Shown here in pieces: positions 1-64,000 of a stretch of 64,000 bases of DNA. The translations under genes and the position numbers were made by a program. Positions within the stretch are counted from its first letter, which is position 1. The number at the start of each line of letters is the position of its first letter. Source of the DNA: Escherichia phage vB_EcoM_Skers; sequence record MW748999.1. The stretch is one strand, 5' to 3'. A model generated the notes under the pieces. The model was given only the letters and a program-made list of their open reading frames with translations. It was not told where the DNA came from and searched no databases.

Positions 1-497
1 CGCATACCACGCCAGATAGCACATAAACGGTCTTCTGTTTCATTGGTTGGCGTAAAGTCTTCTACCCACGGGTGCTTAAATGTATGTGCATATTTGCTCT
101 TAACTCGCTTAATTTTGATTTCACCGTGTGGATGAATCGGTTTGCGTCGCCACGCCATACCATACATATTGCCGACATTATAACCATTGAATCGCAAGGG
201 ATTCTTTTCTTTCATATCAAGACAGTTGCCGCGCCAAATATCAAAGGCTTCCTCGTCAAACTTGCCGCGTGTAATTTCCTGTAAGCGACGGCGGTCAAGT
301 GATCCCTCCATAAACCATAGCAATTCGCCAATTACAGAGGCTGTAGCCATCTTTTTAGTGGTCAGTAAGGGGAAACCCTTGCTTAAATCAATTCGCATCT
401 CTGCGCCGAATTTAGAGAGCGTACCTACCCCCGTTCGGTCGTCACGAGGCCAACCATTATCAAGAACATCACGCAATAGTTTCAAATATTCTTTCAT
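1..497 (-). CDS. td: thymidylate synthase, N-terminal part (gene continues beyond window start)
   Basis: Minus-strand frame from ATG at 497 is open to position 1; N-terminus MKEYLKLLRDVLDNGWPRDDRTGVGTLSKFGAEMRIDL matches the ThyA/Td N-terminus; SD AAGGTGA upstream. Confidence 0.85.
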   Translation of the reverse strand, partial: MKEYLKLLRDVLDNGWPRDDRTGVGTLSKFGAEMRIDLSKGFPLLTTKKMATASVIGELLWFMEGSLDRRRLQEITRGKFDEEAFDIWRGNCLDMKEKNPLRFNGYNVGNMYGMAWRRKPIHPHGEIKIKRVKSKYAHTFKHPWVEDFTPTNETEDRLCAIWRGM

Positions 498-738
498 CCC
501 ACATCACCTTTTTCTTATTGATTGCTTTCTTACGCAGTTTTGCTACTGTCTCGTCAATGTCTATAAAGATAACACCACGGTCGAATACAGTAACAGGTCT
601 TGAAATGTCGCTATTTTCCTGTACTGGAAGCCATGACGCTTGAGCTTCATCATAGAGATATTGTAAACCGTAATAATCTACGGCTACTGCGTAGTTTTCA
701 CTGGTAGCTGACCATAATTGAATAATACCGACTTTCAT
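469..738 (-). CDS. hypothetical small protein between frd and td (start uncertain; track ORF 469..765 begins with GTG)
   Basis: ORF track; no recognisable motif; internal ATG at 738 has only a weak SD. Confidence 0.35.
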   Translation of the reverse strand: MKVGIIQLWSATSENYAVAVDYYGLQYLYDEAQASWLPVQENSDISRPVTVFDRGVIFIDIDETVAKLRKKAINKKKVMWDERIFETIA

Positions 739-831
739 TATTGTTCCCGTCCGCAATGTAAACACCGACTACCAGCAAACATCAAAGATTCACCACAATG
801 TTTGCACTCATAATCTGTCAGAATTTTCATG

Positions 832-1401
832 TTACGCCTTCTTACGTTCTAAAATTTGTTCGCTGATCAGGTAATCATCAAGGAAGTAATTATGTTCTTC
901 TTTTGTTGCAAAGTCAAAATATAATTCCTGAATCATTTCCTTAGAGATACCAACATCATATTCGAACGGATCATTAATTCCTGCTCGTTGAACATACGTT
1001 AATACAATACGGTCCGCAAAGTCAACCGCTTTTTCAATCAGGGAAGGTCCGCCGATAACACTTACCAAACCTTGCGTTTTCTCTAGGGCTTTTAACAGAT
1101 CCTTCAATTCAATTCCAGTATACACATCAGGTTGGTCGCCGTTTTTAGCTTTCGGTTCTGGCTTGTTGGTATCGGTGCTAACAACCACATTCAAACGTCC
1201 CCAAAGTGCTTTAGGCAGACTTTCAAAGGTATTGCGTCCCATTACTACCGCAGAAAAATCAACCTCACCAATAGTGCGGATTTGAAAGTTTTCCATATCT
1301 TTTTTGATTGGACGACCCCACGGTAAGCCACCTTTAAAACCAAAAGCCCAATTTTCATCCGACATTTTAGTGTTACCAATCGCAAATACACATTGAATCA
1401 T
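832..1401 (-). CDS. frd: dihydrofolate reductase
   Basis: DHFR motifs (GLPWG, VIGG) in track ORF 832..1419; start moved to ATG 1401 (MIQCVFAIG) which has SD AGGAG at proper spacing. Confidence 0.85.
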   Translation of the reverse strand: MIQCVFAIGNTKMSDENWAFGFKGGLPWGRPIKKDMENFQIRTIGEVDFSAVVMGRNTFESLPKALWGRLNVVVSTDTNKPEPKAKNGDQPDVYTGIELKDLLKALEKTQGLVSVIGGPSLIEKAVDFADRIVLTYVQRAGINDPFEYDVGISKEMIQELYFDFATKEEHNYFLDDYLISEQILERKKA

Positions 1402-1415
1402 AATATAATCTCCTG

Positions 1416-1745
1416 TCAAATCAGTTTAAAGAAGTTTTCGTTTACATTTTCTTCTGTGATCTCGGTTTTAAATTCATTACCATCATCGGGAGAAACATAA
1501 TAGCGTTCGGAATAATCACGCCACATTTTCAGTAAGCTGACACCAACATTAACACCGTTTTCCCAGAAACGGAATACAATTTTATGTGCGGTGTAACGAT
1601 AATCACTTTGAATTAAGCTGCCATCCCCGCGACGAGATTCATAAACCGTAATACAATCGCGGTTAGCGGCGTTAAGACATTCTTCAATAGTCCCGCATGA
1701 GACAATTTCGGTTGATTCGTCTACGATTTTTTCTACTGTCCACAT
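1416..1745 (-). CDS. hypothetical protein (109 aa)
   Basis: ORF track; preceded by promoter-leader cassette with SD GAGAGGA; no recognisable domain. Confidence 0.55.
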   Translation of the reverse strand: MWTVEKIVDESTEIVSCGTIEECLNAANRDCITVYESRRGDGSLIQSDYRYTAHKIVFRFWENGVNVGVSLLKMWRDYSERYYVSPDDGNEFKTEITEENVNENFFKLI

Positions 1746-1776
1746 AATATAATCCTCTCTTTGTTTCGATGTTTGT

Positions 1777-1804
1777 ATTATACACTGTTGCGTTACGCTG
1801 TCAA
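1777..1804 (-). promoter_or_regulatory. sigma70-type early promoter TTGACA-N16-TATAAT
   Basis: Minus strand reads GTTGACAGCGTAACGCAACAGTGTATAATACAAACATCGAAACAAAGAGAGGATTATATTATG; -35 at 1799-1804, -10 at 1777-1782. Confidence 0.7.
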
Positions 1805-2971
1805 CTCTTTTTCAAAAGATTTTACGATATACATGATAGTGCTCAATTCAGACGGCGCTACTGTCTCTGTCCAGCCATCCGGCATATCTTCTTTCGAGAT
1901 ATAGGAAGTTTTACCTTTCATCGCTTCCTTGATTTTGTTTTCTAATTCTAAGATCTTTTGACCATCTTGTAAAGTCAATTCATAAAAGATCTCGTGATCG
2001 AACTTTGAAACACGAGATTGGTTTCTCATGCGCTCATGTGTTTCTTTGTTTGTTATTCCAAATTTCACGCCAACAAAGGAATCATTGTTGGTTAATTTCT
2101 GTATATAAAGAGTTCCTGTCTTTAATGCCTGATAACCATGCTTAGAACACAACGGGCAGCGTGTTCCGCGATTAACAAAATTATCAATAGTTACAACCCA
2201 TTCATGGTTACGTTCGCATGTCAGAAGTATTCTTGTTAATGCACCTTTCCACTTTCCTGAAATCCCAATAAATTTTAGTCTGTTGGTTTCGCATATTTTT
2301 TCAATTTGTTTTAATCGGTCACTTTTTGTTATTGGTGCTGTTCCGCTACATTTGTGACACCGACGACCTAGTTTGAACTTATCATAACTTTGTTCGTAAA
2401 TGTGATTATTAGGACACTCAAATTTAAGTTTAGTTTTTGTTCCTTTCCATTCCCCAATTATACCCAAAAATTTATAATCTCCTTTATTTTCATTTATATA
2501 AGATAAGGAATCTTCTTTATCATACATCTTGCCACCGTTACATAAAGGACATCTTGTTTTTTGATGAATGAAATCTGTATATGTTGGTTGGTATGTGTGT
2601 CCGTTTGCACAGTTCATAATGAGTCTTGTTCTGCTATTTTTATACTCCCCACCAACAAAACCAACAAATACATCGTTTGTTTCTTGTTTTATTCTTTCTA
2701 TCACATGGTTTAGGTTTAATCTTTGAGAATCAACCACACATTTCTTACACGAAACTTTTTTCCTGATATTTGCTAGAGTTGATGTGTATTCATGCTTGTT
2801 ATTACATAATATAAGAGCTTTTGTTTTGAGACCAGACCATTCTCCAACAAACCCCATGAAAGAATAACCAACTTCCAAACATGAATTTTTTACAACATTT
2901 TCCCAATAGAAGGGAGTTTTCGTGTTTCCTTTTATTTCTATACGAATCTCATGTGCTTGACGTACTAACAT
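1793..2971 (-). CDS. putative GIY-YIG (T5orf172-like) nuclease with four N-terminal zinc-ribbon repeats; possible selfish/homing gene
   Basis: Four repeats of FVGEW.G.KTK...C...H.Y...C.xC; C-terminal GTLYIQKLTNNDSFVGVKFGITNKETHERMRNQ resembles the GIY-YIG core of I-TevI; start set at second ATG (2971) which has SD AAGGAGG, track start 3010. Confidence 0.55.
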   Translation of the reverse strand: MLVRQAHEIRIEIKGNTKTPFYWENVVKNSCLEVGYSFMGFVGEWSGLKTKALILCNNKHEYTSTLANIRKKVSCKKCVVDSQRLNLNHVIERIKQETNDVFVGFVGGEYKNSRTRLIMNCANGHTYQPTYTDFIHQKTRCPLCNGGKMYDKEDSLSYINENKGDYKFLGIIGEWKGTKTKLKFECPNNHIYEQSYDKFKLGRRCHKCSGTAPITKSDRLKQIEKICETNRLKFIGISGKWKGALTRILLTCERNHEWVVTIDNFVNRGTRCPLCSKHGYQALKTGTLYIQKLTNNDSFVGVKFGITNKETHERMRNQSRVSKFDHEIFYELTLQDGQKILELENKIKEAMKGKTSYISKEDMPDGWTETVAPSELSTIMYIVKSFEKELTA

Positions 2972-3001
2972 AATTTTATCCTCCTTTGTTTCGATGTTTG
3001 T

Positions 3002-3029
3002 ATTATACATCCTAACATCAGCATGTCAA
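3002..3029 (-). promoter_or_regulatory. sigma70-type early promoter TTGACA-N16-TATAAT (second copy of the 1777-1804 cassette)
   Basis: Minus strand GTTGACATGCTGATGTTAGGATGTATAATACAAACATCGAAACAAAGGAGGATAAAATTATG; shares about 33 bp with the 1746-1790 cassette. Confidence 0.7.
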
Positions 3030-3051
3030 CACCTTTTTCATAAAAATTTAG

Positions 3052-3081
3052 GCAATAAAAAAGCCTCCCCGAAGGGAGGCT
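3052..3081 (-). terminator. rho-independent terminator downstream of gene 32
   Basis: Minus-strand RNA AGCCUCCC-UUCG-GGGAGGCU followed by UUUUUUAUU; 8-bp GC-rich stem with UUCG tetraloop. Confidence 0.8.
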
Positions 3082-3091
3082 GTAAAATTCA

Positions 3092-4066
3092 TTACATCGC
3101 TAACAGAGAATCCAGGTCATCCAGATCAGAAGCGGAGGAAGTACCGCCACCCAGATCCAGAGATGCCATCAGGTCATCAGCGGAAGAATCTAACGCCGTG
3201 CTAGCTGCGTTAATACCAACTACAGTGCTAGCTGCGGTCATACCAGAATCGAATGCATTCATCTGTGCGTCAAAATCGTCAAGCTGGCTGTTAATCGCTG
3301 CCGCAGCACTGGAAGCCGCAGCACCAGCTACCATAGAAACGCCCATAGTTTTCTTAAATTTGGTTTCCAGTTCATCGAACGGTTTAAACTGGCTAGGCGC
3401 TACAATCTCACTCAGATCAACCATGTTTTCCATCAGATATTTCTGATATGCTTCGTCTTCAATTTTCGGAAGCTGTGATTGCTGCATGAAACGAGAATCA
3501 TCATAGTTCTGGTGTTTATCAACCTTCTTAGCTTTCAGGAGGAAGTTAGCACCAGAGAACACACAAGTTACATCGACCGGAACTTCGCCCATATCGGTAT
3601 TCACGTTCACCATTGCAACGATCTTATCATAAATTTTCTGACCGAAGCGGAATTTGAATACCTTACCTTCATTTTCTGGTGCTTGAGGATCTTTCAGTAC
3701 CAGAATGTTTGCGTAGTAAGACGCTTTACGCTTAATCAGTTGCCATTCGGTTTTATCGGTATTGTACAAGTCTTTTTCGTTAATATATTTGCACACAGGG
3801 CAAGAATCAAAATCACCGTGGGTGCTGGAGCAGTTTTCCCAATACCATTTGCCATTAACTTTGAAGGAATGGTTTACCAGTTTCACAATCGGCAGACCGT
3901 CTTCTGTCTTAGACGGCAGGAAGCGAATCAGGGCTTCACCGTTACCTGCTGCATCAGTCTTAATCTTCCACTCTTTCGGATCTTCTTTGGAGAAACCGTT
4001 GCCACCTTTCAGTGCGGCCAGTTGAGCTTGCAATTTGGAGCTATCTTGACGACGAAACATGTTCAT
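3092..4066 (-). CDS. 32: single-stranded DNA-binding protein gp32
   Basis: Strong match to T4 gp32 by recall ([25 protein letters not shown], zinc site [10 protein letters not shown], acidic Ala/Ser/Asp-rich C-terminus); SD AAGAGG. Confidence 0.9.
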
Positions 4067-4112
4067 AATTATACCTCTTTATACATTAACTATTGATTAA
4101 TTTACGTTTTAT

Positions 4113-4141
4113 ACTATATCAGATACTTAATTGCTTGTCAA
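4113..4141 (-). promoter_or_regulatory. sigma70-type promoter for gene 32 embedded in the 3' end of the upstream HNH gene
   Basis: Minus strand TTGACAAGCAATTAAGTATCTGATATAGT (TTGACA-N17-TATAGT), followed by a 46-nt AT-rich leader and SD AAGAGG. Confidence 0.6.
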
Positions 4142-4723
4142 TACTTTATCAATTATATCTAACAGTTTTGGCTTTCTATTTTCAAATTCTAACATCTCTT
4201 CGGGAGAAATGTCAACTACTTCTGTTTTGTTGAAAAAGTTTGGGTCTATAGCATCAGCAACAAAGTTTCTCGCAAGTGCTGCCGCTTTCTCATGAACATA
4301 TATTCCCAAATATATCAACTTCTTTCTTTCGACCTGAATATTGGCAACATATTTACCATCTCGTTTATAAAGACTAACACCGATATATTCAGACGATCGA
4401 CCTTTCTGTTTACCCATATTTCTTGAGTTTTGTTGCTCGTTCGCATCTCTCAAGTTTTCAATCCGATTATCTGTTATAATTCGGTTAACATGGTCAACGT
4501 ATTTTGGCATGTATCCATGATGCATAAAGAAAATTATTCTATGCTCTTTATGATGTTTACCATCGATACACACCAATCTGTATCCATGACTAGGATTAAC
4601 TCCACCCGCTCTAGATCCGACTTTATGCTTTCGGTTTGTCGATATCTTGCGAATCAGCTTACCGTTATCATATTTAAAGAGTTCATGACAACGAGCATAC
4701 AATTCAGGATCATATGTTTTCAC
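4127..4723 (-). CDS. free-standing HNH homing endonuclease with AP2 DNA-binding domain
   Basis: HNH_3-like HGYRLVCIDGKHHKEHRIIFFMHHG...VDHVNRIITDNRIENL followed by AP2-like SEYIGVSLYKRDGKYVANIQVERKKLIYLGIY; sits between 59 and 32 where T4 carries segG. Confidence 0.75.
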   Translation of the reverse strand: MKTYDPELYARCHELFKYDNGKLIRKISTNRKHKVGSRAGGVNPSHGYRLVCIDGKHHKEHRIIFFMHHGYMPKYVDHVNRIITDNRIENLRDANEQQNSRNMGKQKGRSSEYIGVSLYKRDGKYVANIQVERKKLIYLGIYVHEKAAALARNFVADAIDPNFFNKTEVVDISPEEMLEFENRKPKLLDIIDKVLTSN

Positions 4724-5387
4724 CTTTTAACCTCGATATTTCTTTACACTCTTTAACTACTTTAACAAATAATGCTCTTGCTTTTGCGGCGTCAATAACA
4801 AGTAGTTTCTTGTACGCCTTCATTTTAACACTATAAGTTTGCCAAATCAAGTCTTTGGCTACCTTGTCGTGTTCGTCGATTATATTTAGAAAGCTATCTA
4901 ACAACATAAACGACTCAAACGATATAATCCGATTTTGCAGTAGTTTAAAAATACCGCTTGTTTCGGTTGCGGGATTATATGTAATTAGCTCTTTAAGAGT
5001 AACCCCGCGTTTCTCGGAGAAGTATACCAGACTTTTAATGTCATCGTCAAATCTTGTTGCTGCATCGGTTATCTTTCCTATGTATTCCATATAAAAGCCG
5101 TATGCGTCAACATCAGTGATTTCACCTACCCATGCATCGGTATTGGCTACCAGATTGCTTAGGAATAGGAAGTATAATTCTCTTAGATTGTATTTTTCCG
5201 CTAATTTCGCGAAATAATACTTATCTCTGCGTTTATTGAATGCGGCATCAGATAACCGCATCCTCCAATTATATTTTACGCAATCATAACGCCCGTTCAT
5301 ATGAGCTTTCATCATGCAATATAACATATACACAGATTTAGCATTAATTCGCATATCTGGATCTGGAGGAAGACGGTTTCTGATCAT
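4710..5387 (-). CDS. 59: helicase loader gp59
   Basis: Near-colinear match to T4 gp59 by recall (GKSVYMLYCMMKAHMNGRYD, KYNWRMRLSDAAFNKRRDKY, IISFESFMLLDSFLNIIDEHD). Confidence 0.9.
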   Translation of the reverse strand: MIRNRLPPDPDMRINAKSVYMLYCMMKAHMNGRYDCVKYNWRMRLSDAAFNKRRDKYYFAKLAEKYNLRELYFLFLSNLVANTDAWVGEITDVDAYGFYMEYIGKITDAATRFDDDIKSLVYFSEKRGVTLKELITYNPATETSGIFKLLQNRIISFESFMLLDSFLNIIDEHDKVAKDLIWQTYSVKMKAYKKLLVIDAAKARALFVKVVKECKEISRLKGENI

Positions 5388-5396
5388 ACATACCCC

Positions 5397-5651
5397 TTAA
5401 ATATCGAGAGTGTTGGTCGGTTCGTCGATCACTCCCTTCCTGAGTGTTCTATTTACTATACATTCTTGTGTGATCTTGTCAATAATGGACACCGGAATAT
5501 ACTTCTGATAGTGACCATATTCTATAGAGTTTTCCTCTACAAACTGAGTGGTCGCTTCAAGATAAGTCAATCCCTCTTCAACAACCAGTTTTTCGATTGC
5601 AAGACCGTTTGCTGTTTTGTTCGCGGCTTTTACCGCATGTTCATTAAGCAT
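5397..5651 (-). CDS. 33: late transcription co-activator gp33
   Basis: LTYLEATTQFVEENSIEYGHYQKYIP resembles T4 gp33; T4 position between dsbA and 59; start set at ATG 5651 overlapping the dsbA stop (track start 5666). Confidence 0.55.
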   Translation of the reverse strand: MLNEHAVKAANKTANGLAIEKLVVEEGLTYLEATTQFVEENSIEYGHYQKYIPVSIIDKITQECIVNRTLRKGVIDEPTNTLDI

Positions 5652-5919
5652 TGAACACCCGATCATAGAGTTCTACCGCTTCATCGCGTTCTGCTTCGAA
5701 GGTTTCGCGCTGTTGCTGGTGATACAGTTTAAACAGAATGCCCCACATTTTACCATCTACGCCTAATTCTTCTTTAGCACGCTGTTTGATCTCTTTGATC
5801 TTATCGCCATATGCTTCTTGAATGGTTTTCTGATCGCTGGCTTCTTTAATCAGTTGTGCCAGGGTATTTCCGTGTACATTTTCATCGAATACTACTTTTT
5901 CTTTTTTCTGTTCAGTCAT
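5644..5919 (-). CDS. dsbA: dsDNA-binding protein DsbA (late transcription enhancer)
   Basis: 91-aa basic protein at the T4 dsbA position; resembles T4 DsbA by recall (LIKEASD...ELGVDGKM...FEAE..VELYD.VF). Confidence 0.55.
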   Translation of the reverse strand: MTEQKKEKVVFDENVHGNTLAQLIKEASDQKTIQEAYGDKIKEIKQRAKEELGVDGKMWGILFKLYHQQQRETFEAERDEAVELYDRVFNA

Positions 5920-5924
5920 AATAT

Positions 5925-6524
5925 TTAACCCTCTTTCGTCATTAATTGAAAACCACGTTCAGCTTTTGAAATTTCGCTAGGACTTAAATCGTCACCAACA
6001 TATCCTAGCATCATTTCTCGGATAATGTCAAGTGCTTTTTCATCACCTGATTTTAACTCGAACTCAAGTTCATAATTCGCGCTTGTGTTGATATATCTAC
6101 CTATTCCTGCATAATTAAATGCATCGGTGCATATTTCAACTACGCCTATACCAGTATCAATTGTTCGAGCTACTCTAGCTGTCATAACATAAAATTGCGG
6201 TCTAAGTTGTGTTAAGTTAACACCCAAACAATTAACAAATTCAGAAAAATCTTGATAACTACAAAACACTATTTCTTCTCGGTTAAATAAACCGCTTTCG
6301 TGACTTCCATGTTTTATTAGAAATTTATTTGTCTTTTTGTCAAGACGTGCATACACTCCCTGTTTATGTAAAATATATTCTTCGTCATCATAATACGATT
6401 CTAGCTTATTATAGATTTTTCTGTCTACAATACTATAACAATCATATAACTTAGAACATGCGTCAAAAATAGACTTAAGCCCTTTGTTTGACCTTGCATA
6501 GTATTTTAATTCAAGTTCTTTCAT
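5925..6524 (-). CDS. CYTH/triphosphate-tunnel-metalloenzyme-like protein (no T4 counterpart at this position)
   Basis: N-terminal ExExK motif (MKELELKYYAR) and C-terminal alternating-acidic strand YELEFELKSGDE typical of the CYTH fold; 199 aa; tightly coupled between rnh and dsbA. Confidence 0.5.
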   Translation of the reverse strand: MKELELKYYARSNKGLKSIFDACSKLYDCYSIVDRKIYNKLESYYDDEEYILHKQGVYARLDKKTNKFLIKHGSHESGLFNREEIVFCSYQDFSEFVNCLGVNLTQLRPQFYVMTARVARTIDTGIGVVEICTDAFNYAGIGRYINTSANYELEFELKSGDEKALDIIREMMLGYVGDDLSPSEISKAERGFQLMTKEG

Positions 6525-6534
6525 ATGTCAACCC

Positions 6535-7482
6535 TTAGAACTCACCAATTTTCTGCAACATTTTAACTAACGCATTTGTTACAAAATAGTTATAAATCTT
6601 ACCGCGTGGTGCTGGTTTAGATTTCTCCCATGACTCCAGGATCTGATTCTGGATATTGTCTGGGATCTCGTCAAAGTCAATCAACTGACGGTTTTCATCA
6701 AATCGACGTGCTTCTTCCTCTGTCATCAAAGACTTTGGATCTTCGGCATCGAAAATTTGCTCTAACCATTTGGTTGCAATTGGTTTAGCTCGTTCTCCTT
6801 CCAGTCGTGAGATAATGAAATCACTACGGCACTTGATCGAAGCTACACCGTCTTTTGCGTCACCCTTAACACATTTTACCATAAGGTCTTTGTAAGGGCT
6901 ACCATATTTGCATTTCTTCCATGCTTTCTGTACTGGCGCCCACTGTTTCACGTTTTTGTATTTGTGCAACTGTGTGTAGTCACCATCGCCGGAGTTGATT
7001 AGCACCTGGCGACCTTCTACAGAAAACTTTTTAGTTAACACAGCGATTATATCATCCGCTTCAACTTTGTCAACCTTAATAACGTGATAAGGCATGTTCT
7101 CTTTAAACTCTTCGGTGATCTTATTGATCGCAGCAAAGATCATCTCCCAATCACGCGGATCTGCGTCTCGTTTTTCCTTACGGTTGCGTTTATAGTAAGG
7201 GGCGATATCACGTCGCCAGTAACCTTTGCTTGAATCAAAGGCAAGTACCGTAATTGGGTATTGCTCTTTGAATTTTGTCATATTATAACGCATGGTGTCA
7301 AGAATAAGATGACGGATCATGCCTTCACTAATAGGGTCTTCCGGTTTAAAGGTATGCGAGATAGTAGCAATCATAAGCTGCGACATATCAATCAAATGCA
7401 CACCTTCCGGCAGTTTATCTTCTGGAGCATCGAAGAAATCATTAAGTGTAGCGGTAGTTTTTGTAAACGGGTTATACGTCAT
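6535..7482 (-). CDS. rnh: RNase H (FEN-1-like 5'-3' exonuclease)
   Basis: Strong match to T4 RNase H by recall (GYWRRDIAPYYKRNR, VIKVDKVEADDIIAVL, GDGDYTQLHKYKNVKQW, RGKIYNYF). Confidence 0.9.
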   Translation of the reverse strand: MTYNPFTKTTATLNDFFDAPEDKLPEGVHLIDMSQLMIATISHTFKPEDPISEGMIRHLILDTMRYNMTKFKEQYPITVLAFDSSKGYWRRDIAPYYKRNRKEKRDADPRDWEMIFAAINKITEEFKENMPYHVIKVDKVEADDIIAVLTKKFSVEGRQVLINSGDGDYTQLHKYKNVKQWAPVQKAWKKCKYGSPYKDLMVKCVKGDAKDGVASIKCRSDFIISRLEGERAKPIATKWLEQIFDAEDPKSLMTEEEARRFDENRQLIDFDEIPDNIQNQILESWEKSKPAPRGKIYNYFVTNALVKMLQKIGEF

Positions 7483-7484
7483 AA

Positions 7485-7670
7485 TTAAGTTCTCTCCACT
7501 CTCACAACAACAGACTCATCAAACGAGCTAGATACTTCACGATCATACCCGTATTTCTCCATAACTCGCAGAATTGCATTGTTTAATTCGGCACGGAAAT
7601 AATTGTAATCCTTATCTGGGATTCTGTCAACTACCCATTTTGCACCATCTGACAAATCAAATTTAACCAT
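7485..7670 (-). CDS. hypothetical small protein upstream of rnh
   Basis: ORF track; SD AAGAGGA upstream; first gene of the minus-strand block divergent from gene 34. Confidence 0.5.
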   Translation of the reverse strand: MVKFDLSDGAKWVVDRIPDKDYNYFRAELNNAILRVMEKYGYDREVSSSFDESVVVRVERT

Positions 7671-7708
7671 AATATATCATCCTCTTTTGTTTCTATCAAG
7701 CCTTATTT

Positions 7709-7716
7709 TATAAATA
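7709..7716 (+). promoter_or_regulatory. T4-type late promoter TATAAATA for gene 34
   Basis: Exact TATAAATA 29 nt upstream of ATG 7745, followed by SD AAGGAG. Confidence 0.7.
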
Positions 7717-7744
7717 TGAACATACTATAAAAGGAGACCCAATA

Positions 7745-10700
7745 ATGGCAGATTTTTCTCAACATTTCAAGGCCACATTTGGCTTTGATGCTGGTAATGA
7801 AAAGGTCGTCAATGTAGCATTGGCTGATAAGAATGTCAACACCGATGCGGTCAACGTTGAATTTTTCAATTACCATAATGGTATTACTCAGTATGACACA
7901 ACTCGCGGTTATGATCAATACGGAACTACAATCTATCAAAACCGCCCGTATTATGCAAAAGAAGATATCGCAAAACCAGCAGGTGACTTTGACCCGACTA
8001 AATGGCAAGCACTGCGCACGGACCCACGTTGGGATTATGTTGCAGCAACTTCCGGCGATACTCCTTTAAAGTCCGGTGATTATATCGCAGCGGACTGTCA
8101 GTTTGCAAACTTGACATTCTCAATGCCTACTAATCCGGCAGAGGGCGACACTATAACAGTAAAAGATATCGGTGGCAAGTGCGGTGTTAATGAGTTATCG
8201 TTCCTTGCGGCTGGTCATGAGTTCTATCATAACGGTGTGGTAAACAACCGCAAATGGTATTGTACTACCCCTTATGCAATGAACTACTTCATTTTTGCTC
8301 GCAATCGCTGGCACGTTTACCAGACGGGAACGGAGCCACGCGGGGTATATGCACAGCCATCTATTGATCCGATCCAGATGCAAAACGGTGATCAGGTATT
8401 CCGCCGTAGTTCTTTGGGTAACATTGTTTTGATGCTTCCTAAGTTTGCTAATAACGGTGATATGATCCAGACTACCGATCTTGACGGATTGACTGCAACC
8501 AACCATGTTACGGTAAAAGTGCATGAAGGTGCGCAAGAACAATCGATCGGTACTTTCGGGGTAAAAGAAATTGTTGGTAAGCGTAGCGGTCATGGTGTAT
8601 TCATCTTTGACAAACCGGAAAACTTATGGCGTTTGTGGGATGGCGATCAGTCTGTTCGCTTGAATCCTATCATTAGTGATACTCGCTTATCCCCTAATAG
8701 CTATGTTGCTGTATTTGGTGATCGTGATGTTACCTTGACTTTACCGACCAATGTCGAGCCGGGTGATCGTATTCAAGTTTCTATGCAGTATATGCACGGA
8801 AACCAGACTTGCCGAATCATTACCTCAGAAGAGGATACAAAAATCCTTATGCAGAAAAACATGGTTCAGTTTCCTAAGCGTAGCGAGTACCCATTCAATG
8901 GGACCGATACATGGACGGGAGTGTCTGAATTGTCTTTCAACGCTGCAAATGATTATGTACCTTATCTGGAGTTCTCTTATTCAGAAGGTGATGATGGTAA
9001 GAAATACTGGTTGGTGGCACATGCTCACCCGATTGTAGAACGAGTAGATCCGACTCGTAAAGATCGTGTTGGTGTAATTGCACTGGCTACCCAGGATGAA
9101 ACAAACAAAAACCATGAAGATAATCCTAGCGACGAAGTTGCGGTGACTCCAAAGGTTCTGGCTAACAAAACAGCCAACGAAACTCGACGCGGTATTGCTC
9201 GCATTGCAACTCAAGCGGAAACGCATCAAGATACTGGTTCCAGCTTCCTGGATGATGTTATCGTTACACCTAAAAAGTTAAATGACTGTGTTGCTACCGA
9301 AGACCGTCGTGGTGTGATGGAAATTGCAACTCAACATGAAACAAACGAAGGTTTAGACGATACCCGCGCAATCACTCCTAAGAAGTTAGAAGAACGTCGC
9401 GCGTCCGAGGATCTTGCTGGTATCGCTGAAATTGTTCAGGTAGGCGGTAATGCTGCCGCTCTAAGGGGTGAAGCTGGTACAGGGATCTATAATATCAATG
9501 ACCATGCTAAAATTGTTACACCGCAAAACATCAACGAAGTTAAGGCGACCGAAACTTCCCGTGGTGTTGGGTATCTGGCGACGGATGAGGAAGTTCAAGG
9601 GGCGACTGAATCAACCCCACAAGATGCATTGCTTATCACTACTCGCACGTTAACCAAGCGTACTGCCACCGAATCCCGTACTGGTATCGCTGAAATTGCT
9701 ACGCAGGAAGAAACTAACTTAGGCCAAAGTGACAACCATATCATCACGCCTAAAAAGCTACATACTCGCCGCGCAACGGAAACTTTACACGGTTTAGCAG
9801 AAATTGCAACTCAGTCTGAATTTGACGCAGGTCGTGACGATGCTCGCATTTCTACCCCATTGAAGATTAAAACCTTCTTTGAGAATGCACAGCGTTTGAA
9901 AGTAGATCCGACTCAGGGGCTTAACCTTACTGGTGATTTGTGGCAAGGTATCATGATCAGCGGTCTTGATGCAACCGAAGATACAAAAGGTGTCGCGAAA
10001 GTTGCAACTACTCAGCTTACAGACGCAGGAGAAGATGACGCTACGATCATTACTCCTAAAAAGCTGCAAGGCAAAAAGGCCACCGAAGGTAAAGAAGGTA
10101 TTATCCGAGTTGGTACTCAAGACGAAACCGTAGCTGGTACTATGGACAATGTAGCAATTTCTCCGAAGAACTTCAAATATGTTGTTCAGACAGAGGATAC
10201 ATGGAAAGCAACCGAATCGCGTCGCGGATTCCTGAAAGTAGCAACACAAGAAAACTGTTTTGTTGGTGACAATCTGCAAGGTTCTACTCAAGATCTTGAT
10301 AACTATCAGCATGACGGGATTGCGGTAACTCCGAAAGGATTAAACTACGCACTTGCTAATTTCTTACCTAAGATGGCAACCGCTCAGAATAGTTTGAAAT
10401 TGGGTAACGTAGAGGCCGCTAAATGGGCGCGTAGAGACATTGACCAGACCATAGAGAGCAATTACACGTTTAATAAAAACGTTAACGTGAAGGGCGATTT
10501 AGAGTGCTTAAAATCAGGTTCCTTTGAAACTCTGTCTGTGACTAAGAACTCTACTGATGATCCGAGTAATGGTCATCTGGTGTTGGGTGAGCGTGGAGTT
10601 GACGGTCACACCGGAATTACTCTGCATGGCACAACCGCATCGGAAGGCATGGAAAACTCATGGTCTATTATCGTTGGTGGCACTGGAACATCTCAAGTTG

Positions 10701-11485
10701 TTGATAGTAATGCTATCGCTTTCGGTAAAATCAATGATGGTGGAGTCGTCGAGCATTACGCCTTTGCTATGGAACACAATGGCGACGCGACAGCATATAG
10801 AGACTTTATTGCAGGTCGTAACCTGTATGCGAAACAAGGCGGTTTATACATTGTTGATCAGTCTAATCCGGCGATGACTCGCTCAGAAGACGGTATGTTG
10901 AATATCGGGCACGGTGGAAGTGTTAACATCAAAGCAGGTTATCAGACGCTTACTACAGAGATTGCCGGACAGAAATATCAGATCGTCCACGCAGGAAACG
11001 CAGACGAAGTTCTTAATCGTCAGTTTGTTAAGAATGCTGGCGATACGATGACCGGAAAGCTGATGATGGATAATGCGTCTATTGTATCAGTTAAGCATGA
11101 AGCGATCGCTACTACTGCGCCAGCAATTGGTAACATTGGCTTCTGGAACATGCGAGTAACTACCCAAAACATCAAAGAAACCTACCCAGAAAAGAAAAAT
11201 GGTACATTGATGCAATGGGGTACTGATGAAAACGGCCTTACCCAAATCTGGTCGCCTGATGGTACTCATAAGCATTATATCCGTTCTGGTACAGATGGTC
11301 AATGGACCGCATGGGGCGAAATTTACACCAAACAGAACAAGCCTACCGCTCAGGAAATCGGGGCAGTGGTTGCCGAAGGTGGTTTGATGAACTCTATGAC
11401 GGTTCGTGATTGGATCAAAGTTGGTAATGTTAAAATCATCGCCAATAATCTGACTCGTACCGTAGACTTTATCTGGGAAGACTAA
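7745..11485 (+). CDS. 34: long tail fibre proximal subunit gp34
   Basis: 1246-aa ORF first in the 34-35-36-37 order; repeated TPKKL/ATE..G.A.IAT motifs typical of gp34. Confidence 0.85.
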   Translation: MADFSQHFKATFGFDAGNEKVVNVALADKNVNTDAVNVEFFNYHNGITQYDTTRGYDQYGTTIYQNRPYYAKEDIAKPAGDFDPTKWQALRTDPRWDYVAATSGDTPLKSGDYIAADCQFANLTFSMPTNPAEGDTITVKDIGGKCGVNELSFLAAGHEFYHNGVVNNRKWYCTTPYAMNYFIFARNRWHVYQTGTEPRGVYAQPSIDPIQMQNGDQVFRRSSLGNIVLMLPKFANNGDMIQTTDLDGLTATNHVTVKVHEGAQEQSIGTFGVKEIVGKRSGHGVFIFDKPENLWRLWDGDQSVRLNPIISDTRLSPNSYVAVFGDRDVTLTLPTNVEPGDRIQVSMQYMHGNQTCRIITSEEDTKILMQKNMVQFPKRSEYPFNGTDTWTGVSELSFNAANDYVPYLEFSYSEGDDGKKYWLVAHAHPIVERVDPTRKDRVGVIALATQDETNKNHEDNPSDEVAVTPKVLANKTANETRRGIARIATQAETHQDTGSSFLDDVIVTPKKLNDCVATEDRRGVMEIATQHETNEGLDDTRAITPKKLEERRASEDLAGIAEIVQVGGNAAALRGEAGTGIYNINDHAKIVTPQNINEVKATETSRGVGYLATDEEVQGATESTPQDALLITTRTLTKRTATESRTGIAEIATQEETNLGQSDNHIITPKKLHTRRATETLHGLAEIATQSEFDAGRDDARISTPLKIKTFFENAQRLKVDPTQGLNLTGDLWQGIMISGLDATEDTKGVAKVATTQLTDAGEDDATIITPKKLQGKKATEGKEGIIRVGTQDETVAGTMDNVAISPKNFKYVVQTEDTWKATESRRGFLKVATQENCFVGDNLQGSTQDLDNYQHDGIAVTPKGLNYALANFLPKMATAQNSLKLGNVEAAKWARRDIDQTIESNYTFNKNVNVKGDLECLKSGSFETLSVTKNSTDDPSNGHLVLGERGVDGHTGITLHGTTASEGMENSWSIIVGGTGTSQVVDSNAIAFGKINDGGVVEHYAFAMEHNGDATAYRDFIAGRNLYAKQGGLYIVDQSNPAMTRSEDGMLNIGHGGSVNIKAGYQTLTTEIAGQKYQIVHAGNADEVLNRQFVKNAGDTMTGKLMMDNASIVSVKHEAIATTAPAIGNIGFWNMRVTTQNIKETYPEKKNGTLMQWGTDENGLTQIWSPDGTHKHYIRSGTDGQWTAWGEIYTKQNKPTAQEIGAVVAEGGLMNSMTVRDWIKVGNVKIIANNLTRTVDFIWED

Positions 11486-11518
11486 TTAAAGGGGGCTAAA
11501 GCCCCCTATGGGGTTATT

Positions 11519-12658
11519 ATGACACAAGAGATAGAATTACGCAATACTGGAATTAAGTTTGCGCATTTCGACGAAGACTCCGCGACATTTACAAGCATTT
11601 CAGAAAACAACTCTGTGATGTATAAGCTGGAAGTGCGCGGATCTAATGCAGATTCTACCAAACCAGCAAGGATTAGATTTAATGGAGCGGAGATCGTTGG
11701 TACTGGCTATGAAAATGGCCTAAATTTTAAAGTTCTTACTCCAACTGGACAACTACACGAAGAAAAGGTATTCTATGGTCGCGGTGCTGTTTTGGCAATG
11801 CGTGATTATCTTTCTTTGCTGAAAGGTGACTATATCATTGCGATGGCAACGCATGGAGAATTGTTTGCAGATCCGATAAGTGATGTTGTATTTTCTAAGA
11901 TGGGATCTGTATCATTCCCGAATCACATTTTGTTACAGCAAATGCCTCGTGTATCCTATGCAGCAATTTATTCTACTAAAATGGGTAAAATTGTGTGTGA
12001 AGGGATGCAAGCAACGAACGGGGAAGGTCAAGATTCGTCTATACAGATCGAGAAAGTTTATGATACTATAGACGATCTTGCAATAACAGGAACACCACAA
12101 CGATTTTTAGATTATCCGGTTGAGTATGTTAGCGAAGATGCCGAACATTTCGAGCTAATACAATGGCCTCATGATGAGATCAGCGCACCACTTGAATATT
12201 TTAACATAAAGGCAGGTGACAAACTATCAATATCCTTTGAATTGTTCCGTGATAGTGCCGCAGCCGCAGCCAACGTAACAGCGCGTTTCTATCACAACTA
12301 CTTCACTGATGGACAATATCAAACTGGCGTTCGTTATAATGCCAGCCAGAAAGATCAATGGGAAAAGTTTGAAGCCGTCTATACCGTACCGGAAGGAGTT
12401 GATAGTGTTACCACTGGTTGTATCAGATATCCAACCAACTCAAATGAAGGTATTGTTAAAATTAGAAACATACTAATAACGCCGATCAGTGGAGTCGTCA
12501 AAACTACTGGTCCTACTTCATTTGGTGTTAATGGTGTTAGAACAACTCATATTCAGGATAACGGTGATTTTACTAACCCTGTAATGAGTCTTCTTAAACT
12601 ACCAAGAGACAATAAACATATCACATCCAACAACTTTAAAGAGTTTGATGTTGATTAA
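11519..12658 (+). CDS. 35: long tail fibre hinge protein gp35
   Basis: 379 aa (T4 gp35 372 aa) at the expected position between 34 and 36. Confidence 0.75.
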   Translation: MTQEIELRNTGIKFAHFDEDSATFTSISENNSVMYKLEVRGSNADSTKPARIRFNGAEIVGTGYENGLNFKVLTPTGQLHEEKVFYGRGAVLAMRDYLSLLKGDYIIAMATHGELFADPISDVVFSKMGSVSFPNHILLQQMPRVSYAAIYSTKMGKIVCEGMQATNGEGQDSSIQIEKVYDTIDDLAITGTPQRFLDYPVEYVSEDAEHFELIQWPHDEISAPLEYFNIKAGDKLSISFELFRDSAAAAANVTARFYHNYFTDGQYQTGVRYNASQKDQWEKFEAVYTVPEGVDSVTTGCIRYPTNSNEGIVKIRNILITPISGVVKTTGPTSFGVNGVRTTHIQDNGDFTNPVMSLLKLPRDNKHITSNNFKEFDVD

Positions 12659-12668
12659 CATTTTTAAC

Positions 12669-12698
12669 AAGCCGATCCTCGTGGTCGGCTTTATTTTT
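12669..12698 (+). terminator. rho-independent terminator after gene 35
   Basis: AAGCCGA-TCCTCGTGG-TCGGCTT hairpin followed by TTATTTTTAT. Confidence 0.65.
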
Positions 12699-12819
12699 AT
12701 ACAGTTGGTTAAAACATAACCAAAACGAAGAAAGATCTTTAGAATAATAGAAAATTTGTTTCGGTTAAAAAGTAGTCAGTGCCTCCGGCACGTCGCAAAG
12801 CGATATTTTGTTAACATTC

Positions 12820-12827
12820 TATAAATA
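12820..12827 (+). promoter_or_regulatory. T4-type late promoter TATAAATA for gene 36
   Basis: Exact TATAAATA 34 nt upstream of ATG 12861. Confidence 0.65.
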
Positions 12828-12860
12828 CTCGGAACTATAACTAATTTTTGAGGTTACTTT

Positions 12861-14351
12861 ATGGCAGATTTGAAACATGGATCTACTGTAGGCGGATCTC
12901 CCATTTGGACGCAAGGAAACTTGACGATCCAGCCAGCGGGTGATCAGCTTTTCTACAAAGGTCATAAAATCTATACCGCTTTTGATAAACCTTCGGCTGC
13001 CGATTTTGATGCTGTTAGTGCATCCGAAGGTGGTACATTTCAGAAACTGGTCCATTTTGAGGAAGGTTTAAGCGTAGGTAGCGCATCCGGTGGAGAAACC
13101 AAAAAGAACGGGATCTTTAAAGGAAATAGTGATGCGGCTAACTTTGATGGTGTAAGTTGGGGTTTGCATTCGTGGAAATCTATTGGTTTTGTTAATGCTC
13201 GTGATGATGTTATCATGGCTTATATTGACACTACCACAGGTGATTTTAAAACTAAAGGGACTATCGAAGGGACAACCATTAAAGACACAGGTCAACGCGT
13301 CTATAGCCCTGTTAATAAACCAACGAATAATGATTTAGATTTGGTGTCTCGTCGCGGTGATACCCTCACAGGAACATATAATTTAAACACTGTCACTGTT
13401 AAACTATCGGTTGATTCTAAATTAATTGCAAGGGAACGTGATTTAATTAATTTTGATGCGACTAAGATCTATTATGGTAACGTTCTTGATACGTTGGTCT
13501 TCCGAAGTAAAGATGAGCCTACCATTTTTGTTAATGGCAGAGAAGGTCGTTTTTATCACACCAACAATAAACCAACTAAAGCCGATGTTGGGCTAGGCAA
13601 TGTCACCAATGATGCACAGGTTAAACGTGCTGGTGATATTATGGAAGGTAACTTGCAAGCGCCTAGAATGTTGGCGACAAACGATCCTGCTGGTCCTAAT
13701 GAATTGGTTCGTTTGAGCTACTTTGAGAGAAAATCAATGGTAGCAAATCCAACCATCATTGGAAACGTTGATTGGAACACTCTTATTAATCGCGGTATCT
13801 ATCGTGTGGAAAATGCTGGGTCAGGTACTAATAAACCGTCTGATAGCTATTATAACGGCGTTTTGATGGTATATCGCCCAGAAGATGCGGTCGGTACTCG
13901 TCGAATTGTTCAGGTGTATTATCCTGAATCTATTGACCATCCGATGTGCTGGCGTTCGTGTTCTAATGAATCATGGACTGCATGGAACTATGTAGATCAC
14001 CGTAAATTGGCTGATATTCGCTATGTTAACGTCACTGGCGATACCATGACAGGACCGTTAACTGTTCCGGCTGCAAACGGTGTTCATACCGCAGAAGCTA
14101 ACTATAATGGTGATAATTGCTACGCTGGACTTAATAGCTTAAATGGTACAGCAATGATTTATCGTGTTAGCGATATTAAAGCGCACGAGAAACTAGGAAT
14201 CACACATGATTCTAAAATTATTTTCGTTAAATCTCGTGACAATACTCAGGACACCGATACCTTTGAATTATACCACGAAGGACATAAACCAACTCCTGAT
14301 GAGGTTGGCGCGGTTCCGCTCAATGCGGTAATTGATTTTGGTACTTTCTAA
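12861..14351 (+). CDS. 36: long tail fibre distal connector gp36 (496 aa, longer than the roughly 220 aa recalled for T4)
   Basis: N-terminus MADLKHGSTVGGSPIWTQGNLTIQPAGDQLFYKGHKIY closely matches the T4 gp36 N-terminus. Confidence 0.8.
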   Translation: MADLKHGSTVGGSPIWTQGNLTIQPAGDQLFYKGHKIYTAFDKPSAADFDAVSASEGGTFQKLVHFEEGLSVGSASGGETKKNGIFKGNSDAANFDGVSWGLHSWKSIGFVNARDDVIMAYIDTTTGDFKTKGTIEGTTIKDTGQRVYSPVNKPTNNDLDLVSRRGDTLTGTYNLNTVTVKLSVDSKLIARERDLINFDATKIYYGNVLDTLVFRSKDEPTIFVNGREGRFYHTNNKPTKADVGLGNVTNDAQVKRAGDIMEGNLQAPRMLATNDPAGPNELVRLSYFERKSMVANPTIIGNVDWNTLINRGIYRVENAGSGTNKPSDSYYNGVLMVYRPEDAVGTRRIVQVYYPESIDHPMCWRSCSNESWTAWNYVDHRKLADIRYVNVTGDTMTGPLTVPAANGVHTAEANYNGDNCYAGLNSLNGTAMIYRVSDIKAHEKLGITHDSKIIFVKSRDNTQDTDTFELYHEGHKPTPDEVGAVPLNAVIDFGTF

Positions 14352-14355
14352 TATT

Positions 14356-14378
14356 AGCGGGGATTTCCCCCGCTTTTC
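14356..14378 (+). terminator. stem-loop / weak terminator between genes 36 and 37
   Basis: AGCGGGG-ATTTC-CCCCGCT hairpin followed by TTTTCT. Confidence 0.5.
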
Positions 14379-14419
14379 TAAATAATATTATTCTAATAAC
14401 CGTTTAAGGATTTTATAAA

Positions 14420-17400
14420 ATGGCAGATTTAAACAGAATCCAGTTTAAACGCACTAGCGCAGCCGGACGTAAACCGGATGCTGGTACGATGAATCCGGGA
14501 GAGTTGGCAATTAACTTAGCAGACCAATATCTGCTTACAAAAAATGATGGTGGGCAAATTGTTAATTTAAGTTGCCCGCCAGTTTATGACAAGAGCGTAG
14601 ATCGGAAGAGCACACCGTCTGAACTCCAGTCACCGGCTATGATCTCGTTGACCGCCGTGGTCTACACGGCCCTGAACACTCTTTCCTACACGACGCTCTT
14701 CCGATCTGCAGATTTAAACAGAATCCAGTTTAAACGCACTAGCGCAGCCGGACGTAAACCGGATGCTGGTACGATGAATCCGGGAGAGTTGGCAATTAAC
14801 TTAGCAGACCAATATCTGCTTACAAAAAATGATGGTGGGCAAATTGTTAATTTAAGTTGCCCGCCAGTTTATGACAAGAGCGTTAATGTAAAAGGTCGTG
14901 TGGTTGCAGATGACCTTATGTGGAGTAATACCGCAAACTATTTCGATGACCCAACCGCACGGAATCTTGATAAATTCGGTGCATTTCGTACTAATGATAT
15001 GGATGGTCATCTAGCATTGGCTTTGCATATTCCTCATCCTAGCGGTATAAACCATGCTCGTGGGTTGGATTTTACTTATGGTTCTAACGTTGTTCCTACT
15101 GTAAAAACCTATGGTTATAACGCTGATGGTGCATTGGCATATTCATATCGCATGTATCACGAAGGTGATAAGCCTAGTCCGTCAGAATTAAATGTATACA
15201 GCAAACAAGAAGTAGATCGGATGTTCCAGAAGACCATCAACTTTGGTGTAGAAACTGGATGGTTTAAAATTGCTACAGCATTTATTCCGCAAAATGATGG
15301 ACGTAGCTTGAAAATTAGATTGGTTGGTGGAAATGGGTGGAACGTAGGCCAAACGGGACAATGTAATATTATTGAACTTGTTATAAGGACTAGCAACGGT
15401 TCCCCTAAAGGAATTAACTTTGTTGCATATCATCATGTTTCTGGTTACGAAAATCAATTTTGTGCCATTAATACAGGTGATGACACTTATGATATCTATG
15501 CATATTACTACGAATTTACTAATATGGTATTGGCTGAATATCAAGCGTCCAGCGATGTTAATTTAACTGTATTTGATCGACCTGAATATGTAGGCGAAAA
15601 ACCTGTAGCTGATCATATCTATGATGCATATACAATACGCTCCTTTAACAGTTTCAGTAACCGTGGAACATTAAATTTTGCTGGCAACCATCAAGGCCAA
15701 TATGACATTGAGCATATGAACGAACAACCGACAAATGCTAAAAAGATGTTGCGTCGGTTTCGAAGCTCTGCCAGCGCGACAATCTGGCATGAAACCGTTG
15801 ATGACCAGAATTATCGTCTTGCCGCTGGAAGTACAGACTCAAGTCAACAATTATTGTTGTCTACTGGGACTGGTTTGCATATTCGTAGATTGACCATCGA
15901 TGGTGGCTTAGGTTCCGGTTCTAATGCTGGTATTGATATTCGTCGAGGACCAAACGAATCAAGCCATTTTAATTTTATGGATTATCGCACTGGTCAAGAT
16001 GTTCGTAATGGTTGGTTTGGTTTTGGTGATTTGACGACCAAAGATTTTATTTGGTGGAACGATAACGGTCAAAACTCGATAAACTTGATCGAAAACGGTG
16101 AATTACATATTACTGGTGGTAAAGGCCAGAAAATTGTAATGAATAGCGAAGTTGCATTATCTGAAAATGCTCGTTTGGCTGTTAAAGGTGGTAATTATGG
16201 TTTGTTGTTCCGTAATGATGGTGTTAGTTTCCATATACTGACTACTAATTTAAAGGATTCTTTTGGAAATTGGAATAATCGTAGACCATTTAGTTATGAT
16301 TTTGCCGAAGGTGGATTGGATCTAGGTGGTACTGAAACTGCTCGTTGTTTGCATCTGGGGATCGATGGTAGTACCCGCATCGAAGATAACTTAGTTTTCC
16401 GATCTGGGTCGCGTCAATCAATGGACTATATTGAAATGATCCATTGGGGTAACAGTAATACAGGACGCAACAACGTTTTGAGTATGAAAGACTCGAAAGG
16501 ATTCTTGGCTGAATTTGAGCGCACCGGAACCAATAGCATTAAAACTAGATTCTTTGGTGAAACATTCACTGATGGTACATTATACCTAAATCAGATGAAT
16601 AATAGCTCTGAACGATTCTCTATCAATAATTGGGGAAATTCAGAAGTTGGTCGCGCGGCAGTCTTAGAAGTTGGTGATTCTAAAGGTTATCACTTTTATG
16701 CTGAACGCAGGACTGATAATAGTTCTTTGTTCTCTGTTGGTGGTGCTTTGTTTGTGCAGGGACCTTCCGGGATTATTATCAAAAACTCTGCTGGTGCTCG
16801 CCATGTTTGGTTTAAAGATGACGGTGATAATGAAAAGGCTGTTATTTGGGCGACCGATGAAGGTATATTACATCTACGAAATAATCATGATGGTGCATTT
16901 AGTCATCACTTCCAGGGCGCAATGATTAAACTGCAAGGGCGTGTTCCTTATGATGCAGCAAAGGGAATTGTTCGTGGTGAAGTTTCTGGTGGTGCATATG
17001 TTGCATGGAGAGACCGCCCTGCTGGTTTGTTAGTTGACTGCCAGCAAAGTGTTGATAGTGCTCATGCTGTTTGGAAAGCGGTTGATTGGGGGCGTCAATA
17101 TATCGCTGCTATGGACGTTCACTGTCCTGGTGATGGTAATAATACCGCAGCCGCTGTTCTTCATGTTCAGGCTGCTGATTATCAATTCCATGCAAGCGGA
17201 GAATTTCATGCCAGTGGCAACGGAAACTTTAACGATGTGTATATTCGTTCTGACCGTCGCCTTAAAGACAATATAGAAGATTATACTGGAAATGCGTTAA
17301 GTTTGATTGGTAAACTGAAAGTGAAAACTTACGATAAAGTTAAATCTCTTAAGGACCGTGAAATTATCGGTCACGAGATCGGCATTATCGCACAGGATTT

Positions 17401-17602
17401 ACAAGAAATATTACCGGAAGCTGTAAAATCTTCAAAAATTGGCAATCTTGATAATCCAGATGAAATTCTGACAATTTCTAACTCTGCCGTGAATGCTCTT
17501 TTAATTAAGGCTATTCAGGAAATGAGTGAAGAAATTAAAGAATTGAAAACACCTCTCTTTACTAAAATTGCTCGCAAAATTAGTAAATATTTTAAATTCT
17601 AA
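14420..17602 (+). CDS. 37: long tail fibre distal subunit gp37 with C-terminal intramolecular chaperone domain; ORF as given contains a 285-nt in-frame artefact
   Basis: N-terminus MADLNRIQFKRTSAAGRKPDAG..GELAINL matches the gp37 N-terminus; C-terminal YIRSDRRLKDNIEDYTG is the S74-type auto-cleaving chaperone motif; native length likely about 965 aa. Confidence 0.85.
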   Translation: MADLNRIQFKRTSAAGRKPDAGTMNPGELAINLADQYLLTKNDGGQIVNLSCPPVYDKSVDRKSTPSELQSPAMISLTAVVYTALNTLSYTTLFRSADLNRIQFKRTSAAGRKPDAGTMNPGELAINLADQYLLTKNDGGQIVNLSCPPVYDKSVNVKGRVVADDLMWSNTANYFDDPTARNLDKFGAFRTNDMDGHLALALHIPHPSGINHARGLDFTYGSNVVPTVKTYGYNADGALAYSYRMYHEGDKPSPSELNVYSKQEVDRMFQKTINFGVETGWFKIATAFIPQNDGRSLKIRLVGGNGWNVGQTGQCNIIELVIRTSNGSPKGINFVAYHHVSGYENQFCAINTGDDTYDIYAYYYEFTNMVLAEYQASSDVNLTVFDRPEYVGEKPVADHIYDAYTIRSFNSFSNRGTLNFAGNHQGQYDIEHMNEQPTNAKKMLRRFRSSASATIWHETVDDQNYRLAAGSTDSSQQLLLSTGTGLHIRRLTIDGGLGSGSNAGIDIRRGPNESSHFNFMDYRTGQDVRNGWFGFGDLTTKDFIWWNDNGQNSINLIENGELHITGGKGQKIVMNSEVALSENARLAVKGGNYGLLFRNDGVSFHILTTNLKDSFGNWNNRRPFSYDFAEGGLDLGGTETARCLHLGIDGSTRIEDNLVFRSGSRQSMDYIEMIHWGNSNTGRNNVLSMKDSKGFLAEFERTGTNSIKTRFFGETFTDGTLYLNQMNNSSERFSINNWGNSEVGRAAVLEVGDSKGYHFYAERRTDNSSLFSVGGALFVQGPSGIIIKNSAGARHVWFKDDGDNEKAVIWATDEGILHLRNNHDGAFSHHFQGAMIKLQGRVPYDAAKGIVRGEVSGGAYVAWRDRPAGLLVDCQQSVDSAHAVWKAVDWGRQYIAAMDVHCPGDGNNTAAAVLHVQAADYQFHASGEFHASGNGNFNDVYIRSDRRLKDNIEDYTGNALSLIGKLKVKTYDKVKSLKDREIIGHEIGIIAQDLQEILPEAVKSSKIGNLDNPDEILTISNSAVNALLIKAIQEMSEEIKELKTPLFTKIARKISKYFKF
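14423..14883 (+). repeat. perfect 176-bp direct duplication (14423-14598 and 14708-14883) flanking the adapter-derived insert
   Basis: The two copies are base-for-base identical and re-encode gp37 residues 2-60. Confidence 0.9.
14599..14707. other. Illumina adapter-derived sequence (library/assembly artefact)
   Basis: Begins AGATCGGAAGAGCACACCGTCTGAACTCCAGTCAC plus 8-nt index-like CGGCTATG and ATCTCGT; ends ACACTCTTTCCTACACGACGCTCTTCCGATCT; both are adapter sequences with single-base indels. Confidence 0.9.
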
Positions 17603-17638
17603 CAACAAGGGGGCGTTGCCCCCTTTGGAGTATAAATT

Positions 17639-18418
17639 ATGGCAGTAGTTGGTGTTCCTGGTTGGATTGGAAGTTCAGCCGCAAATGAAACAGGACAACG
17701 TTGGATGAGTCAAGCGGCTGGACAATTAAGATTGGGTGTTCCCTGCTGGATGAGTCAATTTGCAGGTCGCTCGCGAGAAATTATTCATACTGTAGGAGCA
17801 AACCACAATTTTAATGGCCAGTGGTTCCGTGATAGATGCTTTGAAGCTGGCGGTGCACCTATTGTATTCAATATTGTCGGTGATATCGTTTCTTATTCTA
17901 AAGATGTACCACTTTTCTTTATGTATGGAGATACACCTAATGAATATGTGGTTCTTAATATTCATGGCGGAGTTCATATGTGGGGACGAGGTGGTAACGG
18001 TACTGTAAACGGAAACCCGGGCACAAATGGCGGCGATGTAATCCAAAATGATATCGGCGGAAGACTTCGTATTTGGAACTATGGCGTTATTGCATCAGGC
18101 GGCGGCGGTGGTGGTGCAGTGTCATTACAGAATAGCTGGGCGCCAAATGCTACAGCAGGTGGCGGTGGTGGTAGACCATTTGGCATCGGCGGAGGCGGCG
18201 TTAATTGGCCGGGTGGTAATGCTAGTTATGACGCACCGGGCGGAGCCGGTTACACTTCCCAATTCGGCGGAGGCAATGGCGGTGATGCTGGAGGTTGGGG
18301 TGGAGATGGATGGGGTAATCACTTATCTAGATCCGGCGGTGGTGCTCCAGGTAGAGCGGTATTCGGTTCTTCACCATCATGGGGTGCTGTAGGGACAATT
18401 TATGGATCTTACATTTAA
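17639..18418 (+). CDS. 38: T2-type receptor-binding adhesin gp38 with glycine-rich motifs
   Basis: N-terminus [50 protein letters not shown] closely matches the T2 gp38 N-terminus; C-terminal half has poly-Gly blocks separated by variable segments. Confidence 0.85.
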
Positions 18419-18478
18419 CCGTTAAAAAAGAATTAAGGAAAACTCCCACGGAAGGGAACTTACTAAGGAGAAACGGCT

Positions 18479-18718
18479 ATGGTCTATAATATCGTCATTG
18501 GTGCTTTGTCTAATTTCGGAATGAAACTATTATCAAAGTTAATTAGTGAAAAGATGCTCACTAAAATTTTCTTCTACTGCGCTCGTCGTCTTGCGGCTTA
18601 TACCAATACGCCAATTGATGATCGTTTTGTGGAAGAACTTTATAAGGAGTTTAATAAAGATCAGTCAGAAGATAGTAACGAGCAAGATAAACCTAGTGAT
18701 AGTCAAGTACCTAAATAA
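18479..18718 (+). CDS. hypothetical small protein between 38 and t (hydrophobic N-terminus, acidic C-terminus)
   Basis: ORF track; SD AAGGAG 9 nt upstream of ATG. Confidence 0.55.
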   Translation: MVYNIVIGALSNFGMKLLSKLISEKMLTKIFFYCARRLAAYTNTPIDDRFVEELYKEFNKDQSEDSNEQDKPSDSQVPK

Positions 18719-18751
18719 GAGTACACTGTCATAGTTATTTTAGGGCATTAT

Positions 18752-19408
18752 ATGCAAGTTTCTGAAAAAGAGAAAGACTTTGCTATCTCAAATGTCCTGC
18801 GCGCTATTTTCACAACTAAAAGCACGGAGTTGCTCGTACTTCGTGTTTTTGCTGCCGTCGTGTTGTCCATATTAGCATTTGTCGTTTATAGTAAAAACGA
18901 GTTATTTGCCTTGTATAAAGAGACTCGTTATGAGACTTATGCTCACGTTCTCCAGGTAGAGAAAGACCGCAATTTTGATAATGCAGCACAGGAGCAGTTA
19001 CAGATAGTTCATGTGTCGGCTGATGCCGATTTTTCTGCTGTTTTTAGTTTTCGTCCGAAAAACCTAAACTATTTTGTTGATTTGGTGGCATATGAAGGAA
19101 AGCTACCACATACAATCGATGAAAAGAATTTAGGCGGATTCCCTATCAATAAAACGAGTGAAGAATATCGTAGGCATCTTTTAGGTAAATCATATTTTAC
19201 CGATAAAGATTTCCAGTATATTCCATCGAGGGAGAAAAAATTAGAGAATATCGATATAGGGTTTATGTATTCTTGTCCTATATTCAATCTCGATAATGTC
19301 TATTCTGGTAGTATTGCCATTGCATGGAAGAATAAACCAGATATTGACATTGAGAATTTAGATACTCTTTGTAATCAATCTGCCAGAATCCTCGGAAGGA
19401 TTAGATAA
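18752..19408 (+). CDS. t: holin t
   Basis: 218 aa, same as T4 holin; matches by recall LQIVHVSADADFSAVFSFRPKNLNYFVDLVAYEGKLP, FMYSCPIFNLDNVYSG, CNQSARILGR. Confidence 0.9.
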   Translation: MQVSEKEKDFAISNVLRAIFTTKSTELLVLRVFAAVVLSILAFVVYSKNELFALYKETRYETYAHVLQVEKDRNFDNAAQEQLQIVHVSADADFSAVFSFRPKNLNYFVDLVAYEGKLPHTIDEKNLGGFPINKTSEEYRRHLLGKSYFTDKDFQYIPSREKKLENIDIGFMYSCPIFNLDNVYSGSIAIAWKNKPDIDIENLDTLCNQSARILGRIR

Positions 19409-19413
19409 AATTA

Positions 19414-19448
19414 AAGGGGAAGCCTTTCGGCTTCCCCTTCTTTTTTTA
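19414..19448. terminator. bidirectional rho-independent terminator between convergent t and the minus-strand block
   Basis: Perfect 11-bp stem AAGGGGAAGCC-TTTC-GGCTTCCCCTT, T-run on the plus side and A/T-rich run on the minus side. Confidence 0.85.
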
Positions 19449-19694
19449 TTGACGCATAGACGCGCCTGAATCGCATTTTGACGCTGTGTGATGAAAACAG
19501 GTAGCGTACCAGTCATCGGCTTGTTTGTCTTCGTCAGAAAACGCGTAATTTCGTTGTACGCCGTTTTCTACTTTGACCAGTGCAATAGCTGTTTCTGGAA
19601 GATCAATCAATCGGACAAAATCGCCATCTTCCCATTCTACACGAGCAATATCATAGCCCATCTCAAAGTATACAATCGCTTGTTCTAATTTCAT
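19446..19694 (-). CDS. hypothetical protein (82 aa)
   Basis: ORF track; ATGA overlap with the upstream gene; not recognisably AsiA. Confidence 0.5.
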   Translation of the reverse strand: MKLEQAIVYFEMGYDIARVEWEDGDFVRLIDLPETAIALVKVENGVQRNYAFSDEDKQADDWYATCFHHTASKCDSGASMRQ

Positions 19695-20002
19695 TCTGGA
19701 AACTTCCCGTAAATGTTCTCTGCCAACATACGCGCATCGCTAATGATATCTTTCATGCTATGACCGTAGTGTTCAGCCATTGAGTTGACACAATCAACAA
19801 AGAAATTATAACGGCGACGGTTTAAGATTTCTTCTCTGTTATAGTTTTCATATTTGACGGTCGAGTGTGCTTTCTCGATTGCCTTGATCGCTATATTGAC
19901 TTCATTGATAATGGTTTTAGCATTGTATGCGCCACGACGGATCAGGATATTTGTCAATTCTCTTGCAATATCTTGCAATTCTTCATATTCATGTTCAAAC
20001 AT
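19691..20002 (-). CDS. hypothetical protein
   Basis: ORF track 19691..20023 starts with TTG; internal ATG at 20002 has SD GAGAGG. Confidence 0.5.
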   Translation of the reverse strand: MFEHEYEELQDIARELTNILIRRGAYNAKTIINEVNIAIKAIEKAHSTVKYENYNREEILNRRRYNFFVDCVNSMAEHYGHSMKDIISDARMLAENIYGKFPE

Positions 20003-20026
20003 AATCAACCTCTCAAAATACAATCC

Positions 20027-20359
20027 TTACAGATGAAAACCTGTTACAATTACCGCATCGATCGTACCGCTAGGAATAAACGGTTCACCCTCTTTTATTT
20101 CAACTTTGAATTGATGCCATTTCGCTAATACTTCTTCCGGTACACCCAGCGATTCGGCGTCTGCTTTAGTTTCATCCATAATCCAACTAGGCTGCATGAG
20201 AGCATAGTTTACATAGTCCATTTCTGGGGTCATGTCATCAATGTTAATATATTTGCAGTTGACGCGTTTCAGAATTTCAAATTCTTTATTATCAACCTGT
20301 ACCATGTATAATTCAGTAGTTTCTGGAATCAGTTCCCACACAATCAGTACATTTTTCAT
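20027..20359 (-). CDS. hypothetical protein (110 aa)
   Basis: ORF track; SD GAGGTGA upstream of ATG. Confidence 0.55.
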   Translation of the reverse strand: MKNVLIVWELIPETTELYMVQVDNKEFEILKRVNCKYINIDDMTPEMDYVNYALMQPSWIMDETKADAESLGVPEEVLAKWHQFKVEIKEGEPFIPSGTIDAVIVTGFHL

Positions 20360-20367
20360 AGTTCACC

Positions 20368-20736
20368 TCACTTAACAAAGATTTTCTTTAATGCTTTCAG
20401 GATCGTTGCTTCCGGTGCTTCTTCCGGTGGAGGAAGCAATTCTACCACTTCCTCTTCCAACTCGATATAGTCTACCAGATATTCTACATAGAATGCAAGT
20501 GCTTCCATGAAATTAGATGCTACATCCGATTCACCACAAGCGCCTACATGCATTGTATAAACATCACTGCGATCAAGTTTGTGGATGCTTCCCAGATAGT
20601 TCCGGTTATACCAGACTTCCCACACTTTCAGCTTTCCGGTTTTGGTTGATGTTTTATAATCGGTTTCGTAATGATGCAATTGACGTTGCAAATCATTGAT
20701 AATAACACATTTTTCGTAATTGTTTTGAATTTCCAT
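20368..20736 (-). CDS. hypothetical protein (122 aa)
   Basis: ORF track; co-directional tight packing. Confidence 0.5.
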   Translation of the reverse strand: MEIQNNYEKCVIINDLQRQLHHYETDYKTSTKTGKLKVWEVWYNRNYLGSIHKLDRSDVYTMHVGACGESDVASNFMEALAFYVEYLVDYIELEEEVVELLPPPEEAPEATILKALKKIFVK

Positions 20737-20746
20737 GATGTAATCC

Positions 20747-20938
20747 TCACTTATCGTTAAGAAGTTCTAAAACTTTCTGTCGTACTTTGTCAATATTAGT
20801 TGATTCAAAAACTGTACGGTATCCCCAGCTTTGACCGTATGAGCGGTTGCAATCTCCATATCCCCATTGTTCAACCTGATAGTATTCAAGGAATGGATGC
20901 TGCCGAACTATGATACCATCGCGATTAAAAATTACCAT
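20747..20938 (-). CDS. hypothetical small protein (63 aa)
   Basis: ORF track; tight packing. Confidence 0.45.
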   Translation of the reverse strand: MVIFNRDGIIVRQHPFLEYYQVEQWGYGDCNRSYGQSWGYRTVFESTNIDKVRQKVLELLNDK

Positions 20939-20961
20939 AATATAATCCTCACGTCAACAAC

Positions 20962-21249
20962 TTATTTTCGGTTGTGGTCACGATATGTTTTAAAATATCC
21001 CTCGTACCACGGTAAAACATCTGGATTTTTACCACTATACAGACCTTTAACCATCATGTCAATAAGACCGTCCGGTGTTTGATAATTACCAGCTTTTATA
21101 AGCTCTCTGATTAAAATTTCCCTGTATATGTCTTTCGGATCTTCGTAATCAACTTGTATCGTTGTTGTGGTCTCATTCAATTTGGTTTCTGGAGTATCTT
21201 GCATCGCCTTCCACCAATCTTTTGTGATCTTCATGTTATTGAATTGCAT
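20962..21249 (-). CDS. hypothetical protein (95 aa)
   Basis: ORF track; tight packing. Confidence 0.5.
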   Translation of the reverse strand: MQFNNMKITKDWWKAMQDTPETKLNETTTTIQVDYEDPKDIYREILIRELIKAGNYQTPDGLIDMMVKGLYSGKNPDVLPWYEGYFKTYRDHNRK

Positions 21250-21260
21250 AATTTAACCTC

Positions 21261-22019
21261 TTACTTGCAAACGTATTGATCTACATCAATTGCGCCACCG
21301 AATGTAGGATGACGTTTTTCAAATCGAATAGTTCCGTCGTTTGGTTCGAAAACGGAGTATTCATATAGATCTTTCTTACCAACATTCTTATAAAACCCGC
21401 CTTTAGTCATAACGGTTTCTTGTACGTTTGCTTTGTGTACGTTGTATTCATCAATGTATACAAAATCAACCATCTTCCCATTTTTAATGGTTACTTTAAG
21501 ATCCCCTGGCTGGTTTCCATATTTTGCATACAGTGGAGCCTCTTTAATTTTGGTGGAAATTCCATCTTTCATACTCCACTCATAACGAACGGTGCATTGA
21601 TAGGTAAAAGTTTCGTCCTTCGGTTCTTCCACCACTTTTTCTTCCTGTTTCGGTTGTTCTTCGTCAACCTTTGCAGAAGTCTCTGAATCGCTTTCTGACG
21701 CGGTTTCTTCTTTAGGTAATACATTCATCAAGTTTTGGATTTGAGCGTTGTATACAGCCTCCAGTGGCTGAATCTGCCCGATATTGATCATTGTATCACG
21801 AACAGTTTTATTCCAGTTACGTTGTTCTTGTTTCAGAGATGGATCAATCTTAACAGCCTTAACATATACTTCATGAAGTTTCGAATCCAGTGCGGAAATT
21901 GACTCATTAGCACAAATAAACTTCTCTGATTTGGTAGTGGCTTTAGCGCAATCGAAGGACGCAGCATTAGCACCGAATGCAGTAGCAGAAAGAACGATAG
22001 CAGCGATAATGTTTTTCAT
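21261..22019 (-). CDS. exported protein with DUF1311 (LprI/lysozyme-inhibitor-like) N-terminal domain
   Basis: Signal peptide MKNIIAAIVLSATAFGANA; then SFDCAKATTKSEKFICANESISALDSKLHEVY...EQRNWNKTVRD matching the DUF1311 pattern. Confidence 0.6.
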   Translation of the reverse strand: MKNIIAAIVLSATAFGANAASFDCAKATTKSEKFICANESISALDSKLHEVYVKAVKIDPSLKQEQRNWNKTVRDTMINIGQIQPLEAVYNAQIQNLMNVLPKEETASESDSETSAKVDEEQPKQEEKVVEEPKDETFTYQCTVRYEWSMKDGISTKIKEAPLYAKYGNQPGDLKVTIKNGKMVDFVYIDEYNVHKANVQETVMTKGGFYKNVGKKDLYEYSVFEPNDGTIRFEKRHPTFGGAIDVDQYVCK

Positions 22020-22053
22020 AATATATTCCTCAGTGTTTTGTCTTGATGGGAGT

Positions 22054-22082
22054 ATATTACTACTCCCTTAATCCGGTGTCAA
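22054..22082 (-). promoter_or_regulatory. PeSL-like early promoter
   Basis: Minus strand TTGACA-N17-TAATAT with palindrome GGGAGTA-GTAATA-TACTCCC spanning the -10. Confidence 0.55.
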
Positions 22083-22089
22083 CTACTTT

Positions 22090-22245
22090 TTAAATTTCTT
22101 CTACAGTAAAGTCTTCAATGTTGTTGTGCTCGGAGAACGTTGCCAAACCAGCATCCCATGCATCATCCTCAGAGAAGAATACACCGTAACGTTCATATCC
22201 CTTAGCGCCTTCAAATTTAACCATTAATTTGTGAGTATGTTTCAT
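22090..22245 (-). CDS. hypothetical small protein (51 aa)
   Basis: Track ORF 22090..22332 runs through the upstream promoter; start set at ATG 22245 (MKHTHKLM) with SD AAGGAG. Confidence 0.45.
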   Translation of the reverse strand: MKHTHKLMVKFEGAKGYERYGVFFSEDDAWDAGLATFSEHNNIEDFTVEEI

Positions 22246-22276
22246 TTTGATTCTCCTTCGTTGTCTTGATGAGTTT

Positions 22277-22305
22277 AGTATAGGGGATCGCCGATCCCCT
22301 GTCAA
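22277..22305 (-). promoter_or_regulatory. PeSL-like early promoter
   Basis: Minus strand TTGACA-GGGGATCGGCGATCCCC-TATACT; the 17-nt spacer is a perfect palindrome. Confidence 0.65.
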
Positions 22306-22319
22306 CCAGTTTTTAGAAA

Positions 22320-22580
22320 TTATTTTCGCCATTCACCGGAAACAATGAAGTTTGTAAAGTGATTGTGGTCCGTGATAATGTCATTAAGTACCATATGCGG
22401 ATATGCTTTAGTGTAATCACGTTTACGATCAGTCATCCAACCAACGAAAGTCGGTGCAAAGTACGGCACACCGTCAGATGATGCCATATTAAACCCTTTA
22501 TCAGCCATAAATGCAGCCGCCCTAAGATTTTTAATTGAAGTAGTGCGACTAATTTCAAAAACTTTATCAGTAAAATTCAT
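22320..22580 (-). CDS. hypothetical protein (86 aa)
   Basis: ORF track; ATGA-type overlap with the upstream ORF. Confidence 0.5.
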   Translation of the reverse strand: MNFTDKVFEISRTTSIKNLRAAAFMADKGFNMASSDGVPYFAPTFVGWMTDRKRDYTKAYPHMVLNDIITDHNHFTNFIVSGEWRK

Positions 22581-22792
22581 TTTAAGCCCCCCGCTCGTGC
22601 ATTAATACGCATTTTCTGAATAGCCATGATCTGGCTTACTGCTTCTTCTTTACGTTCTTGCGTGATAACGTGACCAGATTCCGCAAACTCTCCAGCAACT
22701 TCTTCTACGATCTCGCGAACTTGAGAACGTCCAAAGATGCGGTTTCCTTCGTAGCTCATAAACTCTGTTACTACTTGCTCGATAGATTTCAT
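22577..22792 (-). CDS. hypothetical protein (71 aa)
   Basis: ORF track; SD AAGGAG upstream. Confidence 0.5.
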   Translation of the reverse strand: MKSIEQVVTEFMSYEGNRIFGRSQVREIVEEVAGEFAESGHVITQERKEEAVSQIMAIQKMRINARAGGLK

Positions 22793-22821
22793 GTGATTCT
22801 CCTTTTGTTTGGTATGGGAGT

Positions 22822-22850
22822 ATGTTACTACTCCCTTATCTTTACGTCAA
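22822..22850 (-). promoter_or_regulatory. PeSL-like early promoter
   Basis: Minus strand TTGACG-N17-TAACAT overlapping palindrome GGGAGTA-TGTTAC-TACTCCC. Confidence 0.5.
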
Positions 22851-22857
22851 CTAGTTT

Positions 22858-23100
22858 TTAGAAATTTTTCGCTTCTTCTTCGGTCATCATCACCGCGCAT
22901 TCGTGCATAACTTTGAAAACCGGGTCAATCATATCGAATGCTTCGCGAGACAATTTACGAGAAGCGATTTTGATTGCTTCAACGTCTTCTACTACAGGAA
23001 CAAAAACAGTTTTCAGTTCATCGAGAACGGCAGCTTCTTTTTCATTCAGGAAGATTCCAGCGTCGTACAATGCAACTTCGATAACATTAACTTTAACCAT
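22858..23100 (-). CDS. hypothetical protein (80 aa)
   Basis: Track ORF 22858..23163 starts with TTG inside the promoter; start set at ATG 23100 (MVKVNVIEV) with SD GGAGG. Confidence 0.5.
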   Translation of the reverse strand: MVKVNVIEVALYDAGIFLNEKEAAVLDELKTVFVPVVEDVEAIKIASRKLSREAFDMIDPVFKVMHECAVMMTEEEAKNF

Positions 23101-23134
23101 TTTTATTTCCTCCAGTTCGTTTCGGTATGGGAGT

Positions 23135-23163
23135 ATAATACTACCGATGACCTTTGGCGTCAA
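23135..23163 (-). promoter_or_regulatory. early promoter TTGACG-N17-TATTAT
   Basis: Minus strand TTGACGCCAAAGGTCATCGGTAGTATTAT. Confidence 0.5.
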
Positions 23164-23365
23164 CTAGTTTTTTGTTATTTTCGTGAAATTTTTTCGTCGC
23201 CTCATGTGCTTTTCGCTGGGCTTCTAGTTGTGCTTTCTGGCGTGCTGCCTCTTGTGAAGCCATAACGGAAGCATTTGCAGCAGTTACAGCCGCGACCATC
23301 GCTGCGGTATTAGCATTTACCGTACATGCACTAGCCAGCAAAGCAATCGCAATCATTTTCTTCAT
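23141..23365 (-). CDS. small exported protein (signal peptide or possible lipoprotein)
   Basis: N-terminus MKKMIAIALLASACTVNANT (hydrophobic core plus LASAC); Ala/Gln/Lys-rich mature part. Confidence 0.5.
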   Translation of the reverse strand: MKKMIAIALLASACTVNANTAAMVAAVTAANASVMASQEAARQKAQLEAQRKAHEATKKFHENNKKLVDAKGHR

Positions 23366-23601
23366 AGTTTCCCCTTTAGGTTATCTTCGACCTTCACCCA
23401 TTCCGCGTATTCTTGCGCGGCTACTTTCGGATTTAGTCCGTCTTCGTACATTGCTTCAAGTAATTCTTCGTCGGTGGGCTTATACCCTAGATAAGCCTCC
23501 ACCTGATTTTTCCAAATTTTATACCAGTTCATATTATCACCAATCAAGAGCGCGTGTCTCTGCGTCTTCCCATGCTTGATCCATAACAGCCTTGAAAACA
23601 T
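23362..23601 (-). CDS. hypothetical protein (79 aa)
   Basis: ORF track; ATGA overlap with the downstream gene. Confidence 0.45.
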   Translation of the reverse strand: MFSRLLWIKHGKTQRHALLIGDNMNWYKIWKNQVEAYLGYKPTDEELLEAMYEDGLNPKVAAQEYAEWVKVEDNLKGKL

Positions 23602-23809
23602 ATTCTAGAGTATCATCTTTAGAGAATCCGAAGACTTTAGACGGAATATCTTCAATTGCTACTCCCGCAACTTCTGCATTACGCGCTTGGCAATAATGCA
23701 ACTCTAAGTTATCGAGATAGCGACCGCCTAATTTCTCCATATCATCCCAACATTTCCAGTAACCTACTTTATCTGCAATTGCCAACACTTTGCTGTTTTC
23801 GTTGTTCAT
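23537..23809 (-). CDS. hypothetical protein (90 aa)
   Basis: Track ORF 23537..23902 runs through promoter and terminator; start set at ATG 23809 (MNNENSK) with SD AAGGAG. Confidence 0.5.
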   Translation of the reverse strand: MNNENSKVLAIADKVGYWKCWDDMEKLGGRYLDNLELHYCQARNAEVAGVAIEDIPSKVFGFSKDDTLEYVFKAVMDQAWEDAETRALDW

Positions 23810-23840
23810 CTTTGATTCTCCTTTTGTTTGGTATGGGTGT

Positions 23841-23869
23841 ATTATGCAATGCTGGATTATGGAAGTCAA
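23841..23869 (-). promoter_or_regulatory. early promoter TTGACT-N17-CATAAT
   Basis: Minus strand TTGACTTCCATAATCCAGCATTGCATAAT. Confidence 0.5.
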
Positions 23870-23881
23870 ACAACTTTTCAA

Positions 23882-23911
23882 ATAAAAAAAAGCCGACCAC
23901 AAGGATCGGCT
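23882..23911 (-). terminator. rho-independent terminator
   Basis: Minus-strand RNA AAGCCGAUCCUUGUGGUCGGCU followed by UUUUUUUUAUU. Confidence 0.75.
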
Positions 23912-23921
23912 TAATAGTCAG

Positions 23922-24293
23922 TTACTTACTAAATTTCTTTTTGGCTTCGTCTACTGCATGAGATGCTAGTACCGCTGCCGCATGTGCACTTTTATCTGTG
24001 TTGCAGAGAACACCCAGATAAACATCACGCCAAAGTTTAATCATCTCGTAGATCATATCAATATCATTTTCTTGTTTGTTGGCGATGCTATTCATCGTTA
24101 TCTGGTAAGGCAACGGCTTGATCTGTACTGGTTCCGCCATCGGGCTAATCGGTTTCGGATCAGTCATAATAGGTGCTGTTGTTGGTGGTGTTTTCCATAC
24201 ACCATTATTCCACGGTTTAATCGTTGTATCGTAAAGTTTATAAGGATTTTTGTCTGGATTAACCATCCAGGCATGATGAAGTACCCAAACCAT
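23922..24293 (-). CDS. hypothetical protein (123 aa, Pro-rich middle)
   Basis: ORF track. Confidence 0.5.
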   Translation of the reverse strand: MVWVLHHAWMVNPDKNPYKLYDTTIKPWNNGVWKTPPTTAPIMTDPKPISPMAEPVQIKPLPYQITMNSIANKQENDIDMIYEMIKLWRDVYLGVLCNTDKSAHAAAVLASHAVDEAKKKFSK

Positions 24294-24310
24294 TTGAAGT
24301 AATGCGTCGT

Positions 24311-24520
24311 TCAGTCATACTTTCCCTCCAAAAATTCTTTCATCAAATAGTCTATCGTTGCTCTGTGTTCTGGTGTGTTTGTTATCTCTGCTAACTTGTT
24401 CAGAGATTCAATAGTGATCCGGTTGGCTTCTTCCATAGTCTCAACGACCATCGGTACAATCTTTTTATTGTTGTACACGAAAGCCACATAACCGCCTTCT
24501 GGATATTCTTTCATAATCAA
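24311..24520 (-). CDS. hypothetical protein (69 aa)
   Basis: ORF track; ATGA overlap with the gene 52 stop. Confidence 0.5.
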   Translation of the reverse strand: MIMKEYPEGGYVAFVYNNKKIVPMVVETMEEANRITIESLNKLAEITNTPEHRATIDYLMKEFLEGKYD

Positions 24521-25878
24521 CCCTTCTTAAGTTCTTTAAGATCTTTCTTATATTCCTTCATTGCGGTCGTCTTTGTCCAATACTCATATTCACTATGATG
24601 TTTATCGGCATCTTTGACCAGTCGATCATACTCTTCTTGAGTAACGCTATACAATGGCATAGAAACGAGCTTATCGGCATATGGGCGAAGTTTTTCATGT
24701 TCATTGATGGATTGCATTACCTCGGCCTTTTTCTTGCCCTGTAGCTCGATTTCGCCCTTAATTACGCGGTCGATAAATTCGGCTTTAGCCATTGCATAAT
24801 TGTATGCTTCCAGCGTTTCCGCTTGCATCAATTCAATGCGTTTATCGACATAGCCTAATCGGATTTCGACGAATCGACGGATCAGATCGCTCGCTTTCTC
24901 GAATACTTCTACTAAACCACGTTCGTTAACTACTACGATATTCTGGGCTACTAACTGCGTTAGTTTAAAATCCTTCATGATTTGCTCATGTCGAGCGGAT
25001 TCATCTTCGCTTTTGAAATAATCGCGTTTCAGTGTTACCTCAAATCTGAATCCGTCCTTAGAGCAACGGTCATTATACGATACAATCAGATCTTTTTCTT
25101 CCAGTGCATCCAGTACCGCTACATATTCTTCACGGTCGAACTTATAAGGAACTTCTGATATTGTCAGTTTAGTCTTGCCGTTTAGTTCATATGTACCCTC
25201 AAGAATCACACCATCGCGATCATCTCGCGGGATAACTTTACCCGTGAATTTCGGGAATTGAACACTAGGTTCTTTATCCAGTTTTCCGGCAAGTGCTAGC
25301 TCTGTGCATTCAATAAGGCTTTCCAATGAATGCGGTAAAATGTCAGTTTTATACCCTGTAGCAATACCACTAATACCATTAGCCAATACCATTGGCACAA
25401 CTGGCAAGTAGAACGCTGGCGGGATGTGTTCCAGATCTTCGTGCTTAGGTGCGCAATTCATATCTTTATAGATTTTAAAGAAGTTTTCATGCACACGAGC
25501 AAAGATATAACGTGCCGCACCTGCTTTCTGGACTAAACGCGATCCGAAGTTACCTTGACCGTCAAGCAGTGGAGTATTATTGCTCCATGTATTCGCCATA
25601 AGTGATCCGGCTTCTACGGCATTAGTTTCCCCGTGGTGATAACCCAACTCAGCAACACCAGATCCAATATCTGCCATCTTACGGAATTTCTTACGGTCGC
25701 CTTTACTCTTTTGAAGTGCGCACTCCATAACAAAGCGTTGTACTGGTTTAAGCCCATCTACCAATTGAGGAATCCCGCGTTCCTCGGCAGAATAGATCGC
25801 ATATTCCTTAGCTTCATTATGTACAATGCTTTCAAGGCTGCGGTAAGTAACTGATTTATTCATCTTCACCTCATACAC
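24517..25878 (-). CDS. 52: DNA topoisomerase II medium subunit gp52 (GyrA-like)
   Basis: GyrA-type motifs LVDGLKPVQRF, DGQGNFGS, AARYIFARV; strong match to T4 gp52 by recall. Confidence 0.9.
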   Translation of the reverse strand: MYEVKMNKSVTYRSLESIVHNEAKEYAIYSAEERGIPQLVDGLKPVQRFVMECALQKSKGDRKKFRKMADIGSGVAELGYHHGETNAVEAGSLMANTWSNNTPLLDGQGNFGSRLVQKAGAARYIFARVHENFFKIYKDMNCAPKHEDLEHIPPAFYLPVVPMVLANGISGIATGYKTDILPHSLESLIECTELALAGKLDKEPSVQFPKFTGKVIPRDDRDGVILEGTYELNGKTKLTISEVPYKFDREEYVAVLDALEEKDLIVSYNDRCSKDGFRFEVTLKRDYFKSEDESARHEQIMKDFKLTQLVAQNIVVVNERGLVEVFEKASDLIRRFVEIRLGYVDKRIELMQAETLEAYNYAMAKAEFIDRVIKGEIELQGKKKAEVMQSINEHEKLRPYADKLVSMPLYSVTQEEYDRLVKDADKHHSEYEYWTKTTAMKEYKKDLKELKKG

Positions 25879-26233
25879 GCTTACAAATCACATTCTTTAC
25901 TTTATCAGATTTATCCGCCCAATCCAATAGCCATTTTAACGGAAGGATTGAAACAATAAACGGGGCAGCAATCAAAGCAAACATGATACACCGGATAATC
26001 AGAAAAACGCAAGTAACAAAACTAGCGATAGTGATCCCGACAAAACAAAATACCATAGAAAACAGAGTAATGATATAGAAAGGCCAGAATACCCACTCCC
26101 GCATCTTAACGCCTTTGTATTCCCTGAATTGCTTAAAATCTACAAACAATTCTCGGATAGACGCGTACAGGACCGAAAAATCATCTTTCATTGCTCTGAA
26201 TGAGCAATCTTCTATTTTAGAATGATCTAGCAT
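25871..26233 (-). CDS. hypothetical integral membrane protein
   Basis: Two long hydrophobic segments (FYIITLFSMVFCFVGITIASFV and LIIRCIMFALIAAPFIVSILPL). Confidence 0.5.
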   Translation of the reverse strand: MLDHSKIEDCSFRAMKDDFSVLYASIRELFVDFKQFREYKGVKMREWVFWPFYIITLFSMVFCFVGITIASFVTCVFLIIRCIMFALIAAPFIVSILPLKWLLDWADKSDKVKNVICKRV

Positions 26234-26235
26234 TA

Positions 26236-26529
26236 TTAACCGCCTTTAACCATTGATACCGGAATTGTTTTCTGATTTGTGTATAAGTGGCCTACTTCAA
26301 ATTTTTCCTGAATCACCACAACGTTACAATATCCACTGTCTTTAAGTTTTCTGATAATGTCTCGCTTTTGTTCGTCGGTGATAGGATTGACTGTTCTCAC
26401 CAATTCATCGCAAATAATAGCACCATCTTTACAATTACCAGTAACTTTCATGCTACGACCGTGAACAACAACCACATCACCGTAAATCACATTTTTGTCT
26501 TCGTATTTGGTAATAATCGTGACCGTCAT
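26236..26529 (-). CDS. hypothetical protein (97 aa)
   Basis: ORF track; SD AGAGGGA; 5' UTR hairpin GGCCGC-TTTGC-GCGGCC upstream. Confidence 0.5.
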   Translation of the reverse strand: MTVTIITKYEDKNVIYGDVVVVHGRSMKVTGNCKDGAIICDELVRTVNPITDEQKRDIIRKLKDSGYCNVVVIQEKFEVGHLYTNQKTIPVSMVKGG

Positions 26530-26574
26530 AATGTATTCCCTCTAAGAAAGGCCGCGCAAAGCGGCCTATGTTGA

Positions 26575-26892
26575 TTATTGTTCTACAGTATAACCGTTGT
26601 TTTCAAGCCATGCAATAACAATCTTTTCACCAATTTCATCGAGCATTTCATCAGCGCCATATTCTTTAATGAAAGTCGATGGATCATTATTGCTTACTAC
26701 GTGCTGGATCACAACATGTTCAGGGATTGCATCTAGCAGTTCGCTATGATCATACTCATTAACGATATCTTCAACGGTAACATTATTAGCCAGATCCACA
26801 TCGTCTAAAGTCACCGTAACGCGTCGAGATGGATATGCTACCTGTTCTACTTCAACATGTGCACTTTCGCAAGTAACCTTCATATCAATCAT
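26575..26892 (-). CDS. hypothetical acidic protein (105 aa)
   Basis: ORF track. Confidence 0.5.
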   Translation of the reverse strand: MIDMKVTCESAHVEVEQVAYPSRRVTVTLDDVDLANNVTVEDIVNEYDHSELLDAIPEHVVIQHVVSNNDPSTFIKEYGADEMLDEIGEKIVIAWLENNGYTVEQ

Positions 26893-26906
26893 AATTAATT
26901 CCTCTA

Positions 26907-27899
26907 TTAGTAATGGCTAAAACCTTCGGTTACATCTTCAACCACATAGTAACGATGACAGCGCATTTTGGCATTCGCATAATCTTTCGGGATACTTACA
27001 ACGTGACGCGGATCAACTTTGCATTTAATGATTCGGCCTCGCCCACCGCCATAGTGCGGAATATAGTGTTTCGCTGCAACGTGGAGGCCATTAGAGCAAG
27101 TACGATCATCATCTGGGTCCACGTCTTTACGCTTCATTTTAACCGTTCGCCCTGGGCTATTATCAAACGTATGCGTAAAGAAATCTTTATAATCAACATC
27201 AACACGTTTCCATGCATAGAAACAACCGTCTTCCCCGATCTCAATGTCGTTGTGCTCTAAGAAGTCAAACAGACGATCTACGGCCTTACGGCTAGGGTTT
27301 TTCTTGCACTTCTCAAAGAAGTTCAGATAGTGCGTATATGGCTTATTCTCTTTAATAGACTCCACAACTCGACGAGTCAGATTATTATCAAGAACAATAT
27401 TATGATAATACACAATACCATTTTCGATACGGAAAGCGCCGTGATAATATACTTCAACCGCTTTCTTAATGTCAATCAGCGTAATTGCTTTAATGAAATC
27501 ATTCTGCTTAACTGCTTCCAGTGCTTCATTAAAGTTAACATGTGATGGATCAGCAGTATAAACAATGTCACCACATGTAATAGTAATAAACTTAGTTGAG
27601 GCTATGGCTACGATTTTTGAGGAAGTAGTCACGGGCTTTTTTGCGCGTTCACCGCCTTTTCCTTTACTGGTTTTACGGCGTGCTTTACGTTTTTCTAGTG
27701 CCTTGCGACCTTCCGCTACTGCGTCTTTCTGAATCAGTAATACACGGGAGGCAGTACGACGAGATACCCCAAATGCTGCCGCAAGTGCTTCGCGGGTAGT
27801 AAACTTACCTTCGCCCCACTGTTTAGCCAGTTTGATTTGTTTTTCAGAATCCAGGCATTGAACGTTACGGTCAGAGACGGTGATTTTTGCTTTAGTCAT
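26907..27899 (-). CDS. rIIB: rIIB protein
   Basis: Matches T4 rIIB by recall (SRKAVDRLFDFLEHNDIEIGEDGCFYAWK, FDNSPGRTVKM, HPRDVVSIP.DYNDAKMR); start set at second ATG (MTKAK) with SD AGAGGA, track start 27908. Confidence 0.85.
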   Translation of the reverse strand: MTKAKITVSDRNVQCLDSEKQIKLAKQWGEGKFTTREALAAAFGVSRRTASRVLLIQKDAVAEGRKALEKRKARRKTSKGKGGERAKKPVTTSSKIVAIASTKFITITCGDIVYTADPSHVNFNEALEAVKQNDFIKAITLIDIKKAVEVYYHGAFRIENGIVYYHNIVLDNNLTRRVVESIKENKPYTHYLNFFEKCKKNPSRKAVDRLFDFLEHNDIEIGEDGCFYAWKRVDVDYKDFFTHTFDNSPGRTVKMKRKDVDPDDDRTCSNGLHVAAKHYIPHYGGGRGRIIKCKVDPRHVVSIPKDYANAKMRCHRYYVVEDVTEGFSHY

Positions 27900-27961
27900 A
27901 GTATTCATTCCTCTATTAGTTGGGCGACTATCGCCGCCCGATTCACATCATTATACCAGAA

Positions 27962-28093
27962 TTATTTTGCTTCGACAACCTTGCGGATTGTGCGGTCTGA
28001 TACATTATAGATTCGTGCCAGTTCGCCTTTAGTCAAGCCGCGAGCGTATTGTTTACGGATGGTTTCTTTCTGGATAGCGGTCAGTTTAGTCAT
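27962..28093 (-). CDS. small HTH protein (43 aa) between rIIA and rIIB, paralogous to the rIIB N-terminal region
   Basis: MTKLTAIQKETIRKQYARGLTKGELARIYNVSDRTIRKVVEAK; strong SD GAGGTGA right after the rIIA stop; not in ORF track (<60 aa). Confidence 0.5.
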   Translation of the reverse strand: MTKLTAIQKETIRKQYARGLTKGELARIYNVSDRTIRKVVEAK

Positions 28094-28104
28094 AATATCA
28101 CCTC

Positions 28105-30213
28105 TTAAAATTTAACATTCTTAACCAGTTTCATAAAGTCTTGTGCGCGTTTGTCGTTATGCAGAATACGATACCAGTTATCTACAATATCATACAGTAA
28201 CGGGCTATTCTCTTTAAACTTCGCACAAACTGCTTTAATTCGTTCGTTTGCTGCCGTGAATTTTTCATCACAAATCTTTTTAGTTTCTTCGTCCATAATC
28301 CAACGAGTATGAAGGAGTAACTTGGAAACCTCTTTATTATAATGACGACCGTACAGTCTGTCAATAAATTCTGGAACACAGCGTTCTAGTTCATCGTCAT
28401 GAAACAACATAGTGATCACACCCAGATATTCGCCATACCCCAGATGATTGGTCTTAACCTTCTTAGCCAGACCAGCCAGCTTACCGCAAACAAATTCTAG
28501 CGCACATTCCAATTGTTCGTCAACGAGATATTTTTGTGTCTCGTTTCGAGTAATAATATACTTTGTTACCCCGAAGTAGTCAAGCGCCGTGTGTAATGTA
28601 TTTTCACTATGGATCGATTTACGACTACGGCTTTCGAATGCATCACCTACGCGGAACATGTGCAAGCCTGATAACTCGCGAATCTCTGCCGCTTTCATGT
28701 GATGGCTGGTTTTATGCCAATTGTCACCAATCTTTTCCATAATATACACGTTAGGCAGCTTGGGAGTAGCTTCACGTTGTGTACGCTCGGTCTTTTCCGG
28801 TTTAACTGCTTTAGCACGCAGATCATCGGCCTCAGACACCTTAATCACGGTCATTTCAGAATCATCATAATACTGTTTGATGTACTCGAAAGTCTCCATA
28901 TGTTTTTCGTTGCGCTGACGGAACACAAGTACCTTTTTATTGATGCCGTATTCCTGGACCATACCGTTAAGAGTCAGTGCACGCAGTTTCGGTTTATCGG
29001 TATCATCAATAAGACACGTAATATCTTCTTTATGCATCCATACAAAATGCGTAATGTTGTATTGACTGCTAACGAAAGCAGGGCGCAATTTGCTGATCGT
29101 GTGTCGATGATGATACAGAGTATACACTTGACCTTCTACGTCATTAGGCGAATCTTTACCCGCATTCACAAACTTATTATAGATTGCTACCGGATCGTCC
29201 CATTGTCCGATCTTACCCATCTTGCTAATAATATTGCGTTGAGTCGATGAATACTCGCTCATAAATTGCGCAAGTTTACGCTCTGTTTTAATGTTGGCGA
29301 TCTTTTCTTTAACCTTTTCCAACATCATTTCATTGATTTCTGCAATGCGTTTTTCGATGTTCGCTTTAGTCTCAATTGACAAGTGAACTTCTTCACGCGA
29401 TGGCATCAGGTCCAGATCACCCAACTCAAAATTAATGTAAATGGTCTGGTGCTGGCGGTTTACAGCTTCTAACCATGTTCCGCGAACATATTCATACGGG
29501 ATCGGATACTGGATCTTACCCATGATTGCATATACTACATAGGAATCGTTATCACGCCCATTACAAACATAATAATTATCAAAGCTAGGGAAATAATTAA
29601 TTTCGATTGCATTGATATTAGGTTTGTGTTCCCCAAAATGACGAAGTACAAATTGTGCTTCTCGATGCCATGTTTGAATGTCTTTTTCTTTCACCGGAAT
29701 AGTGATTTTCAGACCATTGTCTTCATAGGTCGGTTCGTCGAAAATCTGCACCATTTTCGGCATAGAGTTTTGCACAAATGCAGTAAAGCCATAAGCGCGA
29801 CCATTGTAGTAGTTTACGATTGTAAAGGTGTCGGTATAGCTATAAGCAGACTTCGCACCCAAACCAAAAGACCCGATATAGTCATTAGTCTGGTCTTTTG
29901 TTGATTCAAAGTAAACCGTAAACAGTTGTTCTAATTCTTTCTTAGACGGAATACCAGTACCATAATCACGCACAGAAAAATACGGTTCGATTGCAGTCGG
30001 TAAATGAATATCAAACGGACGATCTAAGGTTCCGGCTTCTTTGTGAGTGTCGGTAGCATTGCACGAATACTCACGGACGCAAGCGCGTTCACAATATTGA
30101 TAAGTGTTCTTAGAAAGCACCATAAAAGCCTTGCTACTTGCTTTCAGTGAAAAATCAACCGCACCGCTCAAGTCACTGCCAAATACTTCTTCATTATCAA
30201 TATGCATTTTCAT
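28105..30213 (-). CDS. rIIA: rIIA protein (GHKL-type ATPase domain)
   Basis: 702 aa (T4 725 aa); ATPase-like glycine motif FGLGAKSAY; directly upstream of rIIB as in T4. Confidence 0.8.
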   Translation of the reverse strand: MKMHIDNEEVFGSDLSGAVDFSLKASSKAFMVLSKNTYQYCERACVREYSCNATDTHKEAGTLDRPFDIHLPTAIEPYFSVRDYGTGIPSKKELEQLFTVYFESTKDQTNDYIGSFGLGAKSAYSYTDTFTIVNYYNGRAYGFTAFVQNSMPKMVQIFDEPTYEDNGLKITIPVKEKDIQTWHREAQFVLRHFGEHKPNINAIEINYFPSFDNYYVCNGRDNDSYVVYAIMGKIQYPIPYEYVRGTWLEAVNRQHQTIYINFELGDLDLMPSREEVHLSIETKANIEKRIAEINEMMLEKVKEKIANIKTERKLAQFMSEYSSTQRNIISKMGKIGQWDDPVAIYNKFVNAGKDSPNDVEGQVYTLYHHRHTISKLRPAFVSSQYNITHFVWMHKEDITCLIDDTDKPKLRALTLNGMVQEYGINKKVLVFRQRNEKHMETFEYIKQYYDDSEMTVIKVSEADDLRAKAVKPEKTERTQREATPKLPNVYIMEKIGDNWHKTSHHMKAAEIRELSGLHMFRVGDAFESRSRKSIHSENTLHTALDYFGVTKYIITRNETQKYLVDEQLECALEFVCGKLAGLAKKVKTNHLGYGEYLGVITMLFHDDELERCVPEFIDRLYGRHYNKEVSKLLLHTRWIMDEETKKICDEKFTAANERIKAVCAKFKENSPLLYDIVDNWYRILHNDKRAQDFMKLVKNVKF

Positions 30214-30227
30214 AATATAATCCTCAC

Positions 30228-30485
30228 TTAATTAAAATCTTCTTTGTCCATCTCTGCGTAAATTACATCCCACGCCCATAAATCAATAAACGCATTATAT
30301 GTCACGGTGCAATCGTTGTCAATCACTTCTTTCGCATATTTCTTGATGTTTTCGTAGGAAACTTGCGGATCAATTTTGTGTTTACGAAGATGCGCATATT
30401 CATACCTCAAACACTCCATAAACAGGTCCATCGATTTCTTTTCTCGATGACACTTGGCGATCATAAAATCAAAACTTCGACTCAT
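30228..30485 (-). CDS. hypothetical protein (85 aa)
   Basis: ORF track. Confidence 0.5.
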   Translation of the reverse strand: MSRSFDFMIAKCHREKKSMDLFMECLRYEYAHLRKHKIDPQVSYENIKKYAKEVIDNDCTVTYNAFIDLWAWDVIYAEMDKEDFN

Positions 30486-30495
30486 TTTCTACTCC

Positions 30496-30690
30496 TTATA
30501 CATTTTCAATCACCCATTGCAGATGGGCTTCTGCGTCAACCAGTTCAGCGCGGCTTTTCTCTAAGCACTTGCTGTATTCTTTACGTTCCCACTCGGCAAT
30601 TTCGTTTTTCAGGACTTCTTCATAGTAAGCAATTACGCCTTTCAGATCGGAAACTTTACGGCTTGCCAGTTCGATGTAATGGTTACGCAT
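30496..30690 (-). CDS. hypothetical protein (64 aa)
   Basis: ORF track. Confidence 0.45.
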   Translation of the reverse strand: MRNHYIELASRKVSDLKGVIAYYEEVLKNEIAEWERKEYSKCLEKSRAELVDAEAHLQWVIENV

Positions 30691-30877
30691 TTTGATTCTC
30701 CTTTGTTACTAGATAACGAATTTGGTCTTGCATTGCAATCAGTTCCCAGCGTGCTACTTTCATCATAGAAACCGACTCTTTGAACATAATATTAGCTTTT
30801 TCCTTATCCCCTGTCAAGTAGATTTCTGCAATTTTTTCACAAAATTTTTGAGTTTCTTCATTCTTAAACGGTTTCAT
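30683..30877 (-). CDS. hypothetical protein (64 aa)
   Basis: Track ORF 30683..30886 starts with TTG; ATG at 30877 (MKPFKNEE). Confidence 0.45.
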   Translation of the reverse strand: MKPFKNEETQKFCEKIAEIYLTGDKEKANIMFKESVSMMKVARWELIAMQDQIRYLVTKENQNA

Positions 30878-30907
30878 ATAAGTCAACCTTTTGTTTTCGA
30901 TGGGGAT

Positions 30908-30936
30908 ATTATGATATATCCCCGATCCGGTGTCAA
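30908..30936 (-). promoter_or_regulatory. PeSL-like early promoter
   Basis: Minus strand TTGACA-N17-CATAAT overlapping palindrome GGGGATAT-ATCATA-ATATCCCC. Confidence 0.55.
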
Positions 30937-30943
30937 CAGATTT

Positions 30944-31243
30944 TTAATCTTTTTTCAGTGCATCCATTACTCGCTCTGCGATCAGTTCTCTTAAGCACTG
31001 ATAACCATGATATTTGATGGCAATGTCACGCAGATCATTAACCAGTTCCCGTACTTCATGGTCTTTCAGATCGTCTCTGTATTTCGATTTAATCGTATCT
31101 TTAGGTGGATTGCGGATAACCTGAAAACCTTGTTCTGCAATCACTGCGGCTTCTCGCTGGCGTTCATGCTGTACTGTATTTTTGATCAGGTCTGCTTCCA
31201 TGAACTTTGCCACACTCATCATCATGTTATTCTTTTTGCTCAT
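30944..31243 (-). CDS. hypothetical protein (99 aa)
   Basis: Track ORF 30944..31324 overlaps the gene 39 3' end and the promoter; start set at ATG 31243 (MSKKNN) with SD GAGGA. Confidence 0.5.
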   Translation of the reverse strand: MSKKNNMMMSVAKFMEADLIKNTVQHERQREAAVIAEQGFQVIRNPPKDTIKSKYRDDLKDHEVRELVNDLRDIAIKYHGYQCLRELIAERVMDALKKD

Positions 31244-31277
31244 CGTTAAATCCTCATAAAAGAAAAGGGAGACTCCC

Positions 31278-31305
31278 ATTATAGAGAATCTCCCTTGTAT
31301 GTCAA
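31278..31305 (-). promoter_or_regulatory. PeSL-like early promoter immediately downstream of gene 39
   Basis: Minus strand TTGACATACAAGGGAGATTCTCTATAAT with GGGAGA...TCTCCC palindrome. Confidence 0.55.
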
Positions 31306-31308
31306 GTG

Positions 31309-33132
31309 TTATGATTGCATCCAAATTTTGCGTTGATCTGCATCTTCACTATAGAGCAAATCGAATAGCTCTTTATAGTTTTCCGGTAACGTGATGATCT
31401 CCATTACAGGATCGTTGATCACGCGATGATAATCTGATTCTGTAAGCGATGCTAACCCTTTGATATATCGAATGTTGTAACCTTTGATATTATCTCGGTC
31501 GTTCTCGAAATCTTCTAGGTCATAATACCATCGAACATCATCACCTTTCTTTGGTTCCGCAATGATAATAGGTGTTTTGATAAACCGGATTCGACCATCT
31601 TCGAACAATTCAGGCCAACGAGCAAAGAAAGAGATCAGACTAGGCTTAATAGACCCGATCCCGTCGGTATCAGCGTCTGTCATAATCGCAATATTTTTGT
31701 ATTGCATAACTTCCAATGCATCAACACCAAATTGCAAACCAGTGATCGCCATGATGTTAAAAATTTCAGCGTTCTTAACGATCTTTGCCTCCGGTTGTTC
31801 CCACGTTGTAAGAGTTTTGCCTCGCAACGGGAAACCGCCATGTAAATCTTGATCACGTACAGAGATCAGATAGTTGATCGCGGAATCACCTTCCGTCAAA
31901 AACAGGGTAGTTTCTGCGTCAGTTCCAATAAGGTTAGCTTTAACGTGCTTTGCTACCTTAGCCCGTTTTGCTGCCTTTGCTGCCTTAGTCGCTGCCGCTT
32001 TATCTGCTGCCTCTTTGCGTGCCAGGACTACAGCAATAATAGGCATGATAATGTTTTCTTTCTTCGCAATGACTTTAGCCAGCTTTTTAAAATCAAGATC
32101 AATATGACGCTTGATATCACCAGTCGGGTTAGTCAAGCGTTCTTTTGTCTGTGAATCAAAACGAAGGTTAGGCAATTCACGAACAATAAGAATACAGGTC
32201 AATCCAGATTTAACCGCAGCTTTAGTAACATCAACCTTATATTCTTTTTTGATTCGTTTTACAATCTCTTCACAAAGATCATCTGTCACATAATCAACGT
32301 GTGTTCCCCCGTTTTTGGTAAACAGACCGTTAGCAAAGGATACTGATTTAAAACCTTCTCCCTCGACCGCCGGAACGAGGGCAAGTGAAAAGTTTTTATC
32401 TTCAATGACAAACGGATCATCATTGTATAGTTTGGCATAATCCTTGAACTTGCTGGTTATCTTTTTGCCATTAAACTTAAACGTGATCTTAGGAAAGATT
32501 ACACTCAATGAATACATTCGATCGCAAATCACATCTGAAATTTCTTGTGACATGATCATACCTTCAAAATGATCGAAATCGGGGCAGAACGTAACCTTAG
32601 TTCCTTTCAGTTTTGACGGCTTAGATGACCAGCTAATATTTTCTGCACCATTGGTACATTGAACGGTCAGTTCATTCTCTCCGTCACACGTCACACCAGT
32701 AAACCAGGACGAGAAAAATGATGTGAGCGCGCTTCCGATCCCATTCATACCCATAGTAACACGATTTGTATCATCAAAGTTAGACCCTGCTTTAGCTCGT
32801 GTCCATGCAGCAACTGGTTGTGGAATCTGTTTCCCCTCTGGCGTCGTAACAATATGTTGCGGAATACCGCGACCATTATCTGTTACTGACACAATGTTAT
32901 CTTTTATATCCACACTAATAACATTAGCGTACTCAAAATTAGTGCGGATCGCCTCGTCTACCGAGTTGTCGATGATCTCATCAATGATTTTAACCAGTCC
33001 AGGAACGTATGAAACTTTGGTCCATTTTCCAAATAGGAAACGATTGTGTGATTCATAAGTCGTTGACCCGATGTACATTGAAGGTCTCTTAAGACAGTGA
33101 GCGCGATCATCTAACAGCAAAAATTCAGACAT
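31309..33132 (-). CDS. 39: DNA topoisomerase II large subunit, fused gp39/gp60 form (GyrB-like ATPase plus Toprim)
   Basis: 607-aa single ORF; GyrB-like N-terminus (RPSMYIGS, DNGRGIP) and Toprim EGDSA; no split or bypass as in T4 gene 60. Confidence 0.85.
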   Translation of the reverse strand: MSEFLLLDDRAHCLKRPSMYIGSTTYESHNRFLFGKWTKVSYVPGLVKIIDEIIDNSVDEAIRTNFEYANVISVDIKDNIVSVTDNGRGIPQHIVTTPEGKQIPQPVAAWTRAKAGSNFDDTNRVTMGMNGIGSALTSFFSSWFTGVTCDGENELTVQCTNGAENISWSSKPSKLKGTKVTFCPDFDHFEGMIMSQEISDVICDRMYSLSVIFPKITFKFNGKKITSKFKDYAKLYNDDPFVIEDKNFSLALVPAVEGEGFKSVSFANGLFTKNGGTHVDYVTDDLCEEIVKRIKKEYKVDVTKAAVKSGLTCILIVRELPNLRFDSQTKERLTNPTGDIKRHIDLDFKKLAKVIAKKENIIMPIIAVVLARKEAADKAAATKAAKAAKRAKVAKHVKANLIGTDAETTLFLTEGDSAINYLISVRDQDLHGGFPLRGKTLTTWEQPEAKIVKNAEIFNIMAITGLQFGVDALEVMQYKNIAIMTDADTDGIGSIKPSLISFFARWPELFEDGRIRFIKTPIIIAEPKKGDDVRWYYDLEDFENDRDNIKGYNIRYIKGLASLTESDYHRVINDPVMEIITLPENYKELFDLLYSEDADQRKIWMQS

Positions 33133-33138
33133 ATTATA

Positions 33139-33897
33139 TCATTCTCCGTCAGTTCGTTTCAGGTATTCCAATGCCGCATATAATCTTTGAGGATCGTCTT
33201 TGAACATCCCTAATCCGGCATTACATTTTCCACAAAGAACACCTCTTATCTTACCAGTCTTATGATTATGGTCAAGATGTTTCCACTTTTGGCGTTTTCT
33301 CTCGCCGCATCGTTCATTTATGAATTTTACACCGCATATCTCGCAATTGTCAACTCTGCCTAAAATTTCTAACGCTTCTCTTTTTGATATTTTTATACCA
33401 TTTTCGGCATGATGATATGGCCTATCTAGTTCTCGCTCTCGCTTCTCAAACAATCGACACTCATCAGAACAATACTTTTGAGATGCGTTTATTGCAACAA
33501 ATGGTTTACCACATTTAGCGCATTCTCGTTCAATCTTTATGTTTTGTGCCTGGTCCAACGATGCGCAACGAGAACAGCAAAATTTATGATAGCCTCTAGA
33601 GTATGTATGATAATTTACAGGATTTGGGCATCTTGCACACTTAACTATTCCTGTTATTCCGTGGCGCAATCTATAAACAGCCTCGTTATATGGTTGTTGA
33701 TTTCTGAGACCTCCATTACAGAACTTAAACTCATTCCTTATAATCTGAAATTCCGCAGGATACAATTTTTCCATTTCTGGAATTTTATTTTCTTTAAAAA
33801 GATTTGAGTTTAGTCTATTTCCGCTTTTCGCCTCCAGAACATCAACAATAAACTTTTTGATGTTCACTTTTCTCTCTCCAATACATAACATAACCAT
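33139..33897 (-). CDS. Endonuclease VII-type nuclease with Cys-rich zinc-ribbon N-terminal region; probable free-standing homing endonuclease
   Basis: C-terminal HLDHNHKTGKIRGVLCGKCNAGLGMF matches the T4 endo VII (gp49) catalytic motif; N-terminal CxxC pairs CARCP...CCSRC, CAKCG...CSDEC. Confidence 0.65.
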   Translation of the reverse strand: MVMLCIGERKVNIKKFIVDVLEAKSGNRLNSNLFKENKIPEMEKLYPAEFQIIRNEFKFCNGGLRNQQPYNEAVYRLRHGITGIVKCARCPNPVNYHTYSRGYHKFCCSRCASLDQAQNIKIERECAKCGKPFVAINASQKYCSDECRLFEKRERELDRPYHHAENGIKISKREALEILGRVDNCEICGVKFINERCGERKRQKWKHLDHNHKTGKIRGVLCGKCNAGLGMFKDDPQRLYAALEYLKRTDGE

Positions 33898-33969
33898 AAC
33901 TTACTGCAACCGCCACAAAGACGGCTGCAACAATCATATTAAAAATTGAGTGATTGTCAAGTATATGAC

Positions 33970-34143
33970 TCATGACACGCGCACATTTTTATCATAGTAC
34001 CCGCCATTAATCCCGCGCGGGGCAGTTAATCCCTGTTTGCATTCTTTACCACATTCAGGGCATTCTGCCTTTTCACGCTCGGAAATTTTGCGGATTTTCT
34101 GAAATTGACCGTGTTCTTCACAAGAATAATCGTATAATGGCAT
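33970..34143 (-). CDS. FmdB-family zinc-ribbon protein
   Basis: MPLYDYSCEEHGQFQ...CPECG matches the FmdB zinc-ribbon signature; start at ATG 34143 with SD AAGGGG (track start 34224). Confidence 0.5.
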   Translation of the reverse strand: MPLYDYSCEEHGQFQKIRKISEREKAECPECGKECKQGLTAPRGINGGYYDKNVRVS

Positions 34144-34144
34144 A

Positions 34145-34813
34145 TTATCCCCTTTGTTTCTTAACTGAATTTGGATCTGGATTTTCTGGTAGGTCTTCCA
34201 GACCCATAGCATAACGTTGTGCATAGATTAGCATAAGAATATCGCGAGCGCAATCATGAATTGCATCATGTGCGATAAAACCATCTAGCGTACCCATTGG
34301 TAACGGACACTCACACATCCCGCGATGCATCAATGTACGCTCAATGGCGGTGCGAACATCTCGGATATTCCAGAATCGCACAGGTTCAAGGCTGAACGTC
34401 TCTCGTGTATTGTGTGCACGGCGGATCATATCAACTAGTAACGGAATATCAAACGCATTACCGCGTGACCACAATACGGATTTAACCGGATCTACTCCTA
34501 CGGCTTCACAGAATGCGTTAAAACGCGCTAAACCTTCTTTAGTTGATACTTCCGTACCATTTGTGATTAATTGCTTTCTCATGCCTTCTGAGGCGGTATT
34601 CTTCCACCATTCAACCACACCATGATCAAACACCCTTACACCTTTCTGGGAAGGAATATCAAATTTTACCAGAAAGGAATTGTCCACCAGTTCTTTAAAT
34701 GTAGGTGGATTGTGCGGATCTTCTTTAAATCCGATTGCCGCCATATTGATCACCGCCCCATCAGGCGGATAACCTAAACTTTCAAAGTCAATCATTAAAT
34801 CCACTGGAAGCAT
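34145..34813 (-). CDS. dexA: exonuclease A (DnaQ-like 3'-5' exonuclease)
   Basis: Matches T4 DexA by recall (MIDFESLG, HGVVEWWKN, CPLPMGTLDGFIAHDAIHDCARDI, YAMGLEDLP); start at ATG 34813 with SD GGAGG (track start 34885). Confidence 0.85.
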   Translation of the reverse strand: MLPVDLMIDFESLGYPPDGAVINMAAIGFKEDPHNPPTFKELVDNSFLVKFDIPSQKGVRVFDHGVVEWWKNTASEGMRKQLITNGTEVSTKEGLARFNAFCEAVGVDPVKSVLWSRGNAFDIPLLVDMIRRAHNTRETFSLEPVRFWNIRDVRTAIERTLMHRGMCECPLPMGTLDGFIAHDAIHDCARDILMLIYAQRYAMGLEDLPENPDPNSVKKQRG

Positions 34814-34814
34814 T

Positions 34815-35057
34815 TTAAATATCCTCCGCGATATGCCGGAACAACTCCAGATCGTTTTTATCCAGAATGAAACCGCTACAATCAATAATCCCGTTACCGT
34901 AATTATCGGTTAACAGTCGGTCCGTTGCCATGTATGCGCGTACTTTGTTGTTAAAATTCATTACATGTTGTGCATAGTCACAATGAATCTTTTGACGGTT
35001 CCACGCGACAATTGATTGTAGATGTATTACATTAGCCATATTATTAATAACAACCAT
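34815..35057 (-). CDS. hypothetical protein (80 aa), third of three tandem small genes
   Basis: Track ORF 34815..35120; ATG 35057 preceded by SD GCGAGGG and the TGATATG stop-start junction. Confidence 0.5.
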   Translation of the reverse strand: MVVINNMANVIHLQSIVAWNRQKIHCDYAQHVMNFNNKVRAYMATDRLLTDNYGNGIIDCSGFILDKNDLELFRHIAEDI

Positions 35058-35290
35058 ATCAAAACCCTCGCTTAGTGGAATGTTCTGGCATTTTATTGAT
35101 ACATACAGCTTGGTAGTCACGAGATTTTTTTGACGAATTAAGAGCTACAGCCAAAAAATCCTGTAACTGTTCGTTTGTCATTTTTGGCTTACACCGCGTA
35201 TCTAAACCCTTCGTTCTTCTAGCTTCATTAGCCATATCAAAAACCTCGCTTAGTGAAATGCTCGATCATTTTATTGATACATGCAGCTTC
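35053..35290. repeat. two ~58-bp direct repeats (about 85% identical) at 35053-35110 and 35231-35290 spanning consecutive stop/start junctions
   Basis: ccatatcaaaaccctcgcttagtggaatgttctggcattttattgatacatacagctt versus ccatatcaaaaacctcgcttagtgaaatgctcgatcattttattgatacatgcagctt. Confidence 0.7.
35059..35235 (-). CDS. hypothetical small protein (58 aa), shares C-terminal tail with the next gene
   Basis: MANEARRTKGLDTRCKPK...AVCINKMPEHSTKRGF; stop-start TGATATG; not in ORF track. Confidence 0.45.
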   Translation of the reverse strand: MANEARRTKGLDTRCKPKMTNEQLQDFLAVALNSSKKSRDYQAVCINKMPEHSTKRGF

Positions 35291-35404
35291 ACTATCGCCG
35301 GACACGTTCCAGCCGTATAGACCCCATCTAAAGCACATGGTAACAGTTCCATTGTGACGGCTTACCGTCACATCATTAAATTCTGGGATACTTCGCATAA
35401 TCAT
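35237..35404 (-). CDS. hypothetical small protein (55 aa)
   Basis: MIMRSIPEFNDVTVSRHNGTV...AACINKMIEHFTKRGF; SD GAGGAA overlapping the dda stop; not in ORF track. Confidence 0.45.
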   Translation of the reverse strand: MIMRSIPEFNDVTVSRHNGTVTMCFRWGLYGWNVSGDSEAACINKMIEHFTKRGF

Positions 35405-35414
35405 AATAATTTCC

Positions 35415-36806
35415 TCAAATATAGTCTACTCGATACCGCGCACGGGTAACACCCACATATAATAACTGCATTGCCAATTCAAAGTCAACATTGTCTGTAC
35501 ACATGCAAGGAGTATACAGGAACACGCGGTCTACGCTGATCCCTTGTGACTTATGAATGGTGCAAGCTGGTAATGCTTTTACATTCAAGAACATACGCTT
35601 CATCGTCCAGAAGGAATCCCAATCTGGTTTAAATTTTGGATTCTCTTTCTTCATTTCGCGATATTGTCCGGCGACCGTATTCAGATAGATAGAGAAAATG
35701 TTCTTCTGACGTTGTTCTGTCAGAATGTTGATTTCTACTAAATCTGGTTTATCTGTAGTGATTCCGACTGCATCTAAACCGACTTTCTGATTTAGGATTT
35801 CTTTGTCTTCGTCATCATCGACGCTTTCCACTTTCAGAGTATAGCCTAAAACTGGTTGCGGATCTACCCCCGTGCAACGTAATGTAAATTCGCGCGGGAT
35901 GACCTCTTTAACTCGGATCATCTCACCATTGTTAAAAATAACATTGGGAATCTTCTTCCCGCGTTCATCTCGCAGATATTCGATCAATGGTTCCTGAGTA
36001 ACCAGAATTTCATCTACAATCACTGGTTCATCGGTGTTATAAACGCGCTTACGCACAATTTCATTGAGTTTTTCGACGCTCTTGTTAGTGTAGGCCAGAA
36101 TACGGTTTTCTAGCAGGTCTTCCGGCGTTTTAACGGTTTCGAAATAATGCTTCATAAACTCCGGCAGAGTTGAGCTATGGAATACACCCTCGTTGCCGCA
36201 CTGCTTTTCGAATACCCATTTACCATTACGGACAGCGGTCGCCACATCAATGATCGGTGCATTAGATCGTTTAATTTCTGTCAACTCCACGTTTTGAAAA
36301 TTTTCATCCGTGAAGAAAGGAGAGATCGACGTTGCACCGCTCGGATCAACTGGTCGTAACTGGTGCGGATCGCCAACTGCAATAACAACAATTCGACCGT
36401 TGATACTCTTCATGAGAATATCAAATAGTTTCTTATCGACCATACTCGCTTCATCAACAATGATGATCTGAACATCATCTAGCTTAGGAGTATCTTTTTG
36501 TTCAAATACTTGAGTATCTTCATAGTTGGTTGGATTTAGTCGCAGTAGTGCATGTAAAGTAAATGCTTGACGACCTACCGCCTTACTCAAAACTTTTTTA
36601 GCCTGGTGGGTAGGCGTTGCCAAAACCACACCAGTTACACCACGGCGGACCATTTCCTGAACAATGAATTTCATCATTGCGGTTTTACCAGTACCCGCCG
36701 CACCACGGACAGTTGTATGCTTCTTTTGTTCAATACGTTTCATTAGAACATCAAAAGCATGTTTTTGCCCGTCTGTTAACATATCGAAAGTTAATACTCT
36801 GCTCAT
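35415..36806 (-). CDS. dda: Dda DNA helicase (SF1B)
   Basis: Walker A GAAGTGKT, IIIVDEASMVD, KRSNAPIIDVATAVRNGKW, YVGVTRAR; strong match to T4 Dda by recall. Confidence 0.9.
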   Translation of the reverse strand: MSRVLTFDMLTDGQKHAFDVLMKRIEQKKHTTVRGAAGTGKTAMMKFIVQEMVRRGVTGVVLATPTHQAKKVLSKAVGRQAFTLHALLRLNPTNYEDTQVFEQKDTPKLDDVQIIIVDEASMVDKKLFDILMKSINGRIVVIAVGDPHQLRPVDPSGATSISPFFTDENFQNVELTEIKRSNAPIIDVATAVRNGKWVFEKQCGNEGVFHSSTLPEFMKHYFETVKTPEDLLENRILAYTNKSVEKLNEIVRKRVYNTDEPVIVDEILVTQEPLIEYLRDERGKKIPNVIFNNGEMIRVKEVIPREFTLRCTGVDPQPVLGYTLKVESVDDDEDKEILNQKVGLDAVGITTDKPDLVEINILTEQRQKNIFSIYLNTVAGQYREMKKENPKFKPDWDSFWTMKRMFLNVKALPACTIHKSQGISVDRVFLYTPCMCTDNVDFELAMQLLYVGVTRARYRVDYI

Positions 36807-37156
36807 TATCCTAAAATCCTCACCTTGCGAACACAGATAGTATTGAGTTCTCGCCGTACCCGTTCTTTTTCATATTCAGGAATTTTATATTCGATACCAT
36901 CCCGAACAATTTCAGAAGACCGGATTATGCCAAATTTTCGTTTAGGTACAACCTTGTATTTCGGTTCACCCGCCAATAGACTCTCACAATAATCTATCTG
37001 ATCACACATTGACGCTAACGCAGCATCATGTGTTTCGCAAGTTAGGACGCGACCCTTCGCGTCCACTGAGTATTGAAAGAATCCGTCTTTATCACGATAA
37101 CATACAGCAAATACATGCATTATAAACCTACCTTCGCTTTCATCAATTCGATCCAC
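36806..37156 (-). CDS. hypothetical protein (116 aa)
   Basis: ORF track. Confidence 0.5.
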   Translation of the reverse strand: MDRIDESEGRFIMHVFAVCYRDKDGFFQYSVDAKGRVLTCETHDAALASMCDQIDYCESLLAGEPKYKVVPKRKFGIIRSSEIVRDGIEYKIPEYEKERVRRELNTICVRKVRILG

Positions 37157-37875
37157 GACGCATCAATCGGAAGCCCGTATTTCACGCGTTCTTTTTGTGC
37201 TGGCGTTAAGTTCTCATACTTAGAAAGAGATTCAATCAAAACGCTGGTATATTTTAGCACGATTTCGGTATTGTTTGCAATAGCCTTAAGTTTTTCTTCT
37301 TTCTTGTTGATTTCGCTAAGGGCTTGCTTGAGATCTGCAATTTTCTGATAACGTTCTTCCATACGTAAGAGAGTATTTTTAATCGCTCGCTCGGCTGCCT
37401 CTGCTTTCTCCGGTTCGTTGTGCTTTTTGTGGCGCTCTATTGCTAATTTCTTTTCTTCGATTGCCATTTCCTGATTTTTGATGCGATTCTCGTTAAGTTC
37501 GATCCACTCGATGTACTTCGCACGTAGGGCAATTTCATCATCAGAAAGTTTACCGTTAGTTCCTAGTTCCTGGATCTCTTTAAGAGATTCGATAGTGTGA
37601 TTGCCACGGAAAGAATTGTATTTCAGTTTAACCGGAATTACATTGCCATCAACATATCCCAGATTGCAATCAATGCGCTCTAAGGAGAGTCCGTCATCAC
37701 CTTCACCGAAAGCCTCACCTGAATAGGCACAATGAGTCTGGCGGTAAATGTTACGCACAGTGACTAAGCTCATAGAGAAGTCTTTGTTGCGACGTGAAGC
37801 ACCAGCCATGATAGAGTTCAGCCGGAAAACAACCAGCGCCAATTCTTCGTTAGATTTAAAAGCAAACAGTTTCAT
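37120..37875 (-). CDS. hypothetical protein with long coiled-coil C-terminal half (occupies the T4 srd position)
   Basis: ORF track; SD AAGGAG; N-terminal Cys/His segment HCAYSGEAF...LERIDCNLGYVDGNVIP, then a Glu/Lys-rich heptad region. Confidence 0.5.
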   Translation of the reverse strand: MKLFAFKSNEELALVVFRLNSIMAGASRRNKDFSMSLVTVRNIYRQTHCAYSGEAFGEGDDGLSLERIDCNLGYVDGNVIPVKLKYNSFRGNHTIESLKEIQELGTNGKLSDDEIALRAKYIEWIELNENRIKNQEMAIEEKKLAIERHKKHNEPEKAEAAERAIKNTLLRMEERYQKIADLKQALSEINKKEEKLKAIANNTEIVLKYTSVLIESLSKYENLTPAQKERVKYGLPIDASWIELMKAKVGL

Positions 37876-37904
37876 AATTGATTCTCCTTAGTTGGTATGT
37901 GTGT

Positions 37905-37933
37905 ATTATTGTCTATCTGGTTTGTGCTGTCAA
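37905..37933 (-). promoter_or_regulatory. early promoter TTGACA-N17-AATAAT
   Basis: Minus strand TTGACAGCACAAACCAGATAGACAATAAT. Confidence 0.45.
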
Positions 37934-37936
37934 CAC

Positions 37937-38440
37937 TTAAATTAAAGAAAATTTGTAAATCTCTATCAGATCGCCATTACACGCGTAAACTTCCTCGATC
38001 TCATCAAGGATCATGGTCGTCCCTGTCTTGTATATGCACTCGCGCTCATCTGCCAACATAGCATACAAAGACAGTCGAGTAGTCGGATTGTCATACTCTT
38101 TAGACACCACTCGGTCAATAGCATGTTCGTAATAATTCATGCAAGGCTTGGTAGGTTTTATTGCAATAATCTTTCCTGTTGCATAAACATCGGTTGCAAA
38201 GTCCTCTGCTGTTGATTGCAGTGGCGTAAAGCTCATAGGACGCTCTACAACGAAAGAATCGCCTACAATTAAGGTATCCAGCTTACGGCCTTCTCTTTTG
38301 CTCACACCGCGATACAAGGCTTCATGATGCACTAACCGCTCAGTCTTTTCAATCAATCCATTAAGGATCGACATATCGATATTTTCTTTAGAGTTCATCA
38401 CCTCATCAATGATGTTAAGTTCTTCTGGTGTAAATTGCAT
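37937..38440 (-). CDS. putative ADP-ribosyltransferase (Mod-like), tentative
   Basis: 167 aa at the T4 modA/modB position; candidate R-S-E triad (YRGVS, LQSTAED, ADERE); weak evidence. Confidence 0.4.
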   Translation of the reverse strand: MQFTPEELNIIDEVMNSKENIDMSILNGLIEKTERLVHHEALYRGVSKREGRKLDTLIVGDSFVVERPMSFTPLQSTAEDFATDVYATGKIIAIKPTKPCMNYYEHAIDRVVSKEYDNPTTRLSLYAMLADERECIYKTGTTMILDEIEEVYACNGDLIEIYKFSLI

Positions 38441-38473
38441 AATAAAAAAGCCTCCAATCTTTCGACGGGAGGC
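38441..38473 (-). terminator. rho-independent terminator whose 3' arm doubles as the SD of the downstream gene
   Basis: Minus-strand RNA GCCUCCC-GUC-GAAA-GAU-UGGAGGC followed by UUUUUUAUU and then AUG. Confidence 0.7.
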
Positions 38474-38502
38474 ATAATAAAACCATTATAGAGTAGTGTC
38501 AA
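38474..38502 (-). promoter_or_regulatory. early promoter TTGACA-N17-TATTAT immediately upstream of the terminator hairpin
   Basis: Minus strand TTGACACTACTCTATAATGGTTTTATTAT, 8 nt after the gene 56 stop. Confidence 0.55.
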
Positions 38503-38509
38503 CTAATTT

Positions 38510-39034
38510 TTAGTAGCCGCGTTCTTGACGGGCGAAGTTTTCAGCATTTTTCAGATAGTACAGAATAAAGAGTTCTTGAGCGTCAATACCCAGCGGGATC
38601 ATCTTTGACAGAATGAAGTGGATCGCGTCCACAAATTCAAATTTCACTTCAAGCTGATCTTCCGGTGACAGTTCAGAGAATTTACGCGCTCGCGCTTCCC
38701 CGTGGTTCTTTTTCCACATTTTCCAGATTGCACTTGCATCTTTACCATTGGACATTCCACCCAGCGATGTGTAAAGCTCTCGTGTTTCGTCTGCGATAGC
38801 GTCATCCATCCGTTGCATCCAATCCAGCATTTCACCGCAAGTCTCTAGCTTAGTTGGATTTGGGACCCAATCAAATTTTTCGGATAATGCAACCTGCAAA
38901 CCAGTTTGCATTTCGAGCATCACCTGAAACGGATCTTTACCTTCTGCAATCGCGTGATGATATGCGGCGATAGCCGCGTTAATATCTTTTTCGTTAACCA
39001 GACCAGCACAAGAATTAAATTCTGACATATTCAC
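38510..39034 (-). CDS. 56: dCTP pyrophosphatase gp56 (MazG-like)
   Basis: Matches T4 gp56 by recall (DPFQVMLEMQTGLQ, ELYTSLGGMSNGKDASAIWKMWKK, SPEDQLEVKFEFVDAIHF, YYLKNAENFARQERGY). Confidence 0.85.
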   Translation of the reverse strand: MNMSEFNSCAGLVNEKDINAAIAAYHHAIAEGKDPFQVMLEMQTGLQVALSEKFDWVPNPTKLETCGEMLDWMQRMDDAIADETRELYTSLGGMSNGKDASAIWKMWKKNHGEARARKFSELSPEDQLEVKFEFVDAIHFILSKMIPLGIDAQELFILYYLKNAENFARQERGY

Positions 39035-39042
39035 CTCATTAA

Positions 39043-40071
39043 TTAAAATTTACAATATTTCATAAACCGCATTTTAGCCATCAGACCTTGTACGGTGTTC
39101 TCTTTGATATATTCCATGATCTGGTCGCGTGTAGCGCCCTCGTCCTGAATCATGGCGTTAACGTCTTTAGAATGCCACGGGCAGCGATCCCACAAAACAA
39201 TCTTTTCCCCTGCATTGATAAACTTTTCCAGTCGGTGCATTGTATCGGCAGACCGTGGTTCCGCATCAAGTACAAACACTCGCTGATCAGGGAAAGGAAT
39301 TTCATCTAATCCCAAAGTACCGCCAGTAATTGCACACCCGTTATCAATAAACAATGAATCGATCGGACCTTCTAAGAAATACACAGGTTTACTCGGATCG
39401 GCGCGTTCAAGACCATAGACCTTACTCGCTAACTCATGAGTTTTAATCGTCATATATTTGGTCTTTCCGTAATCCTTTCTCAATGCTCGCCCCTGAATGG
39501 ATTCTATCTTGTTCTCGCGGTTAAAGATAGGAATCACTAAACGCGGTTCAGGTTGTGGATTCTTGAAAGTATCAGCCTTAATGTGATTTGCTACCTTTTG
39601 CCATTCTCTCGTGAAATACAGAAGATCCCATTTATCGTGAGGAATACAGCGATCACTGACATACTTTATTATAGGATGATTAGCCGGAAGAGTATCTAAT
39701 CTCTCGCAGAAAGGCAATGTTTGCACTTTCTTAATCTCCGGCTTTTCTACCTTTTTCAGTGGCTTGAACGTGGTGTTCTTGTGGTCGCCTTGTTCCTTCC
39801 GTCTCTCCATAAGCCATTCCCTGAATAGGTCCGGCTTATACTGTTTGAGAAATTCACCTAACGGCTGATTGTAGTTACAGTTGAAACAACCACAACGCAA
39901 ACTATCTTTATAGGTATAGATACGGAATCGCGCTTGAGTATGATTTTTCTTTGAGTCACCGCAGATCGGACAACTACAGACCAGCGTAAATGAGCTAGTA
40001 TGCAACCGTTTAAAATTTCGTTCGCCGTATATGGCTTTTTCCGCTATTTCATAATCTGCGTAGTAAATCAT
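39043..40071 (-). CDS. 61: DNA primase gp61
   Basis: 342 aa, same as T4; zinc ribbon CSCPICGDS...CGCFNCNY and Toprim-like C-terminal half. Confidence 0.85.
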   Translation of the reverse strand: MIYYADYEIAEKAIYGERNFKRLHTSSFTLVCSCPICGDSKKNHTQARFRIYTYKDSLRCGCFNCNYNQPLGEFLKQYKPDLFREWLMERRKEQGDHKNTTFKPLKKVEKPEIKKVQTLPFCERLDTLPANHPIIKYVSDRCIPHDKWDLLYFTREWQKVANHIKADTFKNPQPEPRLVIPIFNRENKIESIQGRALRKDYGKTKYMTIKTHELASKVYGLERADPSKPVYFLEGPIDSLFIDNGCAITGGTLGLDEIPFPDQRVFVLDAEPRSADTMHRLEKFINAGEKIVLWDRCPWHSKDVNAMIQDEGATRDQIMEYIKENTVQGLMAKMRFMKYCKF

Positions 40072-40080
40072 AATAACCTC

Positions 40081-40284
40081 TTATAGCTCAAATTTCATGA
40101 AAGTTCCTACACTTTCATTTTCATTCTCTCCGTTTTCATCTAAGCCAAATTTGTAGACACTACCATCTGGCGATGTGTAAGAGAATACACGAAAACGGCC
40201 TACCGAATCAAGTTCTGTAAATTCATATTCTTTTCCGGCTTCAAAAAGTGCATATGTGCTTTTAAGACATTTCATCGTAATCAT
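40081..40284 (-). CDS. hypothetical small protein (67 aa)
   Basis: ORF track; ATGA overlap with the upstream micro-ORF. Confidence 0.45.
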   Translation of the reverse strand: MITMKCLKSTYALFEAGKEYEFTELDSVGRFRVFSYTSPDGSVYKFGLDENGENENESVGTFMKFEL

Positions 40285-40424
40285 TTAAGCGCCACCGACA
40301 ACAGAATGAGAACTACACCAACATACATTGTGATCTCGGATAACTTTTCTGTTTTTGTTTTGTGTCCAGATAATCCGAAAACAACAACACCGATAATAGC
40401 GGACAGCAAGCCAACGATAAACAT
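40281..40424 (-). CDS. predicted 47-aa two-transmembrane-helix micro-protein
   Basis: MFIVGLLSAIIGVVVFGLSGHKTKTEKLSEITMYVGVVLILLSVALK; stop overlaps the next start (ATGA); not in ORF track; SD weak. Confidence 0.35.
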   Translation of the reverse strand: MFIVGLLSAIIGVVVFGLSGHKTKTEKLSEITMYVGVVLILLSVALK

Positions 40425-40431
40425 GATGATA

Positions 40432-40608
40432 CTAAGCACCGTCTTTCTCCTTTTTGCGTTTTTCTTTACCCGCTACACTAGGTCCACGATTGGTAATAGA
40501 TCCGCTCGTTTCACCTGCTGCGATCTTCTCAGGATTGCCGCCAGCATCGCCAGCGGTCATATCTTCTTTGAGTTTATTTTCTTCAACAAACTGTTTAAAG
40601 CCAATCAT
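40432..40608 (-). CDS. predicted 58-aa Lys/Gly-rich micro-protein
   Basis: ATGA overlap with the stop of 40605..40982; not in ORF track. Confidence 0.35.
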   Translation of the reverse strand: MIGFKQFVEENKLKEDMTAGDAGGNPEKIAAGETSGSITNRGPSVAGKEKRKKEKDGA

Positions 40609-40982
40609 AGAATAATCTCTTTCAGTAAGTCAACAATCTGGTCTTTCGTCAGTTTATCCTGATTCTCTACAATCTTGATAACACAAGCGTTAACATCTTT
40701 TCGAGTAACGCGGGAGATCGTTTTAATACGATGAAACGGTTCGTAGAAATATACTGCTTCATTATAGAGCGCAGCAATTTTTCGACGCATTTGATCTTTA
40801 TCCGACAAGAAAACAAGTGCTGTTTTATGACCTTCTACACCCGCCACGTTATATAGTTCAGCAACACCCCAGCGACCTTCCGGTTCAATCATTCCGGCGT
40901 GTTTACCGTCGATAAAAATAAGAATATCTCCGTTGAATGCGGTTTTGAATGCTACATCTTCCGGCGTAATCATATTTTTCAT
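40605..40982 (-). CDS. hypothetical protein (125 aa)
   Basis: ORF track. Confidence 0.5.
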   Translation of the reverse strand: MKNMITPEDVAFKTAFNGDILIFIDGKHAGMIEPEGRWGVAELYNVAGVEGHKTALVFLSDKDQMRRKIAALYNEAVYFYEPFHRIKTISRVTRKDVNACVIKIVENQDKLTKDQIVDLLKEIIL

Positions 40983-41012
40983 AATATAGTCTCCTTAGAG
41001 TTTCATTATAGA

Positions 41013-41648
41013 TCAATCGAATGTAGAAAGCAAATGTTTTGTTTCTTTCAGTTGTCGTTCAAGATCTTTGCGTTTCTCTTTAAGTTGCATTTTAGCATTA
41101 TTTCGCTGTTTTTCAACATCTTTATCAATGCTCTTATTCCAGTTATCAATATCAGAATAAGTTGGCATACCCAATTCTAGACCTAATGCGGTTGGATACA
41201 GGGTAACAGTCCATAAACCGCTAATCTTCTTAAATAGGTCGGGGTGTAGTGTACTATCTACATCTTCCGGTGTCAACTCTTTTTCTTCTTTCAGTGGTGG
41301 GATCTCGTCATATGGTTCCAGTGCATTTACTTTAATATCAGATACCTCATCAAAGAATCCGCGTACATCCGCAGGAAATACACAAGCAATTTCCCAACCG
41401 TGATCACGCAGAGAAGTAATATTTTTCACTCCCCCACCATGTGTGATGATTGATGTGACATTGCCATCAAGGTCCACCGAATTTACGAGAAATGGCTTAT
41501 CGTCTGTCAGATCATTATAAAACTGTGCTTCGGCTGTAGTCATCTCCAGAAACAGATCTCGGATCGGACGACCATCAGGTGCGTTACCTTCCTTGAGAGT
41601 ATAAAAGCGACTTACGATCCATTTTGGCGGTAAAGCATTAGCGATCAT
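41013..41648 (-). CDS. hypothetical protein (211 aa)
   Basis: ORF track. Confidence 0.5.
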   Translation of the reverse strand: MIANALPPKWIVSRFYTLKEGNAPDGRPIRDLFLEMTTAEAQFYNDLTDDKPFLVNSVDLDGNVTSIITHGGGVKNITSLRDHGWEIACVFPADVRGFFDEVSDIKVNALEPYDEIPPLKEEKELTPEDVDSTLHPDLFKKISGLWTVTLYPTALGLELGMPTYSDIDNWNKSIDKDVEKQRNNAKMQLKEKRKDLERQLKETKHLLSTFD

Positions 41649-41698
41649 GTTATATCTCCTATCAAATCATTCACCAGCGCCCCGCAGGGCGCATTTTA

Positions 41699-43111
41699 TT
41701 AGAAAGTCATGTTATTTGCTAGCTCGTCGAGTTTTTCTCGTTTCTCGGCTTGCTGTGCGCTTTGTGGTTTAACTTGTGCATTCTCCTGATCTGCGATCTG
41801 GTTTGGTACTTCATACCAACGCTGATTGCCTTTCTTCACACCAACGTTAAACCGTGAATAATAGTTCTTGTCACCGTAACGAGACTTGATCTGCTTCATG
41901 AGTTGGACGCCCATTTTAGCCAGGTCTTCGGTTTCGATAACACCCAACATAAAGTCGGCAGTAGCCGGAAGACCTGCTGATTCAGCGGTATCACTCATGT
42001 TAAGGTCGGAAGCATCCCAACCCGCGCGGGTAGTCTGTGCCGCAGTCCAACCAACAACATCCCACTTAACAAAAAATCCTCGCAGTTCTTCCGCAATCGC
42101 CTTAACTAGTGTGTAACTATTTTCAGAGTATACACGCAAGCGAGACGATGCGCAAATCCCAAGATAGTCAACAATCACAACATCAGGTTTAAACTGTTTC
42201 TTGAGTCGCAATTCATTCATTAACGCCTCAAAGTGATTGGAGTTTGCGCCACCAGTCGGATACTGCTTGATCATCAATTTTCCAACCGGACGATCTCCGA
42301 TCTTCTTATTCTTAACACGCTTCATGCGTGCGGAATATTCCGCAAAAGAAACATTACCATTATCCAATTCATCTAATGTAATGTCAAGCAAGTTTGCGTC
42401 GATACGTTTTGCTACTACATGCTCTGCCATCTCCATTGAGATATACAATACATCATAACCACATTCCATATAATCCGCAGCAAGAGAACACAAGCCAAGC
42501 GATTTACCAACGTTTACACCAGCAAGCAACACATTTAGCGTTTTTCTTTCCGCCCCTCCTTTCGTGATTTTATTCAACATCGGCAGCTTAAACGGGATCT
42601 TATTCGCCTTAGTCTGATATAGCAAGAATCGTTTTTCAAAGTCATTAAACCAGTCATGACCTACATCAGAATCAAACGTAATGGATAGTGCTTCCTGCAT
42701 GATCTCAGGAATAGCACCCTCACTCGGCAATTTCTTATTCTGTTTCTCTTTTGGTAGTTGTGCGTTCGCCTGAATCTCTAGCGCCCGTGACATTGCATTG
42801 TACATAGCACGGTCACGAATAAATTTTTCGGTTTCCTTCATTAACCAATCAAGGTCTTCCGGTGTATTCTCCAGCGAATCGAGAAGATTTTTAGCCCCTT
42901 CATATGTTGTCTGATTGCCTCTCTCCTTGTCTAAAGCAATCTGTAATGCAGTTGGCGTAGGAATATTGGAATATTCGTCTACGTGCTTTTTAATCAGCTT
43001 ATAAATCAGTTTTTCTTCGTCTTCGGTGAAGTAGTCCGCTTTAAGGTGAGGCCATACATTCGTAAAGAATGCGCCATTGTAAATCAACTGTGAAAAGATA
43101 GTTTTAATCAT
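41699..43111 (-). CDS. 41: replicative DNA helicase gp41 (DnaB-like)
   Basis: Walker A GVNVGKS, RecA-like core; 470 aa (T4 475 aa); position between 61 and uvsX. Confidence 0.9.
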   Translation of the reverse strand: MIKTIFSQLIYNGAFFTNVWPHLKADYFTEDEEKLIYKLIKKHVDEYSNIPTPTALQIALDKERGNQTTYEGAKNLLDSLENTPEDLDWLMKETEKFIRDRAMYNAMSRALEIQANAQLPKEKQNKKLPSEGAIPEIMQEALSITFDSDVGHDWFNDFEKRFLLYQTKANKIPFKLPMLNKITKGGAERKTLNVLLAGVNVGKSLGLCSLAADYMECGYDVLYISMEMAEHVVAKRIDANLLDITLDELDNGNVSFAEYSARMKRVKNKKIGDRPVGKLMIKQYPTGGANSNHFEALMNELRLKKQFKPDVVIVDYLGICASSRLRVYSENSYTLVKAIAEELRGFFVKWDVVGWTAAQTTRAGWDASDLNMSDTAESAGLPATADFMLGVIETEDLAKMGVQLMKQIKSRYGDKNYYSRFNVGVKKGNQRWYEVPNQIADQENAQVKPQSAQQAEKREKLDELANNMTF

Positions 43112-43425
43112 ACATAGCTCCCAACTACACGCATAACAAAGGTCTTGAGTTTATACCAGAAAGTTTCTTTTTTCAACTTTTCTTCTGCTTCTTTGATCTG
43201 CGCGGTTAACGCCTTAATGACGTGTGGATATACCACATCACGATCTGACGGCGTGGAGTAGTCGACCACAATACCTTTAGTGTCTGGATCGTATTCAACA
43301 TTATGAATATAGACAATATGATGTTCTCCCTCTTCATCAACAATTATCAGTTCCTGGATAACTGTCTTCATTGCTTCTTGAATCAAGCTGTGTGCTTCTT
43401 CTAAACTTGTTGGTTTCTTATCCAT
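43108..43425 (-). CDS. 40: gp40-like protein (assigned by position between uvsX and 41)
   Basis: 105 aa with hydrophobic C-terminus; ATGA overlap with gene 41; assignment by synteny only. Confidence 0.45.
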   Translation of the reverse strand: MDKKPTSLEEAHSLIQEAMKTVIQELIIVDEEGEHHIVYIHNVEYDPDTKGIVVDYSTPSDRDVVYPHVIKALTAQIKEAEEKLKKETFWYKLKTFVMRVVGSYV

Positions 43426-43480
43426 AATATAATCCTCTCTAGATATGAAAAAGGGGCACGTAGCCCCTTTACTACCATTG

Positions 43481-44551
43481 TTATGCTAACATATCTTCGA
43501 TTTCTTTGTCAACTGCTTCGTCGCTGATCACTTGCCCCAGCTTATAATGATCGTTGATTGCTTCGTTAAACTTATCGTTTGTCAGAAGTGGTTTCCAGAA
43601 CTCAATGCTATTGGTTTCTTTAGCACGGAACTTGCGTTCTTCGGTTTCCATCTCTCCGGTCTCGGTATTTAGGATTGAACGAGAATACCAGCCGTTTGAC
43701 GGTTTCACTACCCAGCCTAACTCTACAGCCAATTCCAGCAAGCCGGAATAAGGATCGATGCCACCGCTAAATGTTACGCTAATCGGGAACTTAGATTTTT
43801 CTTTAACGGTTCGTGATTTTTCCGCATTCAGGATAAAATCATAACCAGTAATTTCGGTTCCTTCTTTCTGCTGACGACGACCAATAATGAAAACTTCATT
43901 GGCTGAATACATCGCGCCAGTACCGCCGGACATAACGGTCTTACTAAACATTTCTTGCGTTTCGTAAGTGTGGTTAATAGCGATGCACGGGATATCATTC
44001 ATAGTCAGATACGGCGTAACCATACGGAACAAGCCTTTAAGTGCTTTCGCTCGCGTCATATCCTGTGCGGATTTCTCATTAATCGCGTCTTCAACTTCTT
44101 TTTTACTTGCTAAGTTACCGATTGAGTCAATAAAGATGATCACTTTATCTTCACGGGTAATTTGCTCAAGCTGGTTCATGATTTCAAATTTAAGTTCTTC
44201 GATGTTCTTGATTGGAACATGCACCACGCGATCAGGATCTACGCCCATAGATTCCAGATAAGCGGATGTAATACCGAACTCAGAATCAAAGAACAAACAC
44301 GCCGCATCAGGATTCTGTTTCATGTATGCACTAACACAGGTTAATCCCATGTTTGATTTAAAGTGCTTAGACGGACCAGCAAAGAAAATCAGACCAGATT
44401 GAAAGCCTTTTTTAAGATCACCTGAAAACGCAATATTCAGCATCGGGATCTTAGTGCGAGTATTTGTTTTTTCGTTAAAGAAGCTGGATTTAGACAGTAC
44501 CGCAGTAGTTTTCAGGGTAGAGTTCTTTTTCAGTTTTTCCAGTACAGACAT
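43481..44551 (-). CDS. uvsX: UvsX RecA-like recombinase
   Basis: Matches T4 UvsX by recall (KIPMLNIAFSGDL, FAGPSKHFKSN, INHTYETQEMFSKTVMSGGTG, EKSRTVKEKSKF). Confidence 0.9.
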   Translation of the reverse strand: MSVLEKLKKNSTLKTTAVLSKSSFFNEKTNTRTKIPMLNIAFSGDLKKGFQSGLIFFAGPSKHFKSNMGLTCVSAYMKQNPDAACLFFDSEFGITSAYLESMGVDPDRVVHVPIKNIEELKFEIMNQLEQITREDKVIIFIDSIGNLASKKEVEDAINEKSAQDMTRAKALKGLFRMVTPYLTMNDIPCIAINHTYETQEMFSKTVMSGGTGAMYSANEVFIIGRRQQKEGTEITGYDFILNAEKSRTVKEKSKFPISVTFSGGIDPYSGLLELAVELGWVVKPSNGWYSRSILNTETGEMETEERKFRAKETNSIEFWKPLLTNDKFNEAINDHYKLGQVISDEAVDKEIEDMLA

Positions 44552-44562
44552 TATTAATACCT

Positions 44563-44751
44563 CTATTCAGTTAATCCGTAATACTTTAATTGCTTCATTG
44601 TTATTCGATCTTTGTAGTGCTCTTGAATTAACTTTTTCATCGCACCAACATCGATCGTCACAAATACTTCGTTGCTGTGATTTCCGTGAACTTTCTTGAA
44701 ATGCTCTATGCCTTCCTCACGTCCACGTTTAATCTTTTCAATGTATCTCAT
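44563..44751 (-). CDS. hypothetical small protein (62 aa)
   Basis: Track ORF 44563..44790 begins with GTG; ATG at 44751 (MRYIEKIK). Confidence 0.4.
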   Translation of the reverse strand: MRYIEKIKRGREEGIEHFKKVHGNHSNEVFVTIDVGAMKKLIQEHYKDRITMKQLKYYGLTE

Positions 44752-44795
44752 AATATATTTCTCACATTGACGGGTATCGTCACCCAACACCCGCC

Positions 44796-44823
44796 ATTAT
44801 ACACACTTTATCTTAAATGTCAA
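44796..44823 (-). promoter_or_regulatory. strong sigma70-type promoter TTGACA-N16-TGTGTATAAT (extended -10) just downstream of gene 43
   Basis: Minus strand TTGACATTTAAGATAAAGTGTGTATAAT. Confidence 0.65.
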
Positions 44824-47491
44824 ACAGGTCAGTCAGAGAAGCAACTTTTTCATATTGCAGCTTTGCAGCCGTGGTAATGTTCTCCAGTGGTTTGACGAAA
44901 GTCTTATTAAACAACAAAGGCCAGTCCAACCACTTCAACACCTCTGATTCAATTTCTGGCGGAATACGAGTACCGGACAACCAACCAAAACAGATTTCTC
45001 CAAACGGATTTCGATCTTTAAGCGGTACAATCATAACCTTCTCGCCTTCACGAATCGGATCTAGTCCGAATTTTCGAGCATTACGATTATAACACAATAC
45101 ACTCTTAACCGCATACGGACAACCCTTAATCGGATACCCGTTTGAATCGCTGTATTTCTGTAGGTTGTTTGCAGATGATACCGCAGCAACCTCAAGATAG
45201 TCAAGTTTTCTAAACTCTTGCTCAAAAATACCGTAGTATTCCTGCAATGACTCTTCACCTTCCTGCAACATACGGCGAATACATTCTTTCAGTGATTTCT
45301 GACATGCTTTAGGGGTGGAGCTACGTTGCGTTTCCAAGCCCATGATTTTTAGCTTAGGCTCAGCAAAGCGCGTTCCTTCCATATCCCAAACATTAAGAGC
45401 ATAACGCTTTTTGCCAGTCCAGAATCCACCGATACCCGCAGATTTCAACGGAGGACCAGCAATTGCCTCACGGTCCATAAACATCAAGTGCTCATAGTTG
45501 TTCATGTACTCGCATAACTCGCGATATCCCTTGTCGATAATCGGTTCCATTCTATGTTTACCGAAATTATCAAGGAAGTCAACAAGTTTTTCGGTATCGT
45601 CGAAACGATCTTCCCCGCCAACCTTATCAACAACATTGTTAACCAGCACATAAACGGAGTCAGTATCACAATAACGAACATATGCAAAATCAGTTGTTCC
45701 GCAAAGCTCGTTTAAGTATTCGTTAATCTTGCGCTCAATCCACTGAATTGCAAGCTGACCGAACAAGGTGATCGCACTAGCGTTGCGGAGATCATAAAAA
45801 CGGAATTTAGGATTCCCCAACGCACCATAAAGGGAGTTGATCAAAACTTTTCGAGAAAGCTGGTTTGTATTGCACAAGATCGACTCGTCTTTACATTCTT
45901 CCAGCAATTTCTCTAAGGCATCTTTACTTAATTCAGAAAGCATCGATTTAAACGCTTCATCGAAGTCGTGACGTACTTCAACGCTATAGCTAATGGTTCC
46001 CCCATAAACATGATTTTCATCGTGTAGAATCGCTTTACAGAGTTCAGCATTGCGATCACATGCCAACATCATGTTTTTGTACTGCTTACGCTGATCGAAT
46101 ACCTTTTTAATCTCAATAGGTACGATACCGTGAATATCTTTTCTATACATCCATCCGTTAGGCGAGCAAGAATACTCATCACTCGGACGTGGTGCAGTTT
46201 TATTGATATACTCGTGCATCGGTGCAGCATCAAAAGATCCGGCGATTGTTTCCGGCGAAATGTTAACCTGTCGAATAATAGATGGATACAGACTTGTTAG
46301 GTCAAAGCTCATCATCCAACGGTAAGCATTCGGCACAGGTTCTTTTACAAATGCGCCTGGATACGTCTGCTTAGGATGTATCTTATTTTCCGGTACTACT
46401 TTACCCTCAGCTTTCAGAGATCCGAAGATAATAGCATCCCATACTTTCATCGGGTTATAAACATGGTTAAATTTAATCTTTGCATAGAAACATAGGCTAT
46501 ACACCAGATCGATAAATCCGCGCTTTTTATCAATCGCCAGCACACGATCAACGTCGCCGATGTTATAATCGATGTAAAGTTGATGGTTGTCATCACGCAA
46601 TTTCTTTAACGGACCATCATAATCAACCTTACCGATTCCGGTCTCATATTCAGCAACATAATCTAATGCATATGTTGGTTGAGTCGTAAAGCTAAACTTC
46701 TTGTACAGGTCAATATAATCAAGGCTTTCGATCCCCATGATCGTAAATGCTTCACGCTCGTTGCCAAAATCATCCTGTGAGATTCGGGATTTAATCTTAC
46801 CGCACGGGCTTAGACGGTTTGCCGTTCGACTTCCAAACTTATTCCCGATACGTTTAATGATATATGGAATATCGAATGTTTCTGTGTTCCAGCCAGTGAA
46901 ACCAACGGGTCGGTTTTCCTCAAAGAATCGGATGTATTCTAACAGCAATTCATCTTCTGTGTCATAGACGTTATAAACAACGCGCTCTACAATATCAGGT
47001 CGAAGAATAGACTTGCTAGATTCCCAGATTTCACCGTTTTTTCCTTTCAAATCAAATACAAAGAAACGATCATGTACGGAATCATAATGCGTAATTGCAT
47101 CGATAGGATATTTCGCTTCTTCTGGTTTAGGAAATTCTGGGGCAGTGACCTCAATATCAACCCATGCTACACGGATTTTATTTCGGTCATATCGAATCTC
47201 GCCTTTATATGTATCGGACAGATAGGAGATGATAAAATCATCCATCCCTAGTGCCTCCTGCCCCATTTCTCCCATCTTTTTACGCCATTTGTTGGCCTCG
47301 TTCATAGATGGGAATTTTTTAGCAATGCAAGGCTTGCCGTAGATATCTTTATAATTCGTAACCATACCAGGCGCGGCATGATGAAATAAAGTTGGCATAT
47401 ATTCAACGTAACGCTCTTGTTCTTGTCCAGCATCATCAATATAACGCTCGTAGATCTTATCACCCACTCGCTCACATGACAGAAAATACAT
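44813..47491 (-). CDS. 43: DNA polymerase gp43 (family B)
   Basis: Strong match to T4 gp43 by recall (ERYIDD, YDRNKIRVAWVDIEVT, FDLTSLYPSIIRQVNISPETI, NSLYGALGN, YCDTDSVYV); start at ATG 47491 with SD AAGGAG (track starts at GTG 47521). Confidence 0.9.
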   Translation of the reverse strand: MYFLSCERVGDKIYERYIDDAGQEQERYVEYMPTLFHHAAPGMVTNYKDIYGKPCIAKKFPSMNEANKWRKKMGEMGQEALGMDDFIISYLSDTYKGEIRYDRNKIRVAWVDIEVTAPEFPKPEEAKYPIDAITHYDSVHDRFFVFDLKGKNGEIWESSKSILRPDIVERVVYNVYDTEDELLLEYIRFFEENRPVGFTGWNTETFDIPYIIKRIGNKFGSRTANRLSPCGKIKSRISQDDFGNEREAFTIMGIESLDYIDLYKKFSFTTQPTYALDYVAEYETGIGKVDYDGPLKKLRDDNHQLYIDYNIGDVDRVLAIDKKRGFIDLVYSLCFYAKIKFNHVYNPMKVWDAIIFGSLKAEGKVVPENKIHPKQTYPGAFVKEPVPNAYRWMMSFDLTSLYPSIIRQVNISPETIAGSFDAAPMHEYINKTAPRPSDEYSCSPNGWMYRKDIHGIVPIEIKKVFDQRKQYKNMMLACDRNAELCKAILHDENHVYGGTISYSVEVRHDFDEAFKSMLSELSKDALEKLLEECKDESILCNTNQLSRKVLINSLYGALGNPKFRFYDLRNASAITLFGQLAIQWIERKINEYLNELCGTTDFAYVRYCDTDSVYVLVNNVVDKVGGEDRFDDTEKLVDFLDNFGKHRMEPIIDKGYRELCEYMNNYEHLMFMDREAIAGPPLKSAGIGGFWTGKKRYALNVWDMEGTRFAEPKLKIMGLETQRSSTPKACQKSLKECIRRMLQEGEESLQEYYGIFEQEFRKLDYLEVAAVSSANNLQKYSDSNGYPIKGCPYAVKSVLCYNRNARKFGLDPIREGEKVMIVPLKDRNPFGEICFGWLSGTRIPPEIESEVLKWLDWPLLFNKTFVKPLENITTAAKLQYEKVASLTDLFDI

Positions 47492-47523
47492 AATATAAAC
47501 TCCTTCACTTACGAAAGACACTC

Positions 47524-47552
47524 ATTATAGGGGAATCGACCTAGTTTGTCAA
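47524..47552 (-). promoter_or_regulatory. early promoter TTGACA-N17-TATAAT for gene 43
   Basis: Minus strand TTGACAAACTAGGTCGATTCCCCTATAAT, with TAGGGG...CCCCTA palindrome around it. Confidence 0.6.
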
Positions 47553-47573
47553 TACCCCTATCCCATCAGTATC

Positions 47574-47936
47574 TTATCGCCCGATCTGATATTTCTCTAT
47601 CAGCGTCCACTCTTCTTTCTGTTTGAAAGACAGTACACGGAAATTATTAACTTCGGTAGTTTCAAAATCACTATCAATCAGGGTACACAGATTCCACTGC
47701 GCCAGAAGTTTTGCAATGTTATTACGGCGTAATTCATCTTCCCACGTCATTTTAACACTACGACCATCTAATTTCAACAACTCCTTGAAATGAACGATGT
47801 AATAGCGCCCTTTCTTCTGGAGAATATGACAAGACTGATACAGTGTCTTGTCACGATTGTTGGCAATGCCGCAGCGGGTTAAAGTTTCCTTAATTTTAAG
47901 GAAGTTTTCAGGACTAATCAAATTAATTTCAATCAT
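47574..47936 (-). CDS. regA: translational repressor RegA
   Basis: Matches T4 RegA by recall (ETLTRCGIANNRDKTLYQSCHILQKKGRYYIVHFKE, NNFRVLSFKQKEEW). Confidence 0.9.
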   Translation of the reverse strand: MIEINLISPENFLKIKETLTRCGIANNRDKTLYQSCHILQKKGRYYIVHFKELLKLDGRSVKMTWEDELRRNNIAKLLAQWNLCTLIDSDFETTEVNNFRVLSFKQKEEWTLIEKYQIGR

Positions 47937-47937
47937 T

Positions 47938-48516
47938 TTACCACCTTTCTATAATCTTTTTAAGTCGTTTCCTTTCTGTCTGATTCTTAGTAACACCCGC
48001 CAAAAGTTCATCGGTCGCATACGGTTTAATGTGCTTCAATAACTTGTCCATATATCCCTTTTCATTAGCCAAATCGAGATAAAACCGGGCGTCATCCATA
48101 TTTACACAATATGCTTTCGCCACTGCCATTAAAACCAATTTTTGGTCCAATTCTTCTGTTAGTTTAGCCCATTTACCGTATCGTTTCCCCTTAGAAATAC
48201 TCTGTAAGAGATAATCAAAATGCATTTGATCTGGGAGGCCATGACCGATTAAATTCATCACATACGCGCTATATAGGCAATCTGCGTGCTGGGAAAGAGC
48301 GGTATTAATCCATCTCTGATTGTATGCAGAATTATTCCCAACATTCACGCGCTGTTTATCTAAGGTGATATGATCCATCAGAGCAAATAATGCATTGTCG
48401 GTTTTCTCGGTGAATGTATCCGCTAATTCAGACACCTTTTCCCAATCACGAGAGCGCCATGCAATTTCATGCTCGTTTAATTGTGTATCATCTTCACCGA
48501 AAAATTGACCTAACAT
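47938..48516 (-). CDS. 62: clamp loader small subunit gp62
   Basis: Matches T4 gp62 by recall (QLNEHEIAW.S.DW, YVMNLIGHGL, KGKRYGKWAKL). Confidence 0.85.
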   Translation of the reverse strand: MLGQFFGEDDTQLNEHEIAWRSRDWEKVSELADTFTEKTDNALFALMDHITLDKQRVNVGNNSAYNQRWINTALSQHADCLYSAYVMNLIGHGLPDQMHFDYLLQSISKGKRYGKWAKLTEELDQKLVLMAVAKAYCVNMDDARFYLDLANEKGYMDKLLKHIKPYATDELLAGVTKNQTERKRLKKIIERW

Positions 48517-49490
48517 TATACGAACTCCAATTCAACCATTAATTGCATTAACAAAAAGACAATGTGAATCTCTTTATCAGCCGCGTGCGCAAACATCTGA
48601 TTATTTTCACCGATAATCTCGGTCAGACGAATAATCGACGCTGGCTTAACTTGAGTATACAACTCATTATAAAGTTTCTTGATAAATTGAGGGTATGTAT
48701 TGGTATATCGCGGTGCAAGTTTACGCACATTAGCAAACTGTTTAGTTTTCAGTGCTTCCACCACATCGGTTACTTCGGTATTGCTACTTTCGATAACCAT
48801 GCTCAATACGCCAGCATCAATTTTACCATGTTTAGCGTAGCGGTCCAAAAGTTTCATTACGCGTCGGAAGTCTGGGAAGTTCTGCTTAACCAATTCCGCT
48901 AATACGCGCATTTCTTCTACTGGTACACCTTCTTTATCAAGAATTGCTTTACACCGGACGATCATTTCTTTCATCATGCGAAGCTGATCATCTTTAGTCG
49001 GAGATCCAAACGTGATGGGGTCAAAACGAGATCGTAACGCTGGGATAATACCTTCTAGATCGTTTGCTGTGATAATGAATGTTACATTGTTTGAGTATGC
49101 CTCAGAGAAACTACGCAAGTGTCTTTGAGCGTCAGCCAACCCCGCTCGGTCATACTCATCGATAATAACAACTTTGCCTTTTTCTCGTTTTTCTTCATCG
49201 AGTGATACACTCTGCGCAAAGCGTGTAATCTCATCGCGGATAAAATCAATCTTACAATCTGCGCCGTTAACAAACAGATAATCAACACCCACATCTTCGC
49301 AAAGCGCCTTAGCAACGGTTGTTTTACCAGTACCCGGCGATGGGCTATGCAGGATCATAGAAGGGATTCGGCCTTGCTTAACAATCTGCGCGAAGATCTT
49401 TTTATCTGCTTCCGGCAGAATACATTCAGAAATTGATTTCGGACGGTATTTCTGTTCCCACTGAAACTCATTTTCATTAACACTCAGCAT
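48516..49490 (-). CDS. 44: clamp loader large subunit gp44 (AAA+)
   Basis: Walker A SPSPGTGKTT, Walker B IIDEYD, sensor ITAN; start at ATG 49490 with SD GAGAGGTGA (track start 49505). Confidence 0.9.
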   Translation of the reverse strand: MLSVNENEFQWEQKYRPKSISECILPEADKKIFAQIVKQGRIPSMILHSPSPGTGKTTVAKALCEDVGVDYLFVNGADCKIDFIRDEITRFAQSVSLDEEKREKGKVVIIDEYDRAGLADAQRHLRSFSEAYSNNVTFIITANDLEGIIPALRSRFDPITFGSPTKDDQLRMMKEMIVRCKAILDKEGVPVEEMRVLAELVKQNFPDFRRVMKLLDRYAKHGKIDAGVLSMVIESSNTEVTDVVEALKTKQFANVRKLAPRYTNTYPQFIKKLYNELYTQVKPASIIRLTEIIGENNQMFAHAADKEIHIVFLLMQLMVELEFV

Positions 49491-49515
49491 ATAATCACCT
49501 CTCACAAATTACATC

Positions 49516-49543
49516 ATTAAAACGGGGAGTATTTACACTCCCC
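49516..49543 (-). terminator. intercistronic hairpin / attenuator between 45 and 44
   Basis: Minus-strand RNA GGGGAGU-GUAAAU-ACUCCCC followed by GUUUUAAU. Confidence 0.5.
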
Positions 49544-49555
49544 ACAAACATTATA

Positions 49556-50245
49556 TTAGTCGGTGTAGCTGGAGTCAAGGTCACACGCGATCATATAAGA
49601 TACGGTTTCACTTGCCAGCCATACAGCCTTACGGCGAGTGAAGCTCAGTTTGTAATCGCCGAAGTCAGTAGCAACCAGTTTCATGTTATCTTTACGAATA
49701 AAGAAATGGAAGTCGGCGGTTCCGGCATATTCGCCCATGTCAAGACAAAACATCTCATTAGGATTATTTTTGTCAATCTCTTCCCAACCTTTGATCATCA
49801 GACGACCATCAATCGGAAGAAATTCAAGGCGGTCCACTTTAAGCTGATTGCTCATTTTCATAAGCTGTTTCAGATCGTCGTTGCTCAGTTCGTAATCTAC
49901 ATCGCTTGCAGGTGGAGTAACTCGGCCTTTCGGTGATACGATAGCAGCAGCACTAGCACCAGGATAATTAATTTTCAGACGATCATTAGACACACGAATG
50001 TTTCCGGTGCGGTTATCAACCGTAATATCTGCTTCATCGCCTACCAGATTCAGAATACCCAAGAAAGAGTTAAGATCATAGATCCCAATTTCGTGTTCCA
50101 GTTCTTGATTCAGAGTCGCTTCACCATATACAACGTTTGTCATGTTTTTGGTGATCAGGACGTTTCCTTTTTTCAGGATGATACCTGGGTTAATAGCGGA
50201 AAAGTTTTTCAGGGTAGCAATGGTTTCTTTAGTCAGTTTCATCAA
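49556..50245 (-). CDS. 45: sliding clamp gp45
   Basis: 229 aa (T4 228 aa); matches T4 gp45 by recall (ATLKNFSAINPGI, IYDLNSFLGILNLV). Confidence 0.9.
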   Translation of the reverse strand: MMKLTKETIATLKNFSAINPGIILKKGNVLITKNMTNVVYGEATLNQELEHEIGIYDLNSFLGILNLVGDEADITVDNRTGNIRVSNDRLKINYPGASAAAIVSPKGRVTPPASDVDYELSNDDLKQLMKMSNQLKVDRLEFLPIDGRLMIKGWEEIDKNNPNEMFCLDMGEYAGTADFHFFIRKDNMKLVATDFGDYKLSFTRRKAVWLASETVSYMIACDLDSSYTD

Positions 50246-50272
50246 ATCACCTTTATCATGTTAATCAATTAA

Positions 50273-50671
50273 TTACGGGTTTACTTCGTGCTCATTTTGA
50301 ATCTTTAGCATTCTTTCGATAAATTTTTTCTCGGCTTCCTTATCGGATGAGTGAGTATACTTCAATCCAATGTAAGCTGTCAAGTATTGTTGCAGAGCAT
50401 AGACAGTAACAGGATTCTTTGCGGTCTTTTTTCCGTCGAGATATACCAGATCACCACGAACATCAAACGCAAGTTTACGACGAATCACATCATCAACAAA
50501 TTTATCTAGGACAAAATACCACTCAATACACTCTATCCCGTGACGGTAGTTCATTACATCATTATCTTTGATATAGTCAAACGGAATATGACATAATTTA
50601 CTATTTTGTAGGATGAATAGCATTTGTTCTTTTAAGCTCATACGTTTCATTCTATCACTTCCCATCAGCAA
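50273..50671 (-). CDS. rpbA: RNA polymerase-binding protein RpbA (assigned mainly by position)
   Basis: 132 aa immediately upstream of gene 45 as in T4. Confidence 0.55.
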   Translation of the reverse strand: MLMGSDRMKRMSLKEQMLFILQNSKLCHIPFDYIKDNDVMNYRHGIECIEWYFVLDKFVDDVIRRKLAFDVRGDLVYLDGKKTAKNPVTVYALQQYLTAYIGLKYTHSSDKEAEKKFIERMLKIQNEHEVNP

Positions 50672-51047
50672 TTGCGATCAGACGAGTTACTACTACGCTA
50701 GCGGCTTCAATCAGCAGTTCATCAGTGTCAATCTGATAACCCTTTTCGAGAATATCTTTACCTCGAATAGTTTTAGCGCCTTTAGCAATTGAATCATCGT
50801 AATACTTGCGCATTGCCGCGATCCATTCTTTTTGCACCATATCATCAATATGCGCGTACAGTTCAAAGCGTGCTTGCTGCGGGATAACCTTCATTTTAGC
50901 TTTCTCGCTTTCCGGCATTTGTAGTACCCACGCTTTACGGATCTTGTTCATTGCTCGGTCAAATTCGAGACTGGTTTTCTTGTTCTGAATGTCTGCTACA
51001 GTAATTTTAGCCAGGTTTGCGGAATTAGTCATAATATTAATCTCCAA
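50655..51047 (-). CDS. hypothetical protein (130 aa)
   Basis: ORF track. Confidence 0.5.
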   Translation of the reverse strand: MEINIMTNSANLAKITVADIQNKKTSLEFDRAMNKIRKAWVLQMPESEKAKMKVIPQQARFELYAHIDDMVQKEWIAAMRKYYDDSIAKGAKTIRGKDILEKGYQIDTDELLIEAASVVVTRLIAIADGK

Positions 51048-51061
51048 ATAAAATCAGTATA

Positions 51062-51292
51062 TCACGTTCTAAAGTTTGTTGCAACCCCAGCATCAGGGTA
51101 ATCAAGTTTATCAAAGTTGGGGACCAGCATAAACTCATGATGACGGCAAGACAACATTTTTGTTATGTCTTCATCGCTGTATATGCTGTTTTTCATATCC
51201 CCCATACTAACTACATATTCTTCACCGGAATATAGATTGATTAAGGTATACAATTCTAACTCCGGCTGCGTTACTCTGTCAAATGTTAACAT
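51062..51292 (-). CDS. hypothetical protein (76 aa)
   Basis: ORF track; overlaps the gene 46 stop. Confidence 0.45.
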   Translation of the reverse strand: MLTFDRVTQPELELYTLINLYSGEEYVVSMGDMKNSIYSDEDITKMLSCRHHEFMLVPNFDKLDYPDAGVATNFRT

Positions 51293-52961
51293 TCATTTCA
51301 GTGAATCGCCCACGTTTAACCATCTTGAGATGACGGCTAAAATCATCAGGGTTATGGTCACGATGGCTGATAATATACACGTTATCATCTAACTTGTCAA
51401 TGATGGAATCAAGTGCTTTTACGCCTTGAACGTCCGTAGCCCCATCATAAATTTCGTCGAGTACCAACAAAGAAATATTAGTACCAGATACTTTACCAGC
51501 AACATCACGCCATGTAAAGAGCATCGCAAGGTCAATACGTGCTTTTTCGCCTTGACTGAATGATGTATACGAAAACGATTCACGCCCCCGTGATTTGATT
51601 GTTTCGTTAAACTCTTCATCTAGCGTAAAGATATAATCCGCTTCCATGATATCTAGATAATACGCAATCCGATCATTGAAATATGGAATATATTTCTTGA
51701 CGATAGACGCCTTAACACCGGAATCCTTCAACATTTCTGTTACAAATCCACGATGATATTTTTCAAGAACTAGCTTTGATTTTTCATTAGTAATCTCTAC
51801 CAGTTCGTGTTCCAGTTTAGCAAGTTCTTCGGAATTGTCAACCCTTTCTTTTTGTAATTCCTGAATTGCTTTCTGGATCTGTTTAGCCCGACCTACAGAT
51901 GCCGTTAAATTCGCTCTCTGTGACTCTATAGCGCGTTTAATTTCCAAGACCTTAGTTTGTGCTGTCTGGAAAGAATTGGCCTTCTCCGCGTATTCTACGC
52001 GTTTCTCGTCAATCAGAGACAGTTTATGTTCTGCTTGTGCTTTTTGTTCGCGTACAGCTTGATCATTACCTTGAATGATCGGTTGTGTGCACGTAGGACA
52101 GACCCCGCCTTTCTCATGCATATGAATAACACGGTCAAAGTTCTGGATCTGCGCACCAATCTGTGCGATAGCCGTATTAATTTTAGCCAATGCCGCGCTA
52201 GGATCTTCCGGCATAACAACAGCCAATAGCTCATCGGTCAAGCGCGTTTCTTCGGCTTTAAATGCTTTAGCCGATTCTACCTCTTTATCATACATATTCT
52301 GTAAACGCTGGATATTCTCGGCACTCGCCTTGCTAGCGTCTTCTATGTACTTTTTATGAGTGTTGATTTGTTGCTGAACGTGATTAGCTTTCATTTCCTG
52401 CATTTGGATATTCTGGGTAATCTCGCGCACATACGCTTTATTCAGTTTATCCATTTCGCCTAGCGTAGCAATATCAAGCAAATCCTCTACCAGTTTACGG
52501 CGACCCGCTGCCGGAAGACTCATAAACGGAACATAACCAGCAGTGCCTAAAACAACGATCTGTTTGAAGCTGGCTAGGTTCATGCCTATGATACCTTCAA
52601 AATATTCCTGAAAGTCTTTGGTGCTTGCGCTCTCGTCGATCTTTTGACCGTCGCGATGCACTTCGAATACTTCCGGCTTTTGACCACGTTTGATATAAAA
52701 CTCTTTCCCGTCCAGTTCAAACCAGACTTCGACTAACAGTTTCTTTTTGTTGACGCTGTTAATCAATTGGCCTTTCTTGATACTACGAAACGGTTTACCG
52801 AACAACACAAAGCAAAGCGCCTCGATCATGGTCGATTTACCAGCACCGTTAACACCAGTGATTAGTGTCTTTTTGAATCCGTCTAGCTGAATCTCAACAG
52901 GTTCAGCACCCACGCTCATTATATTTTGATAGCGCAAGGTTTTAAAATTTAACTTTGCCAT
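51279..52961 (-). CDS. 46: recombination endonuclease subunit gp46 (Rad50/SbcC-like)
   Basis: Walker A GVNGAGKST, signature FSQGEKARIDLA, Walker B LLVLDE; start at ATG 52961 (MAKLNFK, SD GGAGTG) gives 560 aa as in T4. Confidence 0.9.
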   Translation of the reverse strand: MAKLNFKTLRYQNIMSVGAEPVEIQLDGFKKTLITGVNGAGKSTMIEALCFVLFGKPFRSIKKGQLINSVNKKKLLVEVWFELDGKEFYIKRGQKPEVFEVHRDGQKIDESASTKDFQEYFEGIIGMNLASFKQIVVLGTAGYVPFMSLPAAGRRKLVEDLLDIATLGEMDKLNKAYVREITQNIQMQEMKANHVQQQINTHKKYIEDASKASAENIQRLQNMYDKEVESAKAFKAEETRLTDELLAVVMPEDPSAALAKINTAIAQIGAQIQNFDRVIHMHEKGGVCPTCTQPIIQGNDQAVREQKAQAEHKLSLIDEKRVEYAEKANSFQTAQTKVLEIKRAIESQRANLTASVGRAKQIQKAIQELQKERVDNSEELAKLEHELVEITNEKSKLVLEKYHRGFVTEMLKDSGVKASIVKKYIPYFNDRIAYYLDIMEADYIFTLDEEFNETIKSRGRESFSYTSFSQGEKARIDLAMLFTWRDVAGKVSGTNISLLVLDEIYDGATDVQGVKALDSIIDKLDDNVYIISHRDHNPDDFSRHLKMVKRGRFTEMNVNI

Positions 52962-53205
52962 TAATCCACTCCGCAATCACACATTCCATAATATTAAATG
53001 CTAACACATCTTCATCAATGTTGTAAACACTTGCTGCCTTCACTTTAACTAATGTGTCTCTGCGATCTGGCAGCATGATCACATAATCCAGTGTCGCAGG
53101 ATCATATGTCATAAAGGGATCAATGTAAACCCCTTTATTCAGTGCCAGATATTCGCGAAGACCTTCTATAACCCTATGTCTAAGGTAGGTCATCGATAGA
53201 ATCAT
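52942..53205 (-). CDS. hypothetical protein (87 aa)
   Basis: ORF track. Confidence 0.45.
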   Translation of the reverse strand: MILSMTYLRHRVIEGLREYLALNKGVYIDPFMTYDPATLDYVIMLPDRRDTLVKVKAASVYNIDEDVLAFNIMECVIAEWINGKVKF

Positions 53206-53798
53206 TTTAGTTTATGTTCCTCTAAAAATTCTTCAATTTCACCTTGCAGGTCTTCCGCTTGCTGTTCCAGAATATCGCGAAATTCACCTACAGTCAAGCG
53301 GTAATCACATTTCACCAGTCGATGCGGGAGAATATACCCTTTATACATTGTCTCTGACGCTTCCAGGAATACCCCACTATGCATGACAGAGATCCAACCT
53401 GTTAACGTCAATGGAGTATTCGGAAAATAATACTTGCTGGATTGTTTCCACTGTACGAAAGCACCATATACAATCGGATTATATTCACCAACCACACTCT
53501 TAATAATGGATTCTACTTTGTCTTTTACAAAGTCGCCAATGTCCATAGTTACCATCAAATCCTGTGGATGAATCACTTTAAGGTAACGACGATAACCGTC
53601 ATCATACCACATCTTAACCACTGGCTGACCCCACATTTTAGCAATACGCGCTTTCAGATAGCCATAGATCGGATTCTTGTAATATGATTGTTTTAGTGTG
53701 TATGTGTGCACCAATTTAATAAAATGTTCCATTACCAGCAAATCAGAATCAGCCGCGACCATAGTCGTATTCATAATATGTTCCTCGTTCAATCTCAT
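53202..53798 (-). CDS. hypothetical protein (198 aa)
   Basis: ORF track. Confidence 0.5.
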   Translation of the reverse strand: MRLNEEHIMNTTMVAADSDLLVMEHFIKLVHTYTLKQSYYKNPIYGYLKARIAKMWGQPVVKMWYDDGYRRYLKVIHPQDLMVTMDIGDFVKDKVESIIKSVVGEYNPIVYGAFVQWKQSSKYYFPNTPLTLTGWISVMHSGVFLEASETMYKGYILPHRLVKCDYRLTVGEFRDILEQQAEDLQGEIEEFLEEHKLK

Positions 53799-54066
53799 AT
53801 TGTTTCAGGTCTTCTAAAAGTTCATCCACTGCTTGTTTCAGCACATGACGCAGCGTAAAGTAATAACTTTCATCAAATTCTATTTCCGCGCGAGGAATAG
53901 AGCGAAACTTACACTTAACAGTAGTATCGGTGAGTCGCTTTTCGACCATCATCCGAACTTCTTCATGCTCTTTGGAATACCATACATCAACGGAGATCCC
54001 CTTACGTCGAGCAAACATAGGCAACGCTGAATTAAATTCCATTACTTTTTGTGCAAGTGTTTTCAT
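53749..54066 (-). CDS. hypothetical protein (105 aa)
   Basis: ORF track. Confidence 0.45.
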   Translation of the reverse strand: MKTLAQKVMEFNSALPMFARRKGISVDVWYSKEHEEVRMMVEKRLTDTTVKCKFRSIPRAEIEFDESYYFTLRHVLKQAVDELLEDLKQYEIERGTYYEYDYGRG

Positions 54067-54314
54067 CGTACAGACTCCATAGATCCACGCGCAATAACAT
54101 TCTGGGTAATATCAGCAACCTTACGGGATACGATGTTTGTTAGCCCCTCTTTGGTGATATTTTCACGATCAAATGGGATTTCGTCATGAGTCCACAAACC
54201 ATAGTTAGACCGAAATGATAGCATATACTGACCATCTCGCACAACCTCAAATACATGGATCTTAGTGAATTTCGATAAACCTTCGTTGATTTCTTTCAGT
54301 GCATTAGTAATCAT
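54063..54314 (-). CDS. hypothetical protein (83 aa)
   Basis: Track ORF 54063..54326 starts with TTG; ATG at 54314 (MITNALKE) with SD GGAGG. Confidence 0.5.
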   Translation of the reverse strand: MITNALKEINEGLSKFTKIHVFEVVRDGQYMLSFRSNYGLWTHDEIPFDRENITKEGLTNIVSRKVADITQNVIARGSMESVR

Positions 54315-54339
54315 AACAACCTCCAATCAATTTTTAGAG

Positions 54340-54368
54340 AGTATAACGGGGATTTCTCCCCGCGTCAA
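54340..54368 (-). promoter_or_regulatory. PeSL-like early promoter
   Basis: Minus strand TTGACG-CGGGGAGAAATCCCCGT-TATACT; spacer is a hairpin with GAAA loop. Confidence 0.6.
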
Positions 54369-55394
54369 CTAACTTTTTGCGCTATTTACTTCGGCTAAAA
54401 GTTCATCAGAAATACGCTTGACCGCCGCAAGTTCTTCCGGTTCTAGGTTTTGTTCTTCCAGATATTCATAGACCATCTGAATAGTGCTTTTAACTTCAAT
54501 AACACCTGTTTCCTGTGATGCGCTACTCTCCAGCTTATGGACCACTTTTAGCTTGTGCACAACGGACTCTAACGCGCTTTCTAACTTAGTTAACCCATTA
54601 TCAGCGACCGTTGCGATAAGACGCACACTAAGCCCTTTAAAGCGTTCTACGTCGATTTTATCATCTGACGGGTAAGTGATACGCACATGATAAGTTTTGT
54701 CATTCTGAATAAACTCTTTTTTGTGTGTATCGGTATCGAATACCCAAAAACCACGAGGGTCGTTTTCGTCACCCGCCGTTAGTGTGTATGGTGTACCGAT
54801 ATATGTTACGTTACCGCCATCGCTGATAGTATGAAAATGACCGGAAAACACTTCACGGTATTTCTTTAGGAAGTCCGCGCTATAACCTTCGGATTTTAGT
54901 CCTTTATAGAAATAGTAGCCAGACAATTCCCAATGGCCTACACAATATTCACTGAATGAGTTTTGAATAAACTCTAAAATCTCTGATTTATTGTCATCAC
55001 AAAACCACGGGAACAGATCAAATGATACACCATCAAAGGTAACTGTTTCCGGTTTATCGATAACCTTAATGCAATCATACTGGCTTAACACTTCACGCGG
55101 TGCGTTAGGCTGGATCTTGTTTCGTTTAAACATATCATGATTCCCGACCGTGGTATAACAAGTAATATCAGCCTCTTCCAGTAACGGGATGACCTTAGTA
55201 CGGTTAAATTTCATGGTTTCATGGGTAATTGCTTTTCGGCAATCAAACCAATCCCCTGTTTGAATCCATGTCTTAATATTATGCTCTTTGGAGTATTCAA
55301 CCGCTTTCTTGATGGTATCAAGAATATACTCATGCACCCACGGATCATCGCCACCGATACCAGTATGCAGATCACCCAAAAGCAAAATTTTCAT
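54369..55394 (-). CDS. 47: recombination nuclease subunit gp47 (Mre11/SbcD-like)
   Basis: Calcineurin-like phosphoesterase motifs LLGDLH, GDWFD, GNHD; 341 aa (T4 339 aa). Confidence 0.9.
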   Translation of the reverse strand: MKILLLGDLHTGIGGDDPWVHEYILDTIKKAVEYSKEHNIKTWIQTGDWFDCRKAITHETMKFNRTKVIPLLEEADITCYTTVGNHDMFKRNKIQPNAPREVLSQYDCIKVIDKPETVTFDGVSFDLFPWFCDDNKSEILEFIQNSFSEYCVGHWELSGYYFYKGLKSEGYSADFLKKYREVFSGHFHTISDGGNVTYIGTPYTLTAGDENDPRGFWVFDTDTHKKEFIQNDKTYHVRITYPSDDKIDVERFKGLSVRLIATVADNGLTKLESALESVVHKLKVVHKLESSASQETGVIEVKSTIQMVYEYLEEQNLEPEELAAVKRISDELLAEVNSAKS

Positions 55395-55435
55395 AGTCTC
55401 TTCCTCTCTTCGTTTTCGATGCTCTCACTATATCA

Positions 55436-55473
55436 CAGAAAAATAAAAAGGGAAACCCCTTTCAGAGTCTCCC
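55436..55473 (-). terminator. rho-independent terminator
   Basis: Minus-strand RNA GGGAGAC-loop-GUUUCCC (one G-U pair) followed by UUUUUAUUUUU. Confidence 0.6.
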
Positions 55474-55484
55474 TTATAAAGCCA

Positions 55485-55799
55485 TTACAGCATACTTAAT
55501 ACCGTTTGCCGTGTACTAATCCACATAGCAGAAAGCAGTTCTGGCGTGTGTGGCTGTTTGTAGATATCACGTAACTTTCCGATAGCGTAGATATACGCAT
55601 CACGGTTATCATCGATGATAGCTTGTTCAGCCCACCGCTTAAGGCGTGCAATCTCTCGCGAGTTCTTACGCAAGATCTTTTCCGCTTTCTTAGCGGCTTT
55701 AGCCTCTAGTTCTGCTTGTACTTTGTCTACTTCACTCACTGCAATCTGGTCATGCTGTTCATCGTAAGTCATGTTATTTTCCTTCTGGGATATAATCAA
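55485..55799 (-). CDS. hypothetical protein (104 aa)
   Basis: ORF track. Confidence 0.5.
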   Translation of the reverse strand: MIISQKENNMTYDEQHDQIAVSEVDKVQAELEAKAAKKAEKILRKNSREIARLKRWAEQAIIDDNRDAYIYAIGKLRDIYKQPHTPELLSAMWISTRQTVLSML

Positions 55800-56007
55800 T
55801 TATTAAAGAAAATTCATCTTCTGATACATTATAGCTATGTGAGATTGTACCCGTCAAGACCTCAAGATCCGGTGATTTGATATTGCACGGATCGATAATC
55901 ACCGGAACGCCGCAATCTCTCAAAAATAATTTGGCGAAATACGGCACAAGGTCAGTTTCAAACTCTGCTTCTTCCAGCAAACGGGAAATGTTAATTTTCA
56001 ATCTCAT
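55774..56007 (-). CDS. hypothetical protein (77 aa)
   Basis: ORF track. Confidence 0.45.
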
Positions 56008-56524
56008 AAAATTGGTCCAGGCTAGGCAATTCCTCGGTCAATACATCTTCAACCTTTGGCGCTTTCGGTTTATTGACCGATTCCTCGTAGTTGTTGATTT
56101 TATCGTAAATGTCCTGTATGAATGCCTCATCAGCAATCTGGCACATATCAGCGTCGCGTTCGTCATATACATGATGCACAAAATATTTGTATTTTGCGGC
56201 TGTCGCTGTTCTCTCTTTTTTAATGCGCTGTACAAAAGCATTAAAGCACGCTTGCGTGATGTAAGCATGAGGATTTTTATACTTTGTCTCGTCAAAATTA
56301 ATCAAACCCTTGACCGCCGCTTCGATTCCGTCGTCGATCATTTCTTCGCGCCATGTTTGACTATAACCAGAAAAGTTAAAACGACGTGATAGATTTTTAG
56401 AGATTTGCATAATTGCTAGGCCGATTTGATCGCTCATTGGAACTTGCCGACCTTCTGCTGCAATTCGTTGTTTCCAACGGCAAATTTCTTCGTAAAGCTC
56501 TTTATTGTTTACATAATCAGACAC
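55991..56524 (-). CDS. 55: late sigma factor gp55
   Basis: Strong match to T4 gp55 by recall ([67 protein letters not shown]). Confidence 0.9.
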
Positions 56525-56564
56525 TTCGCACCCTCGCTATTATTTAGGAAATAACCCTTTCGGA

Positions 56565-58034
56565 CTATTCCCCATTACCATTATACTTTCTTTGTTTAGT
56601 TATCCACACTCTAACCATCTCTACTGATTCACCGTCAGACGGGTCAAGAGTTTTTCCCTTTTTCTTCATGCGGTACTTAAATCCGTTAAATCTTGCATTC
56701 TCTTGTTCGTTAAAGTCGAACATCTTTTTAAATGATTTTCGCCCTTTACGCTCACCACATTCTAGCGGAATCATTCGGTCTGTTATTACATTGGCATTAG
56801 GTAGAAACGTTTTTAGATAATCGACCAACGCCCAATCAGGAACATATAGATTAACATTCTCCTTGCTCTCGTTGTCTCTCAGGTTACAACGCAAACATAA
56901 TTGAAATGCTGGTTCCAGATAATCAGACACATGACGCGCTTTCAAAAACTCGTTTGTTGGGAGATCGCAACTATTAGCAAGACCTTTTAAAATATCAATC
57001 TCCCATCGTTGAGGGTTAAAGCTGAACATCACAGCAACATTTTTATGATGAATGTAAGAGTTAAGACCATAAGATCCGTAAGGTATCCGCTCACCAATAC
57101 CATTTGTACACGCTTCACGGTCCCGATTCACGGTATAAATGAAGTCATCGCCACATTCATTTTTAACCATATCAACAAGACGTTCAAAGGTATTGTTTGT
57201 TTCTGACTGGTGACGAGACCATCGTTCGGAGTCCGTCATAAGGATGATGTTAACTCTATCTGTATTTTTATACTCTTTGAAATATAGTCTGGATTCTAGC
57301 GCACTCGGAACAAAATCGCAATTTGCATAGTATCGTAGATACTTCCCACTATATGTATCAAAGAGATTTGCACATGCTATCGTAACCTTTTTAAAGTCTC
57401 CCCACGTACCGTGTTTGTTATCGTTCAAGAAAACAATTTTCGACCCATTCTTCCGGTGTCCTTCGTTATGTTTTACCATAACGTTGATTTTCTTCTCTAA
57501 TAACGCCTCATAAAGCCCTCTAAGAGAAGAATCGATCATATCAGTACCATCCTTTGCACTTTCTATCTTTTCTTTGATAGCGGCCTTCTCAGAGTCTTTT
57601 AGAACTAAGTTCTGTAGGCATTCCGATTCGTCGGCGATTGGTTCGCAATGCTTCGTGATAAGTTCAAGATTAGACTTAAACGGATACTCATTAAATTCAA
57701 CCAGTTGAGGAACTTCATCAATATAAAGAGCATATTCACTAAACATTTTTGAACGTTCCATATTAGATAACGCTGTATGTGTGATGAATATCACATCAGC
57801 ACCATCTTTAACTGATTGCATTATCGACGCTTGCACTGTCTTAAGGCTTCTTAGTCTGGTGCTATCAATCAAGACAGCACGACCGCCCATTCTTTTAAAC
57901 TTATTGTAAGATTGTTCACTTAAAACACGAGATGGCGAAGCAATAACCGCTTTTTCTTTTGTCTCTAGGACGTGGGAAAGTATAGCATCCGTTTTCCCCG
58001 CCGCTGGCAATGCGATTAATGTTTCAATCTTCAT
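56565..58034 (-). CDS. P-loop NTPase of unknown function (489 aa)
   Basis: N-terminal Walker A ALPAAGKT and Walker B-like LYIDEVPQ; Lys/Arg-rich C-terminal tail; no confident family assignment. Confidence 0.5.
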   Translation of the reverse strand: MKIETLIALPAAGKTDAILSHVLETKEKAVIASPSRVLSEQSYNKFKRMGGRAVLIDSTRLRSLKTVQASIMQSVKDGADVIFITHTALSNMERSKMFSEYALYIDEVPQLVEFNEYPFKSNLELITKHCEPIADESECLQNLVLKDSEKAAIKEKIESAKDGTDMIDSSLRGLYEALLEKKINVMVKHNEGHRKNGSKIVFLNDNKHGTWGDFKKVTIACANLFDTYSGKYLRYYANCDFVPSALESRLYFKEYKNTDRVNIILMTDSERWSRHQSETNNTFERLVDMVKNECGDDFIYTVNRDREACTNGIGERIPYGSYGLNSYIHHKNVAVMFSFNPQRWEIDILKGLANSCDLPTNEFLKARHVSDYLEPAFQLCLRCNLRDNESKENVNLYVPDWALVDYLKTFLPNANVITDRMIPLECGERKGRKSFKKMFDFNEQENARFNGFKYRMKKKGKTLDPSDGESVEMVRVWITKQRKYNGNGE

Positions 58035-58339
58035 TAGAAACCCTTACGTCGTGCTTTCTGGCATTTCTTGATCATTTTATCAGAAATTTCGCGCTTAGGT
58101 GCAATCTCTTTCACACCGAAAGCACTAATGCCAAATTCAGAGAGAATATATTCAACTAACAATTCACGCACACGCGCTTTACCGATATTCACGCCGTTAT
58201 TTTTCAGATATGTCTGGCCTTCGACTTGCATCAGATCTAAATCTGCGTCGGTAATATTGATTTCTTCCATGCGCCCAAATCGAGAATAAACCATGTGTGC
58301 GATTGCATTGTGTACTAACATAATATATTCCTCACTCAA
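58034..58339 (-). CDS. hypothetical protein (101 aa)
   Basis: ORF track. Confidence 0.5.
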   Translation of the reverse strand: MSEEYIMLVHNAIAHMVYSRFGRMEEINITDADLDLMQVEGQTYLKNNGVNIGKARVRELLVEYILSEFGISAFGVKEIAPKREISDKMIKKCQKARRKGF

Positions 58340-58490
58340 GAATTACTTAATGATACTTACTTTACCAGATCCGTGACAATGAGCACAACACCCATCACCA
58401 CGCAATCCTGTTCCGTTACAGTGTTTACACTTCTTCAACGGTAAAGTCATTATAGCAAATAAAGCAATAATGAACACCGAAACTAAATTC

Positions 58491-58760
58491 TCAATAATCA
58501 TAAATCGCCCTCAGTTCTTTATAGCCTCCAATGTGCTCGTTGTCAATGAATATCTGGGGGTATACAAACCGGAGGCTCTTTGAGTTCAGCCTCCCCGCCA
58601 GTTCTTCAATCATATCACGGTCGGGAATAATGTCAACCCCGACCTGCTTGAATACTGGTTTAAGTGTATACGGAATACCCAGATCATCCAGTAGCTTCAT
58701 TGCACTAATACAACCATAACAATGATAAGCCTCTTTCGGTATACCGTATATCTCGATCAT
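58491..58760 (-). CDS. nrdH: glutaredoxin-like protein NrdH
   Basis: 89 aa with CYGC redox motif in a glutaredoxin-like context (IEIYGIPKEAYHCYGCISAMKLLD). Confidence 0.75.
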   Translation of the reverse strand: MIEIYGIPKEAYHCYGCISAMKLLDDLGIPYTLKPVFKQVGVDIIPDRDMIEELAGRLNSKSLRFVYPQIFIDNEHIGGYKELRAIYDY

Positions 58761-59257
58761 TTCTCAGCCTTTAATCTTTCTAGTTCTTCTTCCAGTTCCT
58801 TGATCCGTTGGTCACGTTCAAAGTCACGCTGTATCTTAGTGGCGAATACTCGTTTAAACTGATTGTAATCATCGATTTTAAACACTTCTTCTTCGCCATA
58901 GCGACGCACAGAAACTTCGTAGTTATTGAAGAATTGTTGCATCATTGCTTCGGATGATAGCTCTGCTGATACCACTTTAAAATATTGATCTTCGGTAGGT
59001 GAAAACCAATTACAAGCATAAAGATAAACCTTTTCATTGTCTGGACACTGGTAAGCCTTACCATCGATTTCAATCACAGAAACATATTCAGGTATACTAG
59101 ATGAATCAATAGCTAAGACTTTAAACGCACGGTCCCCGATAAACTCGGAGATCACACGATTCGCATCACTGGTTGCAAATGCTTTACGCGCTTGTTCGTT
59201 TTTCCACTGATAGGTCATACCAACAACAAACATATTACCAACCTCGCTCTTTACCAA
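58757..59257 (-). CDS. paralogous family member P4 (WExGKTY module plus coiled-coil tail)
   Basis: MTYQWKNEQARKAF...AFKVLAID...VIEIDGKAY...NWFSPTEDQYFKVV; C-terminal IKELEEELERLKAEK. Confidence 0.55.
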   Translation of the reverse strand: MVKSEVGNMFVVGMTYQWKNEQARKAFATSDANRVISEFIGDRAFKVLAIDSSSIPEYVSVIEIDGKAYQCPDNEKVYLYACNWFSPTEDQYFKVVSAELSSEAMMQQFFNNYEVSVRRYGEEEVFKIDDYNQFKRVFATKIQRDFERDQRIKELEEELERLKAEK

Positions 59258-60059
59258 TCAAAAATTCAACTTCACGACGTTTAATGTCTTCTTGAAGGTC
59301 TTTAATCTTCTGGCGATCTTGCATTATTTCATCCATCTTGTCAAGTGCCGCAATGAAATCATCGAAACGTTCAAAGGTTTTACCTTCATTTGCTTCGCCA
59401 AATTTAACCATTGTCAGGCCATAACGACTACTAAAAAGACGCTTCAACTGTCCAACGATCTTAGAATCAGTGGTTATAACTTCCAATTCTTCTACTTCTT
59501 GAAAGAATTTTCTATCAGAATCAATAAACCAGCTAGTTCCTTTATGGTCGCTATCTTCTGTTGCACTCATTAGAGTATGGTCTTTACCATCAATTTCAAT
59601 TACATTAACTTGCCCACATAGACTAACATTTTTAACAGTAAAAGGTCTATAATTTATTGCTCGTGCAATAACATAATTAAGGTTAGATACGTTTTCAGCA
59701 TAATGACAGAAGTCGGTCATAGCATTCGCATCTTTCCAAGTATAAGTTTTACCAACTTCCCATTTCTGGGGAACTTCTTCAACTTCACGAAAGAATTTTC
59801 GATCGAATGGACTAAAGAAATATGTTGCAGTCCAAATGTCTTTTCCTGTAGCAGTTTTCGCCGTATGATAAACACCGTCTAGCTCTATTGCATTAATCCA
59901 ACCGTTACCCTCGATCTCGATGATGGTAAATGGCTTGTCACCAATAGCTGCACTAATATCGCTGTTAAGTGGAGAAAGAACACCTTCTCCGTTAGTAATA
60001 AACTCAGTTTTAGCGTTTTCATCTTTCCAAGTGTAAGTTTTACCAATTTCCCATTTCAT
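59235..60059 (-). CDS. paralogous family member P3 (two tandem WExGKTY modules)
   Basis: MKWEIGKTYTWKDENAKTEF... and internal QKWEVGKTYTWKDANAMTDF...; each followed by RPF.V, IEIDG and DRKFF.EVEE. Confidence 0.55.
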   Translation of the reverse strand: MKWEIGKTYTWKDENAKTEFITNGEGVLSPLNSDISAAIGDKPFTIIEIEGNGWINAIELDGVYHTAKTATGKDIWTATYFFSPFDRKFFREVEEVPQKWEVGKTYTWKDANAMTDFCHYAENVSNLNYVIARAINYRPFTVKNVSLCGQVNVIEIDGKDHTLMSATEDSDHKGTSWFIDSDRKFFQEVEELEVITTDSKIVGQLKRLFSSRYGLTMVKFGEANEGKTFERFDDFIAALDKMDEIMQDRQKIKDLQEDIKRREVEFLIGKERGW

Positions 60060-60071
60060 AATATATTCCCC

Positions 60072-60551
60072 TTAACCGATTTTATCAAGTTCGTTTAATG
60101 CTTTCTCTGCTTCCTGTATAGCTTGCACCCTTTCCGGCATTTTGTCAAGAAAATCTTTCAACTCTTCAAAACTGGAGATATGACGCAAGGCGTTAGCACC
60201 GATAGCTGCATGTGATTTGCATTCAAAGCGGATTTTATAATTATCCATAGCCAGCTTGAGTAGGTCCATTAGTTTAGATTCTTCTGGAATACTAATTTCT
60301 TCAAATCTGCTACGGTCGTGATCCAGAAACCAACAATATAGACCTACATCGGTTGAACTCATATAAGTTCCATCATGAAGATATACAGATCGCACGTATC
60401 CTTTTTTCGCATCAACCGACGCAACTTTAAACGGTAATCGCAGATATTTCAAATAATCAACATCATACCATTTAAAAAATTGGTTTGCATCTTTTACATC
60501 TTTCCATACATAGGTCTTACCAGCTTCCCATTTCATAATATCATCTCTCAT
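60072..60551 (-). CDS. paralogous family member P2
   Basis: MKWEAGKTYVWKDVKDANQFF...LPFKVASVD...FLDHDRSRFEEI; helical C-terminus. Confidence 0.55.
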   Translation of the reverse strand: MRDDIMKWEAGKTYVWKDVKDANQFFKWYDVDYLKYLRLPFKVASVDAKKGYVRSVYLHDGTYMSSTDVGLYCWFLDHDRSRFEEISIPEESKLMDLLKLAMDNYKIRFECKSHAAIGANALRHISSFEELKDFLDKMPERVQAIQEAEKALNELDKIG

Positions 60552-61077
60552 TTTTGATACGTGATTCTAATTGGATCATACGGTCGCGCGTTTGTTTGTA
60601 TTCTCGGATAGCACCGATCCGGCTAGGCATACCATCCAGTACGCTCTTAATACCTTCTAGGGTAGTAATTTTGGCAATGCTATTATGTAACCCCATCTTA
60701 TCGATCAACTGAATGTCGTAGGCTTCCATAAGCAGACCCAGGCGTTCTAAAGTTAGGTCTTCTTCTTTTTCTTCTGAATCTGGAATCTTAGGTTCAATAG
60801 TAACTTCGGTAAAGAAACGACGCTCACCCGACCAAAACCACACACCAGAACAACCAATAGGGGATTCTTTTAACGTCATAGAGTCGAAATCACTACCAAT
60901 AATAGTAATTTCTCTAACATCACCATCATCGTCAAGGTCTTCTACCCTAAACGGGCGACCAGCCAACAAGTCAACAATACATCTGTTAATAAACGACGAA
61001 AATTTAGTCAGTTCGGCTTTCGACGCTTCGCATTCGATCTTGTAAGTTTTACCAACTTCCCATTCCATAATAATCAC
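60541..61077 (-). CDS. paralogous family member P1
   Basis: MEWEVGKTYKIECEASKAEL...RPFRVEDL...WFWSGERRFFTEV; helical C-terminus. Confidence 0.55.
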   Translation of the reverse strand: MIIMEWEVGKTYKIECEASKAELTKFSSFINRCIVDLLAGRPFRVEDLDDDGDVREITIIGSDFDSMTLKESPIGCSGVWFWSGERRFFTEVTIEPKIPDSEEKEEDLTLERLGLLMEAYDIQLIDKMGLHNSIAKITTLEGIKSVLDGMPSRIGAIREYKQTRDRMIQLESRIKNER

Positions 61078-61078
61078 C

Positions 61079-61582
61079 TCAAATAATTTTCACTGGAATA
61101 CTATTAACAATCTTGTATTGTACTTGATTGTCAGATCCCCGCCACGGCTTCTTCGTTGGCATATCTTTAATATAACGCCCATCGATGAACATGTCAACTG
61201 ATTCTACAATTTTTCTTTGCTCATCATTCAATTGGTCAAGGGTATAACCAGACCATAGCCAAATATCTTTATTTGGCATCCATGATTTTACTTCATCGAT
61301 GATCCGCTGTACACCCTTTAAATTGCGTTTATACAATGGATCGCCACCTAAGAATGTTAGCCCCTGAATAAAATCAGGTCTAAGCAGATCCAGAATCAAT
61401 CCCATTGTATCATCGGTGAATGGTTCCCCGTTCTTAGGATTGAGTAGACTGGAATTAAAGCAACCATCACATGCGTGTGAACATCCGGTAACGTAAAGGG
61501 AGACTCTCACTCCCTCACCGTTAACCATATCACAATCTTTAATATCGGCATAGCGTAGTTTGCCGTATGTATCAGAACTCAT
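61079..61582 (-). CDS. nrdG: anaerobic ribonucleotide reductase activating protein NrdG (radical SAM)
   Basis: Radical-SAM cluster motif CSHACDGC; track ORF 61079..61588 starts at TTG, ATG at 61582. Confidence 0.8.
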   Translation of the reverse strand: MSSDTYGKLRYADIKDCDMVNGEGVRVSLYVTGCSHACDGCFNSSLLNPKNGEPFTDDTMGLILDLLRPDFIQGLTFLGGDPLYKRNLKGVQRIIDEVKSWMPNKDIWLWSGYTLDQLNDEQRKIVESVDMFIDGRYIKDMPTKKPWRGSDNQVQYKIVNSIPVKII

Positions 61583-61724
61583 ATTCAATTACCCCGAACT
61601 CGTTTACAATCTGCGCTTTATAGTAACCACCGCGAGATGCTAATAGATAAGCTGGGCTTAGGTATTCGTATTCACGGATTTCTACTTGTGCGTTTTCAGT
61701 TTCCCAAATCAGTAAAGTCCACAT
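61572..61724 (-). CDS. hypothetical small protein (50 aa)
   Basis: Track ORF 61572..61799 runs through the promoter; ATG 61724 (MWTLLIWE) with SD AGGAG. Confidence 0.4.
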   Translation of the reverse strand: MWTLLIWETENAQVEIREYEYLSPAYLLASRGGYYKAQIVNEFGVIEYEF

Positions 61725-61766
61725 ATTTGATTCTCCTGTAAAGTTGTATCTCGTCTTGATGAATAT

Positions 61767-61795
61767 AGTATAGGGGATCTCGCGATCCCCGTCAA
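61767..61795 (-). promoter_or_regulatory. PeSL-like early promoter
   Basis: Minus strand TTGACG-GGGATCGCGAGATCCCC-TATACT; palindromic 17-nt spacer. Confidence 0.65.
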
Positions 61796-61799
61796 GCAT

Positions 61800-62333
61800 T
61801 TATTTTAAATTTTTTCGAATGTATTCAGACCATTCCTTCCCTGTCATTTCGGACCCATTCTGGAAACTGAAATATTCATACGGCATCGAGTCAAGATAAA
61901 ACAGGATCATACATCGCGCCATATAATACCAATCACGATTAAAGTAAACTACGTTATCGCCAGTACCATCAGCACCTTTATCATAACCATCGCGGGTACG
62001 GGCGACCCATTGAATGGTATCATTTTTCTCACGGATAGTAACAGGTTCCCAATATCCAGCACATCCAGCATGACCACACGAACAAGTAAGGAAATATTGA
62101 CCTTTTGCTTTGTTGTCATCCCATTCACGATGAATTGGTTCGATTTCGTGAAACAGTGCTAAGCAATCATGATTATGCAACACTGGCTCACCATCAATCA
62201 ATGCATGGAATGTATACAAACGACCCGTAGACAAATAGCTATCCTCACGCTCAACCAGTTCAATAGCAATCTTTTTAGCTTGTTCTTTGTGTCGTTGTGC
62301 TTTACGTTTACGGTTTAATGATTTCATAGTCAC
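61800..62333 (-). CDS. hypothetical protein (177 aa; Cys/His cluster CSCGHAGCAGYW)
   Basis: ORF track. Confidence 0.5.
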   Translation of the reverse strand: MTMKSLNRKRKAQRHKEQAKKIAIELVEREDSYLSTGRLYTFHALIDGEPVLHNHDCLALFHEIEPIHREWDDNKAKGQYFLTCSCGHAGCAGYWEPVTIREKNDTIQWVARTRDGYDKGADGTGDNVVYFNRDWYYMARCMILFYLDSMPYEYFSFQNGSEMTGKEWSEYIRKNLK

Positions 62334-62344
62334 CTCACATTATT

Positions 62345-62884
62345 TCAAAGATCGCGATATTGTACATTATGAAAATGAGAACTTGCATTACCAATATTGT
62401 AGATAACAAATTCTTCATCCGGCGCTTGCGCTACAAATTGAGTATGAGCAACCGCTACGACTTTAAAAATACGATCCGTGATCTTGTGTTTAATTTCGAC
62501 TCCTACTTCCATAGGAACATATTCATGTGTTTCTGTTTCAGTCGCAAAACAGCCATCTTCTTCATAAGCACGAACAAATCGATCGCAATCAGTACGCTTA
62601 ACAAATTCAAGAGTATACAATTCTCGTGAATTGTCGGTATAGACCAATACAGAATTATTATGATAGCGAATCACATACAGGTTATTATCATCGTCAATTA
62701 CGCAAAAGCTACGGATTCCTTCGCCTTGACTCCAGCAGATATTAACCACCGTTCCTCTAATAAAAAAACTTTCCTTTAAATTAAAACTAGTCAATGTGCT
62801 AGCGTGCATTTTAACAACAACACCATCGCCAATTTCCAGTTTACGAAGTTTAACTTCTTTGCTCAGTACACAAAACATCATCAT
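62345..62884 (-). CDS. hypothetical protein (179 aa)
   Basis: ORF track; SD GAGAGGA; preceded by the promoter-leader cassette. Confidence 0.5.
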   Translation of the reverse strand: MMMFCVLSKEVKLRKLEIGDGVVVKMHASTLTSFNLKESFFIRGTVVNICWSQGEGIRSFCVIDDDNNLYVIRYHNNSVLVYTDNSRELYTLEFVKRTDCDRFVRAYEEDGCFATETETHEYVPMEVGVEIKHKITDRIFKVVAVAHTQFVAQAPDEEFVIYNIGNASSHFHNVQYRDL

Positions 62885-62913
62885 GTTGTCCTCTCGTTGT
62901 TTTCGATGTGAAC

Positions 62914-62941
62914 ATTATACATTAGCTAATCAGGTTGTCAA
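62914..62941 (-). promoter_or_regulatory. early promoter TTGACA-N16-TATAAT with the ACATCGAAAACAA leader (third copy of the cassette)
   Basis: Minus strand TTGACAACCTGATTAGCTAATGTATAATGTTCACATCGAAAACAACGAGAGGACAACATG. Confidence 0.65.
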
Positions 62942-62946
62942 CACCT

Positions 62947-62979
62947 AAAAACGAAAAAGCCGACCCTTTCGGATCGGCT
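62947..62979 (-). terminator. rho-independent terminator downstream of nrdD
   Basis: Minus-strand RNA AGCCGAUCCGAAAGGGUCGGCU followed by UUUUUCGUUUUU. Confidence 0.7.
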
Positions 62980-62984
62980 GAAAA

Positions 62985-64000
62985 TTACATGTGCTTAACG
63001 CGGTTTACCATCTCGGAGTGTTTCCCGTGGTTAAATGGACGCAGATCAACAGATCCAAGATATCCACTAACGCGACGGATAACATTCATCTTTTCCAGAT
63101 TATCATTTCCGCAATCAGGACAAACAAAACCAAACTCGGTCGCTCTCATTTCCTTAGTAGACCCGCATACATGACATACATCAGAAGGAGTATTAACACC
63201 GAAGTAGTGCAATTTATCCATTGCATAGTCTACTACAGTTTCAAGACCTTTCAGGTTGTTTTTCATGTCTGGGAACTCAACATAAGAGATCATGCCACCG
63301 GACGCCAGCCAGTGATAATCTTTCTCAAAGTCGATTTTCTCAAATGGAGTGACTTTCCGGTCTACGTCAAGGTGGAATGAGTTGGTGTACCAGTCTTTAT
63401 CGGTAGCACCCTTAACAATACCAAATTGCTCTCGGTCCAGTCGATTAAATCGATAGCAAAGGCTCTCGGCTGGCGTACCGTAAAGACTAAACCCAAGTCC
63501 GGTTTCGTCCTTCCATTTTTCAGTATAATGACGCAAGATCTTAAGAATATGTTTACCGTATCGCTGCGCATCTTCCGAATCAAACGGATGAACACCAAAC
63601 AGGACGCTCAATACCTCATGTAAACCAATATATCCAAGAGAGATACTAGCGCGACCATCTTTCAACACTTCCAAAATTTCATCGTTTTGATGAATACGGA
63701 AAAATGCACCTTCTGTATACAGCACCGGAGCAACATTGGCTTTAGCCCCTTTTAAAGCGTCTACGCGACTCATGAGCGCATCAAAGCAAATAGGCATACG
63801 ATTAGCTAGCTCTTGTTCGAATAGCTCAATTCTGCGCATTACAGACGCTTTACCAGCACGACGCGCGGCAATAAGGGCAATACGCGGAAGATTCAGAGTC
63901 ACAACACCTAAGTTATTACGTCCGTCTAATACTTCCTCGCCTTTCTCATTATGCCACACACCCAGGAAGCTACGACAACCCATCGGGCTAACCGGAACAC
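62985..64000 (-). CDS. nrdD: anaerobic ribonucleoside-triphosphate reductase NrdD, C-terminal part (N-terminus beyond window end)
   Basis: C-terminal zinc site CHVCGS...CPDCG and glycyl-radical motif RRVSGYLGSVD; frame open to position 64000. Confidence 0.85.
   Translation of the reverse strand, partial: VPVSPMGCRSFLGVWHNEKGEEVLDGRNNLGVVTLNLPRIALIAARRAGKASVMRRIELFEQELANRMPICFDALMSRVDALKGAKANVAPVLYTEGAFFRIHQNDEILEVLKDGRASISLGYIGLHEVLSVLFGVHPFDSEDAQRYGKHILKILRHYTEKWKDETGLGFSLYGTPAESLCYRFNRLDREQFGIVKGATDKDWYTNSFHLDVDRKVTPFEKIDFEKDYHWLASGGMISYVEFPDMKNNLKGLETVVDYAMDKLHYFGVNTPSDVCHVCGSTKEMRATEFGFVCPDCGNDNLEKMNVIRRVSGYLGSVDLRPFNHGKHSEMVNRVKHM

Follow-up and report, generated by a model that had tools for sequence, protein, structure and literature searches.

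The five minus-strand promoter-like motifs between positions 22020 and 23921 of the Escherichia phage vB_EcoM_Skers sequence (MW748999.1) are, with high confidence, genuine PeSL (promoter-early stem-loop) elements of the RB49/phi1 type, an identification that, together with the mechanism proposed below, we consider the best explanation of the region. The feature is already known, since PeSL cassettes were first described in RB49 and phi1 in 2010, and it is no new kind of element. Judged by its sequence, the 64,000-nucleotide stretch analysed here (the window) is that of an RB49-like (Krischvirus) T4-type coliphage: it shares 95–97% DNA identity with RB49, FL15 and other Krischvirus records, and synteny with RB49 spans its whole length. 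The interval is part of the hyperplastic stretch between the holin gene t (18752–19408; Phage_holin_T, 5e-61) and topoisomerase gene 52. As defined in RB49/phi1 (Arbiol et al. 2010, Genome Biol Evol 2:140; PMC2839356), a PeSL joins a tract rich in A and T, a promoter near the TTGACA-N17-TATAAT consensus, a G(n)-loop-C(n) hairpin, for which five placements with respect to the promoter are described, and a Shine-Dalgarno (SD)/ATG; such elements lie mostly 5′ of ORFans in hyperplastic regions (PMC2839356; PMC4122927). All sequence features of this definition are present in the interval, within an RB49-like genome, bearing out the match to PeSL cassettes suggested by an earlier, sequence-only reading of this DNA.

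All five promoters have a −35 hexamer of the form TTGAC[A/G/T], a spacing of exactly 17 bp and a −10 hexamer whose second and sixth letters are A and T, matching the sigma-70 consensus at 9–11 of 12 positions. They comprise promoter 1 (−35 TTGACT, 23864–23869; −10 CATAAT, 23841–23846), promoter 2 (TTGACG, 23158–23163; TATTAT, 23135–23140), promoter 3 (TTGACG, 22845–22850; TAACAT, 22822–22827), promoter 4 (TTGACA, 22300–22305; TATACT, 22277–22282) and promoter 5 (TTGACA, 22077–22082; TAATAT, 22054–22059), with distances from −10 to ATG of 31, 34, 29, 31 and 34 nt, respectively. The sequence-only reading had claimed at least five TTGAC(A/G)-N17 promoters on this strand; the number and the spacing stand, but one −35 is TTGACT. 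An SD sequence (GGAG or GAGG) and an ATG follow the −10 by 29–34 nt in every element, and the 20 nt 5′ of each −35 are 75–85% A+T, against 59.5% for the window. Against 1000 dinucleotide shuffles, the five TTGACN-N17-(−10) sites on the minus strand of 22020–23921 compare with a mean of 0.04 (maximum 2). Extending the search to the 64-kb window, as the same reading had proposed, yielded 28 sites on the minus strand and none on the plus strand, versus 1.86 in shuffles; all 28 lie on the coding strand, and the pattern is enriched ~15-fold in the window and >100-fold in the region. At 8 of the 28, the spacer or −10 contains a perfect stem of 6 bp or longer, compared with 0.08 per shuffled window. 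No match to the late promoter motif TATAAATA was found in the region. Early promoter and terminator activity in Skers is predicted from sequence; the RB49 early-promoter consensus agrees with 5′-end mapping (cited in PMC1524935).

Each PeSL is ~70–110 bp long and reaches from one ORF's stop codon to the start codon of its downstream neighbour. Its parts are a UP-like tract rich in A/T, a sigma-70 promoter close to consensus (TTGACN, 17 bp, −10), a hairpin and an A/C-rich, unstructured leader with a strong Shine-Dalgarno. In four elements the upstream stop codon precedes the −35 by 7–50 nt; the exception is PeSL 2, where the preceding ORF ends within the spacer. The G-run/C-run hairpins occupy three of the five described positions: within the spacer, across the −10 and, as a true intrinsic terminator, upstream. 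PeSL 1 (23810–23921, minus strand, as are all elements and ORFs below) is of the last kind, with a 9-bp hairpin (23890–23912) and a T8 tract, together 23880–23912, upstream of the −35 and with the promoter directly after; it has an AT-rich tract, no palindrome in the spacer of promoter 1, and the leader ACACCCATACCAAACAAAAGGAGAATCAAAG before the ATG at 23809. PeSL 2 (23101–23182), whose −35 and spacer overlap the 3′ end of o74 (stop TAG at 23141–23143), carries a degenerate hairpin across the −10, imperfect GGtAGTAttaTACTCCC at 23129–23145, with a weak stem (z = −1.5) whose 3′ arm varies among orthologues. In PeSL 3 (22793–22870), an AT-rich tract is followed by a hairpin across the −10, GGGAGTA-gtaaca-TACTCCC at 22816–22835 (z = −2.8), and then by the leader ATACCAAACAAAAGGAGAATCAC; across 11 orthologues the loop and −10 show variation but the stem arms show none. 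The hairpin of PeSL 4 (22246–22319) fills the spacer (22283–22299) with GGGGATCGGCGATCCCC, that is GGGGATC-GGC-GATCCCC (z = −2.4), variation among nine orthologues being confined to its 3-nt loop. PeSL 5 (22020–22100), the predicted driver of o262, again has a hairpin across the −10, GGGAGTA-gtaata-TACTCCC at 22048–22067 (z = −2.6). GGGAGTA-N6-TACTCCC thus occurs twice in the region, where no match is expected. The perfect palindromes noticed earlier in or across several spacers therefore number three, one in the spacer and two across the −10. Repeat families coincide with pieces of PeSLs: PeSL 3 contains families D2–D4, and a 30-nt leader patch at 22794–22823 is 97% identical to 23813–23842.

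These five promoters serve eight ORFs, the seven small ORFs of the interval and the 252-aa o262, in units of 3, 1, 2, 1 and 1. The earlier claim of one promoter per small ORF accordingly fails, the last promoter serving the 252-aa ORF. The PeSL 1 unit (23141–23809) holds o266 (23537–23809, 90 aa) and o265 (23362–23532, 56 aa), each in a PHROGs family of unknown function, and o74 (23141–23365, 74 aa, hydrophobic N-terminus), which has no PHROGs family and is missing from RB49, Sf20 and E26; neither o265 nor o74 has its own promoter. The single-ORF cassette o80 (22858–23100, 80 aa) matches no Pfam or PHROG family and was found in 31 Krischvirus records, at the syntenic site in all. It is followed by a two-ORF unit (22320–22792) in which o264 (22577–22792, 71 aa) and o263.1 (22320–22580, 86 aa, without its own promoter) overlap at ATGA stop/start codons. 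The latter is 100% identical to phi1 ORFan263.1, which is listed among differential HPR ORFs (PMC2839356); it is missing from RB49 and has homologues in T1-like siphoviruses (32–43%). The single-ORF cassette o263 (22090–22245, 51 aa) occurs in 35 records, always syntenic, and is missing from FL15, kaaroe, MIZ4 and Sf20. Searches with the seven small ORFs gave no Pfam family and only unknown-function families in PHROGs. The first gene of the PeSL 5 unit, o262 (21261–22019), has a signal-peptide-like N-terminus and an LprI/DUF1311 domain (PF07007, 1.1e-5); 3′ of it, down to 19446, there is no credible intergenic promoter, the sole matches (21062 and 20957) lying inside coding or SD sequence. The Pfam models for MotA and AsiA had no hit at E ≤ 0.01 in any of the 16 ORFs that separate t from gene 52, in line with the published absence of motA and asiA from RB49 (PMC1524935); the absence after t had been noted before, and it is a correlate of the promoters only, not evidence for them. 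The window also encodes Endonuclease_7-domain and HNH proteins.

The same architecture recurs, as had been suggested, at 30908, 31278, 47524, 54340 and 61767; these are the −10 ends of five promoters (−35 starts at 30936, 31305, 47552, 54368 and 61795), all with hairpins. The element 5′ of the RB49 ORF004 homologue (30878–30956) reads TTGACA-N17-CATAAT with the hairpin GGGGATAT-N6-ATATCCCC across the −10 (z = −2.5), and that between gene 39 and the ORF005 homologue (31244–31325) reads TTGACA-N16-TATAAT (z = −4.1), with a 12-bp hairpin whose loop is the −10 hexamer, whose sense strand contributes two G.U pairs and which is followed by a T-run. A third PeSL (47492–47580), 5′ of gene 43 (DNA polymerase), has TTGACA-N17-TATAAT within a long imperfect hairpin (z = −5.9) and coincides with an annotated RB49 early promoter (18504–18532); gene 43 is reported to have PeSLs on both flanks (PMC2839356). 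The remaining two share TTGACG-N17-TATACT and a spacer hairpin, CGGGGA-gaaa-TCCCCG between gene 47 and the ORF038 homologue (54315–54390; z = −2.2) and GGGGATC-gcga-GATCCCC 5′ of the ORF053 homologue (61725–61815; z = −3.0). A hairpin with a T-run is also seen at the window elements 31305, 43512, 49578, 62941 and 3029.

Predicted RNA folding and conservation single out the hairpins. Folds of the three perfect hairpins in the region have z = −2.4 to −2.8, and 8 of the 10 elements (five in the interval and five elsewhere in the window) have z = −2.2 to −5.9. Stem arms appear to be under purifying selection: among orthologues 0 of 56 stem-arm columns and 0 of 24 −35 columns vary, against 18 of 48 adjacent loop and non-stem spacer columns (Fisher 1e-7). 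The stems never vary, and no compensatory base changes were seen in them among orthologues; gene conversion among copies or a DNA-level constraint could also account for their invariance. Within the interval a U-tract lies behind the hairpin of PeSL 1 only and is lacking in the other four elements. The three perfect hairpins have none after the stem and are therefore not canonical intrinsic terminators. The canonical hairpin and T8 of PeSL 1, and the hairpins with T-runs at 31305 and the other positions just listed, would suit elements that are primarily terminators or 3′-end stabilisers of the upstream gene, with a secondary likeness to promoters. We regard this as very improbable, given −35 hexamers as invariant among orthologues as the stems, the 17-bp spacing in all five elements and the enrichment of the promoter pattern in both window and region. 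Published lacZ fusions, in which both promoter and terminator activity of RB49/phi1 PeSLs were tested, speak against it too: the promoters were so strong that most clones gained −35 or −10 mutations (PMC2839356). In the same work the stem-loop of PeSL211/210 was a strong terminator, the sole RB49 PeSL with published terminator activity (PMC2839356).

Cassette boundaries were compared across 12 related loci, which differ in gene content. Such an alignment had also been proposed by the sequence-only reading. In the interval, cassettes have been gained or lost independently at least five times among these 12 relatives, and every event has at least one PeSL-internal junction, which falls either in the shared leader or in the AT-rich sequence preceding the −35. 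One identical core, GGGAGTAG-TANNAT-ACTCCC, stands in register with the −35 before six or more ORFs unrelated to each other. For three of the five indels both ends map to PeSLs, and the resulting chimeric elements are exactly in register, with no base gained or lost; the other two (o263.1 and the o74–o80 block) have a single junction in a PeSL. FL15 and kaaroe have lost the o263 cassette, and MIZ4 has lost o263 (+263.1), by crossover within the AT-rich sequence immediately ahead of the −35; PeSL 4 holds the left breakpoint in FL15 and kaaroe, and PeSL 5 supplies the right half of the chimeric PeSL in all three genomes. Makalu003, FL04 and SSG23 carry at PeSL 1 an additional ORF of 68 aa together with a PeSL of its own, the crossover lying in the shared leader CCCATACCAAACAAAAGGAGA. 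One of the mapped junctions falls in a leader patch identical over 24 nt. An ECD7-like contig has o264 behind the PeSL that drives o266 in Skers; o266 and o264 are found with different PeSLs in different genomes. The o80 and o263 cassettes each have a PeSL on either side, and relatives between them show every one of the four possible o80/o263 combinations. Among the records searched for these two cassettes, neither was ever found at a non-syntenic site, and therefore only gain and loss are shown, not movement. Cassette shuffling, as gain and loss, is thus supported by these alignments; the units hold one to three genes rather than the single genes first envisaged, and no relocation was found.

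We propose that, straight after infection, unmodified host RNA polymerase would start at each promoter and transcribe a unit of 1–3 ORFans, as the promoter consensus and published RB49 data suggest. The predicted start lies just 3′ of the hairpin, which would therefore be present only on read-through RNA from the upstream unit; there it may attenuate or terminate transcription, or stabilise the 3′ end, insulating one unit from the next. Because the elements share near-identical patches of 18–30 nt, phage recombination could cross over between neighbouring or incoming PeSLs, deleting or inserting whole ready-to-express units, with the in-register chimeric PeSLs at indel junctions as its footprints. 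It is also conceivable, if unlikely, that these are ordinary strong early promoters with incidental palindromes, and that illegitimate or microhomology recombination produced the indels, selection sparing intergenic events and PeSLs serving as permissive sites rather than mediators. Selection against gene-disrupting deletions would alone enrich intergenic breakpoints, and the intergenic DNA of this interval is almost all PeSL, so any viable breakpoint lands in one; exact identity at the AT-rich junctions is short (~5–10 bp), and for two of the five indels a PeSL holds only one of the ends. Such an origin sits poorly, however, with the excess of perfect stems over shuffled windows, with stem arms as invariant as the −35 while neighbouring columns vary, with chimeras exactly in register, with the junction inside the 24-nt identical leader patch and with the PeSL mini-circles detected experimentally in RB49/phi1 (PMC2839356).

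The role of the hairpins invites a different question, whether the inverted repeats act as DNA, as a cruciform or as the site of a phage protein (e.g. a structure-specific nuclease or shut-off factor), starting recombination or silencing early promoters, and not as RNA attenuators. Hairpins inside the promoter, in spacer or −10, lie outside that promoter's own transcript; their stems are invariant without covariation, most lack U-tracts, the window encodes candidate proteins with Endonuclease_7 and HNH domains, and the describing authors speculated that the GGGG...CCCC motif is the target of a DNA-binding protein (PMC2839356). We nevertheless think action as DNA quite unlikely: stems differ between PeSLs (GGGGATC, GGGAGTA, CGGGGA, GGGGATAT), so there is no single operator, the hairpins at 31305 and 47552 depend on G.U pairs present on the sense strand only, the mapped junctions all lie 5′ of the −35 or in the leader and none at the stems, and one PeSL stem-loop is a strong terminator in the lacZ assay (PMC2839356). 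A bolder conjecture, to which we give little credence, is that the hairpins extrude as cruciforms that are cut or bound by a structure-specific phage protein (endonuclease VII or an Endonuclease_7/HNH-domain protein), the breaks starting recombination in adjacent homology patches. If true, PeSLs would be active nuclease-targeted recombination hotspots, a promoter-embedded analogue of the integron attC, and not passive homology.

PeSLs are among the few concrete mechanisms proposed for swapping accessory genes in T4-type phages while correct expression is kept, and the Skers window is a clean further example that supports the published PeSL model. With dozens of Krischvirus genomes public, the t–52 interval and its at least five independently assorting units offer a convenient test locus. 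Annotators should mark the sites as early promoters/PeSLs and list the small ORFs as accessory early genes of unknown function.

Compared with the PeSLs of RB49/phi1, those of Skers are alike in genus, build, setting (5′ of ORFans, in the hyperplastic region) and association with indels; we see no difference in kind at the level of these properties. Their density, ~20 credible elements per 64 kb, fits the published 51–52 per 164 kb (PMC2839356). The combination of cassettes is Skers' own (o263 + o263.1 + o80 + o74), the nearest arrangement found being that of E26, without o74. Integron cassettes carry attC hairpins, rely on a dedicated integrase and generally come without their own promoter, whereas PeSL cassettes have no known integrase and their crossovers map outside the hairpin. 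For lambdoid morons, we know of no conserved flanking repeat that mediates exchange. Morons (Hendrix et al. 2000) and integron cassettes are likewise single genes or small units gained or lost between conserved genes, bringing their own expression signals. The PeSL/PmSL elements of T4/PST and KVP40/nt-1 (Comeau et al. 2014; PMC4122927) similarly combine promoter and stem-loop near indels in hyperplastic regions, but their promoters depart from the sigma-70 consensus (TTTACW...TAYWAT and TTGYVH...TAWWAT), their stems are AGNA/TCNT or A3–4G3/C3T3–4 with the stem-loop upstream of the promoter, and some are MotA-type middle promoters (PMC4122927), whereas the Skers elements are of the RB49 type.

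A sequence-only reading had noted a dense run of early promoters on the minus strand at 22020-23921, and the run is real, its density well beyond chance expectation. It sits in the stretch bounded by holin t (18752-19408; Phage_holin_T, 5e-61) and topoisomerase gene 52 (24517-25878). Five sigma-70-type promoter matches lie within 22020-23921, all on the minus strand, each with a spacer of exactly 17 bp, 75-85% A+T over the 20 nt 5' of the -35 hexamer, and a Shine-Dalgarno sequence and ATG downstream. We refer to them as promoter-early stem-loops (PeSLs) 1-5: PeSL 1 (-35 TTGACT, 23864-23869; -10 CATAAT, 23841-23846; 31 nt from -10 to ATG), PeSL 2 (TTGACG, 23158-23163; TATTAT, 23135-23140; 34 nt), PeSL 3 (TTGACG, 22845-22850; TAACAT, 22822-22827; 29 nt), PeSL 4 (TTGACA, 22300-22305; TATACT, 22277-22282; 31 nt) and PeSL 5 (TTGACA, 22077-22082; TAATAT, 22054-22059; 34 nt). 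The pattern TTGACN-N17-(TAnnnT or CATAAT) occurred five times in the region compared with a mean of 0.04 (maximum 2) in 1000 dinucleotide-preserving shuffles, and a search of the whole window returned 28 matches on the minus strand and none on the plus strand, against 1.86 expected; our own census puts the number of credible PeSL elements in the 64-kb window at ~20. Two details of the claim needed amendment: TTGAC(A/G) describes four of the five -35 hexamers, PeSL 1 having TTGACT, and the five promoters, rather than driving one small ORF each, serve eight in units of three, one, two, one and one, leaving three ORFs without a promoter of their own. The PeSL 2 promoter overlaps the 3' end of the ORF before it. 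The same architecture does recur elsewhere, the positions 30908, 31278, 47524, 54340 and 61767 being the -10 ends of promoters at 30936, 31305, 47552, 54368 and 61795, all five with hairpins (fold z = -2.2 to -5.9). Mapping of 5' ends in RB49 was reportedly carried out by Desplats in 2002, as cited in PMC1524935.

Palindromes in or across the spacer, proposed for several of these promoters, are perfect at three. The spacer of PeSL 4 is the palindrome GGGGATCGGCGATCCCC (7-bp stem, 3-nt loop), and PeSLs 3 and 5 carry GGGAGTA-N6-TACTCCC, found twice in the window and never in shuffles, with a loop made up mostly of the -10 hexamer. PeSL 2 has a degenerate hairpin copy, GGtAGTAttaTACTCCC, and PeSL 1 has no spacer palindrome, with a canonical 9-bp hairpin plus T8 upstream (23880-23912). 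RNA folding gave z = -2.4 to -2.8 for the three perfect hairpins and an unremarkable -1.5 for the degenerate one. Among orthologous copies of four PeSLs, stem arms (0/56 columns varying) were constrained as much as -35 hexamers (0/24), compared with 18 of 48 variable columns in the loop and non-stem spacer (Fisher p = 1e-7); the -10 hexamer within the loop varied freely (TAACAT, TATTAT, TAAGAT, TAATAT, TAAAAT). The 5' arm falls within the promoter spacer, whose individual bases are not read by sigma-70, so that the inverted repeat itself is the best explanation of the stem-arm constraint. Stems were invariant among the orthologues examined, leaving no compensatory changes to count; pairing of the arms is supported by their conservation, by stems that differ from one PeSL paralogue to another and, in the hairpins at 31305 and 47552, by G.U pairs possible on the sense strand alone.

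Since the predicted start site falls just 3' of the C-run, the hairpin would form only on RNA reading through from upstream, and action as an attenuator or terminator fits, in line with the published role. A U-tract is missing in four of the five region elements, and a single RB49 stem-loop has been tested for terminator activity (PMC2839356). Alternatively, the hairpins may act at the DNA level, as a cruciform or protein target, an idea already raised by the authors who described PeSLs (PMC2839356). On the plus (antisense) strand, the hairpin at 22816-22835 is directly followed by the T-rich tract TTATCTTT and was scored by our scan as a plus-strand terminator, as the equivalent hairpin is annotated in the Makalu003 record; antisense transcription might be stopped there before entering the early units. 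Membership of a catalogued RNA family was rejected, Rfam returning no family in the whole window at gathering thresholds, and a tRNA/tmRNA scan also returned none. A separate leader upstream of modB (38440-38502, minus strand) combines a TTGACA-N17-TATTAT promoter with its own hairpin and T-run (GCCTCC...GGAGGC TTTTTT), the Shine-Dalgarno sequence lying within the 3' arm, and could be a transcription-attenuating or translation-masking structure.

Late expression of the region's units was rejected because the T4-type late promoter TATAAATA is missing there, its only window matches being plus-strand sites at 7709 and 12820. Of the 16 ORFs that separate t from gene 52, none matched the MotA or AsiA Pfam families, which agrees with the suggestion that no recognisable motA or asiA follows t and with published work on RB49, where a motA orthologue, asiA and a middle-promoter consensus were all reported to be lacking (PMC1524935). 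This absence bears on transcription strategy, not on whether the sites are promoters. Neither Pfam nor PHROGs gave a function for the cassette ORFs.

The 4 kb around the region had matches of 90-99% identity in 58 phage records, every one of them RB49-like (genus Krischvirus), with FL15 the best match (97%) and RB49 at ~96%; multiple matching places per record could reflect short cross-matches among PeSL paralogues. The window is collinear with RB49 throughout, running from td/frd through genes 32, 59, 34-37, t, the ORF255-268 interval, gene 52, rIIB/rIIA and gene 39 to nrdD. We set this interval against its counterparts in RB49, FL15, kaaroe, MIZ4, Sf20, Makalu003, FL04, SSG23, W115, E26 and two IMG/VR contigs. 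In the window, the ORF o267 is followed by PeSL 1 with o266, o265 and o74, PeSL 2 with o80, PeSL 3 with o264 and o263.1, PeSL 4 with o263, and PeSL 5 with o262. RB49 is without o74, o80 and o263.1; Sf20 without o74, o80 and o263; FL15 and kaaroe without o263; MIZ4 without o263.1 and o263; and E26 without o74 only, while in Makalu003, FL04 and SSG23 a further 68-aa ORF, equipped with a PeSL of its own, precedes o266.

At least one junction of every indel unit maps to a PeSL. FL15, kaaroe and MIZ4 have one chimeric PeSL in place of two, with the upstream flank of the left element joined in perfect register to the right element, which supplies all sequence starting at the AT-rich tract immediately before the -35. 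The crossover for the 68-aa ORF cassette lies within a shared leader, CCCATACCAAACAAAAGGAGA, and both o263.1 and the o74-o80 block have their right junction in a PeSL AT-rich tract and their left junction at the 3' end of the preceding ORF. The same ORFs are served by different PeSLs in different genomes: the TTGACT/CATAAT PeSL, which serves o266 in the window, is followed by o264 in an ECD7-like contig, and genomes with the 68-aa ORF have o266 behind a GGGAGTA-type PeSL. Conversely, at least six unrelated ORFs have the core GGGAGTAG-TANNAT-ACTCCC ahead of them, always at one register relative to the -35; in IMG/VR, this subtype was detected in three Krischvirus-like contigs only. Direct-repeat families of the region coincide with PeSL pieces, the most similar pairs being a 30-nt leader patch (97% identical) and a 25-nt hairpin patch (96%).

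The o80 cassette occurs in 31 Krischvirus records and that of o263 in 35, and all four combinations exist (both in W115, o80 only in FL15, o263 only in RB49, neither in Sf20), requiring recombination or repeated loss. Coding-only queries for o80 and o263 each found one syntenic place per record, in Krischvirus only, and no relocated cassettes, so that gain and loss of these two are shown and movement is not. Exact identity at the AT-rich junctions is short (~5-10 bp). PeSLs also make up almost the whole of the intergenic DNA in this interval, so breakpoints that survive selection for intact genes would fall in them anyway. The proposal of shuffled single-gene cassettes is supported by five indel units with mapped PeSL junctions and by ORFs that lie behind different PeSLs in different genomes, but the units hold one to three ORFs and no relocation was found for the two cassettes searched.

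Several genes in and around the interval deserve mention in their own right. The 86-aa o263.1 (22320-22580, minus strand) is 100% identical to phi1 ORFan263.1, listed as a phi1-specific ORF of a hyperplastic region (PMC2839356); its homologues (32-43% identical) in ~50-kb T1-like siphoviruses of Salmonella, Citrobacter, Klebsiella and Escherichia make it an accessory gene common to unrelated phage families. The homologue of RB49 ORF262, o262 (21261-22019, minus; 252 aa), combines a signal-peptide-like N-terminus with an LprI/DUF1311 'lysozyme inhibitor' domain (PF07007, 1.1e-5); E26 and a single IMG/VR contig have a variant whose C-terminal half is divergent. Of the ORFs that follow holin t, the first (19446-19694, minus; 82 aa, RB49 ORF255 homologue) matches the Thoeris anti-defence 2 (Tad2)-like domain PF11195 (E = 2.4e-6; 28.4 bits, cut-off 25), making it a possible anti-defence gene in a hyperplastic region. 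Relative to seven relatives, o267 (minus) has a one-base insertion at ~24279-24280 (GGGTACT to GGGTACTT) that shifts the frame 13 codons in, giving 123 aa from an internal ATG at 24293 rather than 131 aa from 24318, through either a sequencing error or a genuine frameshift.

Further afield, a 252-aa Endonuclease_7 ORF (33139-33897, minus; PF02945, 6e-16) immediately upstream of gene 39, with a promoter-like site of its own at 33960, sits in an ~800-bp segment (33079-33884) without an RB49 match and probably represents insertion of a homing-type endonuclease. A 198-aa ORF (4127-4723, minus) lying between genes 32 and 59, a position at which RB49 carries none, has an HNH_3 domain (2.2e-11) together with an AP2 match below threshold (23.4 bits, cut-off 33.3). 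RB49 ORF040, an HNH-AP2 endonuclease located between gene 47 and a-gt.4, is absent from the window, with the junction near 55391-55395; the pattern would fit homing-endonuclease mobility. Downstream of gene 32, a 392-aa ORF (1793-2971, minus) with three CapR-homology repeats and a treble-clef zinc-finger domain (PF21817, 2e-28; PF14311) lies behind a hairpin-less promoter at 3029, and its segment 2107-2969 does not match RB49 ORF240; the IMG/VR Krischvirus contigs L013 and L014 have a different 392-aa ORF, with another N-terminal sequence, behind a GGGAGTA-type PeSL.

PeSLs were first defined in RB49 and its close relative phi1, at ~51-52 elements per genome, mainly ahead of ORFans in hyperplastic regions (PMC2839356). 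An element combines an AT-rich tract and a promoter that matches the sigma-70 consensus exactly with a stem-loop, frequently polyG...polyC, for which five placements around the promoter were described, and ends in the Shine-Dalgarno sequence and start codon of the following gene (PMC2839356). In later work, the RB49 type is a G(n)-loop-C(n) hairpin combined with TTGACA-N17-TATAAT (PMC4122927). Constructs with lacZ demonstrated both promoter and terminator activity, and ORFan gain and loss was ascribed to PeSL x PeSL recombination, a proposal backed by mini-circle detection (PMC2839356). As our elements belong to a member of the genus in which PeSLs were discovered, the finding was already known and the added value is modest: exact junction maps of the five indel units between t and gene 52, one PeSL core serving many ORFs and one ORF behind different PeSLs, the conservation test, and crossovers placed beside the hairpin, not within it. 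Judged by sequence, interpretation as PeSL cassettes is right, every sequence-level defining feature of the RB49 and phi1 PeSLs being present in the five elements of this Krischvirus genome; ~20 elements per 64 kb is in line with the published RB49/phi1 density, and several window elements coincide with early promoters annotated in the RB49 record, such as that upstream of gene 43.

Follow-up and report, generated by a model that had tools for sequence, protein, structure and literature searches.

The 43-codon open reading frame between rIIA and rIIB of Escherichia phage vB_EcoM_Skers (ORF43) is a genuine, strongly conserved gene, a modest evolutionary curiosity that is already listed as a hypothetical protein. 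With a probability of roughly 0.6, we read it as an early gene of Krischvirus-like phages encoding a free-standing, very basic, three-helix helix-turn-helix (HTH) protein, which is a paralogue of the RIIB N-terminal HTH and possibly the original copy. We infer that it functions as a free DNA-binding mini-protein. The DNA analyzed here (the window) is a stretch of 64,000 nucleotides from sequence record MW748999.1; its source is a Krischvirus (RB49-like).

The gene, its conservation, and its fold

ORF43 occupies positions 27962..28093 (stop codon included) on the minus strand, exactly where an earlier note on this DNA had placed a 43-codon frame without giving its strand. Its translation is MTKLTAIQKETIRKQYARGLTKGELARIYNVSDRTIRKVVEAK, followed by a TAA stop, and the product has a mass of 5.0 kDa. 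The upstream neighbor is rIIA (28105..30213, minus strand, 702 aa; PHROG 612, E 2e-188), and the downstream neighbor is rIIB (minus strand, 330 aa; PHROG 609, E 2e-106), as the earlier note had named them. The TAA stop of rIIA (28105-28107) lies 11 nt from the ORF43 ATG at 28093. The strong Shine-Dalgarno (SD) sequence GAGGTGA, also reported in that note, is present on the minus strand at 28098..28104, directly after the rIIA stop, and is followed by TATT (4 nt) and the ATG. Two start codons are available to rIIB, which spans 26907..27899 from the second ATG (27908 for the first); the spacing from its SD core, GAGGA (27909..27913, minus strand), favors the second, as annotated in RB49. Between the end of ORF43 and the start of rIIB are 53 nt. 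rIIB is read in another frame, and a TGA in the ORF43 frame precedes its start. Fusion of the two products by read-through, frameshift, or gene-60-like bypass was considered and rejected on these grounds and because rIIB is served by an SD and a promoter of its own.

The gene had been described as unannotated, which is incorrect: it entered GenBank with the RB49 record and is also in PHROGs and UniRef. Public entries include RB49ORF272c/AAQ15476.1 (identical in sequence), BN201_0276, and WWT36914.1, and the UniRef name is "HTH psq-type domain-containing protein." This sequence occurs on 515 contigs. It matches PHROG 15481 over 43/43 positions (residues 1-43 on 1-43; E 3e-34, 117.7 bits).

Conservation of the frame and of its SD, proposed earlier as a check, is extensive. 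The frame is intact in 58/58 Krischvirus records, with amino acid identities of at least 99% in 53 and of 95-99% in 5, and in five divergent metagenomic lineages (L008, L009/L010, L015, L016/L017, and L018/L019); in every lineage found it lies between rIIA and rIIB. The SD is kept as TGAGGTGAA in L009, L015, L016, and L017 and as GAGAGGTAA in L018. Nei-Gojobori pN/pS values are 0.04-0.3, at a pS of 0.5-0.8, where synonymous sites are near saturation. At the amino acid level, ORF43 (71-86%) is more conserved than gp52 (67-73%), rIIB (54-65%), and rIIA (39-44%). Across the lineages, 28 positions are invariant, and helix 3, the recognition helix (S32-E41), is invariant in all of them. A 32-aa sequence (P0039/L024) was examined as a disrupted or diverged copy and discarded as error-laden sequence at a scaffold end.

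The HTH signature seen earlier in the letters is borne out by profile and structure prediction. Pfam CENP-B_N (PF04218) scores 26.0 bits, above its gathering cutoff of 21.2, and Sigma70_r4 scores 21.1 bits, below its cutoff of 24.1. The AF2 model (pLDDT 90.7) has three helices at residues 6-18, 22-28, and 33-41. It superposes on the IstA HTH (TM 0.81, 1.1 Å), the Hin DBD (TM 0.83/0.76; 0.83 for 1ijw_C), and CENP-B (1hlv_A; TM 0.78, RMSD 1.6 Å). ORF43 thus resembles Hin HTH_7, the N-terminal HTH of IS21 IstA, and CENP-B_N/psq domains at TM 0.78-0.83 and RMSD 1.1-1.6 Å over 39-43 residues, although sequence identity to domains of these types is only 20-28%, and a PDB sequence search with ORF43 gave nothing significant (best E 0.2). 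The domains named occur within recombinases, transposases, and centromere proteins, whereas ORF43 is not attached to a catalytic domain and lacks an N-terminal minor-groove arm as long as that of Hin. A pI of 10.4 and a net charge of +6.5 give indirect support for DNA binding by this putative DNA-binding mini-protein.

Promoters and the PeSL cassette

A perfect-consensus σ70 promoter (TTGACA-17-TATAAT; 28336..28364, minus strand) lies 271 nt before the ORF43 ATG, within the 3′ end of rIIA, and is a candidate dedicated promoter for the gene. Near-consensus promoters are found upstream of ORF43 at -223 to -261 in L018 (12/12), L016/17 (11/12), and L009 (10/12). A second promoter, of the early PeSL type, precedes rIIB (27950..27978, minus strand) and is also annotated in GEC-3S; its -35 element TTGTCG (27973-27978) falls within the last ORF43 codons and is separated by a 17-nt spacer from a TG-extended -10 element TATAAT (27950-27955). 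It is followed by the stem-loop part of the PeSL, a GC-rich hairpin GGGCGGC-GATA-GTCGCCC (27922..27939, minus strand) with a 7-bp stem and no U-tract. The ORF43-rIIB spacer of the window folds at -17.9 kcal/mol, and those of the lineages fold at -14 to -18 kcal/mol. Across lineages the spacing is 53-75 nt, and all of the spacers contain a promoter and a hairpin, with a stem sequence that differs each time (GGGCGGC.., GCGTCCC.., ACGTCCTGA.., GCGCC..).

PeSL (promoter-early stem-loop) cassettes were described in RB49 and phi1 (Arbiol et al. 2010, PMC2839356; Comeau et al. 2014, PMC4122927), and promoter or attenuator activity and recombination or mini-circle formation have been shown experimentally for other PeSLs (PMC2839356). 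The ORF43-rIIB spacer fits the published definition, a σ70-type promoter and a stable GC-rich stem-loop followed by an SD and a start (PMC2839356), and its parts come in the order seen in RB49 and phi1: upstream stop codon, promoter, stem-loop, SD, start. The stem-loop is downstream of the -10 element in the window and overlaps it in L009, L015, and L016, so that both published subclasses are represented. Two differences are that the promoter here is a 10/12 match with a TG extension and not a full consensus, and that the published accounts place PeSLs beside variable ORFans, in contrast to the highly conserved ORF43. The main text of the two PeSL papers (PMC2839356, PMC4122927) does not mention rIIA, rIIB, or ORF272c. 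By analogy with the cassettes of PMC2839356, the hairpin probably attenuates read-through from rIIA and ORF43.

In the expression scheme that we propose, the rIIA promoter, and probably also the consensus promoter in the 3′ part of rIIA, would drive early transcription of ORF43 together with rIIA, and translation of ORF43 would start behind its own SD. Read-through would be attenuated at the hairpin, and transcription of rIIB would be re-initiated from the PeSL promoter.

Relation to the N-terminal HTH of rIIB

ORF43 and the N-terminus of T4-type RIIB (~45 residues) have in common a tri-helical HTH of ~40 residues, a position directly after the rIIA stop, and the signature L-x-x-x-Q/E-K-x-x-I ... 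G-x-x-T/S-K-x-E-L-A-x-x-Y-x-V-S-x-x-T-I-R-R/K-V. The position is the one where rIIB starts in T4: the 11-nt gap from the rIIA stop to the ORF43 start is also the gap to the rIIB start in T4, and the gap from rIIA to rIIB is 0-14 nt in Jiaodavirus, Marfavirus, and Dhakavirus. Smith-Waterman alignments of ORF43 on rIIBs, which the earlier note had proposed as a check, always fall on the N-terminal HTH, with z scores of 12.8 (Jiaodavirus), 12.1 (CC31), 9.9, 9.5, and 5.2 (T4) and none of 2,000 shuffles reaching the score. In a tblastn search of 50,697 phage records, the best non-self matches of ORF43 are rIIB N-termini. Aligned by hhalign with 111 rIIB N-terminal modules, ORF43 gives 99.1% probability (E 1e-18, 41 columns), and an HMM built from these modules of other phages scores it at 46.2 bits, whereas no Pfam HTH family exceeds 26 bits. 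On this rIIB-N-only HMM, ORF43 reaches 45-54 bits, above the 31.6-37.8 bits of the phage's own rIIB HTH.

Similarity to the phage's own rIIB, which had been claimed along with similarity to T4, is much fainter. BLASTP finds no meaningful match between the two, and the Smith-Waterman score is marginal (z = 2.9, reached by 36/2000 shuffles); the relationship is seen only at profile level (97.7% probability). ORF43 differs from the T4-type RIIB HTH in being a separate polypeptide not joined to the rIIB core (PF26926), and the rIIB of this phage carries a second, diverged HTH in addition to the free one. This attached module (27732..27863, minus strand; rIIB residues 13-56) reaches 37.8 bits on the rIIB-N HMM and has the recognition helix SRRTASRVL, compared with the canonical rIIB form S-x-D-T-I-R-R-V. 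After its N-terminal HTH, which forms a domain apart, rIIB continues with a disordered linker (residues 78-95) and a conserved core (residues 96-330). Foldseek matches to the full rIIB model run through the HTH only, and the core has no solved relative.

Of the rIIBs surveyed, 114/120 have one HTH module. In L008, rIIB carries three HTHs in tandem, in addition to the free ORF. Divergent HTH-like segments are present in the rIIBs of P0197, P0240, and P0241, and the apparent absence of an HTH in P0202 is a contig-end truncation. Among the genomes surveyed, none has a fused HTH1-HTH2 rIIB without a PeSL, which would be the intermediate.

The Krischvirus rIIB retains its own HTH, collinear with that of T4, so ORF43 is better described as an extra, ancient module than as a recent copy, and possibly as the original one. 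The earlier proposal of a detached copy of the rIIB N-terminal module stands as far as the rIIB-N profile match and the T4 rIIB slot are concerned, though not as a recent copy. Descent from rIIB specifically is likely but unproven, because the HTH class is generic and widespread and non-rIIB modules, including some homing-endonuclease HTHs, score higher on the ORF43 profile.

For the paralogue reading, we envisage that the HTH was duplicated at the 5′ end of rIIB and that a stop codon and the PeSL cassette then came to separate the two copies, after which the free copy would have retained the canonical sequence and the attached copy would have diverged. The ORF43 peptide would fold as an autonomous Hin/IS21/CENP-B-like HTH touching DNA through helix 3 (S32-E41), and it would supply in trans a DNA-contact function that stays attached to RIIB in other T4-like phages. 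The large subunit of T4 topoisomerase is split into genes 39 and 60 and is a single gene in relatives. The rII case is similar in that a module lies within one polypeptide in some phages and is a separate gene in others, with a mobile or regulatory element at the break. It differs in that a duplicate of the detached module remains in the downstream gene, which implies duplication plus separation rather than simple fission, and in that no homing endonuclease is involved. Separately, P0196 has an rIIB without an HTH, no ORF between rIIA and rIIB, and no free HTH; rIIBs of this type are a point against the paralogue reading.

Alternative readings and meaning

A more specific version holds that ORF43 is the original rIIB N-terminal HTH itself, freed by the mobile PeSL cassette after module duplication (cassette-mediated gene fission) and acting in trans with RIIA and RIIB on DNA. 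We regard this version as a tentative possibility, with the odds against it. The T4 rIIB N-terminal segment is reportedly dispensable for growth on K(lambda), in work attributed to Crick et al. in 1961 and Champe & Benzer in 1962; if so, a role for ORF43 in the classical rII phenotype is doubtful. Our literature search on the rIIB HTH, r1589, N-terminal dispensability, and RB49 rII found no direct study of ORF43.

ORF43 could instead be an independent small early transcription factor, acting for example at or near PeSL promoters, including that of rIIB, and setting the rIIA:rIIB ratio, with a link to rII that is positional only. Its HTH fold is of the Hin/LuxR/sigma-r4 type, it adjoins an inverted repeat and a promoter whose -35 element overlaps its last codons, one source auto-names it a sigma-24-family protein, and a published interpretation casts rIIB itself as a specific transcription factor (PMC7824862). 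The hairpin and inverted-repeat sequences are, however, wholly different between lineages while the recognition helix is invariant, which makes a conserved operator unlikely. The promoter-plus-hairpin motif of the spacer occurs once only in the window, with no sign of a regulon-like repeated site, Sigma70_r4 stays below its Pfam cutoff, and synteny with rIIA and rIIB is strict in all lineages found. We consider this reading unlikely.

Homing endonucleases inserted between conserved genes are abundant in T4-like genomes, and ORF43 might be the domesticated DNA-binding tail of an HNH or GIY-YIG enzyme once inserted between rIIA and rIIB, its likeness to rIIB reflecting a shared HTH class only. 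Against 1.84e9 proteins, the ORF43 profile gives single-module matches of 39-49 bits to the HTHs of phage HNH and GIY-YIG proteins, tandem multi-HTH proteins, and other mini-HTH proteins, which are of the same HTH class, and at most 39 bits to rIIB modules. Outside the family, the best single modules are HTHs at the C-termini of HNH_3/NUMOD4 and GIY-YIG proteins (48.8, 46.8, and 42.2 bits), so that homing-endonuclease HTHs above 42 bits compare with 31.6 bits for the best sampled rIIB (Jiaodavirus), and Smith-Waterman scores are 87-114 on endonuclease-type modules and 47-85 on rIIB modules. These look-alikes are, however, the extreme tail of a very large protein set, with the selection bias that this entails, and on the rIIB-N-only HMM the order reverses: ORF43 outscores 44/45 outside look-alikes (median 30.5 bits), homing-endonuclease and multi-HTH modules fitting that model worse. 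The locus also carries no nuclease domain or remnant, the flanks being 11 nt and 53 nt; Pfam and PHROG scans of ORF43 find no nuclease family, and a six-frame HMM scan gives only the two rII-linked modules. The start codon lies exactly in the ancestral rIIB start slot, look-alike mini-HTHs (P0077/L023, L014) lie outside rII contexts, and purifying selection of this strength is atypical of endonuclease debris. An endonuclease origin is quite improbable.

A role confined to cis, whether as an upstream ORF or through translational coupling to rIIB, or decay into a relic without a functional product, might be suggested by a short frame that starts just past the rIIA stop between two co-functional genes, but either is highly implausible given the amino acid constraint (28 invariant positions, low pN/pS, the best-conserved gene of the locus), the confident predicted fold, the 53-75 nt, hairpin, and promoter that set ORF43 apart from rIIB, the artefactual nature of the only apparent disrupted copy, and the different frames and in-frame TGA, which make coupling and read-through fusion impossible.

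The rII locus is historically iconic. RIIA and RIIB act against RexAB, and RIIB also sets off a bacterial gasdermin defense (PMC10312443, PMC11879866). In Krischvirus-like phages a canonical-looking rIIB HTH is a separate gene constrained more strongly than rIIA or rIIB, which suggests an independent function for the module, one that can be provided in trans. The locus also shows a PeSL cassette at a domain boundary. The gain is incremental, the gene being in databases already and its fold being ordinary. ORF43 also offers a natural system for asking what this HTH binds, since it is a synthesizable peptide of 43 residues and a clean knockout target. If ORF43 is indeed the original rIIB HTH, the long-ignored HTH segment, reportedly dispensable in the Crick-Brenner frameshift work, would be a separable unit that targets DNA and is central to how the rII system functions, given that no other part of the locus is as conserved as ORF43, and RB49 would be a natural "split" system for finding the DNA that the rII module touches.

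A conserved small gene between rIIA and rIIB

The rII locus of this Krischvirus, an RB49-like phage, lies at 26.9 to 30.2 kb of the window with every gene on the minus strand, and the region is 97 to 98.5% identical to 58 phage records. Flanked upstream by rIIA (PHROG 612, E = 2e-188) and downstream by rIIB (PHROG 609, E = 2e-106), a 43-codon open reading frame, here ORF43 (27962..28093, minus strand), encodes MTKLTAIQKETIRKQYARGLTKGELARIYNVSDRTIRKVVEAK. The rIIA stop codon TAA (28105-28107) is followed directly, as an earlier note had described, by the Shine-Dalgarno (SD) sequence GAGGTGA (28098-28104), then TATT and the ATG at 28093. That note also called the ORF unannotated, which it is not: it appears as RB49ORF272c (AAQ15476.1) in the original RB49 record, BN201_0276 in GEC-3S, and WWT36914.1 in UPWr_E1, and forms PHROG 15481 (43/43 positions matched, E = 3e-34; function label unknown). 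Source records label it "hypothetical protein", UniRef has "HTH psq-type domain-containing protein", and an automatic name in one source makes it a sigma-24-family protein. The exact sequence is present on 515 contigs. A literature search found no paper treating ORF272c or the rIIB helix-turn-helix (HTH) specifically.

ORF43 is a real gene, conserved and under selection. It is intact in 58/58 Krischvirus records (53 at ≥99% and 5 at 95 to 99% amino acid identity). Divergent 43-aa homologs with 86, 86, 77, and 69% identity were found by database search, and a further homolog of 45 aa was located through its rIIB neighbor. Every case found lies between rIIA and rIIB, and the SD sequence is conserved across the divergent lineages too. 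By the Nei-Gojobori method, pS was 0.5 to 0.8, near saturation, versus a pN of 0.08 to 0.23; dN/dS was 0.04, 0.11, and 0.30 for lineages L016, L009, and L008, and pN/pS was 0.15 for L018. Amino acid identities to the window for ORF43, rIIA, rIIB, and gp52 are 84%, 44%, 65%, and 73% in L018 and 71%, 39%, 54%, and 67% in L008, making ORF43 the best conserved of these genes in both. The next lineage out, L020 (rIIB 53% identical), contains no ORF at the rIIA-rIIB junction, and ORF43 is therefore specific to the Krischvirus-like clade. A candidate 32-aa truncated form (P0039; L024:2030-2128, ENA ERZ16268060 scaffold_22125) was rejected as an error-laden scaffold end; it is identical to the window in its first part, with mismatches rising toward the scaffold end, and this assembly artifact became a cluster representative in a protein database.

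The peptide (5.0 kDa, pI 10.4, net charge +6.5) is predicted to adopt a tri-helical HTH fold, in keeping with the signature noticed earlier. Pfam CENP-B_N scores 26.0 bits against a cutoff of 21.2, with many other HTH families falling slightly under theirs (e.g., Sigma70_r4, 21.1 versus 24.1), and the AF2 model (pLDDT 90.7) has helices at residues 6-18, 22-28, and 33-41. Its best superpositions are autonomous DNA-binding HTHs, namely IS21 IstA (TM 0.81, 1.1 Å), the Hin DNA-binding domain (TM 0.83/0.76, 1.5 Å), CENP-B (0.78), and resolvase and NarL/LuxR types; Foldseek E values for ORF43 are not significant, the domain being so short.

Relationship to the rIIB N-terminal module

ORF43 is homologous to the N-terminal HTHs of rIIB. 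When 50,697 phage records were searched by tblastn, its best nonself matches fell within Jiaodavirus rIIB (52.5% identity, E = 0.02 to 0.06), followed by Marfavirus, Karamvirus CC31, Dhakavirus Bp7, and Serratia X20. The matching segment is the extreme N terminus of rIIB in each, and those rIIBs start 0 to 14 nt past the rIIA stop. Smith-Waterman alignments, calibrated with 2000 shuffles, always placed ORF43 on the N-terminal HTH, with z scores of 12.8 (Jiaodavirus), 12.1 (CC31), 9.9 (Marfavirus), 9.5 (Bp7), 7.1 (L008), and 5.2 (T4). The resemblance to T4 rIIB claimed in the earlier note was thus upheld, but that to the phage's own rIIB was overstated (z = 2.9, a score reached by 36/2000 shuffles; nothing found by BLASTP). 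At the family level, the profile comparisons are decisive: the ORF43 family matched 111 rIIB N-terminal modules from non-Krischvirus phages with 99.1% probability (E = 1e-18, 41 columns) and Krischvirus-clade rIIB modules with 97.7%. An HMM of the 111 modules alone (rIIB-N) gave ORF43 a score of 46.2 bits (family, 45 to 54), about 20 bits over its best Pfam family and higher than those of 44/45 of the best outside look-alikes (median, 30.5); the HTHs attached to Krischvirus-type rIIBs scored below it, at 37.8, 32.7, and 31.6 bits. The 11-nt gap from the rIIA stop to the ORF43 start equals that from the rIIA stop to the rIIB start in T4, and ORF43 occupies the ancestral rIIB start slot.

Krischvirus rIIB keeps its own HTH, collinear with that of T4 (tblastn spans residues 12-327; module, residues 13-56), which makes ORF43 an extra module rather than the outcome of a simple split. 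In the rIIB AF2 model, the HTH helices (residues 18-29, 36-42, and 47-56; pLDDT 90 to 96) are followed by a long helix, a disordered linker (residues 78-95, pLDDT about 43), and the core. The core (residues 96-330; 26907-27614, minus strand) is modeled with good confidence; in Foldseek searches of solved structures it found no meaningful match, and only the N-terminal HTH matched anything. Two in-frame ATGs lie 9 nt apart (27897-27908, minus strand), the mechanical ORF from 27908 encoding 333 aa. Because the SD sequence GAGGA (27909-27913, minus strand) abuts the first, the second, at 27899, is the more plausible start; it gives 330 aa and is the one used in RB49 and L018. At their starts, ORF43 and rIIB share 10 identical nt (TATGACTAAA, Met-Thr-Lys included), perhaps by chance.

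Exactly one N-terminal module is present in 114/120 diverse rIIB proteins. The only one with more is the 459-aa rIIB of a distant Krischvirus-like phage (P0158; L008:4685-6064, ENA ERZ27260015 k141_60519), which carries three tandem HTHs (residues 3-44, 58-99, and 144-185) before the core, with a free 43-aa ORF upstream as well. The other five lack a model-detected module (three divergent HTH-like segments, one different N terminus, and one truncated call). Module number at the rIIB N-terminal end is therefore evolutionarily plastic. In P0196 (L026:2607-3608), the rIIB N terminus is not an HTH (MLHKFATRKIARTEAKRLGGKV...) and no free HTH gene lies between rIIA and rIIB, so the HTH is replaceable in some lineages. 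The N-terminal segment of T4 rIIB is said to have been found dispensable for the classical phenotype by Crick et al. in 1961 and Champe and Benzer in 1962.

Promoters and stem-loops at the junction

A cassette of the promoter-early stem-loop (PeSL) type separates ORF43 from rIIB. The 53-nt spacer contains a candidate rIIB promoter (TTGTCG-17-TG-TATAAT, minus strand) with its −35 element within the last ORF43 codons, annotated likewise in GEC-3S, and then, before the rIIB SD sequence, a stem-loop without a U-tract (GGGCGGC-GATA-GTCGCCC, 27922-27939, minus strand). A stable hairpin is found in the spacers of 6/6 lineages (−14 to −18 kcal/mol) with unrelated stem sequences, and in L009, L015, L016, and L017 the stem encloses the −10 element. 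The arrangement matches the published PeSLs of RB49 and phi1, which have strong promoters and stem-loops that attenuate upstream transcription; described subclasses have the stem-loop either past the −10 element or overlapping it (PMC2839356). A canonical PeSL lies nearby (31265-31305, minus strand), with TTGACA-16-TATAAT, the −10 element in the loop of a 13-bp stem, and then a T-run (AAGGGAGATTCTCTATAATGGGAGTCTCCCTT TTCTTTT).

The 3′ end of rIIA contains a 12/12 sigma70-consensus promoter (28336-28364, minus strand), 271 nt before the ORF43 ATG, and near-consensus promoters occur at similar distances in L018, L016, L017, and L009; in T4, rIIB promoters presumably occupy the equivalent place. 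A second 12/12 promoter (30294-30322, minus strand, the coding strand) falls within the small gene that precedes rIIA, some 80 nt upstream of the latter. A fusion of ORF43 to rIIB is impossible, as the two reading frames differ and an in-frame TGA intervenes. In L020 (L020:3918-4000, Logan SRR24744578_11021), the 83-nt rIIA-rIIB gap holds a hairpin (GATGGGAG-TTCG-CTCCCATC) and then a promoter of T4-early-like type (GTTTACA...TATAAT); here too, then, a terminator/promoter cassette has settled at the junction, but it left no HTH ORF behind. Three small ORFs (105, 97, and 120 aa) separate rIIB from gene 52 (25871-26892, minus strand); they are hypothetical in RB49 (ORF270c-268c), and the 120-aa one resembles a membrane protein. 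T4 has denB, ndd, and other genes in this interval instead.

Origin and proposed role

The HTH module class is generic. An ORF43 profile search of 1.84e9 representative proteins gave 304 matches at E ≤ 1e-3, the top ones being not rIIB but proteins with 4 to 7 tandem HTHs of this class, C-terminal HTHs of endonucleases (HNH_3/NUMOD4 and GIY-YIG), and mini-HTH proteins; an rIIB core was present in only 1 among the 150 matches listed. Single look-alike modules reach 39 to 49 bits on the ORF43 profile, against 31.6 bits for the sampled rIIB modules (Jiaodavirus) and 39.1 for the top scorer among the 111; raw Smith-Waterman scores likewise rank the look-alikes higher. The look-alikes represent the far tail of a very large search, fit the rIIB-N model less well than ORF43 does, and come from unrelated genomic contexts. 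Proteins P0006-P0023 include many of 220 to 720 aa that consist of 4 to 7 tandem ~40-residue HTHs (LT-x-x-Q-x-x-I...ELA-x-x-Y-x-VS-x-x-TI), some of them linked to nuclease domains of the GIY-YIG or HNH type. The window itself has no further copy of the module.

Position together with reciprocal profile fit makes descent from an rIIB module the most parsimonious, if unproven, reading. Where the earlier note saw a detached copy, the relationship to the rIIB HTH stands, but "copy" is imprecise, as rIIB keeps its own; ORF43 is an ancient paralog of that HTH and possibly the original module. As a first alternative, ORF43 could be an early transcription factor in its own right; an invariant helix 3 alongside variable hairpin sequences, however, speaks against an adjacent operator. 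A second is a domesticated homing-endonuclease HTH, but no nuclease remnant is present, and ORF43 fits the rIIB-N model better than the endonuclease modules. The third, an ORF that acts purely in cis or is decaying, is ruled out by the selection data.

RIIA and RIIB counter RexAB in diverse phages (PMC11879866), and RIIB alone triggers a bacterial gasdermin defense and is toxic in E. coli (PMC10312443). One publication describes rIIA as a GHKL ATPase and rIIB as a specific transcription factor (PMC7824862), and an r1589-like rIIA-rIIB fusion has been mentioned in another (PMC8594841). Under descent from rIIB, a module would have been duplicated and then separated, the free copy keeping the canonical sequence. 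ORF43 would be coexpressed early with rIIA and bind DNA autonomously through its invariant helix 3, and may thereby provide in trans the DNA-contacting function that, in other phages, is tethered to RIIB. The protein has an ordinary fold and its gene family was already catalogued; the evolutionary twist is a neat one.

Follow-up and report, generated by a model that had tools for sequence, protein, structure and literature searches.

How do two small phage proteins with unrelated bodies come to end in one and the same tail, and how did their genes come to be joined by a repeated junction? The question is posed by a cluster of micro-genes in Escherichia phage vB_EcoM_Skers (MW748999.1), of which a stretch of 64 kb, here termed the window, was analyzed; all coordinates are positions in the window. 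A first-pass annotation, made from the sequence alone, had proposed that a cassette was inserted or duplicated by recombination between junction modules. The findings described below point to a different history, namely that an RB49-like phage captured a plasmid micro-gene and that the repeats are the resulting scar, a reading to which a probability of about 0.8 is assigned. If correct, this would be an unusually legible case of gene gain by a T4-type phage, in which the donor, both microhomologies, and the duplication scar can all be read.

The dda-dexA interval

The locus matches 58 Krischvirus records in GenBank at 94–99%, and the genome is that of a Krischvirus, a T4-type coliphage resembling RB49, with the region forming its dda-dexA block of early genes. 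Gene order and names were taken from the annotation of phages JSE, Phi1, and RB49. The upstream neighbor is the dda helicase gene (35415-36806, minus strand), a 463-aa ORF annotated as Dda DNA helicase in these three phages, and the downstream neighbor is the exonuclease A gene (34145-34816, minus strand; phrog_255 exonuclease, E 2.6e-72), which is named dexA in relatives. Between them lie three micro-genes of 55, 58, and 80 codons, likewise on the minus strand. Gene 1 (35237-35404; 55 aa) is the homologue of RB49/phi1 ORF010 (phrog_16162, E 4.5e-44), the middle gene (35059-35235; 58 aa) that of phi1 ORFan009.1, annotated as phi1p009.1 (phrog_37371, E 7.7e-44), and gene 3 (34815-35057; 80 aa) that of RB49/phi1 ORF009 (phrog_15021, E 8.2e-58). 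Gene 3 is a CDS in relatives, and its start was set at the ATG at 35057 following their annotation.

A 58-nt direct repeat at two gene junctions

Two direct copies of a 58-nt repeat, copy A (35232-35289) and copy B (35054-35111), both on the minus strand, span the ends of gene 1 and the middle gene together with the start of each next gene. The copies are identical at 51 of 58 positions and are spaced 178 nt from start to start; the length of ~58 bp given by the first-pass annotation thus stands, whereas the identity is 88% rather than ~85%. Aligned to itself without gaps, 34815-35404 gives a top score of 37, compared with 9.1 +/- 1.2 (maximum 15) in 200 dinucleotide shuffles, and the 3' 24 nt of the repeat occur exactly twice in the window versus 0 expected. 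The repeat search and this shuffle test confirm the initial description of three micro-genes with direct repeats.

Copy A reads AAGCTG, the tail codons, GAGG (a Shine-Dalgarno sequence), and TGA T ATGG; copy B holds the duplicated tail and junction. The repeat does contain a gene end, as first described, but comprises ~16 sense codons plus the stop rather than the last ~15 codons, and what had been read as a TGATATG stop-start overlap is no overlap, since TGA, one T, and the next ATG follow in succession. The Shine-Dalgarno sequence of the middle gene, GAGG at 35244-35247 (minus strand), lies inside the tail codons for K-R-G, 8 nt before the ATG, and that of gene 3 occupies the equivalent site at 35066-35069 (minus strand); the Ec_Makalu_003 record carries annotated RBS features at both places. 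The earlier observation of two unrelated small proteins with one C-terminal tail was accurate, in that the gene-1 and middle-gene proteins both end in ...CINKMxEHxTKRGF.

Depending on the genome, copies A and B differ at 1–7 of the 58 positions (7 in the window). In Makalu003 they differ at a single position, and both carry the type-II TAT codon; the two copies gene-convert each other. No further junction module was found in the window, IMG/VR, or JGI metagenomes, and no contig carried more than two copies. A scan of 33800-37600 gave 11 promoter-like sites, a total equal to that in shuffles, with none in either repeat copy, and terminator-like sites were also absent from both copies, scan counts again equaling those of shuffles. 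An Rfam scan of 33500-37500 (E <= 1) returned no hits. In RNA folding of the junctions, copy A formed a weak hairpin (z = -1.9) and copy B none (z = +0.5); the idea of a coupling hairpin was dropped, because the type-II substitutions are, by inspection, not compensatory in the MFE structure and only copy A folds.

Gene 1 and the shared tail

All 24 genomes examined have an intact gene 1. Its last 15 residues, the tail, are native to it, because the distant gene-1 homologues P0133 and P0136 retain the tail and because it is modeled as the C-terminal helix of a compact fold; the AF2 model of gene 1 (pLDDT 78) predicts four strands and a helix at residues 39-53. A fold search with this model in BFVD and PDB returned only its own orthologue. 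On the middle gene, the tail is a by-product. There it shows Ile to Pro/Thr/Ser and Phe to Ser changes, and homopolymer frameshifts, which cut the middle ORF short in ECD7 (to 39 aa), 011D4, pEJ01, and Makalu (to 48 aa), remove it in 4 of the 12 three-gene genomes, while residues CINKM..H.TKRGF are retained in 8 of the 12. The suggestion that the tail is a common interaction peptide finds no support in a sequence that is native to gene 1 and that is substituted or frameshifted away on the middle gene.

A plasmid homologue of the middle gene

The body of the middle gene has a close homologue on small plasmids. A blastn alignment of 137 columns, between positions 94-227 of a plasmid sequence (L038) and 35242-35106 of the window, shows 89.05% identity (E 5e-46) and is the sole plasmid segment found in the window. 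The matching phage segment (35106-35242, minus strand) corresponds to the plasmid ORF WP_024046379.1 and its ribosome-binding region. This ORF encodes 50 aa, resides on 3.1-kb E. coli plasmids, and reads MANEVRRTKRLDTRRKPKMTNEQLLAFLAAGINASKNRDYQADITLEAHH; the donor-like sequence with 89% identity is held by E. coli plasmids NZ_AP022094.1 and NZ_CP145632.1. In three plasmid records the ORF is followed, after 36 nt and in the same orientation, by a 172-aa YafO-family toxin gene (Pfam YafO_toxin, 35.2 bits versus a cut-off of 25). The pair was present in all 8 contexts read, and the index lists the plasmid ORF in 1307 blocks. No relatives of the ORF were found in GTDB representative genomes, and a literature search on the ORF/YafO pair found nothing.

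The boundaries of the homology are as informative as the match itself. The match to the plasmid opens in AGGTTT.GATATGG, at the 3' end of the 58-nt repeat, and closes at CCAAGCTG, at its 5' end; the repeat in turn runs exactly from AAGCTG to GATATGG, i.e. it is bounded by both junctions. By alignment, the middle gene is chimeric, with residues 1-43 from the plasmid ORF and residues 44-58 copied from the gene-1 tail, and the last 7 residues of the plasmid ORF are absent from the phage protein. A homologue on a Serratia plasmid matches the phage gene at 82% (protein) and ~70% (DNA), compared with 89% for the E. coli plasmid, and the plasmid family is deeper than the phage copy.

Probable gene capture and competing explanations

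In the ancestral order, gene 1 (55 aa) would have lain immediately ahead of gene 3 (80 aa), with a single base between the stop of the former and the start of the latter, and its final codons would have contained the Shine-Dalgarno GAGG used by gene 3. The 50-codon ORF of a small enterobacterial plasmid would then have been copied in by two microhomology-guided switches. On exit, the phage strand may have left its template at GATATGG in the gene-3 start region, which resembles the plasmid ORF start region AGGTTTCGATATGG; this left microhomology (35232-35238, minus strand) includes the start codon and is common to the phage junction and the plasmid ORF start. Codons 1-43 of the plasmid ORF would then have been copied before re-entry into the phage at AAGCTG, in frame and 58 nt upstream of the exit. 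This right microhomology (35106-35111, minus strand; GCT = Ala) occurs in the plasmid ORF and also where the gene-1 tail begins, the same hexamer standing there at 35284-35289. Because re-entry would have occurred upstream of the exit, the 58 nt between them, consisting of the gene-1 tail, Shine-Dalgarno sequence, stop, and start, would have been duplicated. The outcome would be a chimeric 58-aa middle gene, composed of a plasmid body and a copy of the gene-1 tail, and an intact gene-3 initiation region; a gene captured in this way would be translationally plugged in and yet removable without a trace.

The coincidence of the repeat ends with the ends of plasmid homology argues that copy B was made by the insertion, and that capture proceeded through two microhomologies with staggered crossovers that duplicated the 58 bp, although the exact crossover points are beyond proof because the microhomologies are short (7 and 6 nt). 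A donor outside the phage, short identities at both junctions, and a duplication bounded by the junctions were all found here, and such features would be the marks of microhomology-mediated capture. A further point against is that the capture is old: middle-gene copies from different phages are as much as 7.5% apart, a divergence similar to that of dda, so that no near-identical donor exists. A plasmid-to-phage direction is suggested by the deeper plasmid family, the chimeric nature of the phage copy, and a tail that is native to gene 1.

Three other histories have to be weighed against capture from a plasmid. In the model of the first-pass annotation, pre-existing homologous junction modules shuffle cassettes and the shared tail is kept as an interaction peptide. 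Two unrelated bodies with the same tail, presence/absence bounded by the repeat, and the tail residues kept in 8 of 12 middle genes would suit this model, but the module occurs at this locus only and never in more than two copies (window, IMG/VR, and JGI metagenome contigs), its ends coincide with those of plasmid homology, the middle-gene tail is substituted and in 4 of 12 cases frameshifted away, and the gene-1 tail is modeled as an integral helix. The model is accordingly judged very improbable; the second junction was apparently made by the insertion and did not precede it. Even less tenable is the idea that a resident gene (1 or 3) was duplicated in tandem and then diverged everywhere outside the tail. 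It would account for the common tail, and a 12-nt sequence, ATATGGCTAATG, does recur at the middle-gene start and 18 nt into gene 3 (repeat D5), yet PHROG cross-hits are limited to the last 21 residues, the gene bodies are dissimilar, similarity ends abruptly at AAGCTG, and the 89% DNA identity of the body to the plasmid ORF already contradicts a resident origin. Finally, phage early genes are known to move into other replicons, and the module discussed below is also present in N4 gp6-like proteins, so the ORF might have passed to the plasmids from a phage, either a Krischvirus or an N4-like one. Little credence is given to such a reverse transfer: on the plasmids the ORF is complete, ends in a C-terminus of its own that is conserved in E. 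coli (DITLEAHH) and Serratia (DIVVEAHH), and sits in a conserved context of HTH, ORF, and YafO toxin; the phage copy is the one fused to its neighbor's tail and flanked by a duplication; and the E. coli plasmid is closer to the phage copy than to the Serratia plasmid copy.

Presence and absence among relatives

The middle gene, represented by its 120-nt unique part, is carried by 17 of the 58 GenBank relatives; the other records listed have a span of 2623–2624 bp, versus 2801 bp. Those two-gene relatives whose span was checked each lack exactly one 178-bp unit, and in an alignment of 24 genomes, 12 lack exactly the unit between the repeats. The first-pass annotation had regarded the same three genes in related genomes, with no repeat-bounded presence/absence variation, as an outcome that would speak against its idea. 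The opposite was seen, and repeat-bounded presence/absence together with plasmid homology supports its view that the middle gene is an inserted cassette. One contig (L008), in which gene 1 is truncated and followed by unrelated DNA, was ignored, as it looks like a chimeric assembly.

With 58 bp of homology between the repeats, recombination or slippage would remove exactly 178 bp and restore the two-gene state, and the cassette is a dispensable, segregating polymorphism. Its dispensability is also indicated by the frameshifts that truncate the middle ORF in four genomes, as against an invariably intact gene 1. Recurrent loss would be one source of this polymorphism and allele shuffling another. 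At the Ile-Glu-His/Tyr-Phe codons, each of the 12 two-gene junctions resembles copy A. Selection acting on the tail of gene 1 would fit this, as would an ancestral allele that has persisted; numerous independent deletions, with crossovers placed at random, would not be an obvious source of such uniformity. A serious contender, held to be slightly short of an even chance, is therefore that the two-gene genomes never had the insert and that the ancestral empty allele was spread by homologous recombination of co-infecting phages without repeated deletion. Beyond the uniform junctions at the variable tail codons, this account draws on the two-gene state of the most divergent lineage (IMGVR_3300005711), on mosaic flanks in which both gene-1 haplotypes are found with both states, and on a polymorphic endonuclease VII-domain gene 1.2 kb away. 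Weighing against it, the close pair of the window and LF73P4, 0.4% apart in dda, differs in state, as do 011D4/E26, Delraymugoa-pEJ01/kaaroe-TB34, and ECD7/MIZ4. Moreover, LF73P4, kaaroe, and TB34 join a type-I copy-A 5' part to a GGG that, in their closest three-gene relatives, belongs to copy B, the pattern expected of an A x B crossover, albeit at one synonymous site only.

Relatives among N4 gp6-like proteins

Part of the captured protein resembles the N4 gp6-like early proteins of Schitoviridae (phrog_7648), through a module, R.KP.MTNEQLQ(E/D)F....L..SK, that occurs in a Gamaleyavirus subfamily. This subfamily shares the module at an hhalign probability of 97% (E 8.9e-11 and 2.7e-11) and matches phrog_37371 at E 6.8e-6; in the broad gp6-like alignment the signal is diluted and the probability falls to 12.6%. 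Only residues 6-37 align with the gp6-like family, and the termini are unrelated: neither the Krischvirus gene nor the plasmid ORF has the N-terminus MRKSLIMGTKEDV or the C-terminus IVTFNHPCIK that are conserved in gp6. The frameshifted Makalu frame, ending ...HVSIK*, was likened to the gp6 ending ...HPCIK*, but the resemblance is not significant (p = 0.07), and the plasmid alignment indicates that the 58-aa frame is the original one. A 10-mer, CATGTATCAA, common with the 3' end of the Gamaleyavirus gene, was considered as a junction microhomology and then superseded by the closer plasmid donor ending at AAGCTG. A literature search on N4 gp6 function found nothing.

A possible antitoxin

The homologue of the middle gene on the plasmid occupies the antitoxin position, just ahead of a toxin gene and in the same orientation. 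It is enticing to speculate that the captured protein acts as an orphan antitoxin neutralizing the plasmid's YafO-type toxin during infection, a proposal that is advanced tentatively and judged possible at somewhat below even odds. Neither the plasmid ORF nor the phage protein matched a known antitoxin family (e.g. Phd/YefM-type YafN or AbrB/MazE) in Pfam, NCBIfam, or PADLOC, and the small ORFs in general returned nothing from these three resources. A tblastn search of the window with the YafO-like toxin gave chance-level hits only (E >= 0.12), as expected of an orphan within these 64 kb, and the AF2 model of the middle protein (pLDDT 60) is uninformative. More doubtful is the broader scenario, in which the captured ORF is a working antitoxin that Krischviruses and, independently, N4-like Gamaleyaviruses carry against the plasmid YafO-family toxin. 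Were this true, the plasmid operon would be an unrecognized abortive-infection defense on very common small enterobacterial plasmids, and the 178-bp cassette would be a host-range determinant, gained and lost with plasmid carriage by hosts. The gene-1 tail, in place of the last 7 residues, might stabilize the antitoxin.

Set against these ideas is the quite plausible alternative, rated a little under one in two, that the middle gene is a neutral passenger without a role, or is untranslated. Its lack from ~70% of relatives, its frameshifts in 4 of 12 carriers, its poor AF2 model, and its want of a family annotation would all be expected of a passenger. Less easily reconciled with neutrality are an intact 58-codon ORF kept in lineages 6–7% apart, a proper Shine-Dalgarno sequence at 8 nt, the same module independently built into early proteins of N4-like phages, and a source gene in the antitoxin position of a toxin operon. 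The antitoxin reading yields a testable hypothesis, that the plasmid operon of 50-aa ORF and YafO-family toxin is a phage defense whose antidote was copied by two unrelated coliphage groups. If the functional part fails, a tidy but ordinary gene capture with an indel polymorphism remains.

Comparison with known systems

Phage-encoded antitoxins include pseudo-ToxI of phage phiTE and TifA of T4. A further example, T4 Dmd, is described as a phage-encoded antitoxin against RnlA/LsoA (PMC5308261). Like Dmd, the Krischvirus protein would be an early product of ~60 aa from a T4-type phage and might stand in for a labile antitoxin of the host after host expression is shut off. To our knowledge, Dmd has no sequence homology to a host antitoxin, whereas the putative antitoxin gene here would be a direct, 89%-identical copy of an ORF in the antitoxin position.

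The same gene, in the same place, is known from coliphage phi1 as ORFan009.1 (Arbiol et al. 2010; PMC2839356), for which the main text of that paper names neither a flanking repeat nor a source or mechanism. New here are the probable origin from a plasmid, the duplication scar of 58 bp, and the comparison across 58 genomes. The PeSL-flanked ORFan cassettes presented in that source carry short direct repeats, made up of an intergenic promoter and terminator, on either side of a small ORFan; recombination between the repeats would excise the ORFan precisely and leave one hybrid repeat, and close phages differ in its presence (PMC2839356). Precise presence/absence among relatives and a single remaining hybrid repeat are common to the present locus and those cassettes as portrayed there. 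Unlike them, however, the repeats described here consist of coding sequence, RBS, and stop-start, lack a sigma-70-like early promoter or stem-loop terminator, are not dispersed (two copies in the 64-kb window, at this locus alone), and would have been generated by the insertion itself. The repeats of ORFan009.1 hold neither promoter- nor terminator-like sites. This ORFan does not seem attributable to PeSLs, and capture from a plasmid would explain it as one of the ORFans by which phi1 and RB49 differ.

Moron accretion and gene capture by illegitimate recombination in phages are concepts associated with Hendrix and colleagues. Both are discussed in PMC2839356. As with morons, one foreign gene has been added between two resident genes. 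The cassette differs from morons in having no promoter or terminator of its own and in being oriented as its neighbors, and it is fused in frame to a neighbor's tail with both junction microhomologies still readable.

Organization of the locus

On the minus strand of the window, three micro-genes lie between dda (35415–36806) and dexA (34145–34816). In gene order, dda is followed by gene 1, a 55-aa ORF (35237–35404), the middle gene, a 58-aa ORF (35059–35235), and gene 3, an 80-aa ORF (34815–35057), and then by dexA. A repeat search recovered a 58-nt direct repeat with 88% identity and a spacing of 178 nt, present as copy A (35232–35289) and copy B (35054–35111). Its self-match score of 37 is far beyond chance (9.1 ± 1.2 in shuffles), which bears out the first-pass annotation that direct repeats join the three micro-genes; its 3' 24 nt occur exactly twice in the 64-kb window, where no occurrence was expected. 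Each copy opens with the ~16 final codons of one ORF (...A-x-C-I-N-K-M-x-E-H-x-T-K-R-G-F), with a Shine-Dalgarno GAGG embedded in the K-R-G codons, and continues with the stop TGA, one T, and the ATGG that opens the next ORF. In what was once read as a TGATATG overlap, stop and start lie next to each other and do not overlap.

Two minor sequence features accompany the repeats. An exact 12-mer, ATATGGCTAATG, occurs at the middle-gene start (35226–35237) and 18 nt into gene 3 (35030–35041), and varies between genomes (JSE and RB49 have GTGGCT, divergent lineages ATCTCT); the pair may reflect chance or a small conversion tract. An imperfect RNA hairpin with 20-nt arms is possible at the gene-1 3' end (35232–35300, minus strand; z about -1.9) and cannot form in copy B; on inspection of the structure, the type-II haplotype changes are not compensatory, and the idea of a coupling hairpin was dropped.

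Matches to the 2.8-kb interval, at 94–99%, come from 58 GenBank phage records, all of them Krischvirus (the RB49/Phi1/JSE/GEC-3S group of T4-type coliphages). Gene 1, the middle gene, and gene 3 are annotated in Phi1 as ORF010, ORF009.1, and ORF009; JSE and RB49 carry ORF010 and ORF009 only. ORFan009.1 was reported among the phi1 genes missing from RB49, and the main text of that report gives no mechanism for it (Arbiol et al. 2010, PMC2839356). That phi1 and RB49 differ by an ORFan at this locus was already known; what appears to be new is its plasmid origin, the scar at the junctions, and its connection with a YafO-toxin operon. The three proteins fall into three separate PHROGs families of unknown function, the 55-aa and 58-aa proteins cross-hit over their last 21 residues only, and the middle gene is not a tandem paralogue.

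Probable capture of a plasmid ORF

In a blastn search of complete E. coli genomes, the 178-bp unit matched two 3.1-kb plasmids, with plasmid positions 94–227 aligning to window 35242–35106 at 89% over 137 columns (E 5e-46); comparison of plasmid and window found no other plasmid segment in the window. The matching feature is a 50-aa ORF (WP_024046379.1, MANEVRRTKRLDTRRKPKMTNEQLLAFLAAGINASKNRDYQADITLEAHH), to which the phage protein can be aligned over Met1 to residue 43 (...RDYQA); the frame is the same, and the alignment includes one additional in-frame codon. Homology is sharp at both ends. It starts upstream in the ribosome-binding region, where CTAATG is preceded by AAGGTTTCGATATGG in the plasmid and by GAGGTTTTTGATATGG in the phage, and its downstream edge is CCAAGCTG, beyond which the plasmid runs ATATCACT... 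and the phage runs into the gene-1 tail, i.e. the last ~15 residues of gene 1. AAGCTG and GATATGG are exactly the first and last bases of the 58-nt repeat, and AAGCTG also stands at the tail start in gene 1, in the same frame (GAA GCT GCA TGT...).

These junctions are characteristic of capture via two microhomologies, GATATGG and AAGCTG. Phage sequence would have been re-entered 58 nt upstream of the exit point, and the stretch between the two points (tail, Shine-Dalgarno sequence, stop, and start) would thereby have been duplicated; the copying may have proceeded by template switching or by break and join, as the sequence is compatible with both. Because the repeat ends coincide with the microhomologies and the intervening stretch is duplicated, the repeat is best read as an insertion scar. 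The earlier proposal of cassette insertion by recombination between junction modules consequently holds for the cassette but not for a pre-existing module, the second repeat having been made by the insertion itself. All three testable features of microhomology-mediated gene capture with target duplication fit this locus.

Four observations favour a plasmid-to-phage direction of transfer. The ORF on the plasmid is complete and lies between a divergent HTH_36 gene and a 172-aa gene 36 nt further on, a context found in 8 of 8 contexts read (the ORF is indexed in 1307 blocks). A Serratia plasmid homologue with 82% protein identity has the same context as in the E. coli plasmids. The phage gene is 89% identical in DNA to the E. 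coli plasmid copy versus about 70% to the Serratia copy, and thus nests within plasmid diversity. Finally, the chimeric copy is the phage one, its tail being derived from neighbouring gene 1.

The locus resembles PeSL cassettes in being flanked by repeats, in its precise loss, and in differing between close relatives. However, neither repeat copy contains a promoter or terminator, and the repeats are confined to this locus in the window, IMG/VR, and JGI metagenomes, whereas both a promoter or terminator and dispersal are PeSL-defining features; a second repeat made by insertion also sets it apart. About 1.1 kb from the cassette, window 33901–33960 (minus strand) carries a near-consensus promoter, TTGACA-16-TATGAT (11/12), followed directly by a 14-bp stem-loop, the anatomy to which Arbiol et al. 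(PMC2839356) gave the name PeSL.

Distribution and origin of the two-gene state

Of the 58 GenBank records, 17 contain the 120 nt unique to the middle gene; among the matches listed, records lacking it span 2623–2624 bp versus 2801 bp. We aligned 24 genomes (16 GenBank records, 3 IMG/VR contigs, 4 ENA/Logan contigs, and the window). Half (12/24) have the three-gene state, and the other 12 lack exactly the between-repeat unit and keep one intact junction, so that the suspected repeat-bounded polymorphism of the cassette is confirmed. In neighbour-joining trees of dda, gene 1, gene 3, and dexA, the two states are interspersed, and each of two gene-1 haplotypes is found with either state. Opposite states occur in close pairs: the window and LF73P4, 0.4% apart in dda, as well as 011D4 and E26, Delraymugoa/pEJ01 and kaaroe/TB34, and ECD7 and MIZ4. 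In the ENA_k141 lineage, divergence is 7.5% in the middle gene versus 6% in dda, and Ec_Makalu_003 (Makalu003) is similar; with divergence in the middle gene comparable to that in its flanks, the insert is old relative to the sampled diversity.

Judged from these alignments, the two-gene state may have arisen by recurrent deletion between copies A and B, or an ancestral empty allele may have persisted and been shuffled among lineages. In LF73P4, kaaroe, and TB34, a type-I copy-A 5' part is joined to the GGG borne in copy B of their closest three-gene relatives, a pattern that a crossover between A and B within ACTAAGCGAGG would yield, on the basis of one synonymous site. Against deletion, and in keeping with a persisting empty allele, the variable tail codons are copy-A-like in every two-gene junction and the deepest lineage is two-gene. 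Either route need only involve homologous recombination.

About 1.2 kb downstream of the cassette, a 252-aa ORF (33139–33897, minus strand) carries the Pfam domain Endonuclease_7 (E 6e-16). This ORF occurs in just 12 phage records of the collection, all named Escherichia or Shigella phage, and looks like a polymorphic free-standing endonuclease gene that might promote gene conversion nearby and partly account for the mosaic flanks.

The native tail and its duplicate

Two results show the tail to be native to gene 1: distant homologues of this gene, recovered by exhaustive HMMER searching, keep it (P0133 ...ADCINNMVEYFTEGTR and P0136 ...AECINKMVEHFTK), and gene 1 is modelled by AF2 (pLDDT 78) as four strands and a C-terminal helix, residues 39–53, that corresponds to the tail. 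The number of mismatches between copies A and B ranges among genomes from 1 to 7 of 58 positions. Copy B of Makalu003 has acquired the type-II codons of copy A (ATC GAA TAT TTC), which indicates gene conversion of copy B by copy A; copy B in other genomes shows Ile to Pro/Thr/Ser and Phe to Ser changes. Eight of the 12 three-gene genomes have a full-length middle ORF; in ECD7 (39 aa), 011D4 (54 aa), pEJ01 (29 aa), and Makalu003 (48 aa) it is shortened by homopolymer frameshifts, and some frameshifted variants recur on several contigs. Given these substitutions and frameshifts, compared with a gene 1 intact in 24/24 genomes, the middle-gene tail lacks gene-1-like constraint, which argues against the idea of a shared tail acting as a common interaction peptide.

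One ENA contig (k119_185182, positions 2501–2650) carries a gene 1 without the tail after residue 38, joined to unrelated DNA; it was considered as a second kind of cassette and set aside as probably a chimeric metagenome assembly. Gene-1 residues ~16–43 (NGTVTMCFRWGLYGWNVSG) match repeated units of several very long proteins, among them P0132 (up to 10 stretches) and P0134 and P0137 (about 2150 aa), which suggests a likeness between gene 1 and one unit of a beta-hairpin repeat.

A possible link to a YafO-family toxin

Downstream of the plasmid ORF lies a gene that matches Pfam YafO_toxin (35.2 bits, cut-off 25) and that NCBI names a YafO-family type II toxin, which places the 50-aa ORF in the usual antitoxin position; the ORF has no match to known antitoxin families. 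A YafO-like gene was not found in the 64-kb window, so the phage copy would be an orphan. In the plasmid (NZ_AP022094.1, 254–300), the 36-nt spacer before the YafO-like gene contains an inverted repeat, AATCCCTG...CAGGGATT, that ends at the toxin ATG, and a hairpin formed by it could occlude the toxin start.

The middle-gene module R.KP.MTNEQLQ(E/D)F....L..SK is also inserted in a Gamaleyavirus subfamily of N4 gp6-like early proteins (tblastn E 0.02, database-wide; hhalign 97% probability, E 8.9e-11 and 2.7e-11; PHROG cross-hit E 6.8e-6). The reciprocal search finds Schitoviridae and Krischvirus only, and in the membership comparison the middle gene falls outside the gp6-like family. That two unrelated coliphage groups bear a piece of a plasmid ORF located ahead of a toxin gene suggests that the middle gene might be a captured antidote to the plasmid toxin, a reading we hold tentatively and consider less likely than not; T4 Dmd, which acts against RnlA, offers a parallel (PMC5308261). 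The interest of the locus is moderate at present and would be high if an anti-toxin role were true.

The N4 gp6-like proteins themselves have invariant N- and C-termini and a hypervariable centre (alignment A2; L026:1201–1359 and L007:1453–1632, two sequences with such genes), and the position of the MTNEQLQEF module varies among members (P0039, P0040), such that the family looks like a scaffold accepting inserted peptides. TGTTATTAA is common, in frame, to gene 3 codons 2–5 (V-V-I-N; window 35043–35054) and gp6-like codons 12–15 (D-V-I-K; L007 ~1486–1497, in a Gamaleyavirus gp6-like gene), probably by chance in AT-rich sequence.
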